DNA of 45,421 bases from Alphaproteobacteria bacterium (GTDB lineage: Bacteria; Pseudomonadota; Alphaproteobacteria; Rhodospirillales; 2-02-FULL-58-16). Under the pieces are notes generated by a model. That model searched no databases and had not been told where the DNA came from. It saw only the letters and a program-made list of their open reading frames with translations. Below, one piece after another: positions 1-45,421 of this stretch (position 1 is the first letter of the stretch; each line of letters starts with the position of its first letter). Made by a program: the position numbers and the translations under genes. Location of the stretch: NCBI GenBank assembly GCA_024278615.1, contig JAJRSS010000254.1, positions 1 to 45,421 of the forward strand, read 5' to 3'.

Positions 1-800
1 AGCGCCGTACGGCCATCGCTGGAAAAGGCGACCGCCAACACGGCTTTGTCCGTATTCCCGAAGACCGCGATCTGTTTTCCTGTGCCCAGGTCCCACAGCC
101 GCATGGTCTTGTTCAGACCGGCCGATAGCAGCCGGCCGCCGGAGACGTCAAGCTGGGATACGCCCAATTCATGACCTTCCAGGCGCCCGAGAGCCCTTCC
201 CGACCGCGCATCCCAGATGCGGATGATCCCGTCATGGGCGCCGCTGATGACTTTCTTTCCATCATCGGCGAAGGCGACCGCATTCACCGGGCTCGGATGC
301 TTCAAGGACCGAAGCTGGCGACCCGTTTCCAGATCCCATAACCGGACCGTGCGGTCCCATCCGCCGGTGGCGGCGACCCGGCCATCGGGGCCAACGGCGA
401 CGCCGACCACCTTGTGCCGGTGGCCTTTGAATCGCCGCTCTGGTTTCCCCGTCGTCAGGTTCCACAGAATCGCCGTCCGGTCATCGCTGACCGTCAGGGC
501 TTGGGCTCCTCCAGGTAGAAAAGCAACGCCATTGACCGGCCCGTCGTGGGCTTCCAAAGACAGCAATTCGGTCTGCCCGGCGAAATCCCAAAGCTTGGCG
601 GTATAGTCGAAGCTGCCGGTAAGCACCTTGCTTCCATCGGCGGAAATGGCGGCGGCGCGCACCATTCCCCCGTGGCCGATAAAATCGGCGGCGGCCCTGT
701 TCAAGCCCCCGGCGCCAATCAGCAAAATCAAAAAAAATACCGCGCCGGGGACTGCTGGAACACGATAACGGCCGGGAAAATGGGTTCTCCGTGCGATCAT
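1..800 (-). CDS. WD40-repeat protein with N-terminal hydrophobic segment (3' end cut by window edge)
   Basis: The frame runs off the left edge, so it is absent from the ORF track. Reverse-complement translation from the ATG at 798-800 gives MIARRTHFPGRYRVPAVPGAVFFLILLIGAGG, followed by repeated WD40-type units (TGSFDYTAKLWD, TGGWDRTVRLWDLETG, SGAHDGIIRIWDARSG, GLNKTMRLWDLGTG). GGAG lies 5 nt upstream of this ATG. An alternative in-frame ATG is at 821. Confidence 0.8.
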   Translation of the reverse strand, partial: MIARRTHFPGRYRVPAVPGAVFFLILLIGAGGLNRAAADFIGHGGMVRAAAISADGSKVLTGSFDYTAKLWDFAGQTELLSLEAHDGPVNGVAFLPGGAQALTVSDDRTAILWNLTTGKPERRFKGHRHKVVGVAVGPDGRVAATGGWDRTVRLWDLETGRQLRSLKHPSPVNAVAFADDGKKVISGAHDGIIRIWDARSGRALGRLEGHELGVSQLDVSGGRLLSAGLNKTMRLWDLGTGKQIAVFGNTDKAVLAVAFSSDGRTA

Positions 801-1090
801 GACCACTCCAAACTCCGCCATGCCCCAAGCGTGCGTACCAACCAAAGCCTATCGCAAATTACTATTATGAGACGTTATTATTGGGGCGGAAATTGTCAAG
901 GGGCGCGGGCGGCGCGATCTTGGCTCCGAGTGCTTCCTTGGCCATCGTTGTTCCCCACCCTATAGTGCCGAAATGAATTGGTATTATTGAAACTTGAACT
1001 TATTTGTCTTTTAGTCCAGCTCCTTTCAGCTATTCGCTTAATTTGTTAAATTATCATCCTAACATGCTGTAACATTGGTCTTTAATCGAA

Positions 1091-2272
1091 ATGAATATCA
1101 GCTCCAATGCTGGCGGGTCCAACCGAAGGCGCGGGAGTCTCTTTTGGGCTGCAATTCCATTGGCCTCTGCATTTTTGGCCACGGCCAGCCAGCCGGCCGT
1201 GGCGCAGGATCAGGCTGCGGCCCTTGTTGTTGTGGATCAGGTGCGCAAGGAGCCCCTGAAGCAAACCATACCCATTCTCGGACGATTGGTGGCCCGCAAG
1301 GCCGGGGTTGTCGCCGCCCTTACCCGGGGCGCCGTCGCGGAATTCAGGGTGGACGTGGGCGACCGGGTTAAAAAGGGCCAGGTGATCGCCGTCCTGGCGA
1401 CGGACCGTCTGCGCTGGGAACGCCGGCTCAAAGCCGCCGAGGTAACCCAGGCCAATGCCGCCCTCAAGACCGCCCGGGCCAAACTGGACTTGGTGAAACA
1501 AGCGTTGAAGAGACTTGAAGGCCTGCGCAAATCCGCCGCTTTCAGCCAGGCGCGCCAGGACGATAAGCGACTGGAAGTCGCCACCGCCACCAGCGCCACG
1601 GCGGAAGCAATGGCCGCGGTAGAGCGGGCCAAGGCCAACCTCAGGCTGGCGGAGATCGAGGTGCGGAACGCCAAGATTCTGGCTCCCTATCCCGGTGTGG
1701 TTTCCTACCGCCATACCGAGGTGGGGTCATACCTGAATGTGGGGGCCGATGTGGTCACCCTCATCGACGACCAAAGCCTGGAGATCGAGGCCGACGTGCC
1801 GGCGGAGCGGGTACCGGGCCTGGTACCCGGAACAAAGGTATTCTTCCGTTTAGCCGGCCGCTTGGCTGGCCGGTCGAACGAAAAGCCCATATTTCCGGCC
1901 AAGGTGCGTGCCGTTGTCCCGGAAGAAAACCCCCTCACCCGCACGCGAACCGTTCGCTTTACGCCTTCCTTTGATAAACCGCAGAGTGGTTTGGCCGCAT
2001 CACAGGGAGTCACCTTGCAATTGCCGGCTGGCGCCGCCAGGGAAGTTCTTTCCGTACACAAGGATGCGATCCTCAACCGCAAGGGCAAATCCATGGTCTT
2101 TGTCGTTGAAGGCGAAATGGCGCGAATTCGCCCAATAGTGCTGGGTGAGGCGGTAGGCGGCAGATTTGAGGTTCTTAGCGGCCTGAAACCGGGCGACTTG
2201 GTCGTCGTGCGGGGGAACGAACGCCTGCTGCCAGAGCAAAAAGTCCGCTACCCGGGGAGTTCGGGGTCGTGA
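1091..2272 (+). CDS. Efflux RND transporter periplasmic adaptor subunit (HlyD/MFP family)
   Basis: 393-aa ORF with a signal-like N-terminus (AIPLASAFLATASQPAVAQ). It has a lipoyl-like segment (GDRVKKGQVIAVL), a long coiled-coil hairpin and a beta-barrel segment (ILAPYPGVVSYRHTEVGSYL). Its stop overlaps the RND permease start (GTGA at 2269-2272). Confidence 0.9.
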   Translation: MNISSNAGGSNRRRGSLFWAAIPLASAFLATASQPAVAQDQAAALVVVDQVRKEPLKQTIPILGRLVARKAGVVAALTRGAVAEFRVDVGDRVKKGQVIAVLATDRLRWERRLKAAEVTQANAALKTARAKLDLVKQALKRLEGLRKSAAFSQARQDDKRLEVATATSATAEAMAAVERAKANLRLAEIEVRNAKILAPYPGVVSYRHTEVGSYLNVGADVVTLIDDQSLEIEADVPAERVPGLVPGTKVFFRLAGRLAGRSNEKPIFPAKVRAVVPEENPLTRTRTVRFTPSFDKPQSGLAASQGVTLQLPAGAAREVLSVHKDAILNRKGKSMVFVVEGEMARIRPIVLGEAVGGRFEVLSGLKPGDLVVVRGNERLLPEQKVRYPGSSGS

Positions 2273-5200
2273 ACCTGATCCGCGTCGCCATCGAACGGCC
2301 CATAGCCGTTATGGCGGTAGTGTTGATGGTCGTCATGTTTGGCTTGGTGGCCCTTCAAACCATCCCCATTCAGCTTATTCCTGACGTGCGCAAGCCGGTA
2401 ATCAGCCTGCATACCATCTGGCCCGGCGCCGCTCCGGTCGAGGTCGAGAGAGAAATCACCAACCGCCAGGAAGAGGTCCTCAAGGGACTGGAAGGGCTTG
2501 AGGAAATCAGCAGCCGGTCCCAGGACGGACGAAGCCGAATTACCCTGGAATTCGCCGTTGGGCAGAACATGGACAAGGCCATGTTGCTGGTCTCCAACCG
2601 GTTGGACCGGATCAACGGCTACCCTGATGAAGCAGATGAACCGTCAATCAGAACCTCCGGCAGTGAAGACAACCCCATCGCCTGGATCGTACTGCGGCGG
2701 GTAAAAGGTAACACCCAAGACATCCACCATTTCGGGGATCTCGCGGAAGATGTGATTCAGGATCGCCTGGAACGGGTCGCCGGTGTTTCCCGGGTCAACG
2801 TTTACGGCGCCAGCGAGAGACAGATGGAGGTGGTCGTCGATCCCAACCGCATGGCCTGGTACGGACTGACCGTTACCAACGTATTGCAAGCCCTACGCGA
2901 CGCCAATGCCTCGATTTCCGCCGGCGATATCGAAGAAGGCAAACGCCGGTACGTGGTGCGAACCGATGGCGAAATTTCGTCCATCGAGGAAGCGAAAAGT
3001 GTCTTCCTGCGGTCGCAACGCAACCCCGGCACGGGTCAGGTGGCGCGGGTTTCCTTGGGCGACATCGCCGACGTCCGCTTTTCCTACAAGGACCCCGTGG
3101 CCCGCATTCGCATGCTCGGCGAACCGGCTTTGGCCATTAACACCGTTCGGGAAACCGGAGCCAACGTGATCGAGGTCATGGCCGGCATCAAGGAAGCCAT
3201 CGCCGAATTAAATGAAAATGTGCTTCCCGGCGCAGGCTTGTACCTGACCCAGGTCTATGACGAAACCGTTTACATCAACTCTTCCATCGGCCTGGTGCAG
3301 CAGAATATCCTGTTCGGTGGCGGTTTGGCGGCGCTGATGCTGTTGTTGTTCCTGCGCTCGGGCAGCGCCACGCTGGTGGTGTCGTTGGCCATTCCGGTTT
3401 CGGTGATCGGCGCTTTCGTCGCCATGGCAGCGCTGGGCCGTTCTCTCAACGTGATCTCCCTGGCCGGCATCGCCTTTGCCGTCGGCATGGTTGTCGATGC
3501 GGCAATCGTGGTGCTGGAAAACATCTATCGCCTGCGGGAGCTGGGATATTCCCGAAGCGAAGCCGCCTACAAGGGCGCCCAACAGGTTTGGGGCGCGGTG
3601 CTGGTATCGTCGTTGACCACGGTAATGGTGTTCATCCCCATCCTGGTCATGGAACTGGAAGTGGGGCAATTGTTCCGCGATATCGCCGTGGCGATTTCCG
3701 TGTCCGTGCTGCTGTCGCTGCTGGTGGCGGTCACTGTAATCCCGGCCTTGTCAAACCGCCTGCTGGGTGGCCGTTCCGTCGAAAGCAAGATGCGAATTCG
3801 CCTGCCACTGGTGGATTCAATGGCGTCCTTCTTCGTACGCGGCGTCCTGGCCTTTACCCGTGTAGTGACGGCAAATAGATTTTTGGCCGTCCTTGTTGTC
3901 GCTGTCCTGTGCGGGACGGGGGCATTGGCGACTTATCTCTATTTGCCGAAACTGGACTACCTGCCCACCGGCAACCAGAACCTGATCTTCGGCGTCGTTG
4001 TCCCGCCGCCAGGATACAATCTGGGCACCACGACGGACATTGCCGGAAGAATGGAGGATGAAATCCGCTACCTGTGGTCCCGTGAAACGGGCCCGGAATC
4101 CGAACCGGGCCAGCCACCAAAAATCAGCAGGTTCTTTTTTGTTGCCCTCCGGGGATCCACTTTTATCGGTGCTTCCAGCGAAGAACCCAGCCGGGTGGGA
4201 GAATTAATCCCCATCCTGAGCGAAGCGTCCTTCCGCGAACCGGGTACCTTCGGGCTGATCAGCCAAAGATCCCTGTTCGGCCGCGGCCTGGGCGGCTCCC
4301 GGTCTATCGAACTCAATGTTTCCGGGCCGGACCTGGAAGATATTTTGGGCGTCGCTCTTCGGGCGGTGGGCTTAGTAGAGGAAGTTATGCCCCGCAGTAA
4401 GGGAACCCAAGTCCGTCCCAAGCCGGGACTGGAACTGGGGGCGCCGGAGGTGCGGGTGGTGCCCAACCGCATCAAGCTTGCCGACAACGGTATTACCGCC
4501 CGTGAACTGGGCCATACCCTTGACGTTTTCAACGATGGCCTGCGGGTGGCTGAAATCACCGTTGATGGGAAACGTATCGACCTGACCCTAAAGGGCGGCA
4601 ACAGGAATATCCTGGAAACGCAGGGCATCGATAATCTGCCCGTGGTCACGTCGTCGGGGACCATTCTGCCCGCCAGCTCCCTGGCCGATGTGATCGTAAC
4701 CTCGGGTCCGACGGAAATCCGTCACCTTGAACGGGTCCGTACCGTGACCCTTGAAATCCGCCCGCCAGAGAACGCGCCTCTTGAAACGGCGTTGGATACC
4801 CTGACCAGCGGCGTGGTCGACAAGCTTCGCGCCCAGGGATTGCCGCCCGGTGTCCGGCTCAGCCTGTCGGGAACAGCGGACAAGTTGACCCAGACATGGG
4901 ACGCCATGGTTGTGAAACTGGCCATGGCGGTGATCATTGTCTATCTGGTGATGGCCGTGCTTTTTGAAAGCTTCATCTATCCGATGGTGATCATGCTTTC
5001 TGTTCCCCTGGCAACCGCCGGGGGTGTCGGTGGGCTGGTCATCTTGAACCAGGTCACATTTCAACCGCTGGATATGCTGACTCTGCTGGGATTCGTTATT
5101 CTCATCGGCATTGTCGTTAACAATGCCATTCTGCTGGTCCACCAGATCCTCCATCACATGCGGTCCGAAGGCCTTGCGGTCAGTGACGCGATTCACGAAG

Positions 5201-5451
5201 CGACTCGCAATAGGATCAGGCCGATCTTCATGTCCACCCTGACCAGCGTGTTTGGCATGCTGCCCCTGGTTCTCCTTTCCGGCGCCGGGTCTGAACTTTA
5301 CCGGGGTCTCGGTTCGGTAATTGTCGGCGGCTTGTCCCTTTCCGCCTTGCTGACCCTAGCCATCATTCCGTCATTGATGAGCCTGGTGACCGGATTCGCG
5401 GAGCGGAAGCACCACCGGGTTCCCCTACTCAAGAAAGAACCGGCGGAGTAG
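2269..5451 (+). CDS. RND efflux transporter permease (AcrB/AcrD/AcrF family)
   Basis: 1060-aa ORF with a typical N-terminus (MNLIRVAIERPIAVMAVVLMVVMFG). It shows two large periplasmic loops and two clusters of transmembrane helices (AGIAFAVGMVVDAAIVVLENI; LGFVILIGIVVNNAILLV). It is translationally coupled to the upstream adaptor. Confidence 0.95.
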   Translation: MNLIRVAIERPIAVMAVVLMVVMFGLVALQTIPIQLIPDVRKPVISLHTIWPGAAPVEVEREITNRQEEVLKGLEGLEEISSRSQDGRSRITLEFAVGQNMDKAMLLVSNRLDRINGYPDEADEPSIRTSGSEDNPIAWIVLRRVKGNTQDIHHFGDLAEDVIQDRLERVAGVSRVNVYGASERQMEVVVDPNRMAWYGLTVTNVLQALRDANASISAGDIEEGKRRYVVRTDGEISSIEEAKSVFLRSQRNPGTGQVARVSLGDIADVRFSYKDPVARIRMLGEPALAINTVRETGANVIEVMAGIKEAIAELNENVLPGAGLYLTQVYDETVYINSSIGLVQQNILFGGGLAALMLLLFLRSGSATLVVSLAIPVSVIGAFVAMAALGRSLNVISLAGIAFAVGMVVDAAIVVLENIYRLRELGYSRSEAAYKGAQQVWGAVLVSSLTTVMVFIPILVMELEVGQLFRDIAVAISVSVLLSLLVAVTVIPALSNRLLGGRSVESKMRIRLPLVDSMASFFVRGVLAFTRVVTANRFLAVLVVAVLCGTGALATYLYLPKLDYLPTGNQNLIFGVVVPPPGYNLGTTTDIAGRMEDEIRYLWSRETGPESEPGQPPKISRFFFVALRGSTFIGASSEEPSRVGELIPILSEASFREPGTFGLISQRSLFGRGLGGSRSIELNVSGPDLEDILGVALRAVGLVEEVMPRSKGTQVRPKPGLELGAPEVRVVPNRIKLADNGITARELGHTLDVFNDGLRVAEITVDGKRIDLTLKGGNRNILETQGIDNLPVVTSSGTILPASSLADVIVTSGPTEIRHLERVRTVTLEIRPPENAPLETALDTLTSGVVDKLRAQGLPPGVRLSLSGTADKLTQTWDAMVVKLAMAVIIVYLVMAVLFESFIYPMVIMLSVPLATAGGVGGLVILNQVTFQPLDMLTLLGFVILIGIVVNNAILLVHQILHHMRSEGLAVSDAIHEATRNRIRPIFMSTLTSVFGMLPLVLLSGAGSELYRGLGSVIVGGLSLSALLTLAIIPSLMSLVTGFAERKHHRVPLLKKEPAE

Positions 5452-5917
5452 TACCGGCGGCCAGTGGCCGTGCTTCGAGACGAGTCAATACCATGGGCCG
5501 CTGATATCAGAGCTTCGAAACCATGGGGACTTTGGATTCCCTGCACCCCAGAGCAGGGTTGCCCTATTGGCGGCCAATACCGGCTTTGGTGGCTCGCTGA
5601 TCAGTTTTTTTTATTGCGCTGCACAATTTTATACGGCGATTTTTTCTTCCCTAAATCCTGAAGAAAGACAATTGTTATTAGTTTCGGCTAATTTTTTCCA
5701 AATTTTCTTGCACTTAACTCCCTGACATCCCTTATCGCTTATATTGCAATGCACAATACAAATACAAGTTTTGACTAGCCGATAACCGGTGCCTCGTTTA
5801 TATTACTTATACCGAATACAATCACGCATTCACTCAATCGCCGCGATTCACGGGTCACCAGGCACTATAGCGTCAGACGTGCCTTAGGCTCTTCATCAAG
5901 GGAAAAAACCAAGAAAA

Positions 5918-6271
5918 ATGGATATTCAAAGAATTGAGGAAAACGCCCGGCGGGCCAGCACCCTGCTAAAGTCGATGAGCAACCAGCACCGGCTGATGAT
6001 CCTTTGCCAATTGGTCCCCGGGGAAAAATGTGTCGGCAACCTTGAAAAAATCATCGGACTTAGCCAATCGGCTTTGTCCCAGCACCTGGCCAGGTTGCGC
6101 CGTGACGGGTTGGTATCCACCCGCCGCTCGGCGCAGACCATTTTTTATTCCTTGGCCGGTGAAGAAGCCAGTTCGGTCATTGAAACCATTTATGGCCTAT
6201 ACTGCGGTAGCAAGGCCACCATCACCTATGACAAGGACTCCGACGCTCCCAGGACCGCCAGCGTCGGCTGA
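5918..6271 (+). CDS. ArsR/SmtB-family transcriptional repressor, BigR/SqrR-like (persulfide-sensing type)
   Basis: 117 aa. Winged HTH: HRLMILCQLVPGEKCVGNLEKIIGLSQSALSQHLARLRRDGLVSTRR. Cys residues sit in LMILCQL and in the C-terminal GLYCGSK, which is where the BigR/SqrR redox Cys pair lies. It is directly upstream of a persulfide dioxygenase-rhodanese gene. Confidence 0.85.
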   Translation: MDIQRIEENARRASTLLKSMSNQHRLMILCQLVPGEKCVGNLEKIIGLSQSALSQHLARLRRDGLVSTRRSAQTIFYSLAGEEASSVIETIYGLYCGSKATITYDKDSDAPRTASVG

Positions 6272-6380
6272 CGCCATTGGCGCCGGCCCCATTCGGCCGG
6301 CCGCGAATTTTTCCATCTCTCTTTGGCTGCATCCTTTGGCTGCATCTCTTTGGCGGCGGGGCCGCTGGAAAAGGCCATCC

Positions 6381-7433
6381 ATGATCTTCCGCCAGTTGTT
6401 CGACAGTATTTCGTGTACCTATACCTACCTGCTGGCCAGCCGCACAGGTGGCGAGGCGCTGATTATCGATCCGGTGTTGGACAACATCGACCGATACACC
6501 CAACTCCTGGGCGAACTTGACCTAAAACTGGCGAAGGCCGTGGACACCCATGTCCACGCCGATCACATCACCGCGCTGGGCGCCCTTCGCGACCGCACAC
6601 GCTGCGTTACCGTGATGGGCCGCCGCAGCCAGGTCGACCGGGTATCCATGCGGGTGGAAGAAGGCGATACCATCGATATCGAAGGCATTTCCCTTAACGT
6701 GATCCATACGCCCGGCCATACGGATGATTCCTATTGCTTCAGCCTGCCCGACCGGGTCTTTACCGGCGATACCCTTTTGATCCGCGGCACGGGCAGGACC
6801 GATTTTCAAAATGGCAGTCCAGCCGACGCCTACAATTCCATTTTTATAAAATTGCTTACCCTGCCAGACGAAACTTTCGTCTATCCCGGGCACGACTACA
6901 AAGGGAATACCGTCAGCACCATCGGCGAGGAAAGGGCTCATAACCCGAGGCTTCAGGTAAAAAGCGCCGATGAATATGCCGAAATCATGAACAATCTCGA
7001 TCTGCCCAATCCCAGATTGATGGATATCGCCGTACCGGCGAACCTGTCCATTGGCTTCGCCCAGGAAGACGAAACATTAAGAAAGGCGACCGTTTCCGCT
7101 ACTGAGGCTGTCAGTGAAATTGAAAGCCCCGATACCCTGTTCGTCGATCTTCGTGAAGATAGCGAACGGGCCAAGGCCGGCGTTATCGCGGGATCGGTTC
7201 ATGTCCCCTACCAAAGACTTGACGAACATATCCGTCCCGGCGGCGCCTTCCACGCCATGATCGCCCAATCGGCGAAAAAACCCCTTCTCTATTGCGCCTT
7301 CGGCGAGCGTTCGGCCCTGGCCCTAAAAGCCATGGGCGAAACAGGGATCAGCAACGTCCGTCATCTGGACGGCGGAATAGACGGGTGGATAAAAGCCGGC
7401 GGCAAGGTGGAGTTTATTAAGACAAAACCCTGA
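6381..7433 (+). CDS. MBL-fold persulfide dioxygenase fused to a C-terminal rhodanese domain (PRF/Blh-like)
   Basis: Track ORF 6030..7433 was trimmed to the in-frame ATG at 6381 (MIFRQLFDSISCTYTYLL, a typical ETHE1-like N-terminus). The upstream 117 codons overlap the ArsR gene. Metal motif THVHADHI, plus HTPGHT and FTGDTLL. Rhodanese active-site loop YCAFGERS. Confidence 0.85.
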   Translation: MIFRQLFDSISCTYTYLLASRTGGEALIIDPVLDNIDRYTQLLGELDLKLAKAVDTHVHADHITALGALRDRTRCVTVMGRRSQVDRVSMRVEEGDTIDIEGISLNVIHTPGHTDDSYCFSLPDRVFTGDTLLIRGTGRTDFQNGSPADAYNSIFIKLLTLPDETFVYPGHDYKGNTVSTIGEERAHNPRLQVKSADEYAEIMNNLDLPNPRLMDIAVPANLSIGFAQEDETLRKATVSATEAVSEIESPDTLFVDLREDSERAKAGVIAGSVHVPYQRLDEHIRPGGAFHAMIAQSAKKPLLYCAFGERSALALKAMGETGISNVRHLDGGIDGWIKAGGKVEFIKTKP

Positions 7434-7444
7434 CCCCTTGAAGG

Positions 7445-7867
7445 TCAGCCGACGATTTCGGTTTCACTGAAGAAAAAGGCGATTTCCTTGGCCGCGTTTT
7501 CAGGTGAATCCGACCCATGGACGGAATTTTCCTGCACGTTAACGCCTACCTCCTTGCGGATGGTACCTTCGTCCGCGTTGGCCGGGTTGGTGGCGCCCAT
7601 GATTTGCCGGTTGCGTGCGATGGCGTCTTCACCCTGCAACACCTGGACCACCACCGGGCCGGAAGTCATGTAATTGCACAACTCGCCGTAAAAGGACCGC
7701 TCGGCGTGCACGGCGTAAAATGCCTCCGCCTGTTGGCGGGTGAGCAGCAGGCGTTTCTGGGCGATGATACGCAGATCGGCGTCCTCGAAGAAGGCGTTGA
7801 TCTTACCGGTCAGGTTGCGGTGGGTGGCGTCCGGCTTGATGATCGACAGGGTCCGTTCAACGGTCAT
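7445..7867 (-). CDS. ndk: Nucleoside-diphosphate kinase
   Basis: 140 aa: [14 protein letters not shown] ... active-site NSVHGSDS. Full-length match to the canonical Ndk layout. Confidence 0.97.
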
Positions 7868-8121
7868 GGTCCTGCTTCGCTCCGTGTGGTTCTGCCAAGA
7901 AATTCAAATCAAAAACCCCCGATTCATGGGGTTTTTCGAAGGTGGCCCCGGGTTCGCCGGAGCCAAAGTGGGCGCGTTATAGACGGATCGGACGGCGGTG
8001 GCAACCCAAAGCGGGCTTCCGCTCCCGGGGGGTCGGGCGCTTCGGCCCATTTCCCCCGTTTCCCGGCTATCCCCCATTTCCCATATTTCCCAGGCGACCC
8101 GGCTGTGTTAGACCCCCGCCC

Positions 8122-10023
8122 ATGCTGCATATCAACGATCTGGTTTTCCGCATCGGTGGGCGGGTTTTACTCGATGGCGCTTCGGCCACGGTGGCCGCCG
8201 GCCACAGGGCGGGGCTGGTCGGCCGCAACGGCACCGGCAAGACGACGCTGTTCCGGCTGATTACCGGCGAGGCCCACGCCGACGGCGGCACGATCACGGT
8301 TTCGGGGGGCGCCACCATCGGCACCGTCGCCCAGGAAGCGCCCAGCGGCGAGGCCGGCCTTCTGCAAACGGTGCTGGCGGCGGACAAGGAACGCAACGCC
8401 CTGCTGGACGAGGCGGAAACCGCCGCCGACCCGGGACGCATCGCCGACATTCATCACCGGCTGGCGGACATCGATTCCCACACCGCCGAGTCCCGCGCCG
8501 GGGCCATCCTCCAGGGACTAGGCTTCGATGCCGCCGCCCAGGCGCGCCCGGTGGGGGATTTTTCCGGCGGCTGGCGCATGCGCGTCGCCCTGGCCGCCGC
8601 CCTGTTCGCCCGCCCCGATCTCTTGCTGCTCGACGAGCCGACCAACCACCTGGACCTGGAAGCAACCCTGTGGCTGGAAAATTACCTGGCGAAATGGCCG
8701 GGAACCCTGCTGGTCATCAGCCATGACCGCACCTTGTTGAACACGGTGGTCGATGAGATCATCCACCTGCAAGGCGGCCGGCTGACCCGCTATGCCGGCG
8801 GCTACGACCGCTTCGAGCGCACCCGGCGGGAACGATTGGTGCTGGAATCCAAGATGCGGATGAAACAGGAAGCCGAGCGCCGCCACATCCAGTCTTTCGT
8901 CGACCGCTTCCGTTACAAGGCGACCAAGGCCCGCCAGGCGCAAAGCCGCATCAAGATGCTGGCCCGCATGGAACCCATCGCCTCGGTGATGGAGGAACGC
9001 ACCGTGACTTTCCGCTTTCCCGATCCCCAGCCCCTGGCGCCGCCGATCCTCTCTCTGGAAGACGTCGCCGCCGGATATGCCGCCGATACGCCGGTGTTGA
9101 CGGGTCTGAACCTGCGCATCGACATGGACGACCGCATCGCCCTGCTGGGGGCTAATGGCAACGGCAAGTCCACTCTGGTCAAGCTGCTGGCCGGACGCCT
9201 GCAGCCGCTGTCGGGCAGCCTGCGCCGGTCGGGCAAGCTCAGGGCTGGCTACTTCGCCCAGCACCAGACCGACGAGTTGGACGATGCAGGCACGCCTTTC
9301 GAGCACATGGCGCGGCTGCTGGAAGACAAAAAGCAGGCCTACGTCCGCGCCCGCCTGGGCGCCTTCGGATTCGAGCAGCAGCGGGCCGATACCCGGGTGG
9401 AGAACCTTTCCGGCGGCGAGAAGGCGAGGCTGCTGTTCGTCCTGATGAGCGTCCATGCGCCCCACATCATGTTGCTGGACGAACCCACCAACCACCTGGA
9501 CGTGGACGCCCGCGAATCCCTGGTGCAGGCGATGAACGATTACCAAGGCGCCATCATCCTGGTCAGCCACGACCCCCACCTGATCGAGTTGACCTGTGAC
9601 CGGCTGTGGCTGGTGGCCGGCGGCGCCTGCGACCCCTTCGACGGCGACCTGGCCGATTACCGCCGCCGGCTTTTGTCCCGGCGCCGGGAAGGAAATGAAA
9701 AGACAAGTCAGGAAGAAAACAACGCCGGCGCCCGGCAAAACGGAAAAGAGAGCAACCGCAAGAAAGCCCGGCGTGACCGCGCCCAGGCCCGGGCCCAGAA
9801 CGCCGGTCTCAGGCGTTCGGTCAAGGCGGCGGAAAAGCACATGGATTCCCTGGCCTCGAGGATCGAAGCCCTGGAGGCCCGGCTTACCGACCCGGCGGTG
9901 TACGAGGGCCCGACCGCGGCGTTGATGGAGTTGCAGGTCAAGCTCAGCGATTTAAAGTCTCAGTTGGCCCAATCGGAACAAGCTTGGCTGGAATCCCAGG
10001 CCCGCCTGGAAGAGGCGGGTTAA
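8122..10023 (+). CDS. ABC-F family ATPase (two ABC domains, no transmembrane domain, C-terminal coiled coil)
   Basis: Track ORF 7942..10023 was trimmed to the in-frame ATG at 8122 (MLHINDLVFRIGGRVLL). Walker A motifs GRNGTGKTT and GANGNGKST. ABC signatures FSGGWRMR and LSGGEKAR. The tail is charged (RREGNEKTSQEENN...). Confidence 0.9.
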   Translation: MLHINDLVFRIGGRVLLDGASATVAAGHRAGLVGRNGTGKTTLFRLITGEAHADGGTITVSGGATIGTVAQEAPSGEAGLLQTVLAADKERNALLDEAETAADPGRIADIHHRLADIDSHTAESRAGAILQGLGFDAAAQARPVGDFSGGWRMRVALAAALFARPDLLLLDEPTNHLDLEATLWLENYLAKWPGTLLVISHDRTLLNTVVDEIIHLQGGRLTRYAGGYDRFERTRRERLVLESKMRMKQEAERRHIQSFVDRFRYKATKARQAQSRIKMLARMEPIASVMEERTVTFRFPDPQPLAPPILSLEDVAAGYAADTPVLTGLNLRIDMDDRIALLGANGNGKSTLVKLLAGRLQPLSGSLRRSGKLRAGYFAQHQTDELDDAGTPFEHMARLLEDKKQAYVRARLGAFGFEQQRADTRVENLSGGEKARLLFVLMSVHAPHIMLLDEPTNHLDVDARESLVQAMNDYQGAIILVSHDPHLIELTCDRLWLVAGGACDPFDGDLADYRRRLLSRRREGNEKTSQEENNAGARQNGKESNRKKARRDRAQARAQNAGLRRSVKAAEKHMDSLASRIEALEARLTDPAVYEGPTAALMELQVKLSDLKSQLAQSEQAWLESQARLEEAG

Positions 10024-11174
10024 GCCGTTTCCGTCAGCGCCAGTTTCCTGCCCTGGACGGACAACGCCAGTTCGCCCCGGCGCAGTTTCAGGGCCGCTTC
10101 GCCGTAAACTTCCCGCCGCCAGCCGTGCAGCGCCGGCACGTCGGCGTCTTCGCCGAAAGCGGCGATCAGTTCCACCTGGGCGGCGGAAGCCAGCAGCTTG
10201 GGCGCGACGTCCGATTCCTCGCATTTCATCTTCAACAGGACCTTCAGCAGGTCGGTCACCGGGCCGATGCCGCGGGGCAGGTCCGGCTTGACCTTGGGCC
10301 GCGGGCATCGGTCTTCGGGCGTCGCCAGTCCTTTTTGCACCGCTTCCAGCAGCGCCTTGCCGCCCTTGCCTTCGGCCAGCCCCCTGCCCAGGCCCCGGGT
10401 ACGGGCCAGCTGGTCCGTCGTCTTGGGCAAGTGGTGGGCGACCTCGATCAGGGACTCTTCGCGCAACACCCGGTTGCGGGGTATGTCCAGGCGCTGGGCC
10501 TGCCGCTCCCGCCACGCCGCCACTTCCCTGAGCACGGCCAGAAAGCGGGGCTTGGCGCCCCGGCTTTTGATCCTCAGGTAAGCCTTATCCGGGTCCATGG
10601 CGTAGGTTTCGTCGGCGGTCAGCACCGCCATTTCCTCATCCAGCCAGCTGGCCCGGCCATTGGCCGCCAGCTTGTCCCGAAGCTTTTCATACACCGGGCG
10701 CAGGTGGGTAACGTCGGAAATGGCATAATGAATTTGCTTTTCGCTCAGCGGCCGGTGCGCCCAGTCGGTGAAGCGGGACGATTTGTCGATGACGCCCCGG
10801 GTGGTCTTGGCGACCAGGCCTTCGTAGCCCACCTGTTCGCCGAAACCCAGCACCATGGCCGCCACCTGGGTGTCGAACACGGGCGCCGGCAGCGACCCGG
10901 TCAGGTGGTAGAATATTTCCAGGTCCTGGCGGGCGGCATGGAAAACCTTGACCGTCTCCGGCCGGGCCAGAAGCTCGAACAGGGGGCCCAGGTCGATGCC
11001 CGGGGCCAGGGCGTCGATGGCCGTGGCTTCCTTCGCCGCCCCCACCTGGACCACGCAAAGGATGGGCCAGTAGGTCTTTTCGCGCATGAATTCCGTATCG
11101 ACGGTCAGGTACGGCTCGCCGGAAACGCGTCGGCAAAAGGCGGCCAGGGTTCCGGTGTCGGTGATCAGGGTCAT
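10020..11174 (-). CDS. rnd: Ribonuclease D
   Basis: 384 aa. DEDD exonuclease N-terminus (YLTVDTEFMREKTYWPILCVVQV, AISDVTHL) followed by an HRDC-like C-terminal region. Length is typical of RNase D. Confidence 0.92.
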   Translation of the reverse strand: MTLITDTGTLAAFCRRVSGEPYLTVDTEFMREKTYWPILCVVQVGAAKEATAIDALAPGIDLGPLFELLARPETVKVFHAARQDLEIFYHLTGSLPAPVFDTQVAAMVLGFGEQVGYEGLVAKTTRGVIDKSSRFTDWAHRPLSEKQIHYAISDVTHLRPVYEKLRDKLAANGRASWLDEEMAVLTADETYAMDPDKAYLRIKSRGAKPRFLAVLREVAAWRERQAQRLDIPRNRVLREESLIEVAHHLPKTTDQLARTRGLGRGLAEGKGGKALLEAVQKGLATPEDRCPRPKVKPDLPRGIGPVTDLLKVLLKMKCEESDVAPKLLASAAQVELIAAFGEDADVPALHGWRREVYGEAALKLRRGELALSVQGRKLALTETA

Positions 11175-11268
11175 GGGCGGGAGTTAATACACGGATTCAA
11201 CAGCGGCAGAAAGGGAGAAGGGACAAAGGGGGCCGGCGCGAAATTCCACCGCAATTCAAAAAGGTTCT

Positions 11269-11844
11269 TCAGAACGAAGACCCGGGCTGCTTCAGGAACT
11301 CGATTTCCTCCACCGTGCTTTTCCGGCCCAGCACGTTGTTGCGGTGGGGAAAGCGACCGAAGCGGGCGACAACATTCCGGTGACGGACGGCGAAATCATA
11401 GGTGTCGGCGAAATCCAGCGCCTTGTAGAGCGCCACGGACCGTTCCTGATCCTCAAGATCTTCGCTGTGTTCCAGGGGCAGGTAAAGGAACAATCGCATG
11501 GCCGGGATCAGGTCCTTGTCCATGCCTGTATCGACGGCCCGCTTGGTCAGCGCCAGGGCCCTGGCGTCGGTGGCGAAGGCCCGCAGGCTGTCCCGGTAAA
11601 GGTTGCGGGGGAACTGGTCCAGCATGATGACCAGGGCGGTCATGCCTTGCGGAGATTCGGCCAGGAAGTCATATTCGCCCTTTGCCGCCCGCCGTTGACC
11701 GGCCAAAAAGCGGTGGCGGATTTCAGCGTCGAAGGACGGGTCTTTTACCCACCATGCCTTGCGGTTGCCACCGTATTCTTCGGATTCCTTGGTGCCGAAC
11801 CAGAAATCCAGCACTTGGCAGATCATTTCCGCGCCGTCATTCAT
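11269..11844 (-). CDS. DUF924 family protein
   Basis: 191 aa with characteristic segments VLDFWF, DQFPRN and RFGRFPHRN. Confidence 0.85.
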   Translation of the reverse strand: MNDGAEMICQVLDFWFGTKESEEYGGNRKAWWVKDPSFDAEIRHRFLAGQRRAAKGEYDFLAESPQGMTALVIMLDQFPRNLYRDSLRAFATDARALALTKRAVDTGMDKDLIPAMRLFLYLPLEHSEDLEDQERSVALYKALDFADTYDFAVRHRNVVARFGRFPHRNNVLGRKSTVEEIEFLKQPGSSF

Positions 11845-11942
11845 GGCTTTTTCTCAACCCCGCGCCACACGGTTATGGCCGCCGATATTAACCGCATAAA
11901 TACCCTTGTCCACCCGTTCCAGGGCTTCTTCCATCCACGCAA

Positions 11943-11988
11943 ATGGGGGTCAGGTCTTGTTTTATTGCTTCTTGAAATACCCCCATGC
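11943..11988. repeat. Copy A of a short intergenic repeat family (core CAGGYCYTGTTTTWTTGCTTC)
   Basis: ATGGGGGTCAGGTCTTGTTTTATTGCTTCTTGAAATACCCCCAT. Its ends (ATGGGGGT/ACCCCCAT) are inverted repeats. The core recurs at 13514-13533 and, inverted, at 13566-13585. Confidence 0.7.
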
Positions 11989-12025
11989 TTCCCGGCCTGG
12001 AACCGGCGGACGGGGCTTTCGTGAG

Positions 12026-12057
12026 TTCCGGTCCATTGCCGTTCCGGGCCATTGCCG
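12026..12057 (+). repeat. 16-nt tandem duplication (TTCCGGTCCATTGCCG / TTCCGGGCCATTGCCG)
   Basis: Two adjacent units differing at one position, read directly from the sequence in the DUF924/CBS intergenic region. Confidence 0.9.
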
Positions 12058-12108
12058 TGGTTTTCGGGCACTGGACGTGTTATAATTTTTTTAGACGTAA
12101 TTTTTCCG

Positions 12109-12141
12109 GAGCCGCTGTTCTCCGGTGCGTCGGCTCTTTTT
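12109..12141 (+). terminator. Terminator/attenuator-like hairpin with T-run upstream of the CBS gene
   Basis: GAGCCG (12109-12114) pairs with CGGCTC (12131-12136), followed by TTTTT. A competing stem is possible: CCGGAG (12106-12111) with CTCCGG (12120-12125). A TATAAT hexamer lies at 12081-12086. Confidence 0.35.
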
Positions 12142-12223
12142 GAAATTCTGTGTCTTGGTGGTTGCGCGAGGGCGGTTGCCCTTGCGCGGGCCATTGGACG
12201 CAGGGGAAAAGTAGGAGGATGCA

Positions 12224-12646
12224 ATGCTAGTCAAGGAAATTATGACCTCCAATGTGGAGTGGGTAGGCCCCGACATGACCATCGACAAGCTGGCCATCCG
12301 CATGAAGGACCGGGACATCGGCTGCCTGCCGGTGGAGGAGGGCAACCGGCTGGTCGGCCTGGTTACCGACCGGGATATCGCGATCCGTGCCATCGCCGCC
12401 GGCCTCGATCCGAAAACCGCCATGGCAAGGGAGATCATGTCCAAGGACGTGATTTATTGCTTCGAGGACCAGGATCTGGATGACGCCGCCCATGTCATGG
12501 AGGAAAAGAGGGTCCGCCGCCTGCCGGTGCTCAGCCGGTTTGACAAGGCTCTGGTGGGCATGCTTGCCCTGGACGACCTGTCCAAGGCGGCATCACACCA
12601 ATTGGCGGGTGAAGTGATGGAGGCGGTTTCGATCGTTCACCACTGA
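12224..12646 (+). CDS. CBS domain pair protein
   Basis: 140 aa with two CBS-type modules (VKEIMTSNVEWVGPDMTI...GCLPV; AREIMSKDVIYCFEDQDLDDAAHVMEEKRVRRLPV). A strong AGGAGGA lies upstream of the ATG. Confidence 0.85.
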   Translation: MLVKEIMTSNVEWVGPDMTIDKLAIRMKDRDIGCLPVEEGNRLVGLVTDRDIAIRAIAAGLDPKTAMAREIMSKDVIYCFEDQDLDDAAHVMEEKRVRRLPVLSRFDKALVGMLALDDLSKAASHQLAGEVMEAVSIVHH

Positions 12647-12790
12647 TGGCTTCCGCAATAAACAAGCGAAACGCGGGAGACGCGGATACCTCATGCGGCT
12701 TGGCATGAGAGGCGCGCCGCCGACCCCGGGCATGGCGGGGATGAATTTAGATCACATGAACATGTGACGGGCGGAACCGCGCCGGGCTCC

Positions 12791-13210
12791 TCAGGTGCGA
12801 TCGACGATTGAGATATCGGGGCGTTTGTTCAGGGCCGCCAATGCGGCGTCGATATGATCGAGCCGGGTCGCATGGCGGATGTTCAGTAGGCGATCGACCT
12901 GGGGGCCATGCCAGGCCAACCGGCGGGCCAGTTCCGCCTTGTTCACCCGCCTTTCCCCCATTGCCTGGTAGATGAGAACCTTCAAGGCCGTTTGGGTCGG
13001 CAGGGCGGCCTTGTGCTTCCCCCTGGATGGGCTTGGAACTTCCTCCCTGCTGGCGATACGTGCGGCGATTGCTTCTTCCAAAGCATCGACAGCGTGAAGC
13101 AGCGCGTCTTCATGATCGTCGCCAAAGGTCGTCAATTCGGGGAAGTCCCTGCTGGTGGCAAGCACCGTCCCGTTATCGTCGGGTTTCAGGCGAATCGGAT
13201 ATGCCAACAT
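12791..13210 (-). CDS. hicB: Type II antitoxin, HicB family
   Basis: 139 aa. HicB-like N-terminus (YPIRLKPDDNGTVLATSRDFPELTTFGDDHEDAL) and a C-terminal HTH (VNKAELARRLAWHGPQVDRLL). It lies 42 nt downstream of a HicA-like ORF. Confidence 0.85.
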   Translation of the reverse strand: MLAYPIRLKPDDNGTVLATSRDFPELTTFGDDHEDALLHAVDALEEAIAARIASREEVPSPSRGKHKAALPTQTALKVLIYQAMGERRVNKAELARRLAWHGPQVDRLLNIRHATRLDHIDAALAALNKRPDISIVDRT

Positions 13211-13252
13211 GAGATTTCGTACTCCTACGGTTCAAATAAGCCCCAAATCCTT

Positions 13253-13420
13253 CTAGATCTTGTGGACAAGACCACGGCCTAACTCTTTGCGTCCACCGTG
13301 CATGGGTAACTGTGTGGTTCGCTTTCCAAGCGAGACAGTCAAATGACCGCTCCCGCCTTTATGAGTTTGAAAATCACAGCCATGTTTCTTAAGCCACTTT
13401 CTTAACTCACTGTCGTTCAT
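13253..13420 (-). CDS. hicA: Type II toxin, HicA family mRNA interferase (55 aa, below ORF-track cutoff)
   Basis: Manual translation of the minus strand gives MNDSELRKWLKKHGCDFQTHKGGSGHLTVSLGKRTTQLPMHGGRKELGRGLVHKI, then TAG. It has a HicA-like layout with the conserved G-S-G-H segment and sits immediately upstream of hicB. Confidence 0.8.
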   Translation of the reverse strand: MNDSELRKWLKKHGCDFQTHKGGSGHLTVSLGKRTTQLPMHGGRKELGRGLVHKI

Positions 13421-13513
13421 GGCACGTCACGATATACAACACTTTTGTTGTGTGCTGTGTGACATTGTCGGTTGAGGCGGTCTCCATTCCATAGACTCCA
13501 TCACAAAAGAGAT

Positions 13514-13597
13514 CAGGCCTTGTTTTTTGCTTCTTGAAACACCCGACCCTTGATCGCGGAGTGACGAAGCAAAAAACAGGGCCTGCCCCCCATACTT
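13514..13597. repeat. Inverted pair (copies B and C) of the same intergenic repeat family
   Basis: CAGGCCTTGTTTTTTGCTTC (13514-13533) and GAAGCAAAAAACAGGGCCTG (13566-13585) are reverse complements with one mismatch and a 32-nt spacer. Copy C continues into CCCCCCAT, which matches the ATGGGGG end of copy A. Confidence 0.75.
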
Positions 13598-13898
13598 CGA
13601 CTCACATACTTCTTTAACCCACATACTCTACGTGGATTATTTTCCTTGAACTCTTTGTGAAGAGGGTATATTTTCCTGTTTTATACTTTTTAAGGAAAAT
13701 ACATGGTCGCCGGGCGAGACTCCCTGGATTGCAGCTTTTAGACCGCAGCAAGGCCAGTGCCGTATTCCCGGCAAAGCTCGCCTTGACAAGAGAGCCGGGA
13801 AAGTGTGCTTTTCCGCCTCTTGCTTCCTTGTACCCCTTGGCGCCACTTCACCGCTTCTGGACAGCTTCTGGCCGCCGTTTCTGGATAACCTGATAATC

Positions 13899-15716
13899 AT
13901 GACCATGCATCCCTACCGCACCCACACCTGCGCCGAATTAAGGCTGGATCACGCCGGGCAACGGGTCCGCCTTTCCGGCTGGATCCACCGCAAGCGGGAT
14001 CACGGCAACCTTTTGTTCATCGACCTGCGCGACCACTACGGCCTGACCCAGTGCGTCATCGACATTTCCAGCCGCCTGTTCCCCCTGGCCGAAGGGGCGC
14101 GGCCGGAAAGCGTCATCACCGTTACCGGCGCCGTGGTCGAACGGTCGGCAGACACCGTCAATCCGTCCCTGCCCACCGGACAGGTGGAATTGGCGATCGA
14201 CGAAATTCACATCGAAAGCCCGGCCGACGTGTTGCCTATGCAAGTGGCGGGCGAGGCGGAATACTCGGATGAAATGCGCCTGACCCACCGTTTTTTGGAT
14301 TTGCGCCGGCCCGAGGTTCACGCCAACATCATGCTCCGCGGGCAGATCATCGCCTCCATCCGCCGGCGCATGATCGAGGCCGGGTTCGCCGAATTCCAGA
14401 CCCCCATCCTCACCGCATCCTCGCCGGAAGGAGCCAGGGATTACCTGGTGCCTTCGCGCAACCACCCGGGGCAGTTTTACGCCCTGCCCCAAGCGCCGCA
14501 GCAGTTCAAGCAATTGCTCATGGTTTCCGGCTTCGACCGCTATTTCCAGATCGCGCCTTGTTTCCGCGACGAAGACGCGCGGGCCGACCGCAGCCCGGGC
14601 GAATTCTACCAGTTGGATTTCGAGATGGCCTTCGTCACCCAGGAAGACGTGTTCGCCGCCATCGAACCGGTGCTGCACGGGGTGTTCGACGAATTCAAAG
14701 GCGTCCGCACGGTGACCGCGCCGCCTTTCCCGCGCATCCCGTATGCGGAATCCATGCTCAAGTATGGCTCCGACAAGCCGGACCTGCGCAACCCCATCGT
14801 CATCCACGACGTCACCGGAGCCTTTAGCGATTCCGCCTTTGGCTTGTTCGCCAGGAACGTCGCCAAGGGTTTCGTCGTCCGCGCCATCCCGGCGCCGGGC
14901 GCGGCGGCCAAGCCGCGCAGCTTCTTCGACAAGCTCAACGATTGGGCCAGGGAGGAAGGAGCCGGCGGCCTGGGCTACATGATCTTCGAAGACGGCGGCG
15001 CGAAAGGCCCGATCGGCAAGAACCTGGAAGCGGACCGCACCGAGACCATCCGGCAGGCCACCGGGGCCAAGAGCGGCGACGCCGTGTTCTTTGTCTGCCA
15101 GCCGAAAAAGGACGCCGAACGCTTCGCCGGCATGGCCAGGATGCGCATCTGCGATGAGTTGGACTTGTTGGAAAAAGAGGCGCTCAGTTTCTGCTGGATC
15201 GTCGATTACCCGATGTTCGAAATGAACGAGGAAACGGGCCGCGTCGAATTCAGCCACAATCCGTTTTCCATGCCCCAGGGGGGGATGGAGGCGCTGGAGG
15301 AAATGGACCCCCTGGACATCCTGGCCTATCAGTACGACATTGTCTGCAACGGGGTTGAACTGTCGTCCGGCGCCATCCGTAACCACCGGCCCGATATCAT
15401 GATCAAGGCCTTTGGCATCGCCGGATACGGACCCCAAGTGGTGGAGGAAAAGTTCGGCGGGTTGTTGAATGCCTTTCGCTATGGGGCGCCGCCCCACGGC
15501 GGCTCGGCGCCGGGCATCGACCGCATCGTCATGCTGCTGGCCGACGAGCCCAACATCCGCGAGATCATCGCCTTCCCCATGAACCAGCAGGCCCAGGACC
15601 TGCTCATGGGGGCACCGGCGGCGGTCGAGCCCGAGCGTCTCAGGGATCTGCATTTGAAGCTGAATTTGCCTAAAATTAAATCATCCGCCGAAGGCGGCAA
15701 AAGCAGAAAATCTTAA
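13899..15716 (+). CDS. aspS: Aspartate--tRNA ligase
   Basis: Track ORF 13803..15716 was trimmed to the ATG at 13899 ([15 protein letters not shown]). OB-fold N-terminus ([19 protein letters not shown]). Class II motifs [19 protein letters not shown] and [14 protein letters not shown]. About 605 aa, as expected for bacterial AspRS. Confidence 0.95.
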
Positions 15717-15952
15717 CGAAATGAAAAGGATGGCCGCCTAGGATCATCCCCGACAATGACTCTTTCGAAGGTGTGGCGAAGGCATGATGAATGTGCCGCG
15801 AAGGCGCCGCGAAAGGGTTCCGGAAGCCGCATTTCAGACCGGGGAAACAAGCCGGCGAAAATGCGGCGCCGTTTGGGGGAAGTAAAGTAAGGAGAGACTT
15901 CTCAACGGGGAATTTTCTCCGACGCAAAGAATGCTCTGGGAAGGGTGACGCC

Positions 15953-16993
15953 ATGAAGAAGTTTCTTGCGCTGTCCGTACTCCTGGTGCTCCTCACCGGA
16001 TGCGCCATACCACTGCCCCTGAAGATCGCGACGTGGGCCATAGACGGCATTTCCTACCTGGCCAGCGGCAAGTCGGTGACCGATCACGGAATTTCCCTGC
16101 TTGCCCAGCAAGATTGCGCCCTGTGGCGGACGGTCAAAGGCGAACCCATCTGTTCCGATTACGGCGACGATACAGGTACGGTGATCGCCGCCGTCGACAG
16201 CGGGCCGCGGATCGCGCCGGAAGGGCAAGCGATGTTGCAAGAAGCCCGGGTCAACGCCGAGGCCAACGCCAAGGCCGCCGGCCGGGAAATCCCTTCGGCA
16301 CCCGATGATATTACCGGCGTGCCCGGGGGTGAAGACACGGCATGGTCAAACCCCGGCGGCGAGACGGTGGGCAATGGGGAGTCCTTGGAGCAGGAACCTG
16401 GGGAAGACCTTTTCAAGGTGCTGCCCCTGGAAGACCTGCTTGACGGCCTGCTGCCGGCGTCCAGTCCCACCGGTAGCAGTGAAACGGAACGGGCCGTGGC
16501 ATTCCTTCCGGCCGAAGCCGCGGTTGGCCAAGACGCATTACCGGGCGTGACGCCGGCGGCCACGAAGCCGGAAACTAGGCCGAAAACCGAAGTGGCGCCG
16601 GTTCCGTCCCGGAAACCGGCGGCCGGTTTAGCCAACAACGGTTCAGCCAGGAGCGGACCGGCAAGGCTGACCCTGGCTTCGGTGCCGGCGCCGGCCAACA
16701 GGTTCCTGGTCATCGGCAGCTTCGCCGGCAAGGCCAACGCCCGCTATCTGGCGGGCCAGTACAACGGCCTGGAGCCGACGGTGATCACCGCCGACCTGGA
16801 CGGCCGCACCCGCTACCGGGTGGTGGTTGGGCCGTTTTCCAGGGGGGAGGAAAAGAATATCCGCCGGCGCCTGAAACGGGTCGGCATCTACGATTCTTGG
16901 CCCATCGACCTGAAGGTGGCGGAGTGGATCGAAGCCCGCCGCCAACCCCTCCACAGGGAAACCGAAGACCGCCAACTGGCCCAGGTTGATTAG
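15953..16993 (+). CDS. SPOR domain-containing lipoprotein
   Basis: Track ORF trimmed to the ATG at 15953 (MKKFLALSVLLVLLTGC, a lipobox). It has a long Pro/Ala/Glu-rich linker and a C-terminal SPOR-like fold (RFLVIGSFAGKANARYLAGQY...RYRVVVGPFSRGEE). Confidence 0.8.
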   Translation: MKKFLALSVLLVLLTGCAIPLPLKIATWAIDGISYLASGKSVTDHGISLLAQQDCALWRTVKGEPICSDYGDDTGTVIAAVDSGPRIAPEGQAMLQEARVNAEANAKAAGREIPSAPDDITGVPGGEDTAWSNPGGETVGNGESLEQEPGEDLFKVLPLEDLLDGLLPASSPTGSSETERAVAFLPAEAAVGQDALPGVTPAATKPETRPKTEVAPVPSRKPAAGLANNGSARSGPARLTLASVPAPANRFLVIGSFAGKANARYLAGQYNGLEPTVITADLDGRTRYRVVVGPFSRGEEKNIRRRLKRVGIYDSWPIDLKVAEWIEARRQPLHRETEDRQLAQVD

Positions 16994-16996
16994 GGT

Positions 16997-17488
16997 CTAG
17001 GCCACCATTCGGGCGCCGCCGCTGACCCGGCGGAAAACGGCGACGATGTGCCGGGCTCTTTCGATGCGTTTGGGTTGGTGGGTGTTGTACTTCATCTCGA
17101 AGGCAAGCCGTTCCACCCAGACGGCAATGAAATTCCGGCGGCGGTTGGGCATCGCCCGTTCCCCGGTCAGGGCGCCGATGGTGCGGTCGAAGTCGGGATG
17201 CAGTTCCGCCTGGAACGCCAGTTCGGAATATTCCTCCCAGGACAGAATACCGCTGGCATAGAGGTCGATGCTCATATCGGCGACCTGCCGGGGCGAAATG
17301 TCGCGCAAATCCACCGCCGCACGCACGCCGGGCGGCAGCGGGCGAACGTCCCACTGTTCCAACGGGTCCCAGGCTGGCTGGCGGACCGGCGGGCGGACAG
17401 CGGGTTTCGGCACGACGGCCAGGGCACGGCCCGAAGAGGCGAAGCCGCCGCCGGACGCCGAACAGGTCTGTCGCCACCCGATCCTCAT
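16997..17488 (-). CDS. Hypothetical protein (no recognisable family)
   Basis: 163-aa ORF. The C-terminal ~100 aa look globular (DISPRQVADMSIDLYASGILSWEEYSELAFQAELHPDFDRTIGAL...). The N-terminal ~50 aa are Pro/Ala/Arg-rich, so the start is uncertain. It is convergent with the SPOR gene, 3 nt apart. Confidence 0.45.
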   Translation of the reverse strand: MRIGWRQTCSASGGGFASSGRALAVVPKPAVRPPVRQPAWDPLEQWDVRPLPPGVRAAVDLRDISPRQVADMSIDLYASGILSWEEYSELAFQAELHPDFDRTIGALTGERAMPNRRRNFIAVWVERLAFEMKYNTHQPKRIERARHIVAVFRRVSGGARMVA

Positions 17489-17659
17489 GGCGGCGCCTCC
17501 CCACGTTCGGCGGTGCGGACAATACAGGCGCCGACGGCCGGAATGGCGATCGGGCGAGTCACTTCCGGAAGGCGGATCATGACGTGAATATTACCGGCGA
17601 TCCTACGGCGGGTCTGTATGCGCCCCATTCCTGGCCAGGATTTCCGGTACTTGCCGGAG

Positions 17660-18412
17660 CTAGGCGGTGGCCCGTTCGTTCAGCAAGCCCGCCCGCAAGC
17701 GTTTGGATTTGTACATGGCCTGGTCTGCCTTTCCGAGCAGTTCGTGTCCATCATCCTTGGGTCCGTAGGGCATATAGCCGACGCTGGCGCTAAGGGCGAT
17801 CAACTGGCCGCTCCAGCGGGTGAACACCCGGTTAAGCACGCGGTCGAGAGCCGCCGCCCGCTTGAGGCCGTCTTCCTCGGTGGTGCGGGTCAGCAGGATG
17901 GCGAATTCGTCACCGCCCATGCGGCCTACATAGTCCGTATCCCGTACATTGCGCATGAGGGCCTTGGCCACCTGTCTCAATACTTCATCGCCGGCGGCAT
18001 GGCCGTAGGAATCGTTGATTGACTTGAAGCCGTCCAGGTCCACGTAGACCAATACCCCGCGTTCGTCGTAACGGCGCGACACGGCCAGGGAATGGCGAAT
18101 CTGGTTTTCGAAACCCCGGCGATTGAGCAGGCCGGTCAGGTCATCGGTAATCGCCAGCCTTTCAAGAAACGCGATGCGTTCCATTTGTTCGGCGATGCGG
18201 CGCTCGGCCGAAATGGCGGCCGCCAAGGCCACGTCAATGGCGCGGCCGTTGTCGTTACCGGGGGTTAAGGGGGCCCCAACTTCTTCCAGGCAGTCGGCCA
18301 GGGTGGCGACACTGGTCATCAAATCGGTATGGTTCGAATCCAATTGGGTATCCATCTGGACGAAAGAATTGTGCAGTCTCACGGGTCTCTCCCTTGCTCT
18401 GTTGGGGGGCAT
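17660..18412 (-). CDS. Diguanylate cyclase (GGDEF domain) with I-site, no recognisable sensor domain
   Basis: 250 aa: DDLTGLLNRRGF, VDLDGFKSINDSYGHAAGD, RMGGDEFAILL. The RxxD I-site (RDTD) lies five residues before GGDEF. The N-terminal ~75 aa are a short helical or coiled segment only. Confidence 0.9.
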   Translation of the reverse strand: MPPNRARERPVRLHNSFVQMDTQLDSNHTDLMTSVATLADCLEEVGAPLTPGNDNGRAIDVALAAAISAERRIAEQMERIAFLERLAITDDLTGLLNRRGFENQIRHSLAVSRRYDERGVLVYVDLDGFKSINDSYGHAAGDEVLRQVAKALMRNVRDTDYVGRMGGDEFAILLTRTTEEDGLKRAAALDRVLNRVFTRWSGQLIALSASVGYMPYGPKDDGHELLGKADQAMYKSKRLRAGLLNERATA

Positions 18413-18669
18413 GACGACCGCCTGAAACGGGCGGAATCATTCCCTCGCAATAGGGGTAAGCAAGCAGCGTGCCAATATTGACCCTTTTGGAATCAACGAG
18501 TTAGAGAATTTTCCCGGCAATTTTGCTCGTTTGTATGGGTAAATTTTGCCGGTCCGGCTTATTTTGCCGGCCGCCGCCGTCCCATCGCTCGGCGGGAAGT
18601 GGACAGACCTCGGCCTCAACCTTATGATTCTTTTGTTTTCTTGTGCATTTCCGATGAAAGAATATTCCG

Positions 18670-19491
18670 ATGGTTCCGCAGTTTCGCGCACTATTTGTTT
18701 TGGCCCTCATGGGCGCAGCCATGGATTCAGCGGCCGCGGCGGCGCCTTCCGCGACCGTGGACCTGGTTGCTCACCGGGCTATTTACCGAATGTCACTAGG
18801 CACGGCGACAGCCAAATCGGGGGTGGTCGGCGCCCGTGGAGCCATGCTGTACCGTTTCGCCAGAGGGTGCGACGGATGGACCGGAGAAACGAAAACCTAT
18901 CTTCGGGTTCAATACGATGAGGGCGATGAAGTTGAAATCGCCTGGACGTTCGCGAATTGGGAGTCGTTCAACGGCCTCAACTATCGCTTTCGCCTCCGCA
19001 ATAAAGAAAACGGCCGGACCACCGAGGATATACAGGGAACCGCGACCCTGTCCGGGGTCGGCAAGGGGGGTAAGGCCCGTTACTCACAGCCCGAAGAAGT
19101 CACCATGGACCTGCCGGCAGGCACCTTGTTTCCCACACAGCACCTGCGGGAACTGTTCCGCGCTGGCCGGGAGGGAAGCGTACGGGTTTCGAAGGTCGTG
19201 TTCGATGGCTCCAGCACCGACAACCCTTTTGAGATCAATGTTCTTTTGCGAAGAGTAAAGAAAGAGGAAAGCGCGAAAATCGCCAATGAATTGGGTCTTG
19301 ACGAACTTCCCGCGTGGCGGATGTGGTTGGCTTTTTTCCCGGTAGGCAGCAAGGAAACCCTGCCCGATTTCGAAATTGGGGTCCGCTATCGCGAGGACGG
19401 TATCGCGGACAGGATCGAGCAGGATTTCGGTTCGTTCACCCTTGACCTGACCCTGGACGAATTGGAGCTTTTGCCGAAACCGGACTGCTAA
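18670..19491 (+). CDS. DUF1849 / EipB-like periplasmic envelope protein
   Basis: 273 aa with a signal peptide ([21 protein letters not shown]). It has the alphaproteobacterial DUF1849-like layout. Cys67 (FARGCDGW) and the C-terminal Cys273 (PKPDC) match the disulfide pair described for Brucella EipB. Family assignment is from memory of the family, not a search. Confidence 0.65.
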
Positions 19492-19501
19492 ATTCCGTCC
19501 G

Positions 19502-20416
19502 CTAATTCGATCCATCAATGGGCCAAAGCCATGCGGCGCCACGGACACCGCTTGAATCCCCGTGACGGTTGGCGACGAGTTTGGTGCTCACCTGATCGGT
19601 AAATACCCACTCCCGCCACAATTTCGGAACCGTATCGTAAAGTCGGGTGAGGTTGGACATGCCCCCACCGAGGACGATGATATGAGGGTCAATCACATTG
19701 ATGACGGATGCCAGGGCGCGGGCCAGCCTGGACTCATAACGCCGCAAGGCCGCAAGAGCTTGTTCGTCGCCGGCCTGGGCTTTGCTAACGATCTGTTCGG
19801 CCGTTGGATTGTCTTTCGTCACCTGGGAATAGTCGCGGGCCAATCCCGTGCCCGACACGAACGTTTCAATGCATCCATTCTGTCCGCAGTAGCAGGGCGG
19901 GCCCGGACTTTCGCAGGCTTGAGGCCAAGGCAGGGGGTTGTGTCCCCACTCTCCGGCGATCGCATTGGCGCCGGTTAGAACTTGCCCTTCGATGAACACT
20001 CCACCACCGACACCGGTTCCAAGGATGACGCCAAAAACAACGCGGGCGCCCTCGGCCGCTCCGTCGGTGGCTTCAGAAATGGCAAAGCAATTTGCATCAT
20101 TGGCAAGGCGCACCGGCCGGCCCATGGCGGCCTCCAGGTCCCGGTCCAGGGCGTGGCCGATCAGGCAGGTGGAATTGGCGTTCTTGACCAAACCGGTGGC
20201 CGGCGAAAGGGTGCCGGGAATACCGATGCCGACGGATTGGGCAGGGCCTGTATCATTTTCAAGATCAGCCACCAGTCCGGTGATCGCCGAGAGGGTTCCG
20301 GAATAATCGCCGGTTGGCGTAGGTACCCGGCGGCGGGCCCTTTCAACACCATGGGCATCAAGAACGATCCCTTCGATTTTGGTGCCGCCCAAATCTATGC
20401 CGATCCGCATGCCCAT
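19502..20416 (-). CDS. ROK-family sugar kinase (NagK/Mak-like)
   Basis: Track ORF trimmed to MGMRIGIDLGGTKIEG (ATG at 20416; the next ATG at 20410 is equally possible). ATP-binding DLGGTK, GTGVGGG, and the zinc motif CYCGQNGCIETFVSG. Confidence 0.85.
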   Translation of the reverse strand: MGMRIGIDLGGTKIEGIVLDAHGVERARRRVPTPTGDYSGTLSAITGLVADLENDTGPAQSVGIGIPGTLSPATGLVKNANSTCLIGHALDRDLEAAMGRPVRLANDANCFAISEATDGAAEGARVVFGVILGTGVGGGVFIEGQVLTGANAIAGEWGHNPLPWPQACESPGPPCYCGQNGCIETFVSGTGLARDYSQVTKDNPTAEQIVSKAQAGDEQALAALRRYESRLARALASVINVIDPHIIVLGGGMSNLTRLYDTVPKLWREWVFTDQVSTKLVANRHGDSSGVRGAAWLWPIDGSN

Positions 20417-20868
20417 CTTTCCGTCCGCCCTTCGGGGAAGTGGTAAACACCTGACGGCGCCTATGTTACCATTACCCGCCGCTTCGGGCGTCAAGGATCA
20501 GCGCCCGTTCTTCCACCTGTATCAAGGGAGCGGACCATAGATCGGCCAGAATCTGGGGATTGGCTAGAATTACGACCTTCGATCCCAAGTATGGGGCCTG
20601 ACGCAGCCAACTGAATGAAATTACTTGAACGGGAAAGCTTCGGCACCTACATATGGGGTCTCTAGCTGGTGAAACCACAATTTGTTGTTTATTTGCGCCT
20701 TTGGCTAGGGTAAAAGGATTCTGCCGTGTTGGGTGCTGGCCATACCCAACGGGAGAAAGAAACCGGTTTGGCCAGTCTTCCCGGGAATGTGCCTGCTTGA
20801 CCTTTATCGGGGGGATAGAGATTGTCCCGGGTGAGGATTGCGGGGTGTAAGGCGAATGAGGTGATGAA

Positions 20869-21570
20869 ATGCTGGATAGACTTGGACTGACCAAAAAGGG
20901 CCTGGATGCGGCGCTCATGGTCAAGGAAGACTATCGGATGCACCGTCCAATCTGCCTCCCCGGCGAAGAAACGCCGCGAATCCTGGCGCCGGAGAACCTG
21001 CTGAGCAAGGGCATGGATCTCAAGGGGTTGGAAGATCCCCTGGCTCTCGCCATGATGGCTTCGCGGGATCCTGAATTTCCCATGGCGCTTGCCGCCGTCG
21101 CCCGATTAAGTCCCATGGGCAATCAGACCAAGCTGGTTTCAGAAGTAATCAATATGGTCGGTGAAACCACCCGGCATGAAGTGGTTCGCAAATGCGTCGG
21201 TCTGGTCAAGGAGTCAGCGTTTAATCCGCGGGCCATTGACGTGGTCAGGGTCCATACATCGCGCTTTATCCTCCGCACGCGGACCCAGTACACGACGGCC
21301 CTGCGGCAAAACCTTGAAGGACTTTTGGAGGGGAGCATTGCCCCCCGGGTATTTGTTAACGATTTCTTTGAACTGACCGAGGCTGGTAATATTCGCAGCC
21401 AGATTCGGGAGAAGATGGTGGTGGGCCTGCTGCTGTCAAAAACAATCCGGCCCAGTATCAAGTTCCTGATTCTCGAAAATTTTCACCGTTTTTCCAGGCC
21501 TATCCGCCGCGCCGTTGTTTCCAAAATCATGCAGGCAAAGCCCGGCCATCATGTGGATATGGTCAAATAG
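20869..21570 (+). CDS. Hypothetical protein, 233 aa, no recognisable family
   Basis: ORF preceded by GAGGTG 5 nt upstream of the ATG. No transmembrane or signal features are evident. It lies in a visibly AT-richer stretch. Confidence 0.55.
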   Translation: MLDRLGLTKKGLDAALMVKEDYRMHRPICLPGEETPRILAPENLLSKGMDLKGLEDPLALAMMASRDPEFPMALAAVARLSPMGNQTKLVSEVINMVGETTRHEVVRKCVGLVKESAFNPRAIDVVRVHTSRFILRTRTQYTTALRQNLEGLLEGSIAPRVFVNDFFELTEAGNIRSQIREKMVVGLLLSKTIRPSIKFLILENFHRFSRPIRRAVVSKIMQAKPGHHVDMVK

Positions 21571-21771
21571 GAACTTGAATGGATTGTGGGCCGCGAAAAT
21601 ATCGTGAAAAATGTGCATTAGCAGAAGGCTGAAAAACTCCGAAATTGGAGCAATCTTCCTTCGGCGTGATTGGCATCCCCACATCAAAAATACTGGTTTA
21701 TCCGACGCACAGGTCAATTTTTCCGTACATTGATAAAACAATAACGAGAAGTGTTCGAAACAGCCTAAATG

Positions 21772-21948
21772 CTAATTTGGCAGAATGCAGTATTTGGCAA
21801 AATCAGCAGCCTCTTGAACCGTCCACTGTCCTTTATCTTTTTCCTTCAAATCTTCACACCATTCCTTGCTGCCAACGGATGGTGAGCATGCGGCGACTGT
21901 TGAGATAACCACGAATACGGCCGCCGTTTTCAAAATACGCGTTTTCAT
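21772..21948 (-). CDS. DUF3012-like small lipoprotein
   Basis: Track ORF trimmed to the ATG at 21948 (GGAGAGG 5 nt upstream). Sequence: MKTRILKTAAVFVVISTVAAC (lipobox) followed by GSKEWCEDLKEKDKGQWTVQEAADFAKYC, the pattern I associate with DUF3012. Confidence 0.65.
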   Translation of the reverse strand: MKTRILKTAAVFVVISTVAACSPSVGSKEWCEDLKEKDKGQWTVQEAADFAKYCILPN

Positions 21949-22137
21949 TCGAACCTCTCCATTTTTTGGACGCACTTCCTTCACATCAGCCTGTGCAATT
22001 TATAAGCAGGCCAGCTTTACCAGTTTCAACTTCTCACATCCGATGACCTTACCGGACTTCGGCTTGCAGGCCGGGAACAGCCATTCGACTGATTTCTTGT
22101 CGAAGTACTGATCCGCCCCGCAGGCATTTTTTGTCTG

Positions 22138-25100
22138 CTAGTTTCCGAACAATCCTTTCAAGGCTCCGCCCACGCCCTTGCTGATGTCCTCGATGGTCTT
22201 GTCCACCGTGCCCTTTTTTTTGCCGGGCGGCGGTGGAAGCGGTGCGTTGGTTGTGGTGGTTGGCTGGGCCGCGGGCTGAGGCGCAGGGGCCGCCGGCTTA
22301 ATGACGGTGATCTTGGAGGCCACCAGCGGCTTGCCGGCGAGCGCCAAGGCGCAGTAGTCAGTCTCGTCCACGGTGCCGCCGGTATCCTGCTGCTGCTTGC
22401 CGCCGCCGAGGACGCTGCCGAGAAGGCCGGCACCACCCTTGGCGACCCCAGTCACGGTATTCATGGCGGCCCCAGTCACGGTCTTCACGGCGCCCGTCGC
22501 CACGGCGGTCATGTCCGGCGTCACCGACGGTGACGCAAGCGTACCGCCCACCTCGAAGGGTATTGCCGCCTTGAGCAGGCTCTTCTTCTTGGCCCTGGGA
22601 TCGAAGCGCAATTTTAGAGTCTCCGCGGCCAGATTGATGCCGCCGGTGCCGATCATGGTCAACCCGCCGGTCTCCAACAGGATCGCCTTGCCGGTGGCCT
22701 GGCCCTTGCTGACGTCAAAACGCACCACCAAGCACCTCAGGTCCTTGTCACCCTTGCTGTCTACCCCAGGGAATGCCGACAGCACATCGGCCGAGACGAT
22801 GTTCAGAAGCTTGCTGTCAATCTTGCCGTTCTGGCTGATCACGTCCACCTTGCCGTCGAGGCCGGCCATGATGGCGCGGACCGAACCGCCTTGACCCTTG
22901 ATGTCGGCGACCAGGTCAACCTTACCGCGGAGCAGATCGTCCTGGCCCATCTGCTTGAGAAAGGCACCATAGTCGAACTGGTTTACCTTCAGGTCCACAA
23001 CCATGTCCGGTATCGGCTTGCCGCTATCCAAAACCACGGTGCCGTCGATGGCGCCGCCGCTGACCAGCGCCTTCAGGGGCTTGATGTCCAGCCGTCCGTT
23101 CTTGAGGCTGAGGACCACCGATACGTTGTCGATCTTCACGCCCTGGCTGACGATCCGCTTACCGCTGAAGGCAAGGTTGGCGTCGGCCGCCTGAAGACCC
23201 TCCAGAGGCAGGGGATCGGCGGGAAACACCCGGCCGTCGCTTTTCTTCTTCGCCGCCGGTGCGGCCGGTTTCCCTTTCCCCTTGGGCAGCATCTGGTCCA
23301 GGTCGAGCAGGGTCGAGGTCAGGTCCGCCTTGGCCACCGGCCGTTGACCGCCCAACGCCACTGACACCGAACCTTGAAGGTCGCTCCTACCGATCGTGAC
23401 GTTCAGGTCCTGGACGTTGTAGGCGCCGCCCTGGTCGTTGATTTTGGCCGCGAGGGTGAACGGCGGCAGATCGGGCAGCTCGGTCTGAGCGAGGTCCGAG
23501 AACCCGGAAATATCGTCGCCCCGGATGCCAACCGTCAGGTCCAGTCCCTTGACGTTGATGGCGTCCTCAATGCCACCGCTGGCGGTCACGAGAAGATTCT
23601 TGGCGCGACCGATGTTAACGTTCAGGCTGGTGACCGCAAGGGCTTCCAACGAACCCTTAAGCGTCGCCGCCACATCATAAGGGCCGATATCCGGGATCGT
23701 CATCTCCTTCAGTGCCGGTACGAATGGCTTGCCCATGCCGATGGTGGCAGTCAGGTCGGGACCCTTGGCGGCCACAGTGATGTCCACGCCCTTGACATTG
23801 ATGGCATCCTCGATGCCGCCCTTGGCGGTAATCTGCAAAGTACCCTCGCGACCAATGTTCGCGGCCAGATTGGATATGGTGAGGGCGTCCAACGATCCCT
23901 TGATGGCGAGCGCAACGTCATAGGGGCCGATGTCCGGGATCGTCATCTTCTTCAGCGCCGGTACGAATGGCTTGCCCATGCCGATGGTGGCGGTCAGGTC
24001 GGAACCCTTGACGGCCACCGTAATGTCCACGCCCTTGACATTGATGGCATCTTCGATGCCGCCCTTGGCGGTGATCTGCAAAGTACCCTTACGGCCGATA
24101 TCGGCCTTCAGGCCGGTGACGGAAAGCGCCTCCAGAGAGCCCTTGACCGTTGCCGCCACGTCATAGGGGCCGATGTCAGGGATTGCTATGTCCTTCAGTG
24201 CCGGCACGAACGGCTTGGCCATGCCGATGGTGGCGGTCAGGTCGGGGCCCTTGGCGGCGACCGTGATATCCACGCCCTTGATGTTGATGGCGTCTTCGAT
24301 GCCGCCGCTGGCCGTGATCAGGATTTTGTCCGTCTGGCCGATGCTGACATCCAGGCCGGATATTGCCGGTGCGGCCTGAGAACCCTTGATACTGGCTGCG
24401 ATGCGGAAGGGTCCCACCGGCGGCACGGTCATGTCCTTCAGCGCCGGCACCAGGCGCCGGGCCTTGCCTGCCGTCTGGGTCAGGTCGATCCCCTCCACCG
24501 AGACCTTGAGGTCCATCCCTTCGACTTCGCGCGGCTTGGCGATGCTTCCACTTACGGTCAGTTTGGCGCCCAGCACTTCGGCCACCAGCTTGATGGGATA
24601 TGGCCGACCGCCCAAGAGCAGCGTTTTGACGGCGCCGAACTCGCCCGATGCGGTATACGGCGCGCTGTTGAAGGACCCCGCCAGGGCCATGATCACGGGG
24701 CTGTTTTGGTCTTTACTGCTGACATCCAGGTTGTCGAGGATCACCTCGATCTGTTCGCCCGTGGCGCCGTCCTTGTAGACCACGCGTACGTCCTTCAGCT
24801 GGACTTTCTCCACTACCGGCACGGTGACGGCGCCGGCCTTTTCTTCCTCCTTCGCGACGGAGGGGCCGAACACCCAGTTGCCCAGGCCCTTGGCGTCGGT
24901 CTCGGCCATCACGTCCAGACCCTCTAGGACCACGTACTTGACCCGGACGTCGCCGGACAGCAGCGGCATCAGTTCGACCTGAGTTGCAAATCGGCCCAGC
25001 TTGATCATCTCTGGCCGGGATCCCCAACCGGCGTTGGCGATCGTCAGGCCTTCTACGGTGACCGACGGGGTGAGGGTGAGAATCTCCAGCTTGAAATCGC

Positions 25101-25248
25101 CGGAGATGTCGACTTTTCGACCGGTCTGATCGGTGATCAAGGAAGCGATGTCGTTCTTGTCGAGGGACGCCACGTAGGCGACACCGGCGACAACGACGGC
25201 GATGAGGAGAACGACGACACCCAGAAAAATCTTTACAATGCGACCCAT
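22138..25248 (-). CDS. AsmA-family outer-membrane biogenesis / lipid-transfer protein with internal tandem repeats
   Basis: 1036 aa. N-terminal anchor (KIFLGVVVLLIAVVVAGVAYV) and AsmA-type start (VDISGDFKLEILTLTPSVTVEGLTIANAGWG). AsmA-like C-terminal region and a Pro/Ala-rich tail. GGAGG lies 7 nt upstream of the ATG. Confidence 0.9.
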   Translation of the reverse strand: MGRIVKIFLGVVVLLIAVVVAGVAYVASLDKNDIASLITDQTGRKVDISGDFKLEILTLTPSVTVEGLTIANAGWGSRPEMIKLGRFATQVELMPLLSGDVRVKYVVLEGLDVMAETDAKGLGNWVFGPSVAKEEEKAGAVTVPVVEKVQLKDVRVVYKDGATGEQIEVILDNLDVSSKDQNSPVIMALAGSFNSAPYTASGEFGAVKTLLLGGRPYPIKLVAEVLGAKLTVSGSIAKPREVEGMDLKVSVEGIDLTQTAGKARRLVPALKDMTVPPVGPFRIAASIKGSQAAPAISGLDVSIGQTDKILITASGGIEDAINIKGVDITVAAKGPDLTATIGMAKPFVPALKDIAIPDIGPYDVAATVKGSLEALSVTGLKADIGRKGTLQITAKGGIEDAINVKGVDITVAVKGSDLTATIGMGKPFVPALKKMTIPDIGPYDVALAIKGSLDALTISNLAANIGREGTLQITAKGGIEDAINVKGVDITVAAKGPDLTATIGMGKPFVPALKEMTIPDIGPYDVAATLKGSLEALAVTSLNVNIGRAKNLLVTASGGIEDAINVKGLDLTVGIRGDDISGFSDLAQTELPDLPPFTLAAKINDQGGAYNVQDLNVTIGRSDLQGSVSVALGGQRPVAKADLTSTLLDLDQMLPKGKGKPAAPAAKKKSDGRVFPADPLPLEGLQAADANLAFSGKRIVSQGVKIDNVSVVLSLKNGRLDIKPLKALVSGGAIDGTVVLDSGKPIPDMVVDLKVNQFDYGAFLKQMGQDDLLRGKVDLVADIKGQGGSVRAIMAGLDGKVDVISQNGKIDSKLLNIVSADVLSAFPGVDSKGDKDLRCLVVRFDVSKGQATGKAILLETGGLTMIGTGGINLAAETLKLRFDPRAKKKSLLKAAIPFEVGGTLASPSVTPDMTAVATGAVKTVTGAAMNTVTGVAKGGAGLLGSVLGGGKQQQDTGGTVDETDYCALALAGKPLVASKITVIKPAAPAPQPAAQPTTTTNAPLPPPPGKKKGTVDKTIEDISKGVGGALKGLFGN
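23344..24546 (-). repeat. Intragenic tandem repeat, 243-bp (81-aa) period, about 5 units (3 near-identical core units at about 23578-24306)
   Basis: GGTACGAATGGCTTGCCCATGCCGATGGTGGC recurs at 23717 and 23960, with a variant at about 24203, an exact spacing of 243 nt. The protein units GGIEDAINVKGVDITVA.KG.DLTATIGM.KPFVPALK...IPDIGPYDVA...KGSL.AL... repeat at aa 315-395, 396-476 and 477-557, with degenerate units on either side. Confidence 0.9.
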
Positions 25249-25390
25249 GAGGTTGCCTCCACTAGTATTTCAATTATGTTCTTCATTTTATTAAAGTCAT
25301 AAACGATAACTTTGGTACCCGCGGTTTCAGTGTTCCACAGTCCCATAAGGGGGGATGATAAGCACCCCCTTGAGTTCGAAAGGGTTGGGC

Positions 25391-25861
25391 CTATCGTTCA
25401 AAGGTAATCTCGACCCGACGGCTGCCCTGTTTGCCATTGCCGACGGTGGTTGGCACCCGGGGCAGGGATTCGCAGAAGCGGTGCCTGACTACCATCTTGC
25501 GGGACAGGCCTTCGGCCATCAGGGTGTTGCCGATGGCGTTGACCCGGGCGCGGGAAAGCCCTCGGATATCGCCCACGGCAATAAATTCAGTTCTCGCCAT
25601 GAAGCCGCCTACCGTGACGTGCTTGTGGCGCAAGGAGCCTTTACCTCCAGAGGCCCTTTTAGGAATTGATACAATTTTCGGCAAATTGTTCGGAAAGTAT
25701 GTGATGCCCGTCACGTCCGGTGGACAAAAAAAGAGGGAATGGCGGGTATTTCCGGATTGCCGAAGGGGAATATTCCAGTTCCCCTGACCGCATGGCACAG
25801 TATTGGGCGGTTTGACCTCGTGCGACGGCCCATAGGCGTGCTGGTCAAAAAGATCGAGCAA
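25391..25861 (-). CDS. OmpA-like (peptidoglycan-binding type) domain ORF, possibly 5'-truncated or a gene remnant
   Basis: The C-terminal half aligns by eye to the OmpA_C pattern: HVTVGGFMA....GLSRARVNAIGNTLMAEGLS...VPTTVGNGKQGSRRVEITF. It has no signal peptide or transmembrane segment. The only canonical start is a TTG. The frame stays open upstream to the purN stop codon. Confidence 0.35.
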   Translation of the reverse strand: MLDLFDQHAYGPSHEVKPPNTVPCGQGNWNIPLRQSGNTRHSLFFCPPDVTGITYFPNNLPKIVSIPKRASGGKGSLRHKHVTVGGFMARTEFIAVGDIRGLSRARVNAIGNTLMAEGLSRKMVVRHRFCESLPRVPTTVGNGKQGSRRVEITFER

Positions 25862-26035
25862 TTCCTGATCAAAATCACCGGTTTTCTTGCGCTCCGTGAA
25901 CCTTCCTCCCGTTGTTTCCCGTTCAACAATCTCCCTTGTTTTTCGGTTTGCCGTGATTGTGTTGGCGAATTCCCGCCGGAGTGAGCGGCAAACGCCCGCC
26001 CCGGTTTCAACTCTTCGTGCTCCCCACGGCAGATC

Positions 26036-26689
26036 CTATCCACCGGTCGGGTTGAGCAGCACGCCCGCCGGCGCCTGGTGGCCGTCAATGGTTACCCGTT
26101 CGTTTTCGACGCGCACCCGTCCTTCGGCGATCAGGCGCACGGCCAGGGGAAAGGCTATGTGTTCTTGCTCCAACACCCGGACGGCCAGGCTATCGGCGTC
26201 GTCGCCGGCAAGCACGGGCACCGCTGCCTGAACGATGACCGGCCCGGCGTCCATGTCGGGGCGAACAAAATGCACTGTACAGCCGGAAAACCGCACCCCC
26301 GCCTTGATGATGCGTTCGTGCACGTGCAGTCCCTTGAAGGCGGGCAACAGTGACGGGTGGATATTGATTAACCGGTCATGCCAGCGGTGAACGAAACCGG
26401 CGCTCACCAGACGCATGAAGCCGGCCAGGCACACCAGTTCGGCGCCGGCGGAAAGCAGCACGTCATTGATGGCGTCTTCGAAGGTTTCCCTATCGGGAAA
26501 GTCCCCATGATCGACAACATTGGTGGGGATATCCGCCTTCTTCGCCCGATCCAGGCCCAGCACCCCATGAACGTTGGAAATGACGGCAACGATTTCAGCC
26601 GGATACTGGCTTTCCGCCGTGGCGTCGATGAGGCATTGCAGGTTGCTGCCCCGGCCGGAAATCAGGACGGCAATTTTCAGTCCATCCAT
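26036..26689 (-). CDS. purN: Phosphoribosylglycinamide formyltransferase
   Basis: Track ORF 26036..27103 was trimmed to [17 protein letters not shown] (ATG at 26689). Contains the [12 protein letters not shown] motif. 217 aa. It overlaps the purM stop by 13 nt. Confidence 0.93.
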
Positions 26690-27759
26690 TGTTCTTCCAT
26701 TCCGTCGACGATTACCCCGGGCGCTCCGGGCACGGTTTTTTCGACCCGGCCGATGGGATAGACGGCTTCGCCTTCCGATTTCAGCAAGGCTTCCGCCTCC
26801 CCTGCCCGTTCTTCGCCGGTGATCACCACCATGCCGATGCCGCAATTGAAAGTGCGGGCCATTTCGCCAACCGTGATGCCGCCGGTTTTGGCCAGCCACG
26901 GGAAAACGCCGGGCAACGGCCAAGTGGAGGCGTCCAGGCGAGCCGACAGCCCCGGCGGCAGTACGCGGGGAATATTTTCCGAAAGGCCGCCGCCAGTGAT
27001 ATGAGCCATTCCTTTTACCCCATCGGCCCGCAAAGCGGCCAGACAGCTTTTCACGTAGATTCGCGTCGGCACCAACAGGGCCTCGCCGAGGGTGCGGTCC
27101 CATTCGAAGGGTGCGATGGCGGCATAATCGGAACCGGTAATCCCGACCACCCGGCGGACCAGGGAAAAGCCGTTCGAATGCAGCCCGTCCGAGGCCAGGC
27201 CCAGGATCACGTCGCCTTCGACGATGCTTTCGCCGGTCAGAACGGCGTCCCGCTCCACGGCGCCGACGGCAAAGCCGGCTAAATCATAGTCACCGGCGCC
27301 GTACATGCCGGGCATTTCCGCCGTCTCGCCGCCGATCAGGGCGGCGCCGGCCCGGCGGCAGCCCTCGGCGATACCGGCGATAACCCCTTCCGCCATTTCC
27401 GTGTCCAGCTTGCCGGTCGCCAAATAGTCCAGGAAAAACAGGGGTTCCGCCCCCTGGACCACCAAATCGTTGACGCACATGGCGACAAGATCGATGCCCA
27501 CGGTATCGTGCTTTCCGGCGGCAATGGCGACATTGAGCTTGGTCCCCACCCCATCGGTGGCGGCGACCAGCACCGGATCCCGGTACCCCGCCGCCTTGAG
27601 GTCGAAAAGACCGCCGAAGCCGCCGATGGAAGACATGACGCCAGCCCGGTGGGTTGAGTTGGCCATGGGTTTTATGGCCTCGACCAGGGCCGCTCCGGCG
27701 TCTATATCTACGCCTGCGTCCCGGTAGCTGAGGCTGTTTATTTCCTTGTACTCTGCCAT
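26677..27759 (-). CDS. purM: Phosphoribosylformylglycinamidine cyclo-ligase (AIR synthetase)
   Basis: 360 aa: [44 protein letters not shown]. Confidence 0.96.
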
Positions 27760-27867
27760 GTGGGGCGCCGGGTTAAACTAGGTTGAAACAAGTTGAAACT
27801 GAGTCTGAAATCAAGCGGGTTTCAGAACGGAATGGGGCTGAAGATACTGTATCCGGATAGGTTTGCA

Positions 27868-29022
27868 ATGATCGATCCCCGTTGGTCTTATGGCTTTTTC
27901 AGCCGCCGCCCGGCTGTCATGGCGGCGGCGTTGGTTGCCGCATGCTTCGTCCTGGGCCTGGTCCTGAATAGCCGGCCGGCCGCGGCCCAGGCGCCGGACA
28001 TATTCGAGATCCGCCAGGTGGCCGTGGATGTTACCGCCGAAACCGCCGCCAAGGCCCGCAAGCTGGCGCTGGAAGAGGGAAGGCGGAAGGCTTTCCGCCG
28101 GCTGTTGGAGCGCATGACCCTGCTGGTCCACCGGGAACGCCTGCCCAGCCCGACGCCGGAGGAGATCGATGCCTTCGTCAAGGACTTTTCGGTCGATGAG
28201 GAAAAGACCTCGGCCGTGCGGTACCTGGCCAACCTGACCTTCCGCTTCAACGCGCCACCCATTCGCCAGTACCTGATCGATTACGGCCTGCCCTTCGCCG
28301 AAACCTTTTCCAAGCCGGTGCTTATCCTGCCGGTTCTCGAATCCGCCGGAGCATTGTTGTTGTGGGATGACCCCAACCCCTGGCGGACGGCGTGGAGCCG
28401 TCGGCCCGTCATCAATGGGCTGGTGCCCCTGGTTCTGCCCCTGGGCGATTTGCCGGATATCGCGACCATCGGCGTCGAGCAGGCCCTGGAAGGCGATACT
28501 CAGCGCCTTACCGCCATCGCCGAGCGGTATAACGCCGGCGATAGCCTTGTCGTCCACGGTATCCTGCGCCGGGATGCCCGTGGATTGCTGCCCGAGCTGG
28601 AGGTTTACCTGACCCGCTATGGCACGGTACTGCAGGAACAAACCCTGGTGAGGAATTATCAGGCAACGGAAGGCGAAACCCAGGCTGCGTTGCTGCTGCG
28701 CGCCGCGGTGGACCTGGCCCAGGTGGTGGAGGACAATTGGAAGCAGGACAACCTGCTTCGCATCGGCAACCGGGCGGTGGCGGCGGTGACCATTCCCATC
28801 GCCAGCCTGGGCGACTGGCTGGAAGTGCGGAAGCGGCTGACCGGCGTGGCGGTCATCCGCCGCAGCGACCTGGTGCTTCTTTCCACCGACGAGGCGCGGG
28901 TCAACATTCACTACATCGGTGATCCCGACCAGCTTTCCCTGGCCCTGCAACAAGCGGACTTGATCCTTTCCCGGCGCAATGGTGACTGGATCCTTTCGCC
29001 GCGACGACCTAAGTCACCATGA
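27868..29022 (+). CDS. DUF2066-like periplasmic protein (start uncertain)
   Basis: Track ORF 27793..29022. I prefer the ATG at 27868 (MIDPRWSYGFFSRRPAVMAAALVAACFVLGLVLNSRPAAAQA, signal-like). It is divergent from purM and heads the cluster with the CDP-alcohol phosphatidyltransferase, AI-2E and hdaA genes. Family name is from memory. Confidence 0.6.
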   Translation: MIDPRWSYGFFSRRPAVMAAALVAACFVLGLVLNSRPAAAQAPDIFEIRQVAVDVTAETAAKARKLALEEGRRKAFRRLLERMTLLVHRERLPSPTPEEIDAFVKDFSVDEEKTSAVRYLANLTFRFNAPPIRQYLIDYGLPFAETFSKPVLILPVLESAGALLLWDDPNPWRTAWSRRPVINGLVPLVLPLGDLPDIATIGVEQALEGDTQRLTAIAERYNAGDSLVVHGILRRDARGLLPELEVYLTRYGTVLQEQTLVRNYQATEGETQAALLLRAAVDLAQVVEDNWKQDNLLRIGNRAVAAVTIPIASLGDWLEVRKRLTGVAVIRRSDLVLLSTDEARVNIHYIGDPDQLSLALQQADLILSRRNGDWILSPRRPKSP

Positions 29023-29048
29023 CCCTGGCGGCGTGAAGAAACCGTGAA

Positions 29049-29594
29049 GTGAATATTCCAAACATCATATCCCTGGGCCGGCTGCTGGCCGTGCCGGTTA
29101 CGGTATGGCTGATCCTTGACGAGCAGATTTTGACCGCCTTCTGGTTATTCATTGCCGCCGGGATCAGCGACGCCGTGGACGGGTTTATCGCCAAACGCTT
29201 CGCCCAGGAAACCGTACTCGGCGCTTTTCTCGACCCCCTGGCCGACAAGACCCTGCTGGTCTGCACCTACATTTCCCTGGGCTACGTCGGGCTCTTGGAC
29301 CTATGGCTGGTAATCCTGGTGGTTTTCCGGGACGGGATGATCTTGGCTGGCGCTTTCCTGTATCAGGCGCTGACCCAATCCCTAACCATGGAGCCGCTGA
29401 AAATCAGCAAGGTGAATACCGCTTTTCAGATCATTTTGGCTTCCGTGGTTCTGGGCACGACCGGCATGAATATCGAAATCGACGCGGTAAAATTGGGACT
29501 GGTGATTTGCGTCACCGGGACCACTTTTTTGTCGGGCGCCACATACGTGATAACGTGGGGACGCCGGGCCAGTCTTTTGGAGACCAGGAAGTGA
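29049..29594 (+). CDS. CDP-alcohol phosphatidyltransferase family protein (PgsA-like)
   Basis: 181 aa, GTG start. Signature D-x2-DG-x2-A-(K/R)...G-x3-D-x3-D is seen as DAVDGFIAKRFAQETVLGAFLDPLADK. Multiple transmembrane helices. Confidence 0.85.
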   Translation: MNIPNIISLGRLLAVPVTVWLILDEQILTAFWLFIAAGISDAVDGFIAKRFAQETVLGAFLDPLADKTLLVCTYISLGYVGLLDLWLVILVVFRDGMILAGAFLYQALTQSLTMEPLKISKVNTAFQIILASVVLGTTGMNIEIDAVKLGLVICVTGTTFLSGATYVITWGRRASLLETRK

Positions 29595-30730
29595 GCAAGG
29601 TAAATCAGATCAGGTTCTGGCTGGCGGGACTGGCGGTATTCGCCCTGCTGCTTTATCTGCTGAGCAGCGTGCTCATGCCTTTCGTTGCCGGCATGGCGGT
29701 GGCCTATTTTCTCGACCCGGTGGCCGACCGGCTGGAAAAAGCGGGCGCTTCCCGGCTGGTGGCGGCCAGCCTCATCGTCGCCGCCTTTTTTGTCACCGTT
29801 GTGTTGCTGTTGGTGTTGCTGTTTCCCTTGTTGCAGGCCCAGATCCTGGGGCTGATCCAAAGAATTCCCGATGCGGTACAGTTCTTCCGTGATCAGGCCG
29901 CCGTGCTGGTGGAAGGATTGCGCGACCGCCTGTCGCCGGAGGACATGGCCCGGTTACGCGATGCCGCCGGCGGCTACGTGGGCAATGCCATCCAGTGGCT
30001 GGGTGGCATTATCAAGGGCCTGCTGAGCGGTGGACTGGTGGTATTTGAACTGGTTTCCCTAGCGATAATCACGCCTTTGGTTTCTTTTTACCTCCTGCGC
30101 GACTGGGATCATATCGTTGAGAAAGTGGATAGCTACCTGCCCCGCCGCCCGGCGCCAGTGATCCGCGCCCAGGTCAAGGCCATAGACGCCACCATCGCCG
30201 GTTTCGTTCGCGGTCAGGCCTCCGTGTGCCTGATCCTGGCCGCCTTTTACGGCATCGCCCTGACCCTGGCCGGGTTGGAATTCGGCCTGCTGGTAGGCCT
30301 GAGCGCCGGATTGATTTCGTTCATCCCCTATTTCGGTGCCCTGTTCGGCGGCGCCATGGCCCTGGGCATCGCCATCGCCCAATTCCCCGATTGGGGGCCG
30401 ATTGCCGTGGTCGCCGCCATCTTTGCCGCCGGCCAAGTGGCCGAGGGCAATTTCCTGACCCCCAAACTGGTCGGCGGCCGGGTCGGGTTGCATCCCGTTT
30501 GGGTGATCTTCGCCCTGCTGGCCGGGGGCGCCTTGTTCGGCTTTACCGGATTGCTGTTGGCGGTGCCGGTAGCGGCGGTGGTCGGCGTGCTGGTCCGCTT
30601 CAGTCTGGAACAATACAAGAACAGCGCTCTTTATCATGGAACCGGCGCGGCGGCGAAAGCGGCCGCGCTGTCCAGCGCCGCCCTGATCAGCGAGAGGGAA
30701 ACCGGTGACGGCGGGGATCAAACCCCTTGA
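29591..30730 (+). CDS. AI-2E family transporter (PerM/UPF0118)
   Basis: Track ORF 29303..30730 was trimmed to the GTG at 29591, which overlaps the upstream stop (GTGA). About 379 aa, polytopic, with the characteristic segment GLISFIPYFGALFGG and EGNFLTPKLVG. Confidence 0.85.
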   Translation: MSKVNQIRFWLAGLAVFALLLYLLSSVLMPFVAGMAVAYFLDPVADRLEKAGASRLVAASLIVAAFFVTVVLLLVLLFPLLQAQILGLIQRIPDAVQFFRDQAAVLVEGLRDRLSPEDMARLRDAAGGYVGNAIQWLGGIIKGLLSGGLVVFELVSLAIITPLVSFYLLRDWDHIVEKVDSYLPRRPAPVIRAQVKAIDATIAGFVRGQASVCLILAAFYGIALTLAGLEFGLLVGLSAGLISFIPYFGALFGGAMALGIAIAQFPDWGPIAVVAAIFAAGQVAEGNFLTPKLVGGRVGLHPVWVIFALLAGGALFGFTGLLLAVPVAAVVGVLVRFSLEQYKNSALYHGTGAAAKAAALSSAALISERETGDGGDQTP

Positions 30731-31425
30731 GCACCGACGCTCAACTGCCCCTGGAATTTAATCACCGGCCGGCCCTATCCGGAGATGATTTCCTGGTCGC
30801 GCCGGGCAATCGCGATGCGGTGAACTGGCTGGACCGGTGGCCCGGATGGCCGGCCCCGGGACTGGCCATATACGGGCCCGCCGGATGCGGCAAGACTCAT
30901 TTGGCGCAGGTATTCATGGCGGCTTCGGGATCCTTGGCCCTGGCCCGCGAAGACCTGGCCAGCAAAGACCCGGCGGGTAGCGGCCTTCCCTACATTCCGG
31001 CGGAAATCGACGCTTTCGTCATCGAAGATACTGAAGACCTGATCGCCGGCGGTTTGGAAGAAGCGCTTTTGCATCTTTACAACCATATCGCCGAAACCGG
31101 CCGCCATTTGCTGCTTTCCGCCAGGCAGCCGCCGTCCCGTTGGGCAGTCACCCTGCCCGACCTGCGCTCTCGGCTGAACGCCGTGCCAACGGTGGAGATA
31201 CGTCCACCCGACGATACGTTGATGTCGGCGGTGCTGGTCAAGCTGTTCGCCGACCGCCAGTTACGGGTGGACGCGGACGTAGTACCGTTTATGAGCGTCC
31301 GCATGGAACGGTCCTTCGCCGCGGCACGCGATCTGGTTTCCATCATAGACCGGGCGGCCCTGGAAAAGCACCGCAATATCACCGTTCCCCTGGTTCGCCA
31401 GGTGCTCAACGAAACGCAATCCTGA
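30727..31425 (+). CDS. hdaA: DnaA regulatory inactivator HdaA
   Basis: 232 aa: QLPLEF, short N-terminus, Walker A-like GPAGCGKTHL. DnaA domain III-like but lacking a DNA-binding domain. The TTG start overlaps the upstream stop (TTGA). Confidence 0.85.
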   Translation: MSTDAQLPLEFNHRPALSGDDFLVAPGNRDAVNWLDRWPGWPAPGLAIYGPAGCGKTHLAQVFMAASGSLALAREDLASKDPAGSGLPYIPAEIDAFVIEDTEDLIAGGLEEALLHLYNHIAETGRHLLLSARQPPSRWAVTLPDLRSRLNAVPTVEIRPPDDTLMSAVLVKLFADRQLRVDADVVPFMSVRMERSFAAARDLVSIIDRAALEKHRNITVPLVRQVLNETQS

Positions 31426-31443
31426 ACCCCAAGGAGGATAAAT

Positions 31444-32223
31444 ATGGATTTAGGCATCAATGGAAAAAAAGCATTGGTCTGCGCCGCCAGCAAGGGCCTG
31501 GGACGAGCCTGCGCTACGTCCCTGGCCCGGGAGGGAGCAGCGGTCACTATCGTCGCCCGAAACCCGGAACCCCTTAAGGCCGCCGCCGCCGATATCCGCG
31601 CCGCCACCGGTTCTGAGGTCGCCACCGTGGCCGCCGACATCGCCACCGAAGAGGGCCGGGTCAAGGCGTTGGCCGCCTGCCCCGAACCGGACATCCTGAT
31701 CAACAACGCCGGCGGCCCCCCGCCGGGGGATTTCCGCGACTGGGACCGGGACGACTGGATCGCCGCCCTGGACGCCAACATGCTGACCGCCATCTTCCTG
31801 GTCAAGGCGACCGTGGACGGCATGATCGGACGCAAATTCGGCCGCATTGTGAATATCACTTCGGGCGCGGTGAAGGCGCCGATTGAAATCCTCGGGCTTT
31901 CCAACGGCGCACGGTGCGGGTTGACCGGTTTCATGGCCGGCCTCGCCCGCAAGACCGTGCGTCATAACGTAACCATCAACAACCTGCTGCCCGGCCCCTT
32001 CGATACCGACCGGCTTAAAGTCACCATGCAGGCGGCGGCGACAAAGTCCGGGCGGGACCTTGCGGATATCGCCGCCGAACGGGCGGCGGCCAATCCGGCC
32101 GGGCGGTTCGGCGACCCGGCGGAATTCGGCGACGCCTGCGCCTACCTGTGCAGCGCCCAGGCGGGATACGTGACAGGACAGAATTTCCTCCTGGACGGCG
32201 GTTCATACCCAGGAACATTTTGA
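31444..32223 (+). CDS. SDR-family oxidoreductase
   Basis: 259 aa. Rossmann motif ALVCAASKGLGRA, NNAG, and LSNGARCGLTGFMAGLARK in place of the classical YxxxK segment. Confidence 0.88.
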   Translation: MDLGINGKKALVCAASKGLGRACATSLAREGAAVTIVARNPEPLKAAAADIRAATGSEVATVAADIATEEGRVKALAACPEPDILINNAGGPPPGDFRDWDRDDWIAALDANMLTAIFLVKATVDGMIGRKFGRIVNITSGAVKAPIEILGLSNGARCGLTGFMAGLARKTVRHNVTINNLLPGPFDTDRLKVTMQAAATKSGRDLADIAAERAAANPAGRFGDPAEFGDACAYLCSAQAGYVTGQNFLLDGGSYPGTF

Positions 32224-32253
32224 CCGCCTGAATTAGGCAGCCAAGGATCAGTC

Positions 32254-32601
32254 ATGCGAAAGGTCACCTATTTTCTGGCCGGCACTGTCGCTGATTTCTC
32301 TATCCCCGACGACCGGTTCGACGCCTTTTGCCGAGACATGAACTTGGGGACCTTTCATTCGGAAGAAGGCCTGGGCAAGGCCCGGTCCGGGCTTGAAGCT
32401 TTTATGCTGCGCGGGGAAAAGGGTATCCAAGCCGGTCCGGAAGAAGTGCTGGCCGCCTGTTTTGTCTGGAATTTCTTCAATACCCATCCAGATAACGCCA
32501 TGCACATCGAAGGCGACGTGGTTATCATCGACCTCAACGGCGACGGCGGAACCATCGACTATGCTTCGGCCAGGGACATACAACTGGCACAGAAAAACTG
32601 A
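32254..32601 (+). CDS. Hypothetical protein, 115 aa
   Basis: ORF with balanced composition and no recognisable motif. It ends 31 nt before the ferredoxin reductase gene on the same strand. Confidence 0.45.
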   Translation: MRKVTYFLAGTVADFSIPDDRFDAFCRDMNLGTFHSEEGLGKARSGLEAFMLRGEKGIQAGPEEVLAACFVWNFFNTHPDNAMHIEGDVVIIDLNGDGGTIDYASARDIQLAQKN

Positions 32602-32632
32602 TGCGGACCGCTTTTGACCGGAACACGAGATA

Positions 32633-33670
32633 TTGACCCACCGGGTACGGCTTCTTCCCAGTGGCCACGAATTCGATGTGGAAGCGGAGGAATCCGTTTT
32701 GCAGGCCGGGCTGAGGGCGGGCCTCGCCCTGGCCTATGGGTGCAGCAACGGCAACTGCGGCCTGTGCCAGGGCAGATTGATTTCCGGCGAGGTCAAAACC
32801 GTCCGTCACACCGACTATGTCCTTACCACGGCGGAACGGGCGCGGGGCAACATCGTCATGTGCGGCACCGGGTTGGTTACCGACGCGGCGATCGAAGCCC
32901 CGGAGGCGGGCGGCGGCGATGTTCCGTGGCAGGAAATCCGGGCCAGGGTGACCCGTGTTGACCCCCTATCGGACCAGGTCTCGGTATTGCACTTGAAAAC
33001 GCCCCGCACCCAAAGGCTTCGTTTCCTGGCGGGTCAGTACGTCACCCTTTCATTGAACGGCGGCGAATTCAACAGCGACTATTCGGTCGCCAGTTGCCCG
33101 TGTGACGACATGCGCCTTCAATTCCATATTCCACGAAACGATGACGATGCGTTCAGTTGCTATGTTCACGGCAACCTGGGAAAGTCCGACGTGGTCGGCA
33201 TCAAGGGACCGGCGGGAGATTTCTATTTTCGCGAACAATCGGAACGGCCTATCGTTTTCGTCGCCATGGACACCGGATTCGCCCCCATCCGCAGCCTTGT
33301 GGAACAGGCCATGGCCCTGGAAGTCCACCAGGACATGTCCCTTTACTGGATGGCCCAAGGGGAAAATGGAGCAAACGGTCACTACCTGGACAATCTCTGC
33401 CGGTCCTGGTCCGCCGCTTTCGACAACCTGCGTTACCGGCCCATGGTCGTCGGACCGGGCTGTAAGGAAATGGCTGACGCTATCCTGGATAGGTTGAAAT
33501 CGGACCTGACGGGAACAGGTGATATCGATACCTACCTTTCGGGACCGGCCGAAATCCTCCCAGCCTTGAAGAGCGGGCTGGAAAACCTGGGATGGGCGCC
33601 AGAACGGGTATTTACCGAACCCCTGCGCCACAACCTATCATTGCATCGGCAATTCGCAAGAGATTGTTAA
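32633..33670 (+). CDS. 2Fe-2S ferredoxin / FNR-type flavin reductase fusion (AscD/BenC-like electron-transfer component)
   Basis: 345 aa, TTG start. Plant-type cluster ligands C-x4-C-x2-C...C (YGCSNGNCGLCQG ... IVMCGT), then an FNR-like FAD/NAD module (FLAGQYVTLSL, DYSVAS, FVAMDTGFAPIRSL). Confidence 0.85.
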   Translation: MTHRVRLLPSGHEFDVEAEESVLQAGLRAGLALAYGCSNGNCGLCQGRLISGEVKTVRHTDYVLTTAERARGNIVMCGTGLVTDAAIEAPEAGGGDVPWQEIRARVTRVDPLSDQVSVLHLKTPRTQRLRFLAGQYVTLSLNGGEFNSDYSVASCPCDDMRLQFHIPRNDDDAFSCYVHGNLGKSDVVGIKGPAGDFYFREQSERPIVFVAMDTGFAPIRSLVEQAMALEVHQDMSLYWMAQGENGANGHYLDNLCRSWSAAFDNLRYRPMVVGPGCKEMADAILDRLKSDLTGTGDIDTYLSGPAEILPALKSGLENLGWAPERVFTEPLRHNLSLHRQFARDC

Positions 33671-33779
33671 CCCTACACCCTTCATAAATAGCCTTATGCC
33701 TCAATTTCCTGAACATTTGGGACGAGGCAAGGCGTGCCGTTTAAGGGTTACGTGAGGTTGAGCGTGAGGTGTAGCAAAC

Positions 33780-34253
33780 GTGTTGAATCAAGTTCTGCTC
33801 CTGTTCGGGTTTACCGAACTGACCTACATGATTGGTGTCGTTTGCATGTTGACCCTGCTGGGAAATTTTCTCGGTGGCTTGCTTCACGGTATCCTGCTTG
33901 CCTACGGGGGGCCCATCAAACCGCGCAAGTTGTTCGACCGCATGTCCGTTCGCATGAGCATAGCATCGGAATTGTTCATCTTATCTTTTGCCCTTTACTA
34001 CCACATCATGCTGATCGAAGACTTGGTAATCGCTCATTTAGTGTATTGGGCCTTCGCCCTGCTGGCGGGGCCCATACTGGCTTTCATCGGCTCACAGATC
34101 ACCCACCTGATATTCGCTAAAAAAATTGAAGCCAACGAAAAAGCATATAAGGATTGGGTCAAGTTTAAGCGCGGCCAAAAAGCGGAGAAACATTTAAGAA
34201 AGAAAGCCTCGCCGGCGTTGCGGAGCACCCGTTCTTTCGACCCTTCCACCTGA
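33780..34253 (+). CDS. Hypothetical membrane protein with basic C-terminal tail
   Basis: 157 aa with about four hydrophobic helices (LLLFGFTELTYMIGVVCMLTLLGNFLGGLL; LVYWAFALLAGPILAFIG) and a Lys-rich tail. Visibly AT-richer than neighbouring genes. Start codon uncertain (GTG/TTG). Confidence 0.5.
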   Translation: MLNQVLLLFGFTELTYMIGVVCMLTLLGNFLGGLLHGILLAYGGPIKPRKLFDRMSVRMSIASELFILSFALYYHIMLIEDLVIAHLVYWAFALLAGPILAFIGSQITHLIFAKKIEANEKAYKDWVKFKRGQKAEKHLRKKASPALRSTRSFDPST

Positions 34254-34264
34254 TCTCTGCGGCA

Positions 34265-34726
34265 CTAGCCTGCTTCTTCCCACCCGCCGCTTTCGGATTG
34301 ACGCCAGTAGGTCACGTTGTGGCCGGCTTCCTTGTAGGCTTTCCAGCGGCTGCGCGCGTCGCTAACCGCTTGCGGAAGGTTTCCGTCGAATAACTCGAAA
34401 CAGCGTTCGAAATCATCCATATGATCGGAAACGGCGCCATCGGTAAGGAATAAAAAATCCGCCTGGTTGGGGTTTTCATCCTCCAGGGTCAACCAGACGG
34501 GTTGCAAAGCAGGGTTGCCGGCCCCATCACCGGCCTGGGCGCTGCCATGAGGCAGCCAGGAATCGGGTCTATAGGTCCACAGGAACGCGTTCATGGTCTC
34601 CACCCGGCCCGGCGACGTGGCCATGACCACTGCCCGCTTGCCGGTTTCCAGGGTTTTTTCCAACAACCTGGGCAGGGCTTTTTCCAGCGGCGACCGGGCC
34701 AGGTGATAGAACGCGATATCGGTCAC
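34265..34726 (-). CDS. holC: DNA polymerase III subunit chi
   Basis: 153 aa: MTDIAFYHL...RLLEK...FLWTY...WLPHG. It sits immediately downstream of pepA, the classical pepA-holC arrangement. Confidence 0.9.
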   Translation of the reverse strand: MTDIAFYHLARSPLEKALPRLLEKTLETGKRAVVMATSPGRVETMNAFLWTYRPDSWLPHGSAQAGDGAGNPALQPVWLTLEDENPNQADFLFLTDGAVSDHMDDFERCFELFDGNLPQAVSDARSRWKAYKEAGHNVTYWRQSESGGWEEAG

Positions 34727-34760
34727 GAGAAACCCTCAGGCAATCCCCCGGCGCCCCGGG

Positions 34761-36305
34761 CTATTCACCCTCATAGTGATTGGCGACCAGCCGGTCCAAC
34801 AGCCGGACTCCGAACCCGGTGCCGCCCTTGGGCGCCACATTGGAGTCCTGTTTGCCCCAGGCGACGCCGGCGATATCGATGTGGGCCCAGGGAGAATCAT
34901 CGACAAACCGTTTCAGGAACTGTGCGGCGGTGATACTGCCGGCGCCGCGGCCGCCGCTGCTGATATTTTGCACGTCCGCCGCCTGGGATTGAATCATCTT
35001 GTCGTAGGCCTTTCCCATCGGCAGACGCCAGACCTTTTCGCCGATCTGTTTGCCCGCTTCGGTGATGCGGCCGGAAAGTTCATCGTCGTTGGAAAAAAGG
35101 CCGGCGTGTTCCGATCCCAGCGCGATGACGATGGCGCCGGTCAGGGTAGCCAGATCAATCATAAAGCGGGGCTTGAACCGTTCCTTGGTGTACCACAGGG
35201 CATCGGCCAGCACCAAGCGGCCCTCGGCGTCGGTGTTGAGCACCTCGATGGTCTGCCCGGACATGGAGGTGACGATGTCGCTGGGCCGCTGCGCCTTGCC
35301 CGACGGCATGTTTTCCACCAGCCCGACGACGCCAACCGCGTTCACTTTGGCCTTGCGGCCGGCCAGCGCCTTCATCAGGCCGATGACCACGGCGGAACCG
35401 CCCATGTCATATTTCATTTCTTCCATGCCGTTCGACGGCTTCAGGGAAATGCCGCCGGTATCAAAGGTGACGCCCTTGCCGATAAAGGCAATGGGGCTGG
35501 CGCTTTTCCGTTTCCCGGCCGGTTTCCCAGGCCCTGATTTAGGCGCGGGTTTGGATGCCCCGTTCCACTGCATGACCACCAGCTTGGGTTCCCGTTCGCT
35601 GCCCTGGGCGACGCCCAAAAGAGCCCCCATGCCCAGCCGGCGCATCTGGGAAACGCCAAGCACTTCCACCTTGATCCCCAGCTTGGCCAGGATTTTGGCC
35701 TGTTGGGCCAGGGTTTCCGGATAAAGGATGTTGGGCGGCTCGGTCACCAGATCGCGGGTAAGGAATACGCCGTCGGCCACCTTGTCGCTGACGTTGAAAG
35801 CCTCCCGCGCCTGGTTGAATCCGGAGCACATGACCTTCAGGGTTTTCAGGCTGGGCTTGCTGGCGGCTTTTAGCTTGGTTTTGTATTTATCGAACCGGTA
35901 GGACCGCAAACGCGCCCCCAGGGCCAGGGCCGCCGCCATTTCCGCCGCCTCCACGGGGCACCCTTTGATCTCGTCGGTCATGACCGCCGCCGTGCCCGAA
36001 CCGGTCATCGCAAGATTGGCGTAAATCACCCCGCCCAGTTCCACCAGGTTCTTTTCAGTCAGGGACTCCGCCTTTCCCAAACCGACGGCCACCACCCGGT
36101 CCAGCCGACTGCCCGCCGGGGCGACCAGGGCAAGCACCTGGTCCTTGTTGCCCTTGAAGCGGCTCGACTTCATCGCCCGGATGAGGGCGCCGCGCGTGCG
36201 GTGGTCGATCTGCTTGGCGCTGGGGGTCAGTCGGCGGTTGGCCAATACGCCGACAACCAGGGCGCCAGAAGTGGGAATGGAGGGTTTGGAAAAGACGATT
36301 TTCAT
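34761..36305 (-). CDS. pepA: Leucyl aminopeptidase
   Basis: 514 aa: GKGVTFDTGGISLKP, NTDAEGRLVLADAL, DIAGVAW. Confidence 0.96.
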   Translation of the reverse strand: MKIVFSKPSIPTSGALVVGVLANRRLTPSAKQIDHRTRGALIRAMKSSRFKGNKDQVLALVAPAGSRLDRVVAVGLGKAESLTEKNLVELGGVIYANLAMTGSGTAAVMTDEIKGCPVEAAEMAAALALGARLRSYRFDKYKTKLKAASKPSLKTLKVMCSGFNQAREAFNVSDKVADGVFLTRDLVTEPPNILYPETLAQQAKILAKLGIKVEVLGVSQMRRLGMGALLGVAQGSEREPKLVVMQWNGASKPAPKSGPGKPAGKRKSASPIAFIGKGVTFDTGGISLKPSNGMEEMKYDMGGSAVVIGLMKALAGRKAKVNAVGVVGLVENMPSGKAQRPSDIVTSMSGQTIEVLNTDAEGRLVLADALWYTKERFKPRFMIDLATLTGAIVIALGSEHAGLFSNDDELSGRITEAGKQIGEKVWRLPMGKAYDKMIQSQAADVQNISSGGRGAGSITAAQFLKRFVDDSPWAHIDIAGVAWGKQDSNVAPKGGTGFGVRLLDRLVANHYEGE

Positions 36306-36422
36306 GGAAGTACCTTTCTCGGTGTTCCTGGGGGTTCCTGAGGAGGCGGACCACGGCCTGCCCAGCGGTTATAACCGGATCAGACGGGGATTGTCATGGG
36401 CTAGTCATCGGGATGGAAGCGG

Positions 36423-37424
36423 TTACGCGGACGGGGAGCCGTTGGAGGAGGTTGATGGCGCTTCGTTCTTCAGGGCTGCAGTTTCCTTGGCATCGCGGGT
36501 GGCCAGCCAGATGGCGCCACCGGGGAGACTGACCGCCAGGGTAACGAAGCCGAAAAGCAAGGACAGCACCAGGGCTTCTTCCCCCGGCACACCGATCAGG
36601 CCGAAAGCAACGACCATGGCCTTTTCGCGCACCCCCCAACCGGCAATGGAAATCGGTATGGTGGTGATGAGGAGTACCGGTGGGATCAAGGCCATGCAAT
36701 CGACCAGAGTCACATTGATTCCGAGACTGACAGCAAGAAGGAACACGCCGAAGGAGACATTGATATGGCCAAGCAGGGACCAGCCCAGCATGGCCGCCGT
36801 CTTGCGCGGCGACAGGAAAGCCCGGCGGGTGTCGGCGGCCATCACCGCCAATCCCCGCACGAGTCGCCAGTGGGATAGGGACCGAGGCAATCGGTCCAGA
36901 ACCATAAGCAGCCCAAGCCCCCCTACTCCGCCGGCGGCAAGAATAGCAATCGTTGGGAGAATCCAGGCACTTTGCCCAGGCTCGATCCGGGACTGGATTA
37001 TCGGCTGGGTGGCCGCCATCACAATGACAAGGGCAAGTACCGTCGCCACCCGTTCCAGGAAGACGCCGTTGATGGCGGCGCTCATGGTCAGGCCGGACCG
37101 GTAGGCCTTGTAGATGCGGATCGCATCGCCGCCCACCGAAGACGGCAAAGTCTGATTAAAGAAAATGCCGATGTAATAAATACGGATGGAATTGATGAAG
37201 GAAAGGGGCGAGCCGATAGCGGCCAGCGCCGCAAGCCAGCGCATGTTGGCCAAGCCTATCTGAAAGATGAATACGGCCAGCGCCAGAATGATCATCAAGG
37301 GCGAGGCTTCAAGAACACTATTCCACGCCTTGGCGATATCCATTTTGTCATCGGCAAGCAAAGACCAGATGAGACCCACAGATACGGTGATCTTGAAGGC
37401 TATGGAAAGCCACTTTTTGAGCAT
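36423..37424 (-). CDS. UPF0104 / lysylphosphatidylglycerol-synthase-like transmembrane (flippase-like) domain protein
   Basis: 333 aa, polytopic. It has the family-typical segment IRIYYIGIFFNQTLPSSVGGDAIRIYK. Confidence 0.8.
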   Translation of the reverse strand: MLKKWLSIAFKITVSVGLIWSLLADDKMDIAKAWNSVLEASPLMIILALAVFIFQIGLANMRWLAALAAIGSPLSFINSIRIYYIGIFFNQTLPSSVGGDAIRIYKAYRSGLTMSAAINGVFLERVATVLALVIVMAATQPIIQSRIEPGQSAWILPTIAILAAGGVGGLGLLMVLDRLPRSLSHWRLVRGLAVMAADTRRAFLSPRKTAAMLGWSLLGHINVSFGVFLLAVSLGINVTLVDCMALIPPVLLITTIPISIAGWGVREKAMVVAFGLIGVPGEEALVLSLLFGFVTLAVSLPGGAIWLATRDAKETAALKNEAPSTSSNGSPSA

Positions 37425-37538
37425 ATAGGGACCGCTGCATGTTTTGAAAACAGCCCGTGTTTATCAGGTTACTATGGCCCTGTCACGGCAAGGTCCGCAG
37501 GGAATCACTCAGAATCACGCCAAATATCAGGCCAAGAA

Positions 37539-38648
37539 TCAGACGGTGGCGGCCGTGATGCGCACCGGCTGGCGCTTGCGGCCCCAGTCCCCGGGAGGAC
37601 CGTCGAACACTCCCGCACAGGCGGCGCCGCATTTGGCGCAAGCACCGTCACCGGTCAGGTTCCAGGCGCCCAGTTCGTACCAGTCGCGGACAATCAGCGC
37701 CTCGCCGCACTGGTGGCAGAAGGTGGTATCCCCCTCGGCGTCGTGCACGTTGCCGGTGTAGGCATAGCGGACGCCGTTGTTGATGGCTGTTCGCCGGGCC
37801 CGGGCCAGGGTCGCCTTGGGAGTCGCTGGAATGTTCATCATCTTCCAATCGGGATGGAAGGCGGAAAAATGCATGGGCACATCGGGGCCCAGTTTTTCAA
37901 CCACCCACTGGGTCATTTCCCGCAGTTCGCCCTCGGAATCGTTTTCGCCGGGGATCAGCAGGTTGGTAATCTCCAGCCAGGTCTGCGTTTCGTGCTTGAT
38001 ATAGGCGAGTGTCTCCAGCACCTGATCCAGGTGGCCAGAGCACAGCCGCCGGTAGAAATCCTCGGTAAAACATTTCAGGTCGACGTTGGCGGCGTCCATG
38101 TGGCGGAAGAATTCAACCCGGGGTTCCGGGCAGATATATCCGGCGGTCACCGCCACGGTCCTGATTCCCCGTTCCCGGCAGGCCTGGGCCGTGTCGATGG
38201 CGTATTCGAGGAAGATCACCGGGTCGTTGTAGGTGAAGGCGACGCTGCGGCAACCCAGGTCCTGGGCGGTGCGGGCGATGGCTTCCGGCGAGGCCTGCGA
38301 AGCCAGGGTATCGAATTGCCTGGACTTGCTGATGTCATAATTCTGGCAGAACTTGCAGGTCAGGTTGCACCCCGCCGTGCCGAAAGACAGGATGGGCGTC
38401 CCCGGCAGGAAATGGTTGAGGGGCTTTTTTTCCACCGGATCGATACAGAAACCGCTGGACCGGCCATAGGTGGTGAGGACGATTTCATCGTTTTCGCAGG
38501 CGCGGACGAAACACAGGCCCCGCTGGCCGTTCCTGAGCTTACAGAACCGGGGGCACAAGTCGCACCGCACCCGCCCGTCATCCAGGGTGTGCCAATAACG
38601 GCCCACAACGGCGCCGGGGAAGGTTTCCGGCGGTAACTGATGGTTCAT
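37539..38648 (-). CDS. amrS: AmmeMemoRadiSam system radical SAM enzyme
   Basis: 369 aa. N-terminal Cys cluster RCDLCPRFCKL...GLCFVR. Radical-SAM motif CNLTCKFCQN. GFCIDPVEKKPL. C-terminal Cys-rich segment CHQCGE...CAKCGAAC. The layout matches the AmmeMemoRadiSam radical-SAM family, and the Memo/AMMECR1 partners lie 3 kb away. Confidence 0.88.
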   Translation of the reverse strand: MNHQLPPETFPGAVVGRYWHTLDDGRVRCDLCPRFCKLRNGQRGLCFVRACENDEIVLTTYGRSSGFCIDPVEKKPLNHFLPGTPILSFGTAGCNLTCKFCQNYDISKSRQFDTLASQASPEAIARTAQDLGCRSVAFTYNDPVIFLEYAIDTAQACRERGIRTVAVTAGYICPEPRVEFFRHMDAANVDLKCFTEDFYRRLCSGHLDQVLETLAYIKHETQTWLEITNLLIPGENDSEGELREMTQWVVEKLGPDVPMHFSAFHPDWKMMNIPATPKATLARARRTAINNGVRYAYTGNVHDAEGDTTFCHQCGEALIVRDWYELGAWNLTGDGACAKCGAACAGVFDGPPGDWGRKRQPVRITAATV

Positions 38649-38729
38649 AGTAAAGAGGTAGGCCCGGTGGTGCCGGCAGTCAATGCGCGGCGGCGCCTTG
38701 TTTCCCTTTCCCGGGCAGGTGTGCCGGCT

Positions 38730-40163
38730 TTATAGAATTTCCGCCGCCCTGAGTTCCTGAACGAAATCGCTCAGCGCCCCCTGCAACCGGCGCAACAATT
38801 CGCCGCATTCATCTTCGGTGATGGTCAATGGCGGCGCGACGATAAACCAATAGCCGTATTTTCCTCCGGAAGCGGGCCGCGAATAGATCATCAGGCCATT
38901 GCGCAAGCCATGCAGTCGAATTTTGTCGGCGGGCTTTATGTGGTGTGGCAACGGGGTCTTGGTTTCCCTGTCCGCCACCAGTTCAACCGCCATCAGCATT
39001 CCCAGCCCGCGAACATCGCCGACAATGGGAATGTCTGGCCGCATGGCTTCGAGACCGGCACGCAACGTCGCGCCCCGTTCCGCAGCCCGGGTGACCAGGT
39101 CTTGGCGGTCAACCTCATCGAGAACGGCCATCCCCGCGGCGCAGGAAACCGGATTGGCGTTGTAGGAATACTGGAACTCAAAGCCGGTCAGACCGGCAAG
39201 TTCATCAACCAAATTCGCCGGCGCGAGCATGGCGCCCAGGGGGCAGTAACCGGACGCCAGTCCCTTCGCCATGGTGACGATATCGGGCAGCGAATCGGGC
39301 CAATGATGGGCGGCGAGGAATTTTCCCGTCCGCCCGAAACCACAGAGGATTTCGTCGAATACGAGATGAACCCCATACCCGCTACAGATTTCCCGAATGC
39401 TGTGGACATATTCCGCCGGCGGCACCACGCAACCGGTGGAAAGACCGCCAATCGGTTCGATGACGAACGCCAGTACGTTTTTCGCCCCAAGATCCCGGAT
39501 CTTGCGGTCAAGAGCATCGGCGCAATGGCGGGCATAGCCTTGAGCATCGTGGTTTTCCGGTAGACGGTAGCTCAAGGGCGCGGGAATTTTCTCGGACATC
39601 ACCGCGAAGCCGTCGAGAAACGGCGCCATCATCACTTCGCCGTTTATTCCCAGCATTGAAATGGTGGCGCCGTGATAGGACGGCTGACAGCTAATGATTT
39701 TGCTTTTCGAAGGCTTGCCGGTGGCGACGGCGTGCTGGCGAAGAAACTTGATCGCGTTTTCCATTGATTCGCTGCCGCCCGAGGTCAGGCTGGCGCGTTC
39801 GAATCCCGGCCCGGCCAAACTGCAGAGACGCGCGGCGTAATCCCTGTTGGCGCAATTTCTGGCCAGCCGGGCGAAGGCGTATTCAACGGTTTTCGCCTGT
39901 GCCGCCATGGCGTCCGCCACCCGTGCATTGCCATGGCCGATGGTGCTGACCACGGGCCCGGAAGAAACGTCCATATATTCGTTGCCGTCTTCGTCCCACA
40001 TATAAACCCCCGAGGCCCGCTCGATCATCGGCAAGGGTACGAAGTTGCTCCTGGCGTAATAGACGTCCTGCGTCCCGCCGGGCAAAGGAAAGGCTGCCTT
40101 GAGAGCATGCTCCGGATCGGTGCCGCTCAAACCTGCGTTCATTGTATTGATTTCCATTTCCAA
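38730..40163 (-). CDS. Class-III (omega-type) PLP-dependent aminotransferase
   Basis: 477 aa. SGGSESMENAIK, FVIEPIGG, DEILCGFGRTG, and the catalytic Lys context TMAKGLASGY. The track start is a TTG; ATGs two and seven codons downstream are alternatives. Confidence 0.9.
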   Translation of the reverse strand: MEMEINTMNAGLSGTDPEHALKAAFPLPGGTQDVYYARSNFVPLPMIERASGVYMWDEDGNEYMDVSSGPVVSTIGHGNARVADAMAAQAKTVEYAFARLARNCANRDYAARLCSLAGPGFERASLTSGGSESMENAIKFLRQHAVATGKPSKSKIISCQPSYHGATISMLGINGEVMMAPFLDGFAVMSEKIPAPLSYRLPENHDAQGYARHCADALDRKIRDLGAKNVLAFVIEPIGGLSTGCVVPPAEYVHSIREICSGYGVHLVFDEILCGFGRTGKFLAAHHWPDSLPDIVTMAKGLASGYCPLGAMLAPANLVDELAGLTGFEFQYSYNANPVSCAAGMAVLDEVDRQDLVTRAAERGATLRAGLEAMRPDIPIVGDVRGLGMLMAVELVADRETKTPLPHHIKPADKIRLHGLRNGLMIYSRPASGGKYGYWFIVAPPLTITEDECGELLRRLQGALSDFVQELRAAEIL

Positions 40164-40225
40164 AATTGCACTAATTATATTCGTATTGTTGACGCAGTAA
40201 TTGAGTCAATGTATTTATTGTACTC

Positions 40226-41614
40226 ATGACAATATGGACGCCCCGGATCACCGGAAGAGCCGGCCCCCGCTACTTGGCCATCGCCGAGAGGATCGCCGAA
40301 AGCATCGCCAGCGGCGATCTCGCCGACGGCGCCAGGCTGCCGCCGCAACGGGACCTCGCCCATGCACTGGGGCTGTCGCTCAGCACCGTGACCCGTGCCT
40401 ATGCCGAGGCCGAACGCCGTGGCCTGGTTTACGGCGAGGTGGGACGCGGCACCTACGTCGGCGGCAGCGGCCCGGCGGATATTTCCATGCTGTTCCACCC
40501 CCGCACCGATGGCGGGATGATCGACATGACAATGAACCTGCCGGCGCCCGGCGACGGATCGGCGATACTGGCGCGAACCCTCACCCGCCTGAGTCAGAGC
40601 GCCGCGCTGGAAACCATACTAGACTATCGGTCCATCGGCGACGGCGATGCCCACGCCGAAGCCGGCGCCGCCTGGATTGGCCGGCTGGGCCTGGAAATTC
40701 CAGGAAGCGAGGTGGTCCTAACCATCGGCGCCCAGCACGGCATCATGGTCAGCCTGATGGCGACCAGCCGCCCCGGTGATCTGATCCTGGCGGAATGCCT
40801 TTCCTATCCGCCCCTGAAGCAAATCGCGCAGCGTCTCAATTTGAAACTGCACCCGGTAGACATGGACGGGCACGGCCTGCTGCCCGAGGCCCTGGATACC
40901 GCCTGCCGTACGACTCCGGCAAGGGTGCTTTACTGCATGCCGACCCTGCACAGCCCGACGGCGGCGACCATACCCGACGATAGGCGGCGCCAAATCGCCA
41001 AGGTCGCCCGGCGGCATGACCTCACCATCATCGAAGACGACGTCTTCGGCTTCCTGCCTGAAGCACGGCCGCTTCCACTGAGCGCAATCGCGCCCGAACG
41101 CAGCCTGCTGGTCACCAGCGTTTCCAAAAGTCTCGCCCCGTGGCTGCGGGTCGGCTACGTCCGTGCGCCGGACAACGTTCGCGATGCGATCCGCGCCGCC
41201 GTCCATATGTCGTGCGGAATGCAACCGCCGTTGATGGCCGAGATCGCCCGGCAGTGGATTTCCGATGGCACGGCCGACCGCATGAGCGCCTGGCAGCGCG
41301 AAGAGGCGAAGGCACGCCAGGCAATCGCGCGCCGGATACTCGGACGCTTTCCCTACCACGCCGATCCGTTCGGCTTGCACGTCTGGCTGCCGTTGCCGGA
41401 ACCCTGGCGCACCGAACCCTTCCGCATGGAGGCCGAACGGCGCGGTGTCAAAGTGCTGAGCGGAGATATCTTTGCGGTGGGCAAAACTCCGGCGCCCCAG
41501 GCCATCCGCCTGGCCCTGGGCCGCGAAGCGGGGCAAGAGCGAGTGATCGCCGGTCTGAAAATCGTCGCCGGTCTGCTCGGCGGCAGGGAAAGCCCAGGTC
41601 TTTCAGTGGTATGA
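40226..41614 (+). CDS. MocR/GabR-type regulator (GntR wHTH fused to an aminotransferase-fold domain)
   Basis: 462 aa. wHTH LPPQRDLAHALGLSLSTVTRAYAEAERRGLVYGEVGRGTYV. Fold-type-I domain with Lys context SVSKSLAPWLRVGY. It is divergent from the aminotransferase gene across a 62-nt spacer. Confidence 0.9.
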   Translation: MTIWTPRITGRAGPRYLAIAERIAESIASGDLADGARLPPQRDLAHALGLSLSTVTRAYAEAERRGLVYGEVGRGTYVGGSGPADISMLFHPRTDGGMIDMTMNLPAPGDGSAILARTLTRLSQSAALETILDYRSIGDGDAHAEAGAAWIGRLGLEIPGSEVVLTIGAQHGIMVSLMATSRPGDLILAECLSYPPLKQIAQRLNLKLHPVDMDGHGLLPEALDTACRTTPARVLYCMPTLHSPTAATIPDDRRRQIAKVARRHDLTIIEDDVFGFLPEARPLPLSAIAPERSLLVTSVSKSLAPWLRVGYVRAPDNVRDAIRAAVHMSCGMQPPLMAEIARQWISDGTADRMSAWQREEAKARQAIARRILGRFPYHADPFGLHVWLPLPEPWRTEPFRMEAERRGVKVLSGDIFAVGKTPAPQAIRLALGREAGQERVIAGLKIVAGLLGGRESPGLSVV

Positions 41615-41693
41615 TGGGGGGGGTGATCAACCCTACCGCCGCTCCCTTTACAGACGCCGGGCCGAAGACTAAATAATCCGCAGGACGTGGAAC

Positions 41694-43178
41694 ATGGCTT
41701 CAACACCTACAACCATCAGACCAGCCGCCGTCGCCGGCAGTTTCTATCCCGGTAAGGCCGCCGAGTTGGAGGGCTCGGTGCGGGGGATGCTGGAGGATGC
41801 CAAAGTAGCGGACACCCCGACTATCCCCAAGGCGATGATCGTCCCCCATGCCGGGTATGTCTATTCCGGACCGGTGGCGGCGACCGCCTTCGCCCGCATC
41901 CTGCCCGCCGCCGACACCATCTCCCGGATTATTCTGTTGGGCCCCTGCCACCGGGTGGCGGTGGGCGGGCTGGCGGTGAGCGGCGCCGATTATTTTTCGA
42001 CGCCTTTGGGGCGCGTGCCCGTGGACCCCGTCTTGCGGGAACAAGCGCTGGCCCTGTCCCAGGTTCGGGTGTTCGACGAACCTCATGCCCAGGAGCACAG
42101 CCTGGAAGTGCACCTGCCGTTCCTGCAGGTGGCGCTGAAGGAATTTACCCTGGTCCCCCTGGTGGTGGGACAGGCGACGAACGAAGAAGTAGCCCAGGTG
42201 ATCGATGCCCTGTGGGGCGGACCGGAAACCCTGATCGTGGTCAGTTCGGATCTCAGCCACTACCTGGATTACGATCAGGCCAAACGGTTGGACAGCGCCA
42301 CCTGCGAGGCCATAGAAGACCTGGACCCGGGTCGCATAGACCATGATCAGGCCTGCGGGCGCATTCCCGTGGGCGGCCTTTTGACGAGCGCCAAGCGCCG
42401 GGGCATGGAAGCGGTGACCCTGGACTTGCGCAATTCGGGCGACACGGCGGGTCCCCGCAGCCAGGTGGTGGGCTATGGCGCCTGGGTGTTTACCGAAAAA
42501 GCATCTTCCAGGGGACGGGCCTCCGCACCGGTGCGAAGGGAAGAAGGAAGTGCTAAAGACGAAGACGGTTTCGGCGCTGAAACCCGCGCCCTGTTGGACC
42601 GTCATGGGGTTACCCTGCTGCATGTGGCGGCGGCGTCCATCGAACACGGGTTGAATTCCGGCCAGGCGCTCGCCGTAAACCCGGCTGACCACGCGGATGA
42701 CCTGGGCGAAGACGGCGCCTGTTTCGTCACCCTGAAACGCAAGGGACAGCTTAGGGGATGCATCGGCTCGGCCCAGGCCCACCGGCCCCTGGTGGTGGAC
42801 GTGGCCGGCAACGGATTTGCCGCGGCCTTCAACGATACCCGGTTTGCCAAACTGACCGCCGGGGAAACGGAGGGCCTGCGGCTGTCCATATCCGTGTTGA
42901 GCGCCGCCGCCGAAATATCCTTCCGGGACGAGGCCGACCTTCTGGACCAGCTTCGCCCGGGCGCCGACGGGCTGATCATCGAGGATCGCCAATGCCGCTC
43001 CCTGTTCCTGCCAGCGGTGTGGGATTCCCTGCCCGACGCGAGGCAGTTCCTGGGCCACCTGAAGGCCAAGGCCGGATTGGCCGCCGATCACTGGTCAACC
43101 GGGTTCAGGGCCTGGCGCTTTATCGCCGAGGAAATTTCCACCGATTACCTGGACGATCCGCAATCGGTGTGGCGCTGA
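41694..43178 (+). CDS. AmmeMemoRadiSam system protein B (Memo-like) fused to protein A (AMMECR1 domain)
   Basis: 494 aa. Memo part: AGSFYPG, PHAGYVYSGP, LGPCH, EHSLEVHLPFLQ, SSDLSHY. Charged linker at about aa 268-296. AMMECR1 part: GACFVTLKRKGQLRGCIGS, SISVLS, SLFLPAVW. Confidence 0.9.
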   Translation: MASTPTTIRPAAVAGSFYPGKAAELEGSVRGMLEDAKVADTPTIPKAMIVPHAGYVYSGPVAATAFARILPAADTISRIILLGPCHRVAVGGLAVSGADYFSTPLGRVPVDPVLREQALALSQVRVFDEPHAQEHSLEVHLPFLQVALKEFTLVPLVVGQATNEEVAQVIDALWGGPETLIVVSSDLSHYLDYDQAKRLDSATCEAIEDLDPGRIDHDQACGRIPVGGLLTSAKRRGMEAVTLDLRNSGDTAGPRSQVVGYGAWVFTEKASSRGRASAPVRREEGSAKDEDGFGAETRALLDRHGVTLLHVAAASIEHGLNSGQALAVNPADHADDLGEDGACFVTLKRKGQLRGCIGSAQAHRPLVVDVAGNGFAAAFNDTRFAKLTAGETEGLRLSISVLSAAAEISFRDEADLLDQLRPGADGLIIEDRQCRSLFLPAVWDSLPDARQFLGHLKAKAGLAADHWSTGFRAWRFIAEEISTDYLDDPQSVWR

Positions 43179-43212
43179 GCCCGTGGTCCGGTTATAAAAC
43201 CCGGCTATACCA

Positions 43213-43839
43213 TTGAACCGGGAGTCTCCCTTGTCCGAAGCACGAACCCTCCTTGAAATGGCTGGTGTTGCGGCGACTCCATCCCGCCTCGCCGACGCGG
43301 CGCTGGTGCTCATCGACTGCCAGATGGAATATGTTTCCGGCGGCCTGGTCCTGCCCGGCGTGGAACCGGCGCTTAAGGAAGCCGCCAAGGTGCTGCAAAA
43401 GGCCCGCAACGCCGGCGCGCCGGTGATTCACGTTGTCCACCACGGCAAGCCGGGCGGCGGCCTGTTCAACCCCGAGGGCGCCGGGTCCGCCATCGCCGCC
43501 GCCGTCGCGCCCGAGGACGGCGAGCCGGTGATCATCAAGGCCTTGCCCAACGCCTTCGCCGGCACCGATCTGGCGCAAAAACTTGAGGCCACGGGACGCA
43601 AGGAAATCATCGTCGTCGGCTTCATGACCCACATGTGCGTCAGTTCCACCATTCGCGCCGCCACCGACCTGGGGTATAAAAGCACGGTGGTGGCCTCCGC
43701 CGCCACCACCCGCGACCTGCCGGATGTACAAGGCGGCCAGGGCGGGGTGGTCAAGGCCGCCGACCTGCACCGGGCCGAGTTGGCCGCCCTTGCCGACCGC
43801 TTCGCCACGGTGGCCGAAAACGCGGATCAAATAACCTGA
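43213..43839 (+). CDS. Isochorismatase-family cysteine hydrolase
   Basis: 208 aa (TTG start per track; an internal ATG at 43258 is possible). LVLIDCQMEY (catalytic Asp context), ALPNAF, VVGFMTHMCVSST (nucleophile Cys). It starts 34 nt after the Memo-AMMECR1 stop. Confidence 0.85.
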   Translation: MNRESPLSEARTLLEMAGVAATPSRLADAALVLIDCQMEYVSGGLVLPGVEPALKEAAKVLQKARNAGAPVIHVVHHGKPGGGLFNPEGAGSAIAAAVAPEDGEPVIIKALPNAFAGTDLAQKLEATGRKEIIVVGFMTHMCVSSTIRAATDLGYKSTVVASAATTRDLPDVQGGQGGVVKAADLHRAELAALADRFATVAENADQIT

Positions 43840-44204
43840 ATTTGCAGGAAACGTCGGTACCCGCCATGGCTGGGTGTGGAACCGGAATTTCAAAATCAAG
43901 CCGAAAATGCCGACAAAGAGCGGATCAAATCGTTTGGCCCAAGTACTCGGCAGATAAGCCCCATTTATTTGTGCGACTGTCCACCATATGATGGTGATAA
44001 TCGCGGATGGGCCGTTATGGGCTGAAAGACCAAAAGAATTGATCTCTGACCGGTCCGGCATGCCGCTACCTGAATTCGGGTTTCCAGAAAATTGGATTAC
44101 CTTTGGCTTCTGGCGCACGAGCTGACGGGATTTTTTTCCAATAAAGTTTTTAACTTCGTTTCATTTGAATTGGACCACATACCGCCAATGAAACTGTCTA
44201 GACA

Positions 44205-45005
44205 ATGACCCTGACCATCACTTCCAAAATGGTCGATACCACCGTCGATATCGCCCGCCGGGCGGGGGCGGAGATCATGAAAATCTACGCCACCGATTTC
44301 GACGTGGAATCCAAAGACGACAAGTCGCCGGTGACCGCCGCCGACCGGGCGGCGGAAACATTGATCACCGATGCCCTGCTCAGTGAAGTCACCGGCGCCT
44401 TTCCCATCGTCGGTGAAGAGGCGGCATCCGCCGGCTACATCCCGGACATCGCGGGGACGCCCTTCTGGCTGGTGGACCCCCTGGACGGGACCAAGGAATT
44501 CATCAAGCGCAATGACGAATTCACCGTCAATATCGCGCTCATCGAAAAAGGCCCGGAAAAAAGGAGGCCGATTTTGGGCGTGGTCTATGCGCCGGCCCGT
44601 GGACTGATGTATTGGGGCAGTCCCCTTGGCGCTTTCCTGCAACGGGATGACGAAAACCCGGCCCCGATCGAGGTCAACCATCCGGCGGGACCCCTGGTGG
44701 TCGCCGCCAGCCGTTCCCACCGCTCGGCCCAATTGGATCAATACATCTCCCAACTGGACGTGAAGAAGGAAATCACCGCCGGCAGTTCCCTGAAATTCTG
44801 CCTGGTGGCGGAAGGAAGGGCGGATATCTATCCCCGGTTGGGCCGCACCATGGAGTGGGATACCGCCGCCGGGCACGGGGTGGTTCGCTTTGCCGGCGGC
44901 CATGTGCGGAAAATGGACGGTGAAGAAATGAGTTACGGCAAACCGGGTTTCGAGAATCCCCATTTCGTCGTCAGCGGTAATAAAATTTGTACCAACTTTT
45001 CTTGA
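44205..45005 (+). CDS. cysQ: 3'(2'),5'-bisphosphate nucleotidase (inositol monophosphatase superfamily)
   Basis: 266 aa: SPVTAADRAAE, WLVDPLDGTKEF, WDTAAGHGV. Confidence 0.88.
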   Translation: MTLTITSKMVDTTVDIARRAGAEIMKIYATDFDVESKDDKSPVTAADRAAETLITDALLSEVTGAFPIVGEEAASAGYIPDIAGTPFWLVDPLDGTKEFIKRNDEFTVNIALIEKGPEKRRPILGVVYAPARGLMYWGSPLGAFLQRDDENPAPIEVNHPAGPLVVAASRSHRSAQLDQYISQLDVKKEITAGSSLKFCLVAEGRADIYPRLGRTMEWDTAAGHGVVRFAGGHVRKMDGEEMSYGKPGFENPHFVVSGNKICTNFS

Positions 45006-45144
45006 CCCGGCACACCAACAGGCGCACAATATTAGTGTGGTTGGCTTGCCGATCACGCATTAGCCGCCGCATCCCATGCGGTGACTGCTGTGCCGGGTCA
45101 TTACCGCGGATGGTCCGAGCCGAAAGCAGAAAAAGAGAGTAGAA

Positions 45145-45197
45145 AGAGCCGTCGGAGAATCTCTTCAATACGTTGGGGAGAGTCTGGCGGCTCTTTT
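45145..45197 (+). terminator. Candidate intrinsic terminator (long imperfect hairpin plus T-run)
   Basis: AGAGCCGTCGGAGA (45145-45158) pairs imperfectly with TCTGGCGGCTCT (ending at 45194), followed by TTTT. A second T7 run lies at 45222-45228. Confidence 0.4.
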
Positions 45198-45245
45198 GTA
45201 GTGCTATTTTTGCGGCGCCTATTTTTTTAGACACGGGTCTCTTGA

Positions 45246-45421
45246 GTGCCAATTTCACAGAACGAAGGACGGGGGGCAATACCCCCACGGGAAGAACGCA
45301 TCCTTGACGCTTCGCCGGAAAGCATCGACAAGGCGGCGGCACTGATCAAGGCCGGCAAGCTGGTCGCCTTCCCCACGGAAACCGTTTACGGCCTGGGCGC
45401 CGACGCCACCCATGAACTGGC
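45246..45421 (+). CDS. L-threonylcarbamoyladenylate synthase (Sua5/YrdC/YwlC family), 5' part only
   Basis: The frame runs off the right edge. Translation: ...ILDASPESIDKAAALIKAGKLVAFPTETVYGLGADATHEL (YrdC-domain signature). The first in-frame start after the TGA at 45243 is the GTG at 45246. Confidence 0.8.
   Translation, partial: MPISQNEGRGAIPPREERILDASPESIDKAAALIKAGKLVAFPTETVYGLGADATHEL

Follow-up and report, generated by a model that had tools for sequence, protein, structure and literature searches.

The window analysed here (45,421 nucleotides of contig JAJRSS010000254.1, from a Rhodospirillales bacterium) carries the genes of an AmmeMemoRadiSam system together with several neighbours, whose features are collected in Table 1. 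The first-pass annotation, made from the sequence alone, had recognised a genuine triad in the radical SAM enzyme AmrS and in one ORF fusing Memo to AMMECR1, and the coordinates and strands that it gave were right for six ORFs out of six.

Table 1. Features of the AmmeMemoRadiSam locus and its surroundings, in window coordinates
Feature	Position	Strand	Evidence or remark
UPF0104 flippase-like membrane protein (LPG_synthase_TM)	36423-37424	-	PF03706 163 bits, TIGR00374 63 bits
amrS, AmmeMemoRadiSam radical SAM enzyme	37539-38648	-	TIGR04337, translation
amrS-proximal half of split intergenic region	38649-38729	-	81 nt
Promoter-like TTGACT, 17-nt spacer, TACCTC	38683-38678, 38660-38655	-	amrS side, read from sequence
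Class-III (omega-type) aminotransferase	38730-40163	-	Aminotran_3 (PF00202) 268.8 bits
MocR/aminotransferase divergent control region	40141-40233		three operator-like boxes
Operator-like box TCAATACAAT	40141-40150		conserved in six loci
Operator-like box ATTGAC-N11-GTCAA	40189-40210		inverted repeat
Operator-like box ATTGTCATGAGTACAAT	40217-40233		overlaps MocR start codon
MocR-subfamily regulator, EhuR-like	40226-41614	+	PF00392 residues 16-78, PF00155 residues 135-435
Memo-proximal half of split intergenic region	41615-41693	+	79 nt
Promoter-like TTTACA, 17-nt spacer, TAAATA	41647-41652, 41670-41675	+	Memo side
Shine-Dalgarno AGGA	41682-41685	+	Memo side
Memo-AMMECR1 fusion, one ORF	41694-43178	+	TIGR04336 and TIGR04335
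Memo part of fusion (AmmeMemoRadiSam protein B)	41718-42491	+	residues 9-266, TIGR04336
AMMECR1 part of fusion (protein A)	42612-43133	+	residues 307-480, TIGR04335
Isochorismatase-family cysteine hydrolase	43213-43839	+	PF00857 124 bits
cysQ, 3'(2'),5'-bisphosphate nucleotidase	44205-45005	+	TIGR01331 279.4 bits, cutoff 228.8

Identity of the triad enzymes

Profile searches with the three AmmeMemoRadiSam models, whose accessions the first-pass annotation had given correctly, gave scores far over the curated cutoffs in all cases. TIGR04337 matched AmrS with 652.1 bits (cutoff 220) over model positions 2-349 of 349, and the fusion ORF was matched by TIGR04336 with 263.3 bits (cutoff 26) and by TIGR04335 with 176.0 bits (cutoff 99). 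Pfam likewise detected Memo (PF01875, 168.8 bits) and AMMECR1 (PF01871, 137.6 bits) in the fusion, as well as Radical_SAM in AmrS, in line with TIGR04337. The cluster motif of AmrS is intact in the translation (CNLTCKFC, i.e. CX3CX2C). Alignment of the Memo half to MEMO1 shows that the His/His/Asp-His/Cys positions of the metal site match, the corresponding segments being vpHagy, gpcHrv, ssDlsH and aCGr in the alignment with MEMO1 and ST0229, and the LRGCIG motif of AMMECR1 is present in the alignment to ST0229. Since the scores are far over the cutoffs and the catalytic motifs are present, the three enzymes can be assigned to the triad, and the locus is a further member of a known, widespread and still uncharacterised three-enzyme cluster. 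A search of the literature returned no functional paper under the name of the system, in agreement with the earlier statement that the triad has no assigned function.

We found no AmrS structure in the PDB. The closest solved relative is the PFL activating enzyme (3c8f), which shares the radical SAM core and CX3CX2C, but the similarity is remote (E = 1e-6, 31 bits), AmrS bears additional Cys-rich motifs in its N- and C-terminal regions, and a glycyl-radical enzyme partner is lacking. The two halves of the fusion have fold-level relatives in human MEMO1 (7kq8, 3bcz) and in archaeal AMMECR1-like proteins (1wsc, 1zq7, 1vaj); here they form one polypeptide, whereas the eukaryotic proteins function with no radical SAM enzyme as a partner. 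Judging from what is known of these families, the triad would constitute a modification pathway in which three enzymes share a single cellular substrate. AmrS, as a PFL-activase-like enzyme, would form a 5'-deoxyadenosyl radical and abstract a hydrogen, Memo would catalyse a redox step at its metal site in an extradiol-dioxygenase-like fold, and AMMECR1 would contribute the conserved cysteine of LRGCIG. The fusion in a single polypeptide suggests that Memo and AMMECR1 act together.

The Memo clade has reportedly been placed in a conserved Memo-AMMECR1-radical SAM context and tentatively linked, in the same work, to the modification of nucleotide bases and isoprenoids. The window displays the same three-domain association as this context, attributed to Burroughs et al. 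2019 (J Biol Chem 294:10211; cited in PMC7159879 and PMC7694686), but adds no conserved nucleotide- or isoprenoid-related partner, UPF0104 being just a clade-level neighbour.

Arrangement of amrS and Memo-AMMECR1 across genomes

The layout had been described as unusual and rearranged, a view that the comparison of loci does not support. Divergent transcription of amrS and Memo-AMMECR1 is the canonical arrangement, as it was found in 45 of the 48 loci with Memo near AmrS, and the gap does not exceed 400 bp in 39 of these 45. The compact divergent form is not confined to Alphaproteobacteria but extends to Gammaproteobacteria, Planctomycetota and further groups. The fusion is common as well: it was present in 13/36 loci, in all of the 119 best database matches, and hundreds of proteins in the databases share it, a number of them under the name "AmmeMemoRadiSam system protein B/protein A". 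Unbiased clustering of neighbouring genes indicated that only Memo/AMMECR1 is broadly conserved near AmrS. The locus in the window is a standard one, with amrS divergent from a fused amrB-amrA (Memo-AMMECR1), and has the components, the clustering and the divergent layout in common with most genomes. The triad genes lie within 5.6 kb of each other and are thus clustered, but the bidirectional gap, usually ~40-400 bp, here reaches 3,045 bp and is occupied by two unrelated genes, a MocR regulator and an aminotransferase in divergent orientation. The window also differs by an isochorismatase-family gene between the fusion gene and cysQ.

The ancestral block holC-pepA-UPF0104-amrS, divergent from Memo-AMMECR1 and devoid of the inserted pair, was found in L118, L119, L122, L001 and L008, with cysQ-sua5 following Memo-AMMECR1 in the first three. 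Within the clade, cysQ is the gene ancestrally located downstream of Memo-AMMECR1, which it directly adjoins in L002, L044, L050, L064, L067, L077, L118 and L122. Around the triad, the conserved Rhodospirillales housekeeping block reads holC<-pepA<-UPF0104<-amrS <> Memo-AMMECR1->cysQ(->sua5...). Six other Rhodospirillales loci carry 0.6-7.2 kb of differing cargo between amrS and Memo-AMMECR1.

The MocR/aminotransferase pair and the split intergenic region

The regulator combines a GntR winged helix-turn-helix with a fold-type-I aminotransferase-like sensor domain (Pfam GntR and Aminotran_1_2) and scores 470.3 bits against NF052286 (EhuR), just below the cutoff of 480. No NCBIfam equivalog reached its cutoff with the aminotransferase, the best being PRK07483 (358 bits, cutoff 485); among PDB entries 3i4j comes closest to it and omega-transaminases come next, and its start is probably ATG 40142 rather than TTG 40163. 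A divergon with the target gene is the usual arrangement for MocR regulators (PMC5320631). Like GabR-gabT, TauR and EhuR/EnuR (PMC5320631), the window regulator has a GntR winged helix-turn-helix and an aminotransferase-fold sensor and is transcribed away from a class-III aminotransferase gene, with repeated operator boxes overlapping the regulator start codon. Unlike these divergons, it has no ectoine, GABA or taurine genes nearby, and no ectoine uptake or catabolism gene is found among the annotated ORFs of the window.

A MocR gene divergent from the same aminotransferase family was found in seven metagenomic loci (L085-L087, L089, L090, L099 and L100), and the MocR-aminotransferase intergenic region in the window measures 62-83 bp. 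The three boxes are kept in six loci whose proteins are just 53-71% identical to those of the window, and ATTGAC-N11-GTCAA occurs once in the window for 0.03 expected. No MocR box was found near the promoter-like regions of amrS or Memo. Since the pair recurs elsewhere, its operator is conserved, the triad promoters lack the boxes and MocR regulators are typically divergent from their targets (PMC5320631), MocR and the aminotransferase, its target gene, form an autonomous divergon governed by a conserved operator of its own. Aminotransferase relatives (56-76% identity) are located among unrelated genes, and four annotated neighbourhoods of such relatives contain thiD, glmM, gltA, lpxB, SDR, glyoxalase and BrkB in the flanks.

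A close relative, L125, shares ~90% DNA identity with the window and carries the aminotransferase in the same position, without MocR. Identity between the two breaks sharply at the 5' end of amrS. The aminotransferases are 83% identical, with a dS of 0.59 versus 0.12-0.20 in the flanking genes; directly upstream of amrS in both genomes, the gene is under purifying selection (dN/dS 0.16) and in L125 it has a strong ribosome-binding site despite the loss of MocR. Because its synonymous divergence is ~3-5x that of its flanks, the aminotransferase segment is best read as a recombining accessory segment, confined to the genus-level lineage of the window. No transposon, target-site duplication or tRNA was found at the insertion.

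Each triad gene appears to have kept one promoter-like half of the former intergenic region, and both halves are predicted to function as promoters. The promoter-like region on the amrS side is conserved in L125 and similar to the GCATTGAC element found in L001 and L008, two relatives with the compact arrangement; retention of GCATTGAC on this side and of TGTAAAGGGAG on the Memo side matches L001, L008 and L025. The reverse complement of the Memo-side region, TGTAAAGGG(A/G), is conserved in L001, L008, L025 and L125. The bidirectional promoter gap is short in most genomes (~40-400 bp) and would here have been invaded by a self-contained, self-regulated divergon made of an EhuR-like MocR with its operator of three boxes and a class-III aminotransferase of the omega type.

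Another explanation could be that the insertion put both triad genes behind MocR-controlled promoters, so that read-through makes their expression depend on the amine or amino acid sensed by MocR, with no shared chemistry. The aminotransferase and MocR are each transcribed toward the adjoining triad gene across gaps of just 81 and 79 nt, and no terminator-like site was found between the aminotransferase and amrS or between MocR and Memo-AMMECR1, so read-through coupling is conceivable; moreover, amrS has no Shine-Dalgarno in front of its ATG and hardly any leader. However, ancestral promoter-like elements are kept on both sides with no MocR boxes near them, and L125, devoid of MocR, has an unchanged sequence upstream of amrS, which makes such a regulatory coupling unlikely.

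Flanking genes and the question of the substrate

The isochorismatase gene is co-directional with the fusion ORF and starts 34 nt after its end. PF00857 places the product in the family, but it scores far under the cutoffs of all equivalog models, BiuH, RutB, PncA and YcaC included. Co-directional homologues follow Memo-AMMECR1 in L125, L126, L123 and L127-129; they represent three clade lineages, ~60-65% identical to one another, with gaps down to 21-52 nt. Most clade members lack the gene, phmmer detected it within 6 kb of AmrS in none of 80 loci from many phyla, and a homologue in Azospirillum that is just as similar, at 63% identity, adjoins a LysR regulator with no triad there. The isochorismatase is thus a patchy, clade-restricted and non-obligate neighbour.

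UPF0104 lies between amrS and pepA, 114 nt after amrS, and at least 10 members of the clade show it in this position after amrS. By phmmer, 7 of the 80 AmrS loci have it next to amrS, and each of these 7 is of the Rhodospirillales type. It also stands beside Memo-AMMECR1 without amrS (L116, L120 and L121) and beside amrS without Memo-AMMECR1 (L124), and amrS is next to pepA without UPF0104 in L010 and L029. UPF0104 is a positional, clade-level syntenic neighbour of amrS.

The first-pass annotation had proposed that these neighbours could hint at the substrate of the triad. For MocR and the aminotransferase this is not borne out, as the divergon is self-contained, occurs elsewhere too and is unlinked to AmrS in the 80 loci from many phyla: within 6 kb of AmrS, phmmer detected no MocR partner (0/80, with one weak helix-turn-helix match) and an aminotransferase in one locus only, as a distant match 3 kb away. 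The UPF0104 hint fails as well, since the adjacency is confined to one Rhodospirillales synteny block that also includes pepA-holC. The isochorismatase link is kept in part, for its recurrence after Memo-AMMECR1 in three clade lineages, and lost in part, for its absence near the 80 AmrS loci. Co-occurrence of the neighbours with the triad, which had been put forward as a check, therefore shows no broad linkage in the 80 loci and a patchy one within the clade. Within the clade, the linkage is not purely accidental, because the isochorismatase is found in three lineages and the aminotransferase is shared with L125.

Most probably, the locus is a standard triad whose promoter gap was invaded by the MocR/aminotransferase divergon, and the neighbours are lineage-specific passengers, unreliable as guides to the substrate since the isochorismatase and UPF0104 are not conserved partners outside the clade. 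Points that speak against this reading are the purifying selection on the aminotransferase beside amrS in two genomes, the closely spaced isochorismatase homologues after Memo-AMMECR1 in three lineages, the lack of terminator-like sites and the absence of any transposon, target-site duplication or tRNA at the insertion. One could also propose that the aminotransferase, the isochorismatase and UPF0104 form with the triad a five- or six-gene pathway for an amine or amide, possibly lipid-linked, substrate. The window and L125 indeed share a tight aminotransferase->amrS <> Memo-AMMECR1->isochorismatase cluster, with short gaps and no terminators, and both the three isochorismatase lineages and the position of UPF0104 after amrS are consistent with this proposal. 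Yet beyond one Rhodospirillales clade the triad stands without any of the three genes, the isochorismatase is missing in most clade members and the aminotransferase in all but L125, relatives of the aminotransferase and an isochorismatase homologue occur in unrelated contexts with their own regulators, and UPF0104 and the triad genes are found without each other, so that we consider a common pathway quite improbable.

It is similarly improbable that a subset of Rhodospirillales recruited to the triad a co-transcribed isochorismatase after Memo-AMMECR1 and, in the genus of the window, an omega-transaminase before amrS, both acting on an amine or amide small molecule. If true, this recruitment would offer a first clue to the AmmeMemoRadiSam substrate that experiments could follow up. 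Finding an additional partner that is genuinely conserved would be valuable because AmmeMemoRadiSam is among the most widespread conserved clusters without known function, and Memo and AMMECR1 have human disease relatives. With the passenger reading preferred, the locus is unsuited to substrate inference, and the weak lead left is the isochorismatase after Memo-AMMECR1 in three lineages.

Finally, it is hardly credible that MocR and the aminotransferase originally lay between amrS and Memo-AMMECR1 and were lost in other lineages, as the aminotransferase at the same site in L125 might suggest, for the compact divergent layout spans Alpha- and Gammaproteobacteria, Planctomycetota and others, dozens of independent precise losses would be needed, the cassette is also found independently at other sites together with its operator, and the present data suggest that the genomes bearing the insertion form a single shallow branch.

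Gene identities and usual layout of the locus

The six ORFs that the first-pass annotation had named as an AmmeMemoRadiSam triad and its neighbours were confirmed in position and strand (see the table below). The NCBIfam accessions it had named, TIGR04335, TIGR04336 and TIGR04337, were correct and all three models exceeded their cutoffs, and the identity of every neighbour was consistent with Pfam. The catalytic motif CNLTCKFC of AmrS, the MEMO1 metal-site His/His/Asp-His/Cys positions of the Memo half and the LRGCIG motif of the AMMECR1 half are intact. The gaps are 114 nt between amrS and the UPF0104 gene and 34 nt between the fusion ORF and the isochorismatase-family gene. No identical record of the fusion protein was returned by an exact look-up, the best AmrS identity across the genome collection was 75%, and the nearest metagenome scaffold is about 90% identical to the window in DNA. 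The locus adds a new member to a known system that is uncharacterised, and the organism has no close sequenced relative.

Features of the window, with profile scores (bits; cutoff in brackets) and divergence from the close relative L125
Feature	Position	Strand	Model	Score (cutoff)	dS	dN/dS
UPF0104 gene	36423-37424	-				
amrS	37539-38648	-	TIGR04337	652.1 (220)	0.14	0.15
Class-III aminotransferase, longest ORF	38730-40163	-			0.59	0.16
MocR regulator	40226-41614	+				
Memo-AMMECR1 fusion	41694-43178	+			0.12	0.27
Memo half	residues 9-266		TIGR04336	263.3 (26)		
AMMECR1 half	residues 307-480		TIGR04335	176.0 (99)		
Isochorismatase-family gene	43213-43839	+			0.20	0.16
cysQ	44205-45005	+				
9-mer GNAAAGGGA, two copies	38703-38711, 41643-41651	same				
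Box TCAATACAAT	40141-40150					
Metallo-beta-lactamase-fold/rhodanese ORF	6030-7433					
ORFs without Pfam match	20869-21570, 31077-31952, 33780-34253					

A genome scan with AmrS yielded 80 loci (68-75% identity) from many phyla. A Memo gene adjoins amrS in 48 of them and is divergent from it in 45 of these 48, with a gap of at most 400 bp in 39 of the 45. Of the 36 loci in which both Memo and AMMECR1 were detected, 13 have them fused, and all 119 best protein-database matches to the window fusion (55-66% identity) combine the two Pfam domains within a single protein, several being annotated as 'AmmeMemoRadiSam system protein B/protein A'. Divergent orientation and fusion, which had been described as an unusual layout, are therefore both ordinary. 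Unbiased clustering of the ORFs within 6 kb of AmrS recovered Memo/AMMECR1 as the only broadly conserved neighbours; PepA, HolC, CysQ and UPF0104 were found in 7-10 loci each, all from one Rhodospirillales-type synteny group. Five clade members (L118, L119, L122, L001 and L008) carry the compact block holC<-pepA<-UPF0104<-amrS <> Memo-AMMECR1, and cysQ->sua5 comes next in the first three.

In 32 of the 80 loci (e.g. L003-L005, L007, L011-L013, L017, L018, L022, L026-L028, L030) AmrS of about 70% identity was found with no Memo/AMMECR1 in the fetched flanks; these are mainly MAGs labelled Gemmatimonadota, Acidobacteriota/Thermoanaerobaculia, Nitrospirae and Chloroflexota. In L007 and L013 a further AmrS-like paralogue, of 36-37% identity, is encoded on the opposite strand, just upstream.

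Accessory genes in the amrS/Memo gap

The amrS/Memo gap of the window measures 3,045 bp and contains the MocR (+) and class-III aminotransferase (-) genes. The same gap holds 0.6-7.2 kb of unrelated cargo in six other Rhodospirillales loci: a gene for a 694-residue protein in L002, hypothetical proteins in L014, L040 and L052, a gap of 856 bp in L067, and 7 kb with an ABC transporter, a chromate transporter, a monooxygenase and a TauD-like dioxygenase in L077. The gap is a variable site in this Rhodospirillales clade, and the context that had been read as rearranged results from the insertion of accessory genes into a bidirectional promoter gap, which varies within the clade.

The insertion leaves intergenic pieces of 81 and 79 nt, each of which preserves half of the ancestral intergenic sequence. 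The Memo-side piece contains TGTAAAGGGAG, on the coding strand a promoter-like TTTACA, 17 nt and TAAATA, then an AGGA ribosome-binding site, and the amrS-side piece carries a promoter-like GCATTGACT, 17 nt and TACCTC. These hexamers were identified by eye and by conservation, both candidate elements matching the compact relatives L001, L008 and L025; terminator and promoter consensus scans of the intergenic gaps returned nothing above chance. The triad genes would probably still be driven by their own promoters.

Upstream of amrS (window 38646-38683; about 1275-1320 in L125) no Shine-Dalgarno sequence was seen, and the ATG lies just 6 nt past the -10-like TACCTC, which suggests that the amrS mRNA may be leaderless or near-leaderless. 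Leaders of about 40 nt, with ribosome-binding sites of the GGAG type, precede amrS in L001 and L008. When the region upstream of amrS was aligned by MAFFT with those of these two relatives, the window -35 region appeared homologous to the first codons in L001, which we judged to be a GC-rich artefact.

The close relative, a 5.2-kb scaffold (L125), was found by reverse search from the isochorismatase and is arranged as amrS<-aminotransferase <> Memo-AMMECR1->isochorismatase, without MocR. Its DNA is 88.7% identical to window 37375-40090 and 93.1% identical to 41639-43950; the stretch between them (40091-41638: aminotransferase 5' end, operator and MocR) corresponds in L125 to 143 nt with a strong ribosome-binding site. 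Sliding identity (window 38600-40090 against L125 1275-2715) drops sharply at precisely the amrS 5' end, from about 96% to about 75-87%, a break that points to a recombination boundary or to allelic replacement of the accessory segment. The aminotransferase segment is functional in both genomes (substitution rates in the table), with a history that differs from, and predates, that of its flanks, as expected where recombination exchanges an accessory segment. The segment would have arrived as a MocR and aminotransferase unit, with MocR subsequently lost in L125; the opposite order, a gain of MocR relative to the L125 state, is also conceivable.

For the mechanism of insertion, no convincing repeats, direct or inverted, were found at the flanks, nor any tRNA or transposase, and with GC3 values of 0.69-0.81 the inserted genes are inside the window range (0.63-0.84), giving no compositional sign of foreign origin. 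The 9-mer GNAAAGGGA (G(G/T)AAAGGGA), shared by both sides of the inserted pair, was too weak a candidate for the remnant of an insertion duplication, since it occurs five times in the window against 2.2 expected and may be due to chance.

The MocR/aminotransferase pair is an autonomous, operator-bearing unit. Relatives of the aminotransferase (56-76% identity) occur in 35 metagenomic loci, with a divergent MocR partner in seven, and AmrS, Memo, AMMECR1, isochorismatase and UPF0104 were found near none of the 35; four annotated neighbourhoods are flanked by thiD, glmM, gltA, lpxB, SDR, glyoxalase and BrkB. The region between the two genes contains three operator-like boxes: ATTGTCATG-N-ACAAT, which overlies the MocR start codon, ATTGAC-N11-GTCAA and TCAATACAAT. 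All three show conservation across six loci, where the proteins share just 53-71% identity with those of the window, and the inverted repeat ATTGAC-N11-GTCAA has a single occurrence in the window (0.03 expected). None of the boxes was found near the promoter-like regions of the triad. MocR regulators form divergons with their target genes and repress themselves (PMC5320631), an arrangement that the window fits. MocR scored 470.3 bits with the EhuR model, just under the cutoff of 480 bits, and the transaminase matched only family-level models and omega-transaminase structures.

The longest aminotransferase ORF starts at TTG 40163. Since the conserved box TCAATACAAT falls within its first 8 codons and the homologous ATGAACG is the start of the orthologue in L125, the true start is probably ATG 40142.

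Isochorismatase and UPF0104 neighbours

No isochorismatase-family gene was found near AmrS in the 80 genome loci, even by phmmer. Its absence from these and from six metagenome loci first gave it the look of a one-off insertion, a reading overturned once the isochorismatase itself served as the query of a reverse search. Co-directionally downstream of Memo-AMMECR1, homologues sharing about 60-65% identity with that of the window occur in three lineages: immediately after the fusion gene in the window and L125; as Memo-AMMECR1->isochorismatase->cysQ, the genes being 21 and 12 nt apart, in L126; and after GYD, MBL and cyclophilin-like genes in L123 and L127-129. Contigs of equal length in the separate hit lists suggest that a few further cases may exist. 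On an Azospirillum brasilense plasmid (L130; NZ_CP059451.1, 479165-480748) a homologue just as similar (63% identity) is divergent from a LysR regulator, the pair adjoining an FAD-binding oxidoreductase and an ABC transporter, and no AmmeMemoRadiSam genes were found nearby. The linkage to the triad is recurrent, patchy and non-obligate, that of a clade-level neighbour.

L127, L128 and L129 (e.g. L127 8112-12038) carry a co-directional array of Memo-AMMECR1, GYD, metallo-beta-lactamase-fold, cyclophilin-like, isochorismatase and CapK_C-domain genes, which may be an extended operon. L123 (366-3244) has this array without the metallo-beta-lactamase-fold gene and split by an IS630-like element.

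The order amrS then UPF0104 is confined to the Rhodospirillales synteny group (7 of the 80 loci, and L118, L119 and L122-L124). UPF0104 is kept where amrS is absent (L116/L117, L120, L121) and where Memo-AMMECR1 is absent (L124), and amrS adjoins pepA without it in L010 and L029. This adjacency is a matter of positional synteny and shows no sign of obligate coupling.

At L116/L117 (8917-11476), L120 (3968-6522) and L121 (5939-8455), UPF0104 is directly divergent from a Memo-AMMECR1 gene whose product is among the nearest to that of the window (64-65% identity). No amrS was detected at these loci by tblastn (E <= 1e-3, locus only); the triad is therefore sometimes incomplete at this site. L124 (2815-6969) is the converse case, amrS->UPF0104->pepA->holC with no Memo-AMMECR1 upstream, a 655-residue protein without Pfam match being encoded there instead. 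In L126 (6348-7415) UPF0104 and amrS are separated by an LpxR gene (lipid A 3'-O-deacylase family) on the opposite strand, a further sign that the gene junctions of the block accept insertions.

All four neighbours (MocR, aminotransferase, isochorismatase and UPF0104) are lineage-restricted. The first-pass annotation was right in its observation and only partly supported in its interpretation. Of its proposal that the neighbours could hint at the substrate, the recurrent isochorismatase is the one weak lead left, and is cheaply testable.

Possible role of the triad and the rest of the window

No function has been assigned to the triad in the literature searched, and no AmrS structure was found. 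From family knowledge, the triad would be a three-enzyme modification pathway in which AmrS, a distant relative of the PFL-activating enzyme, performs radical hydrogen abstraction, Memo a metal-dependent redox step, and AMMECR1 supplies a conserved cysteine. The frequency of fusion suggests that Memo and AMMECR1 act jointly on one substrate. Burroughs et al. in 2019 reportedly connected the Memo clade, tentatively, to nucleotide-base and isoprenoid modification.

Outside this locus the DNA of the window is that of an ordinary alphaproteobacterial chromosome, with genes such as aspS, rnd and purM and those for an RND efflux pump and AsmA. It contains no tRNA genes, and an Rfam scan of its whole length gave no matches. 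Three ORFs with coding-like GC3 (0.65-0.78) had no Pfam match at E <= 1e-5. A further ORF, unrelated to the triad, joins metallo-beta-lactamase-fold and rhodanese domains and looks like a persulfide-dioxygenase-type fusion.
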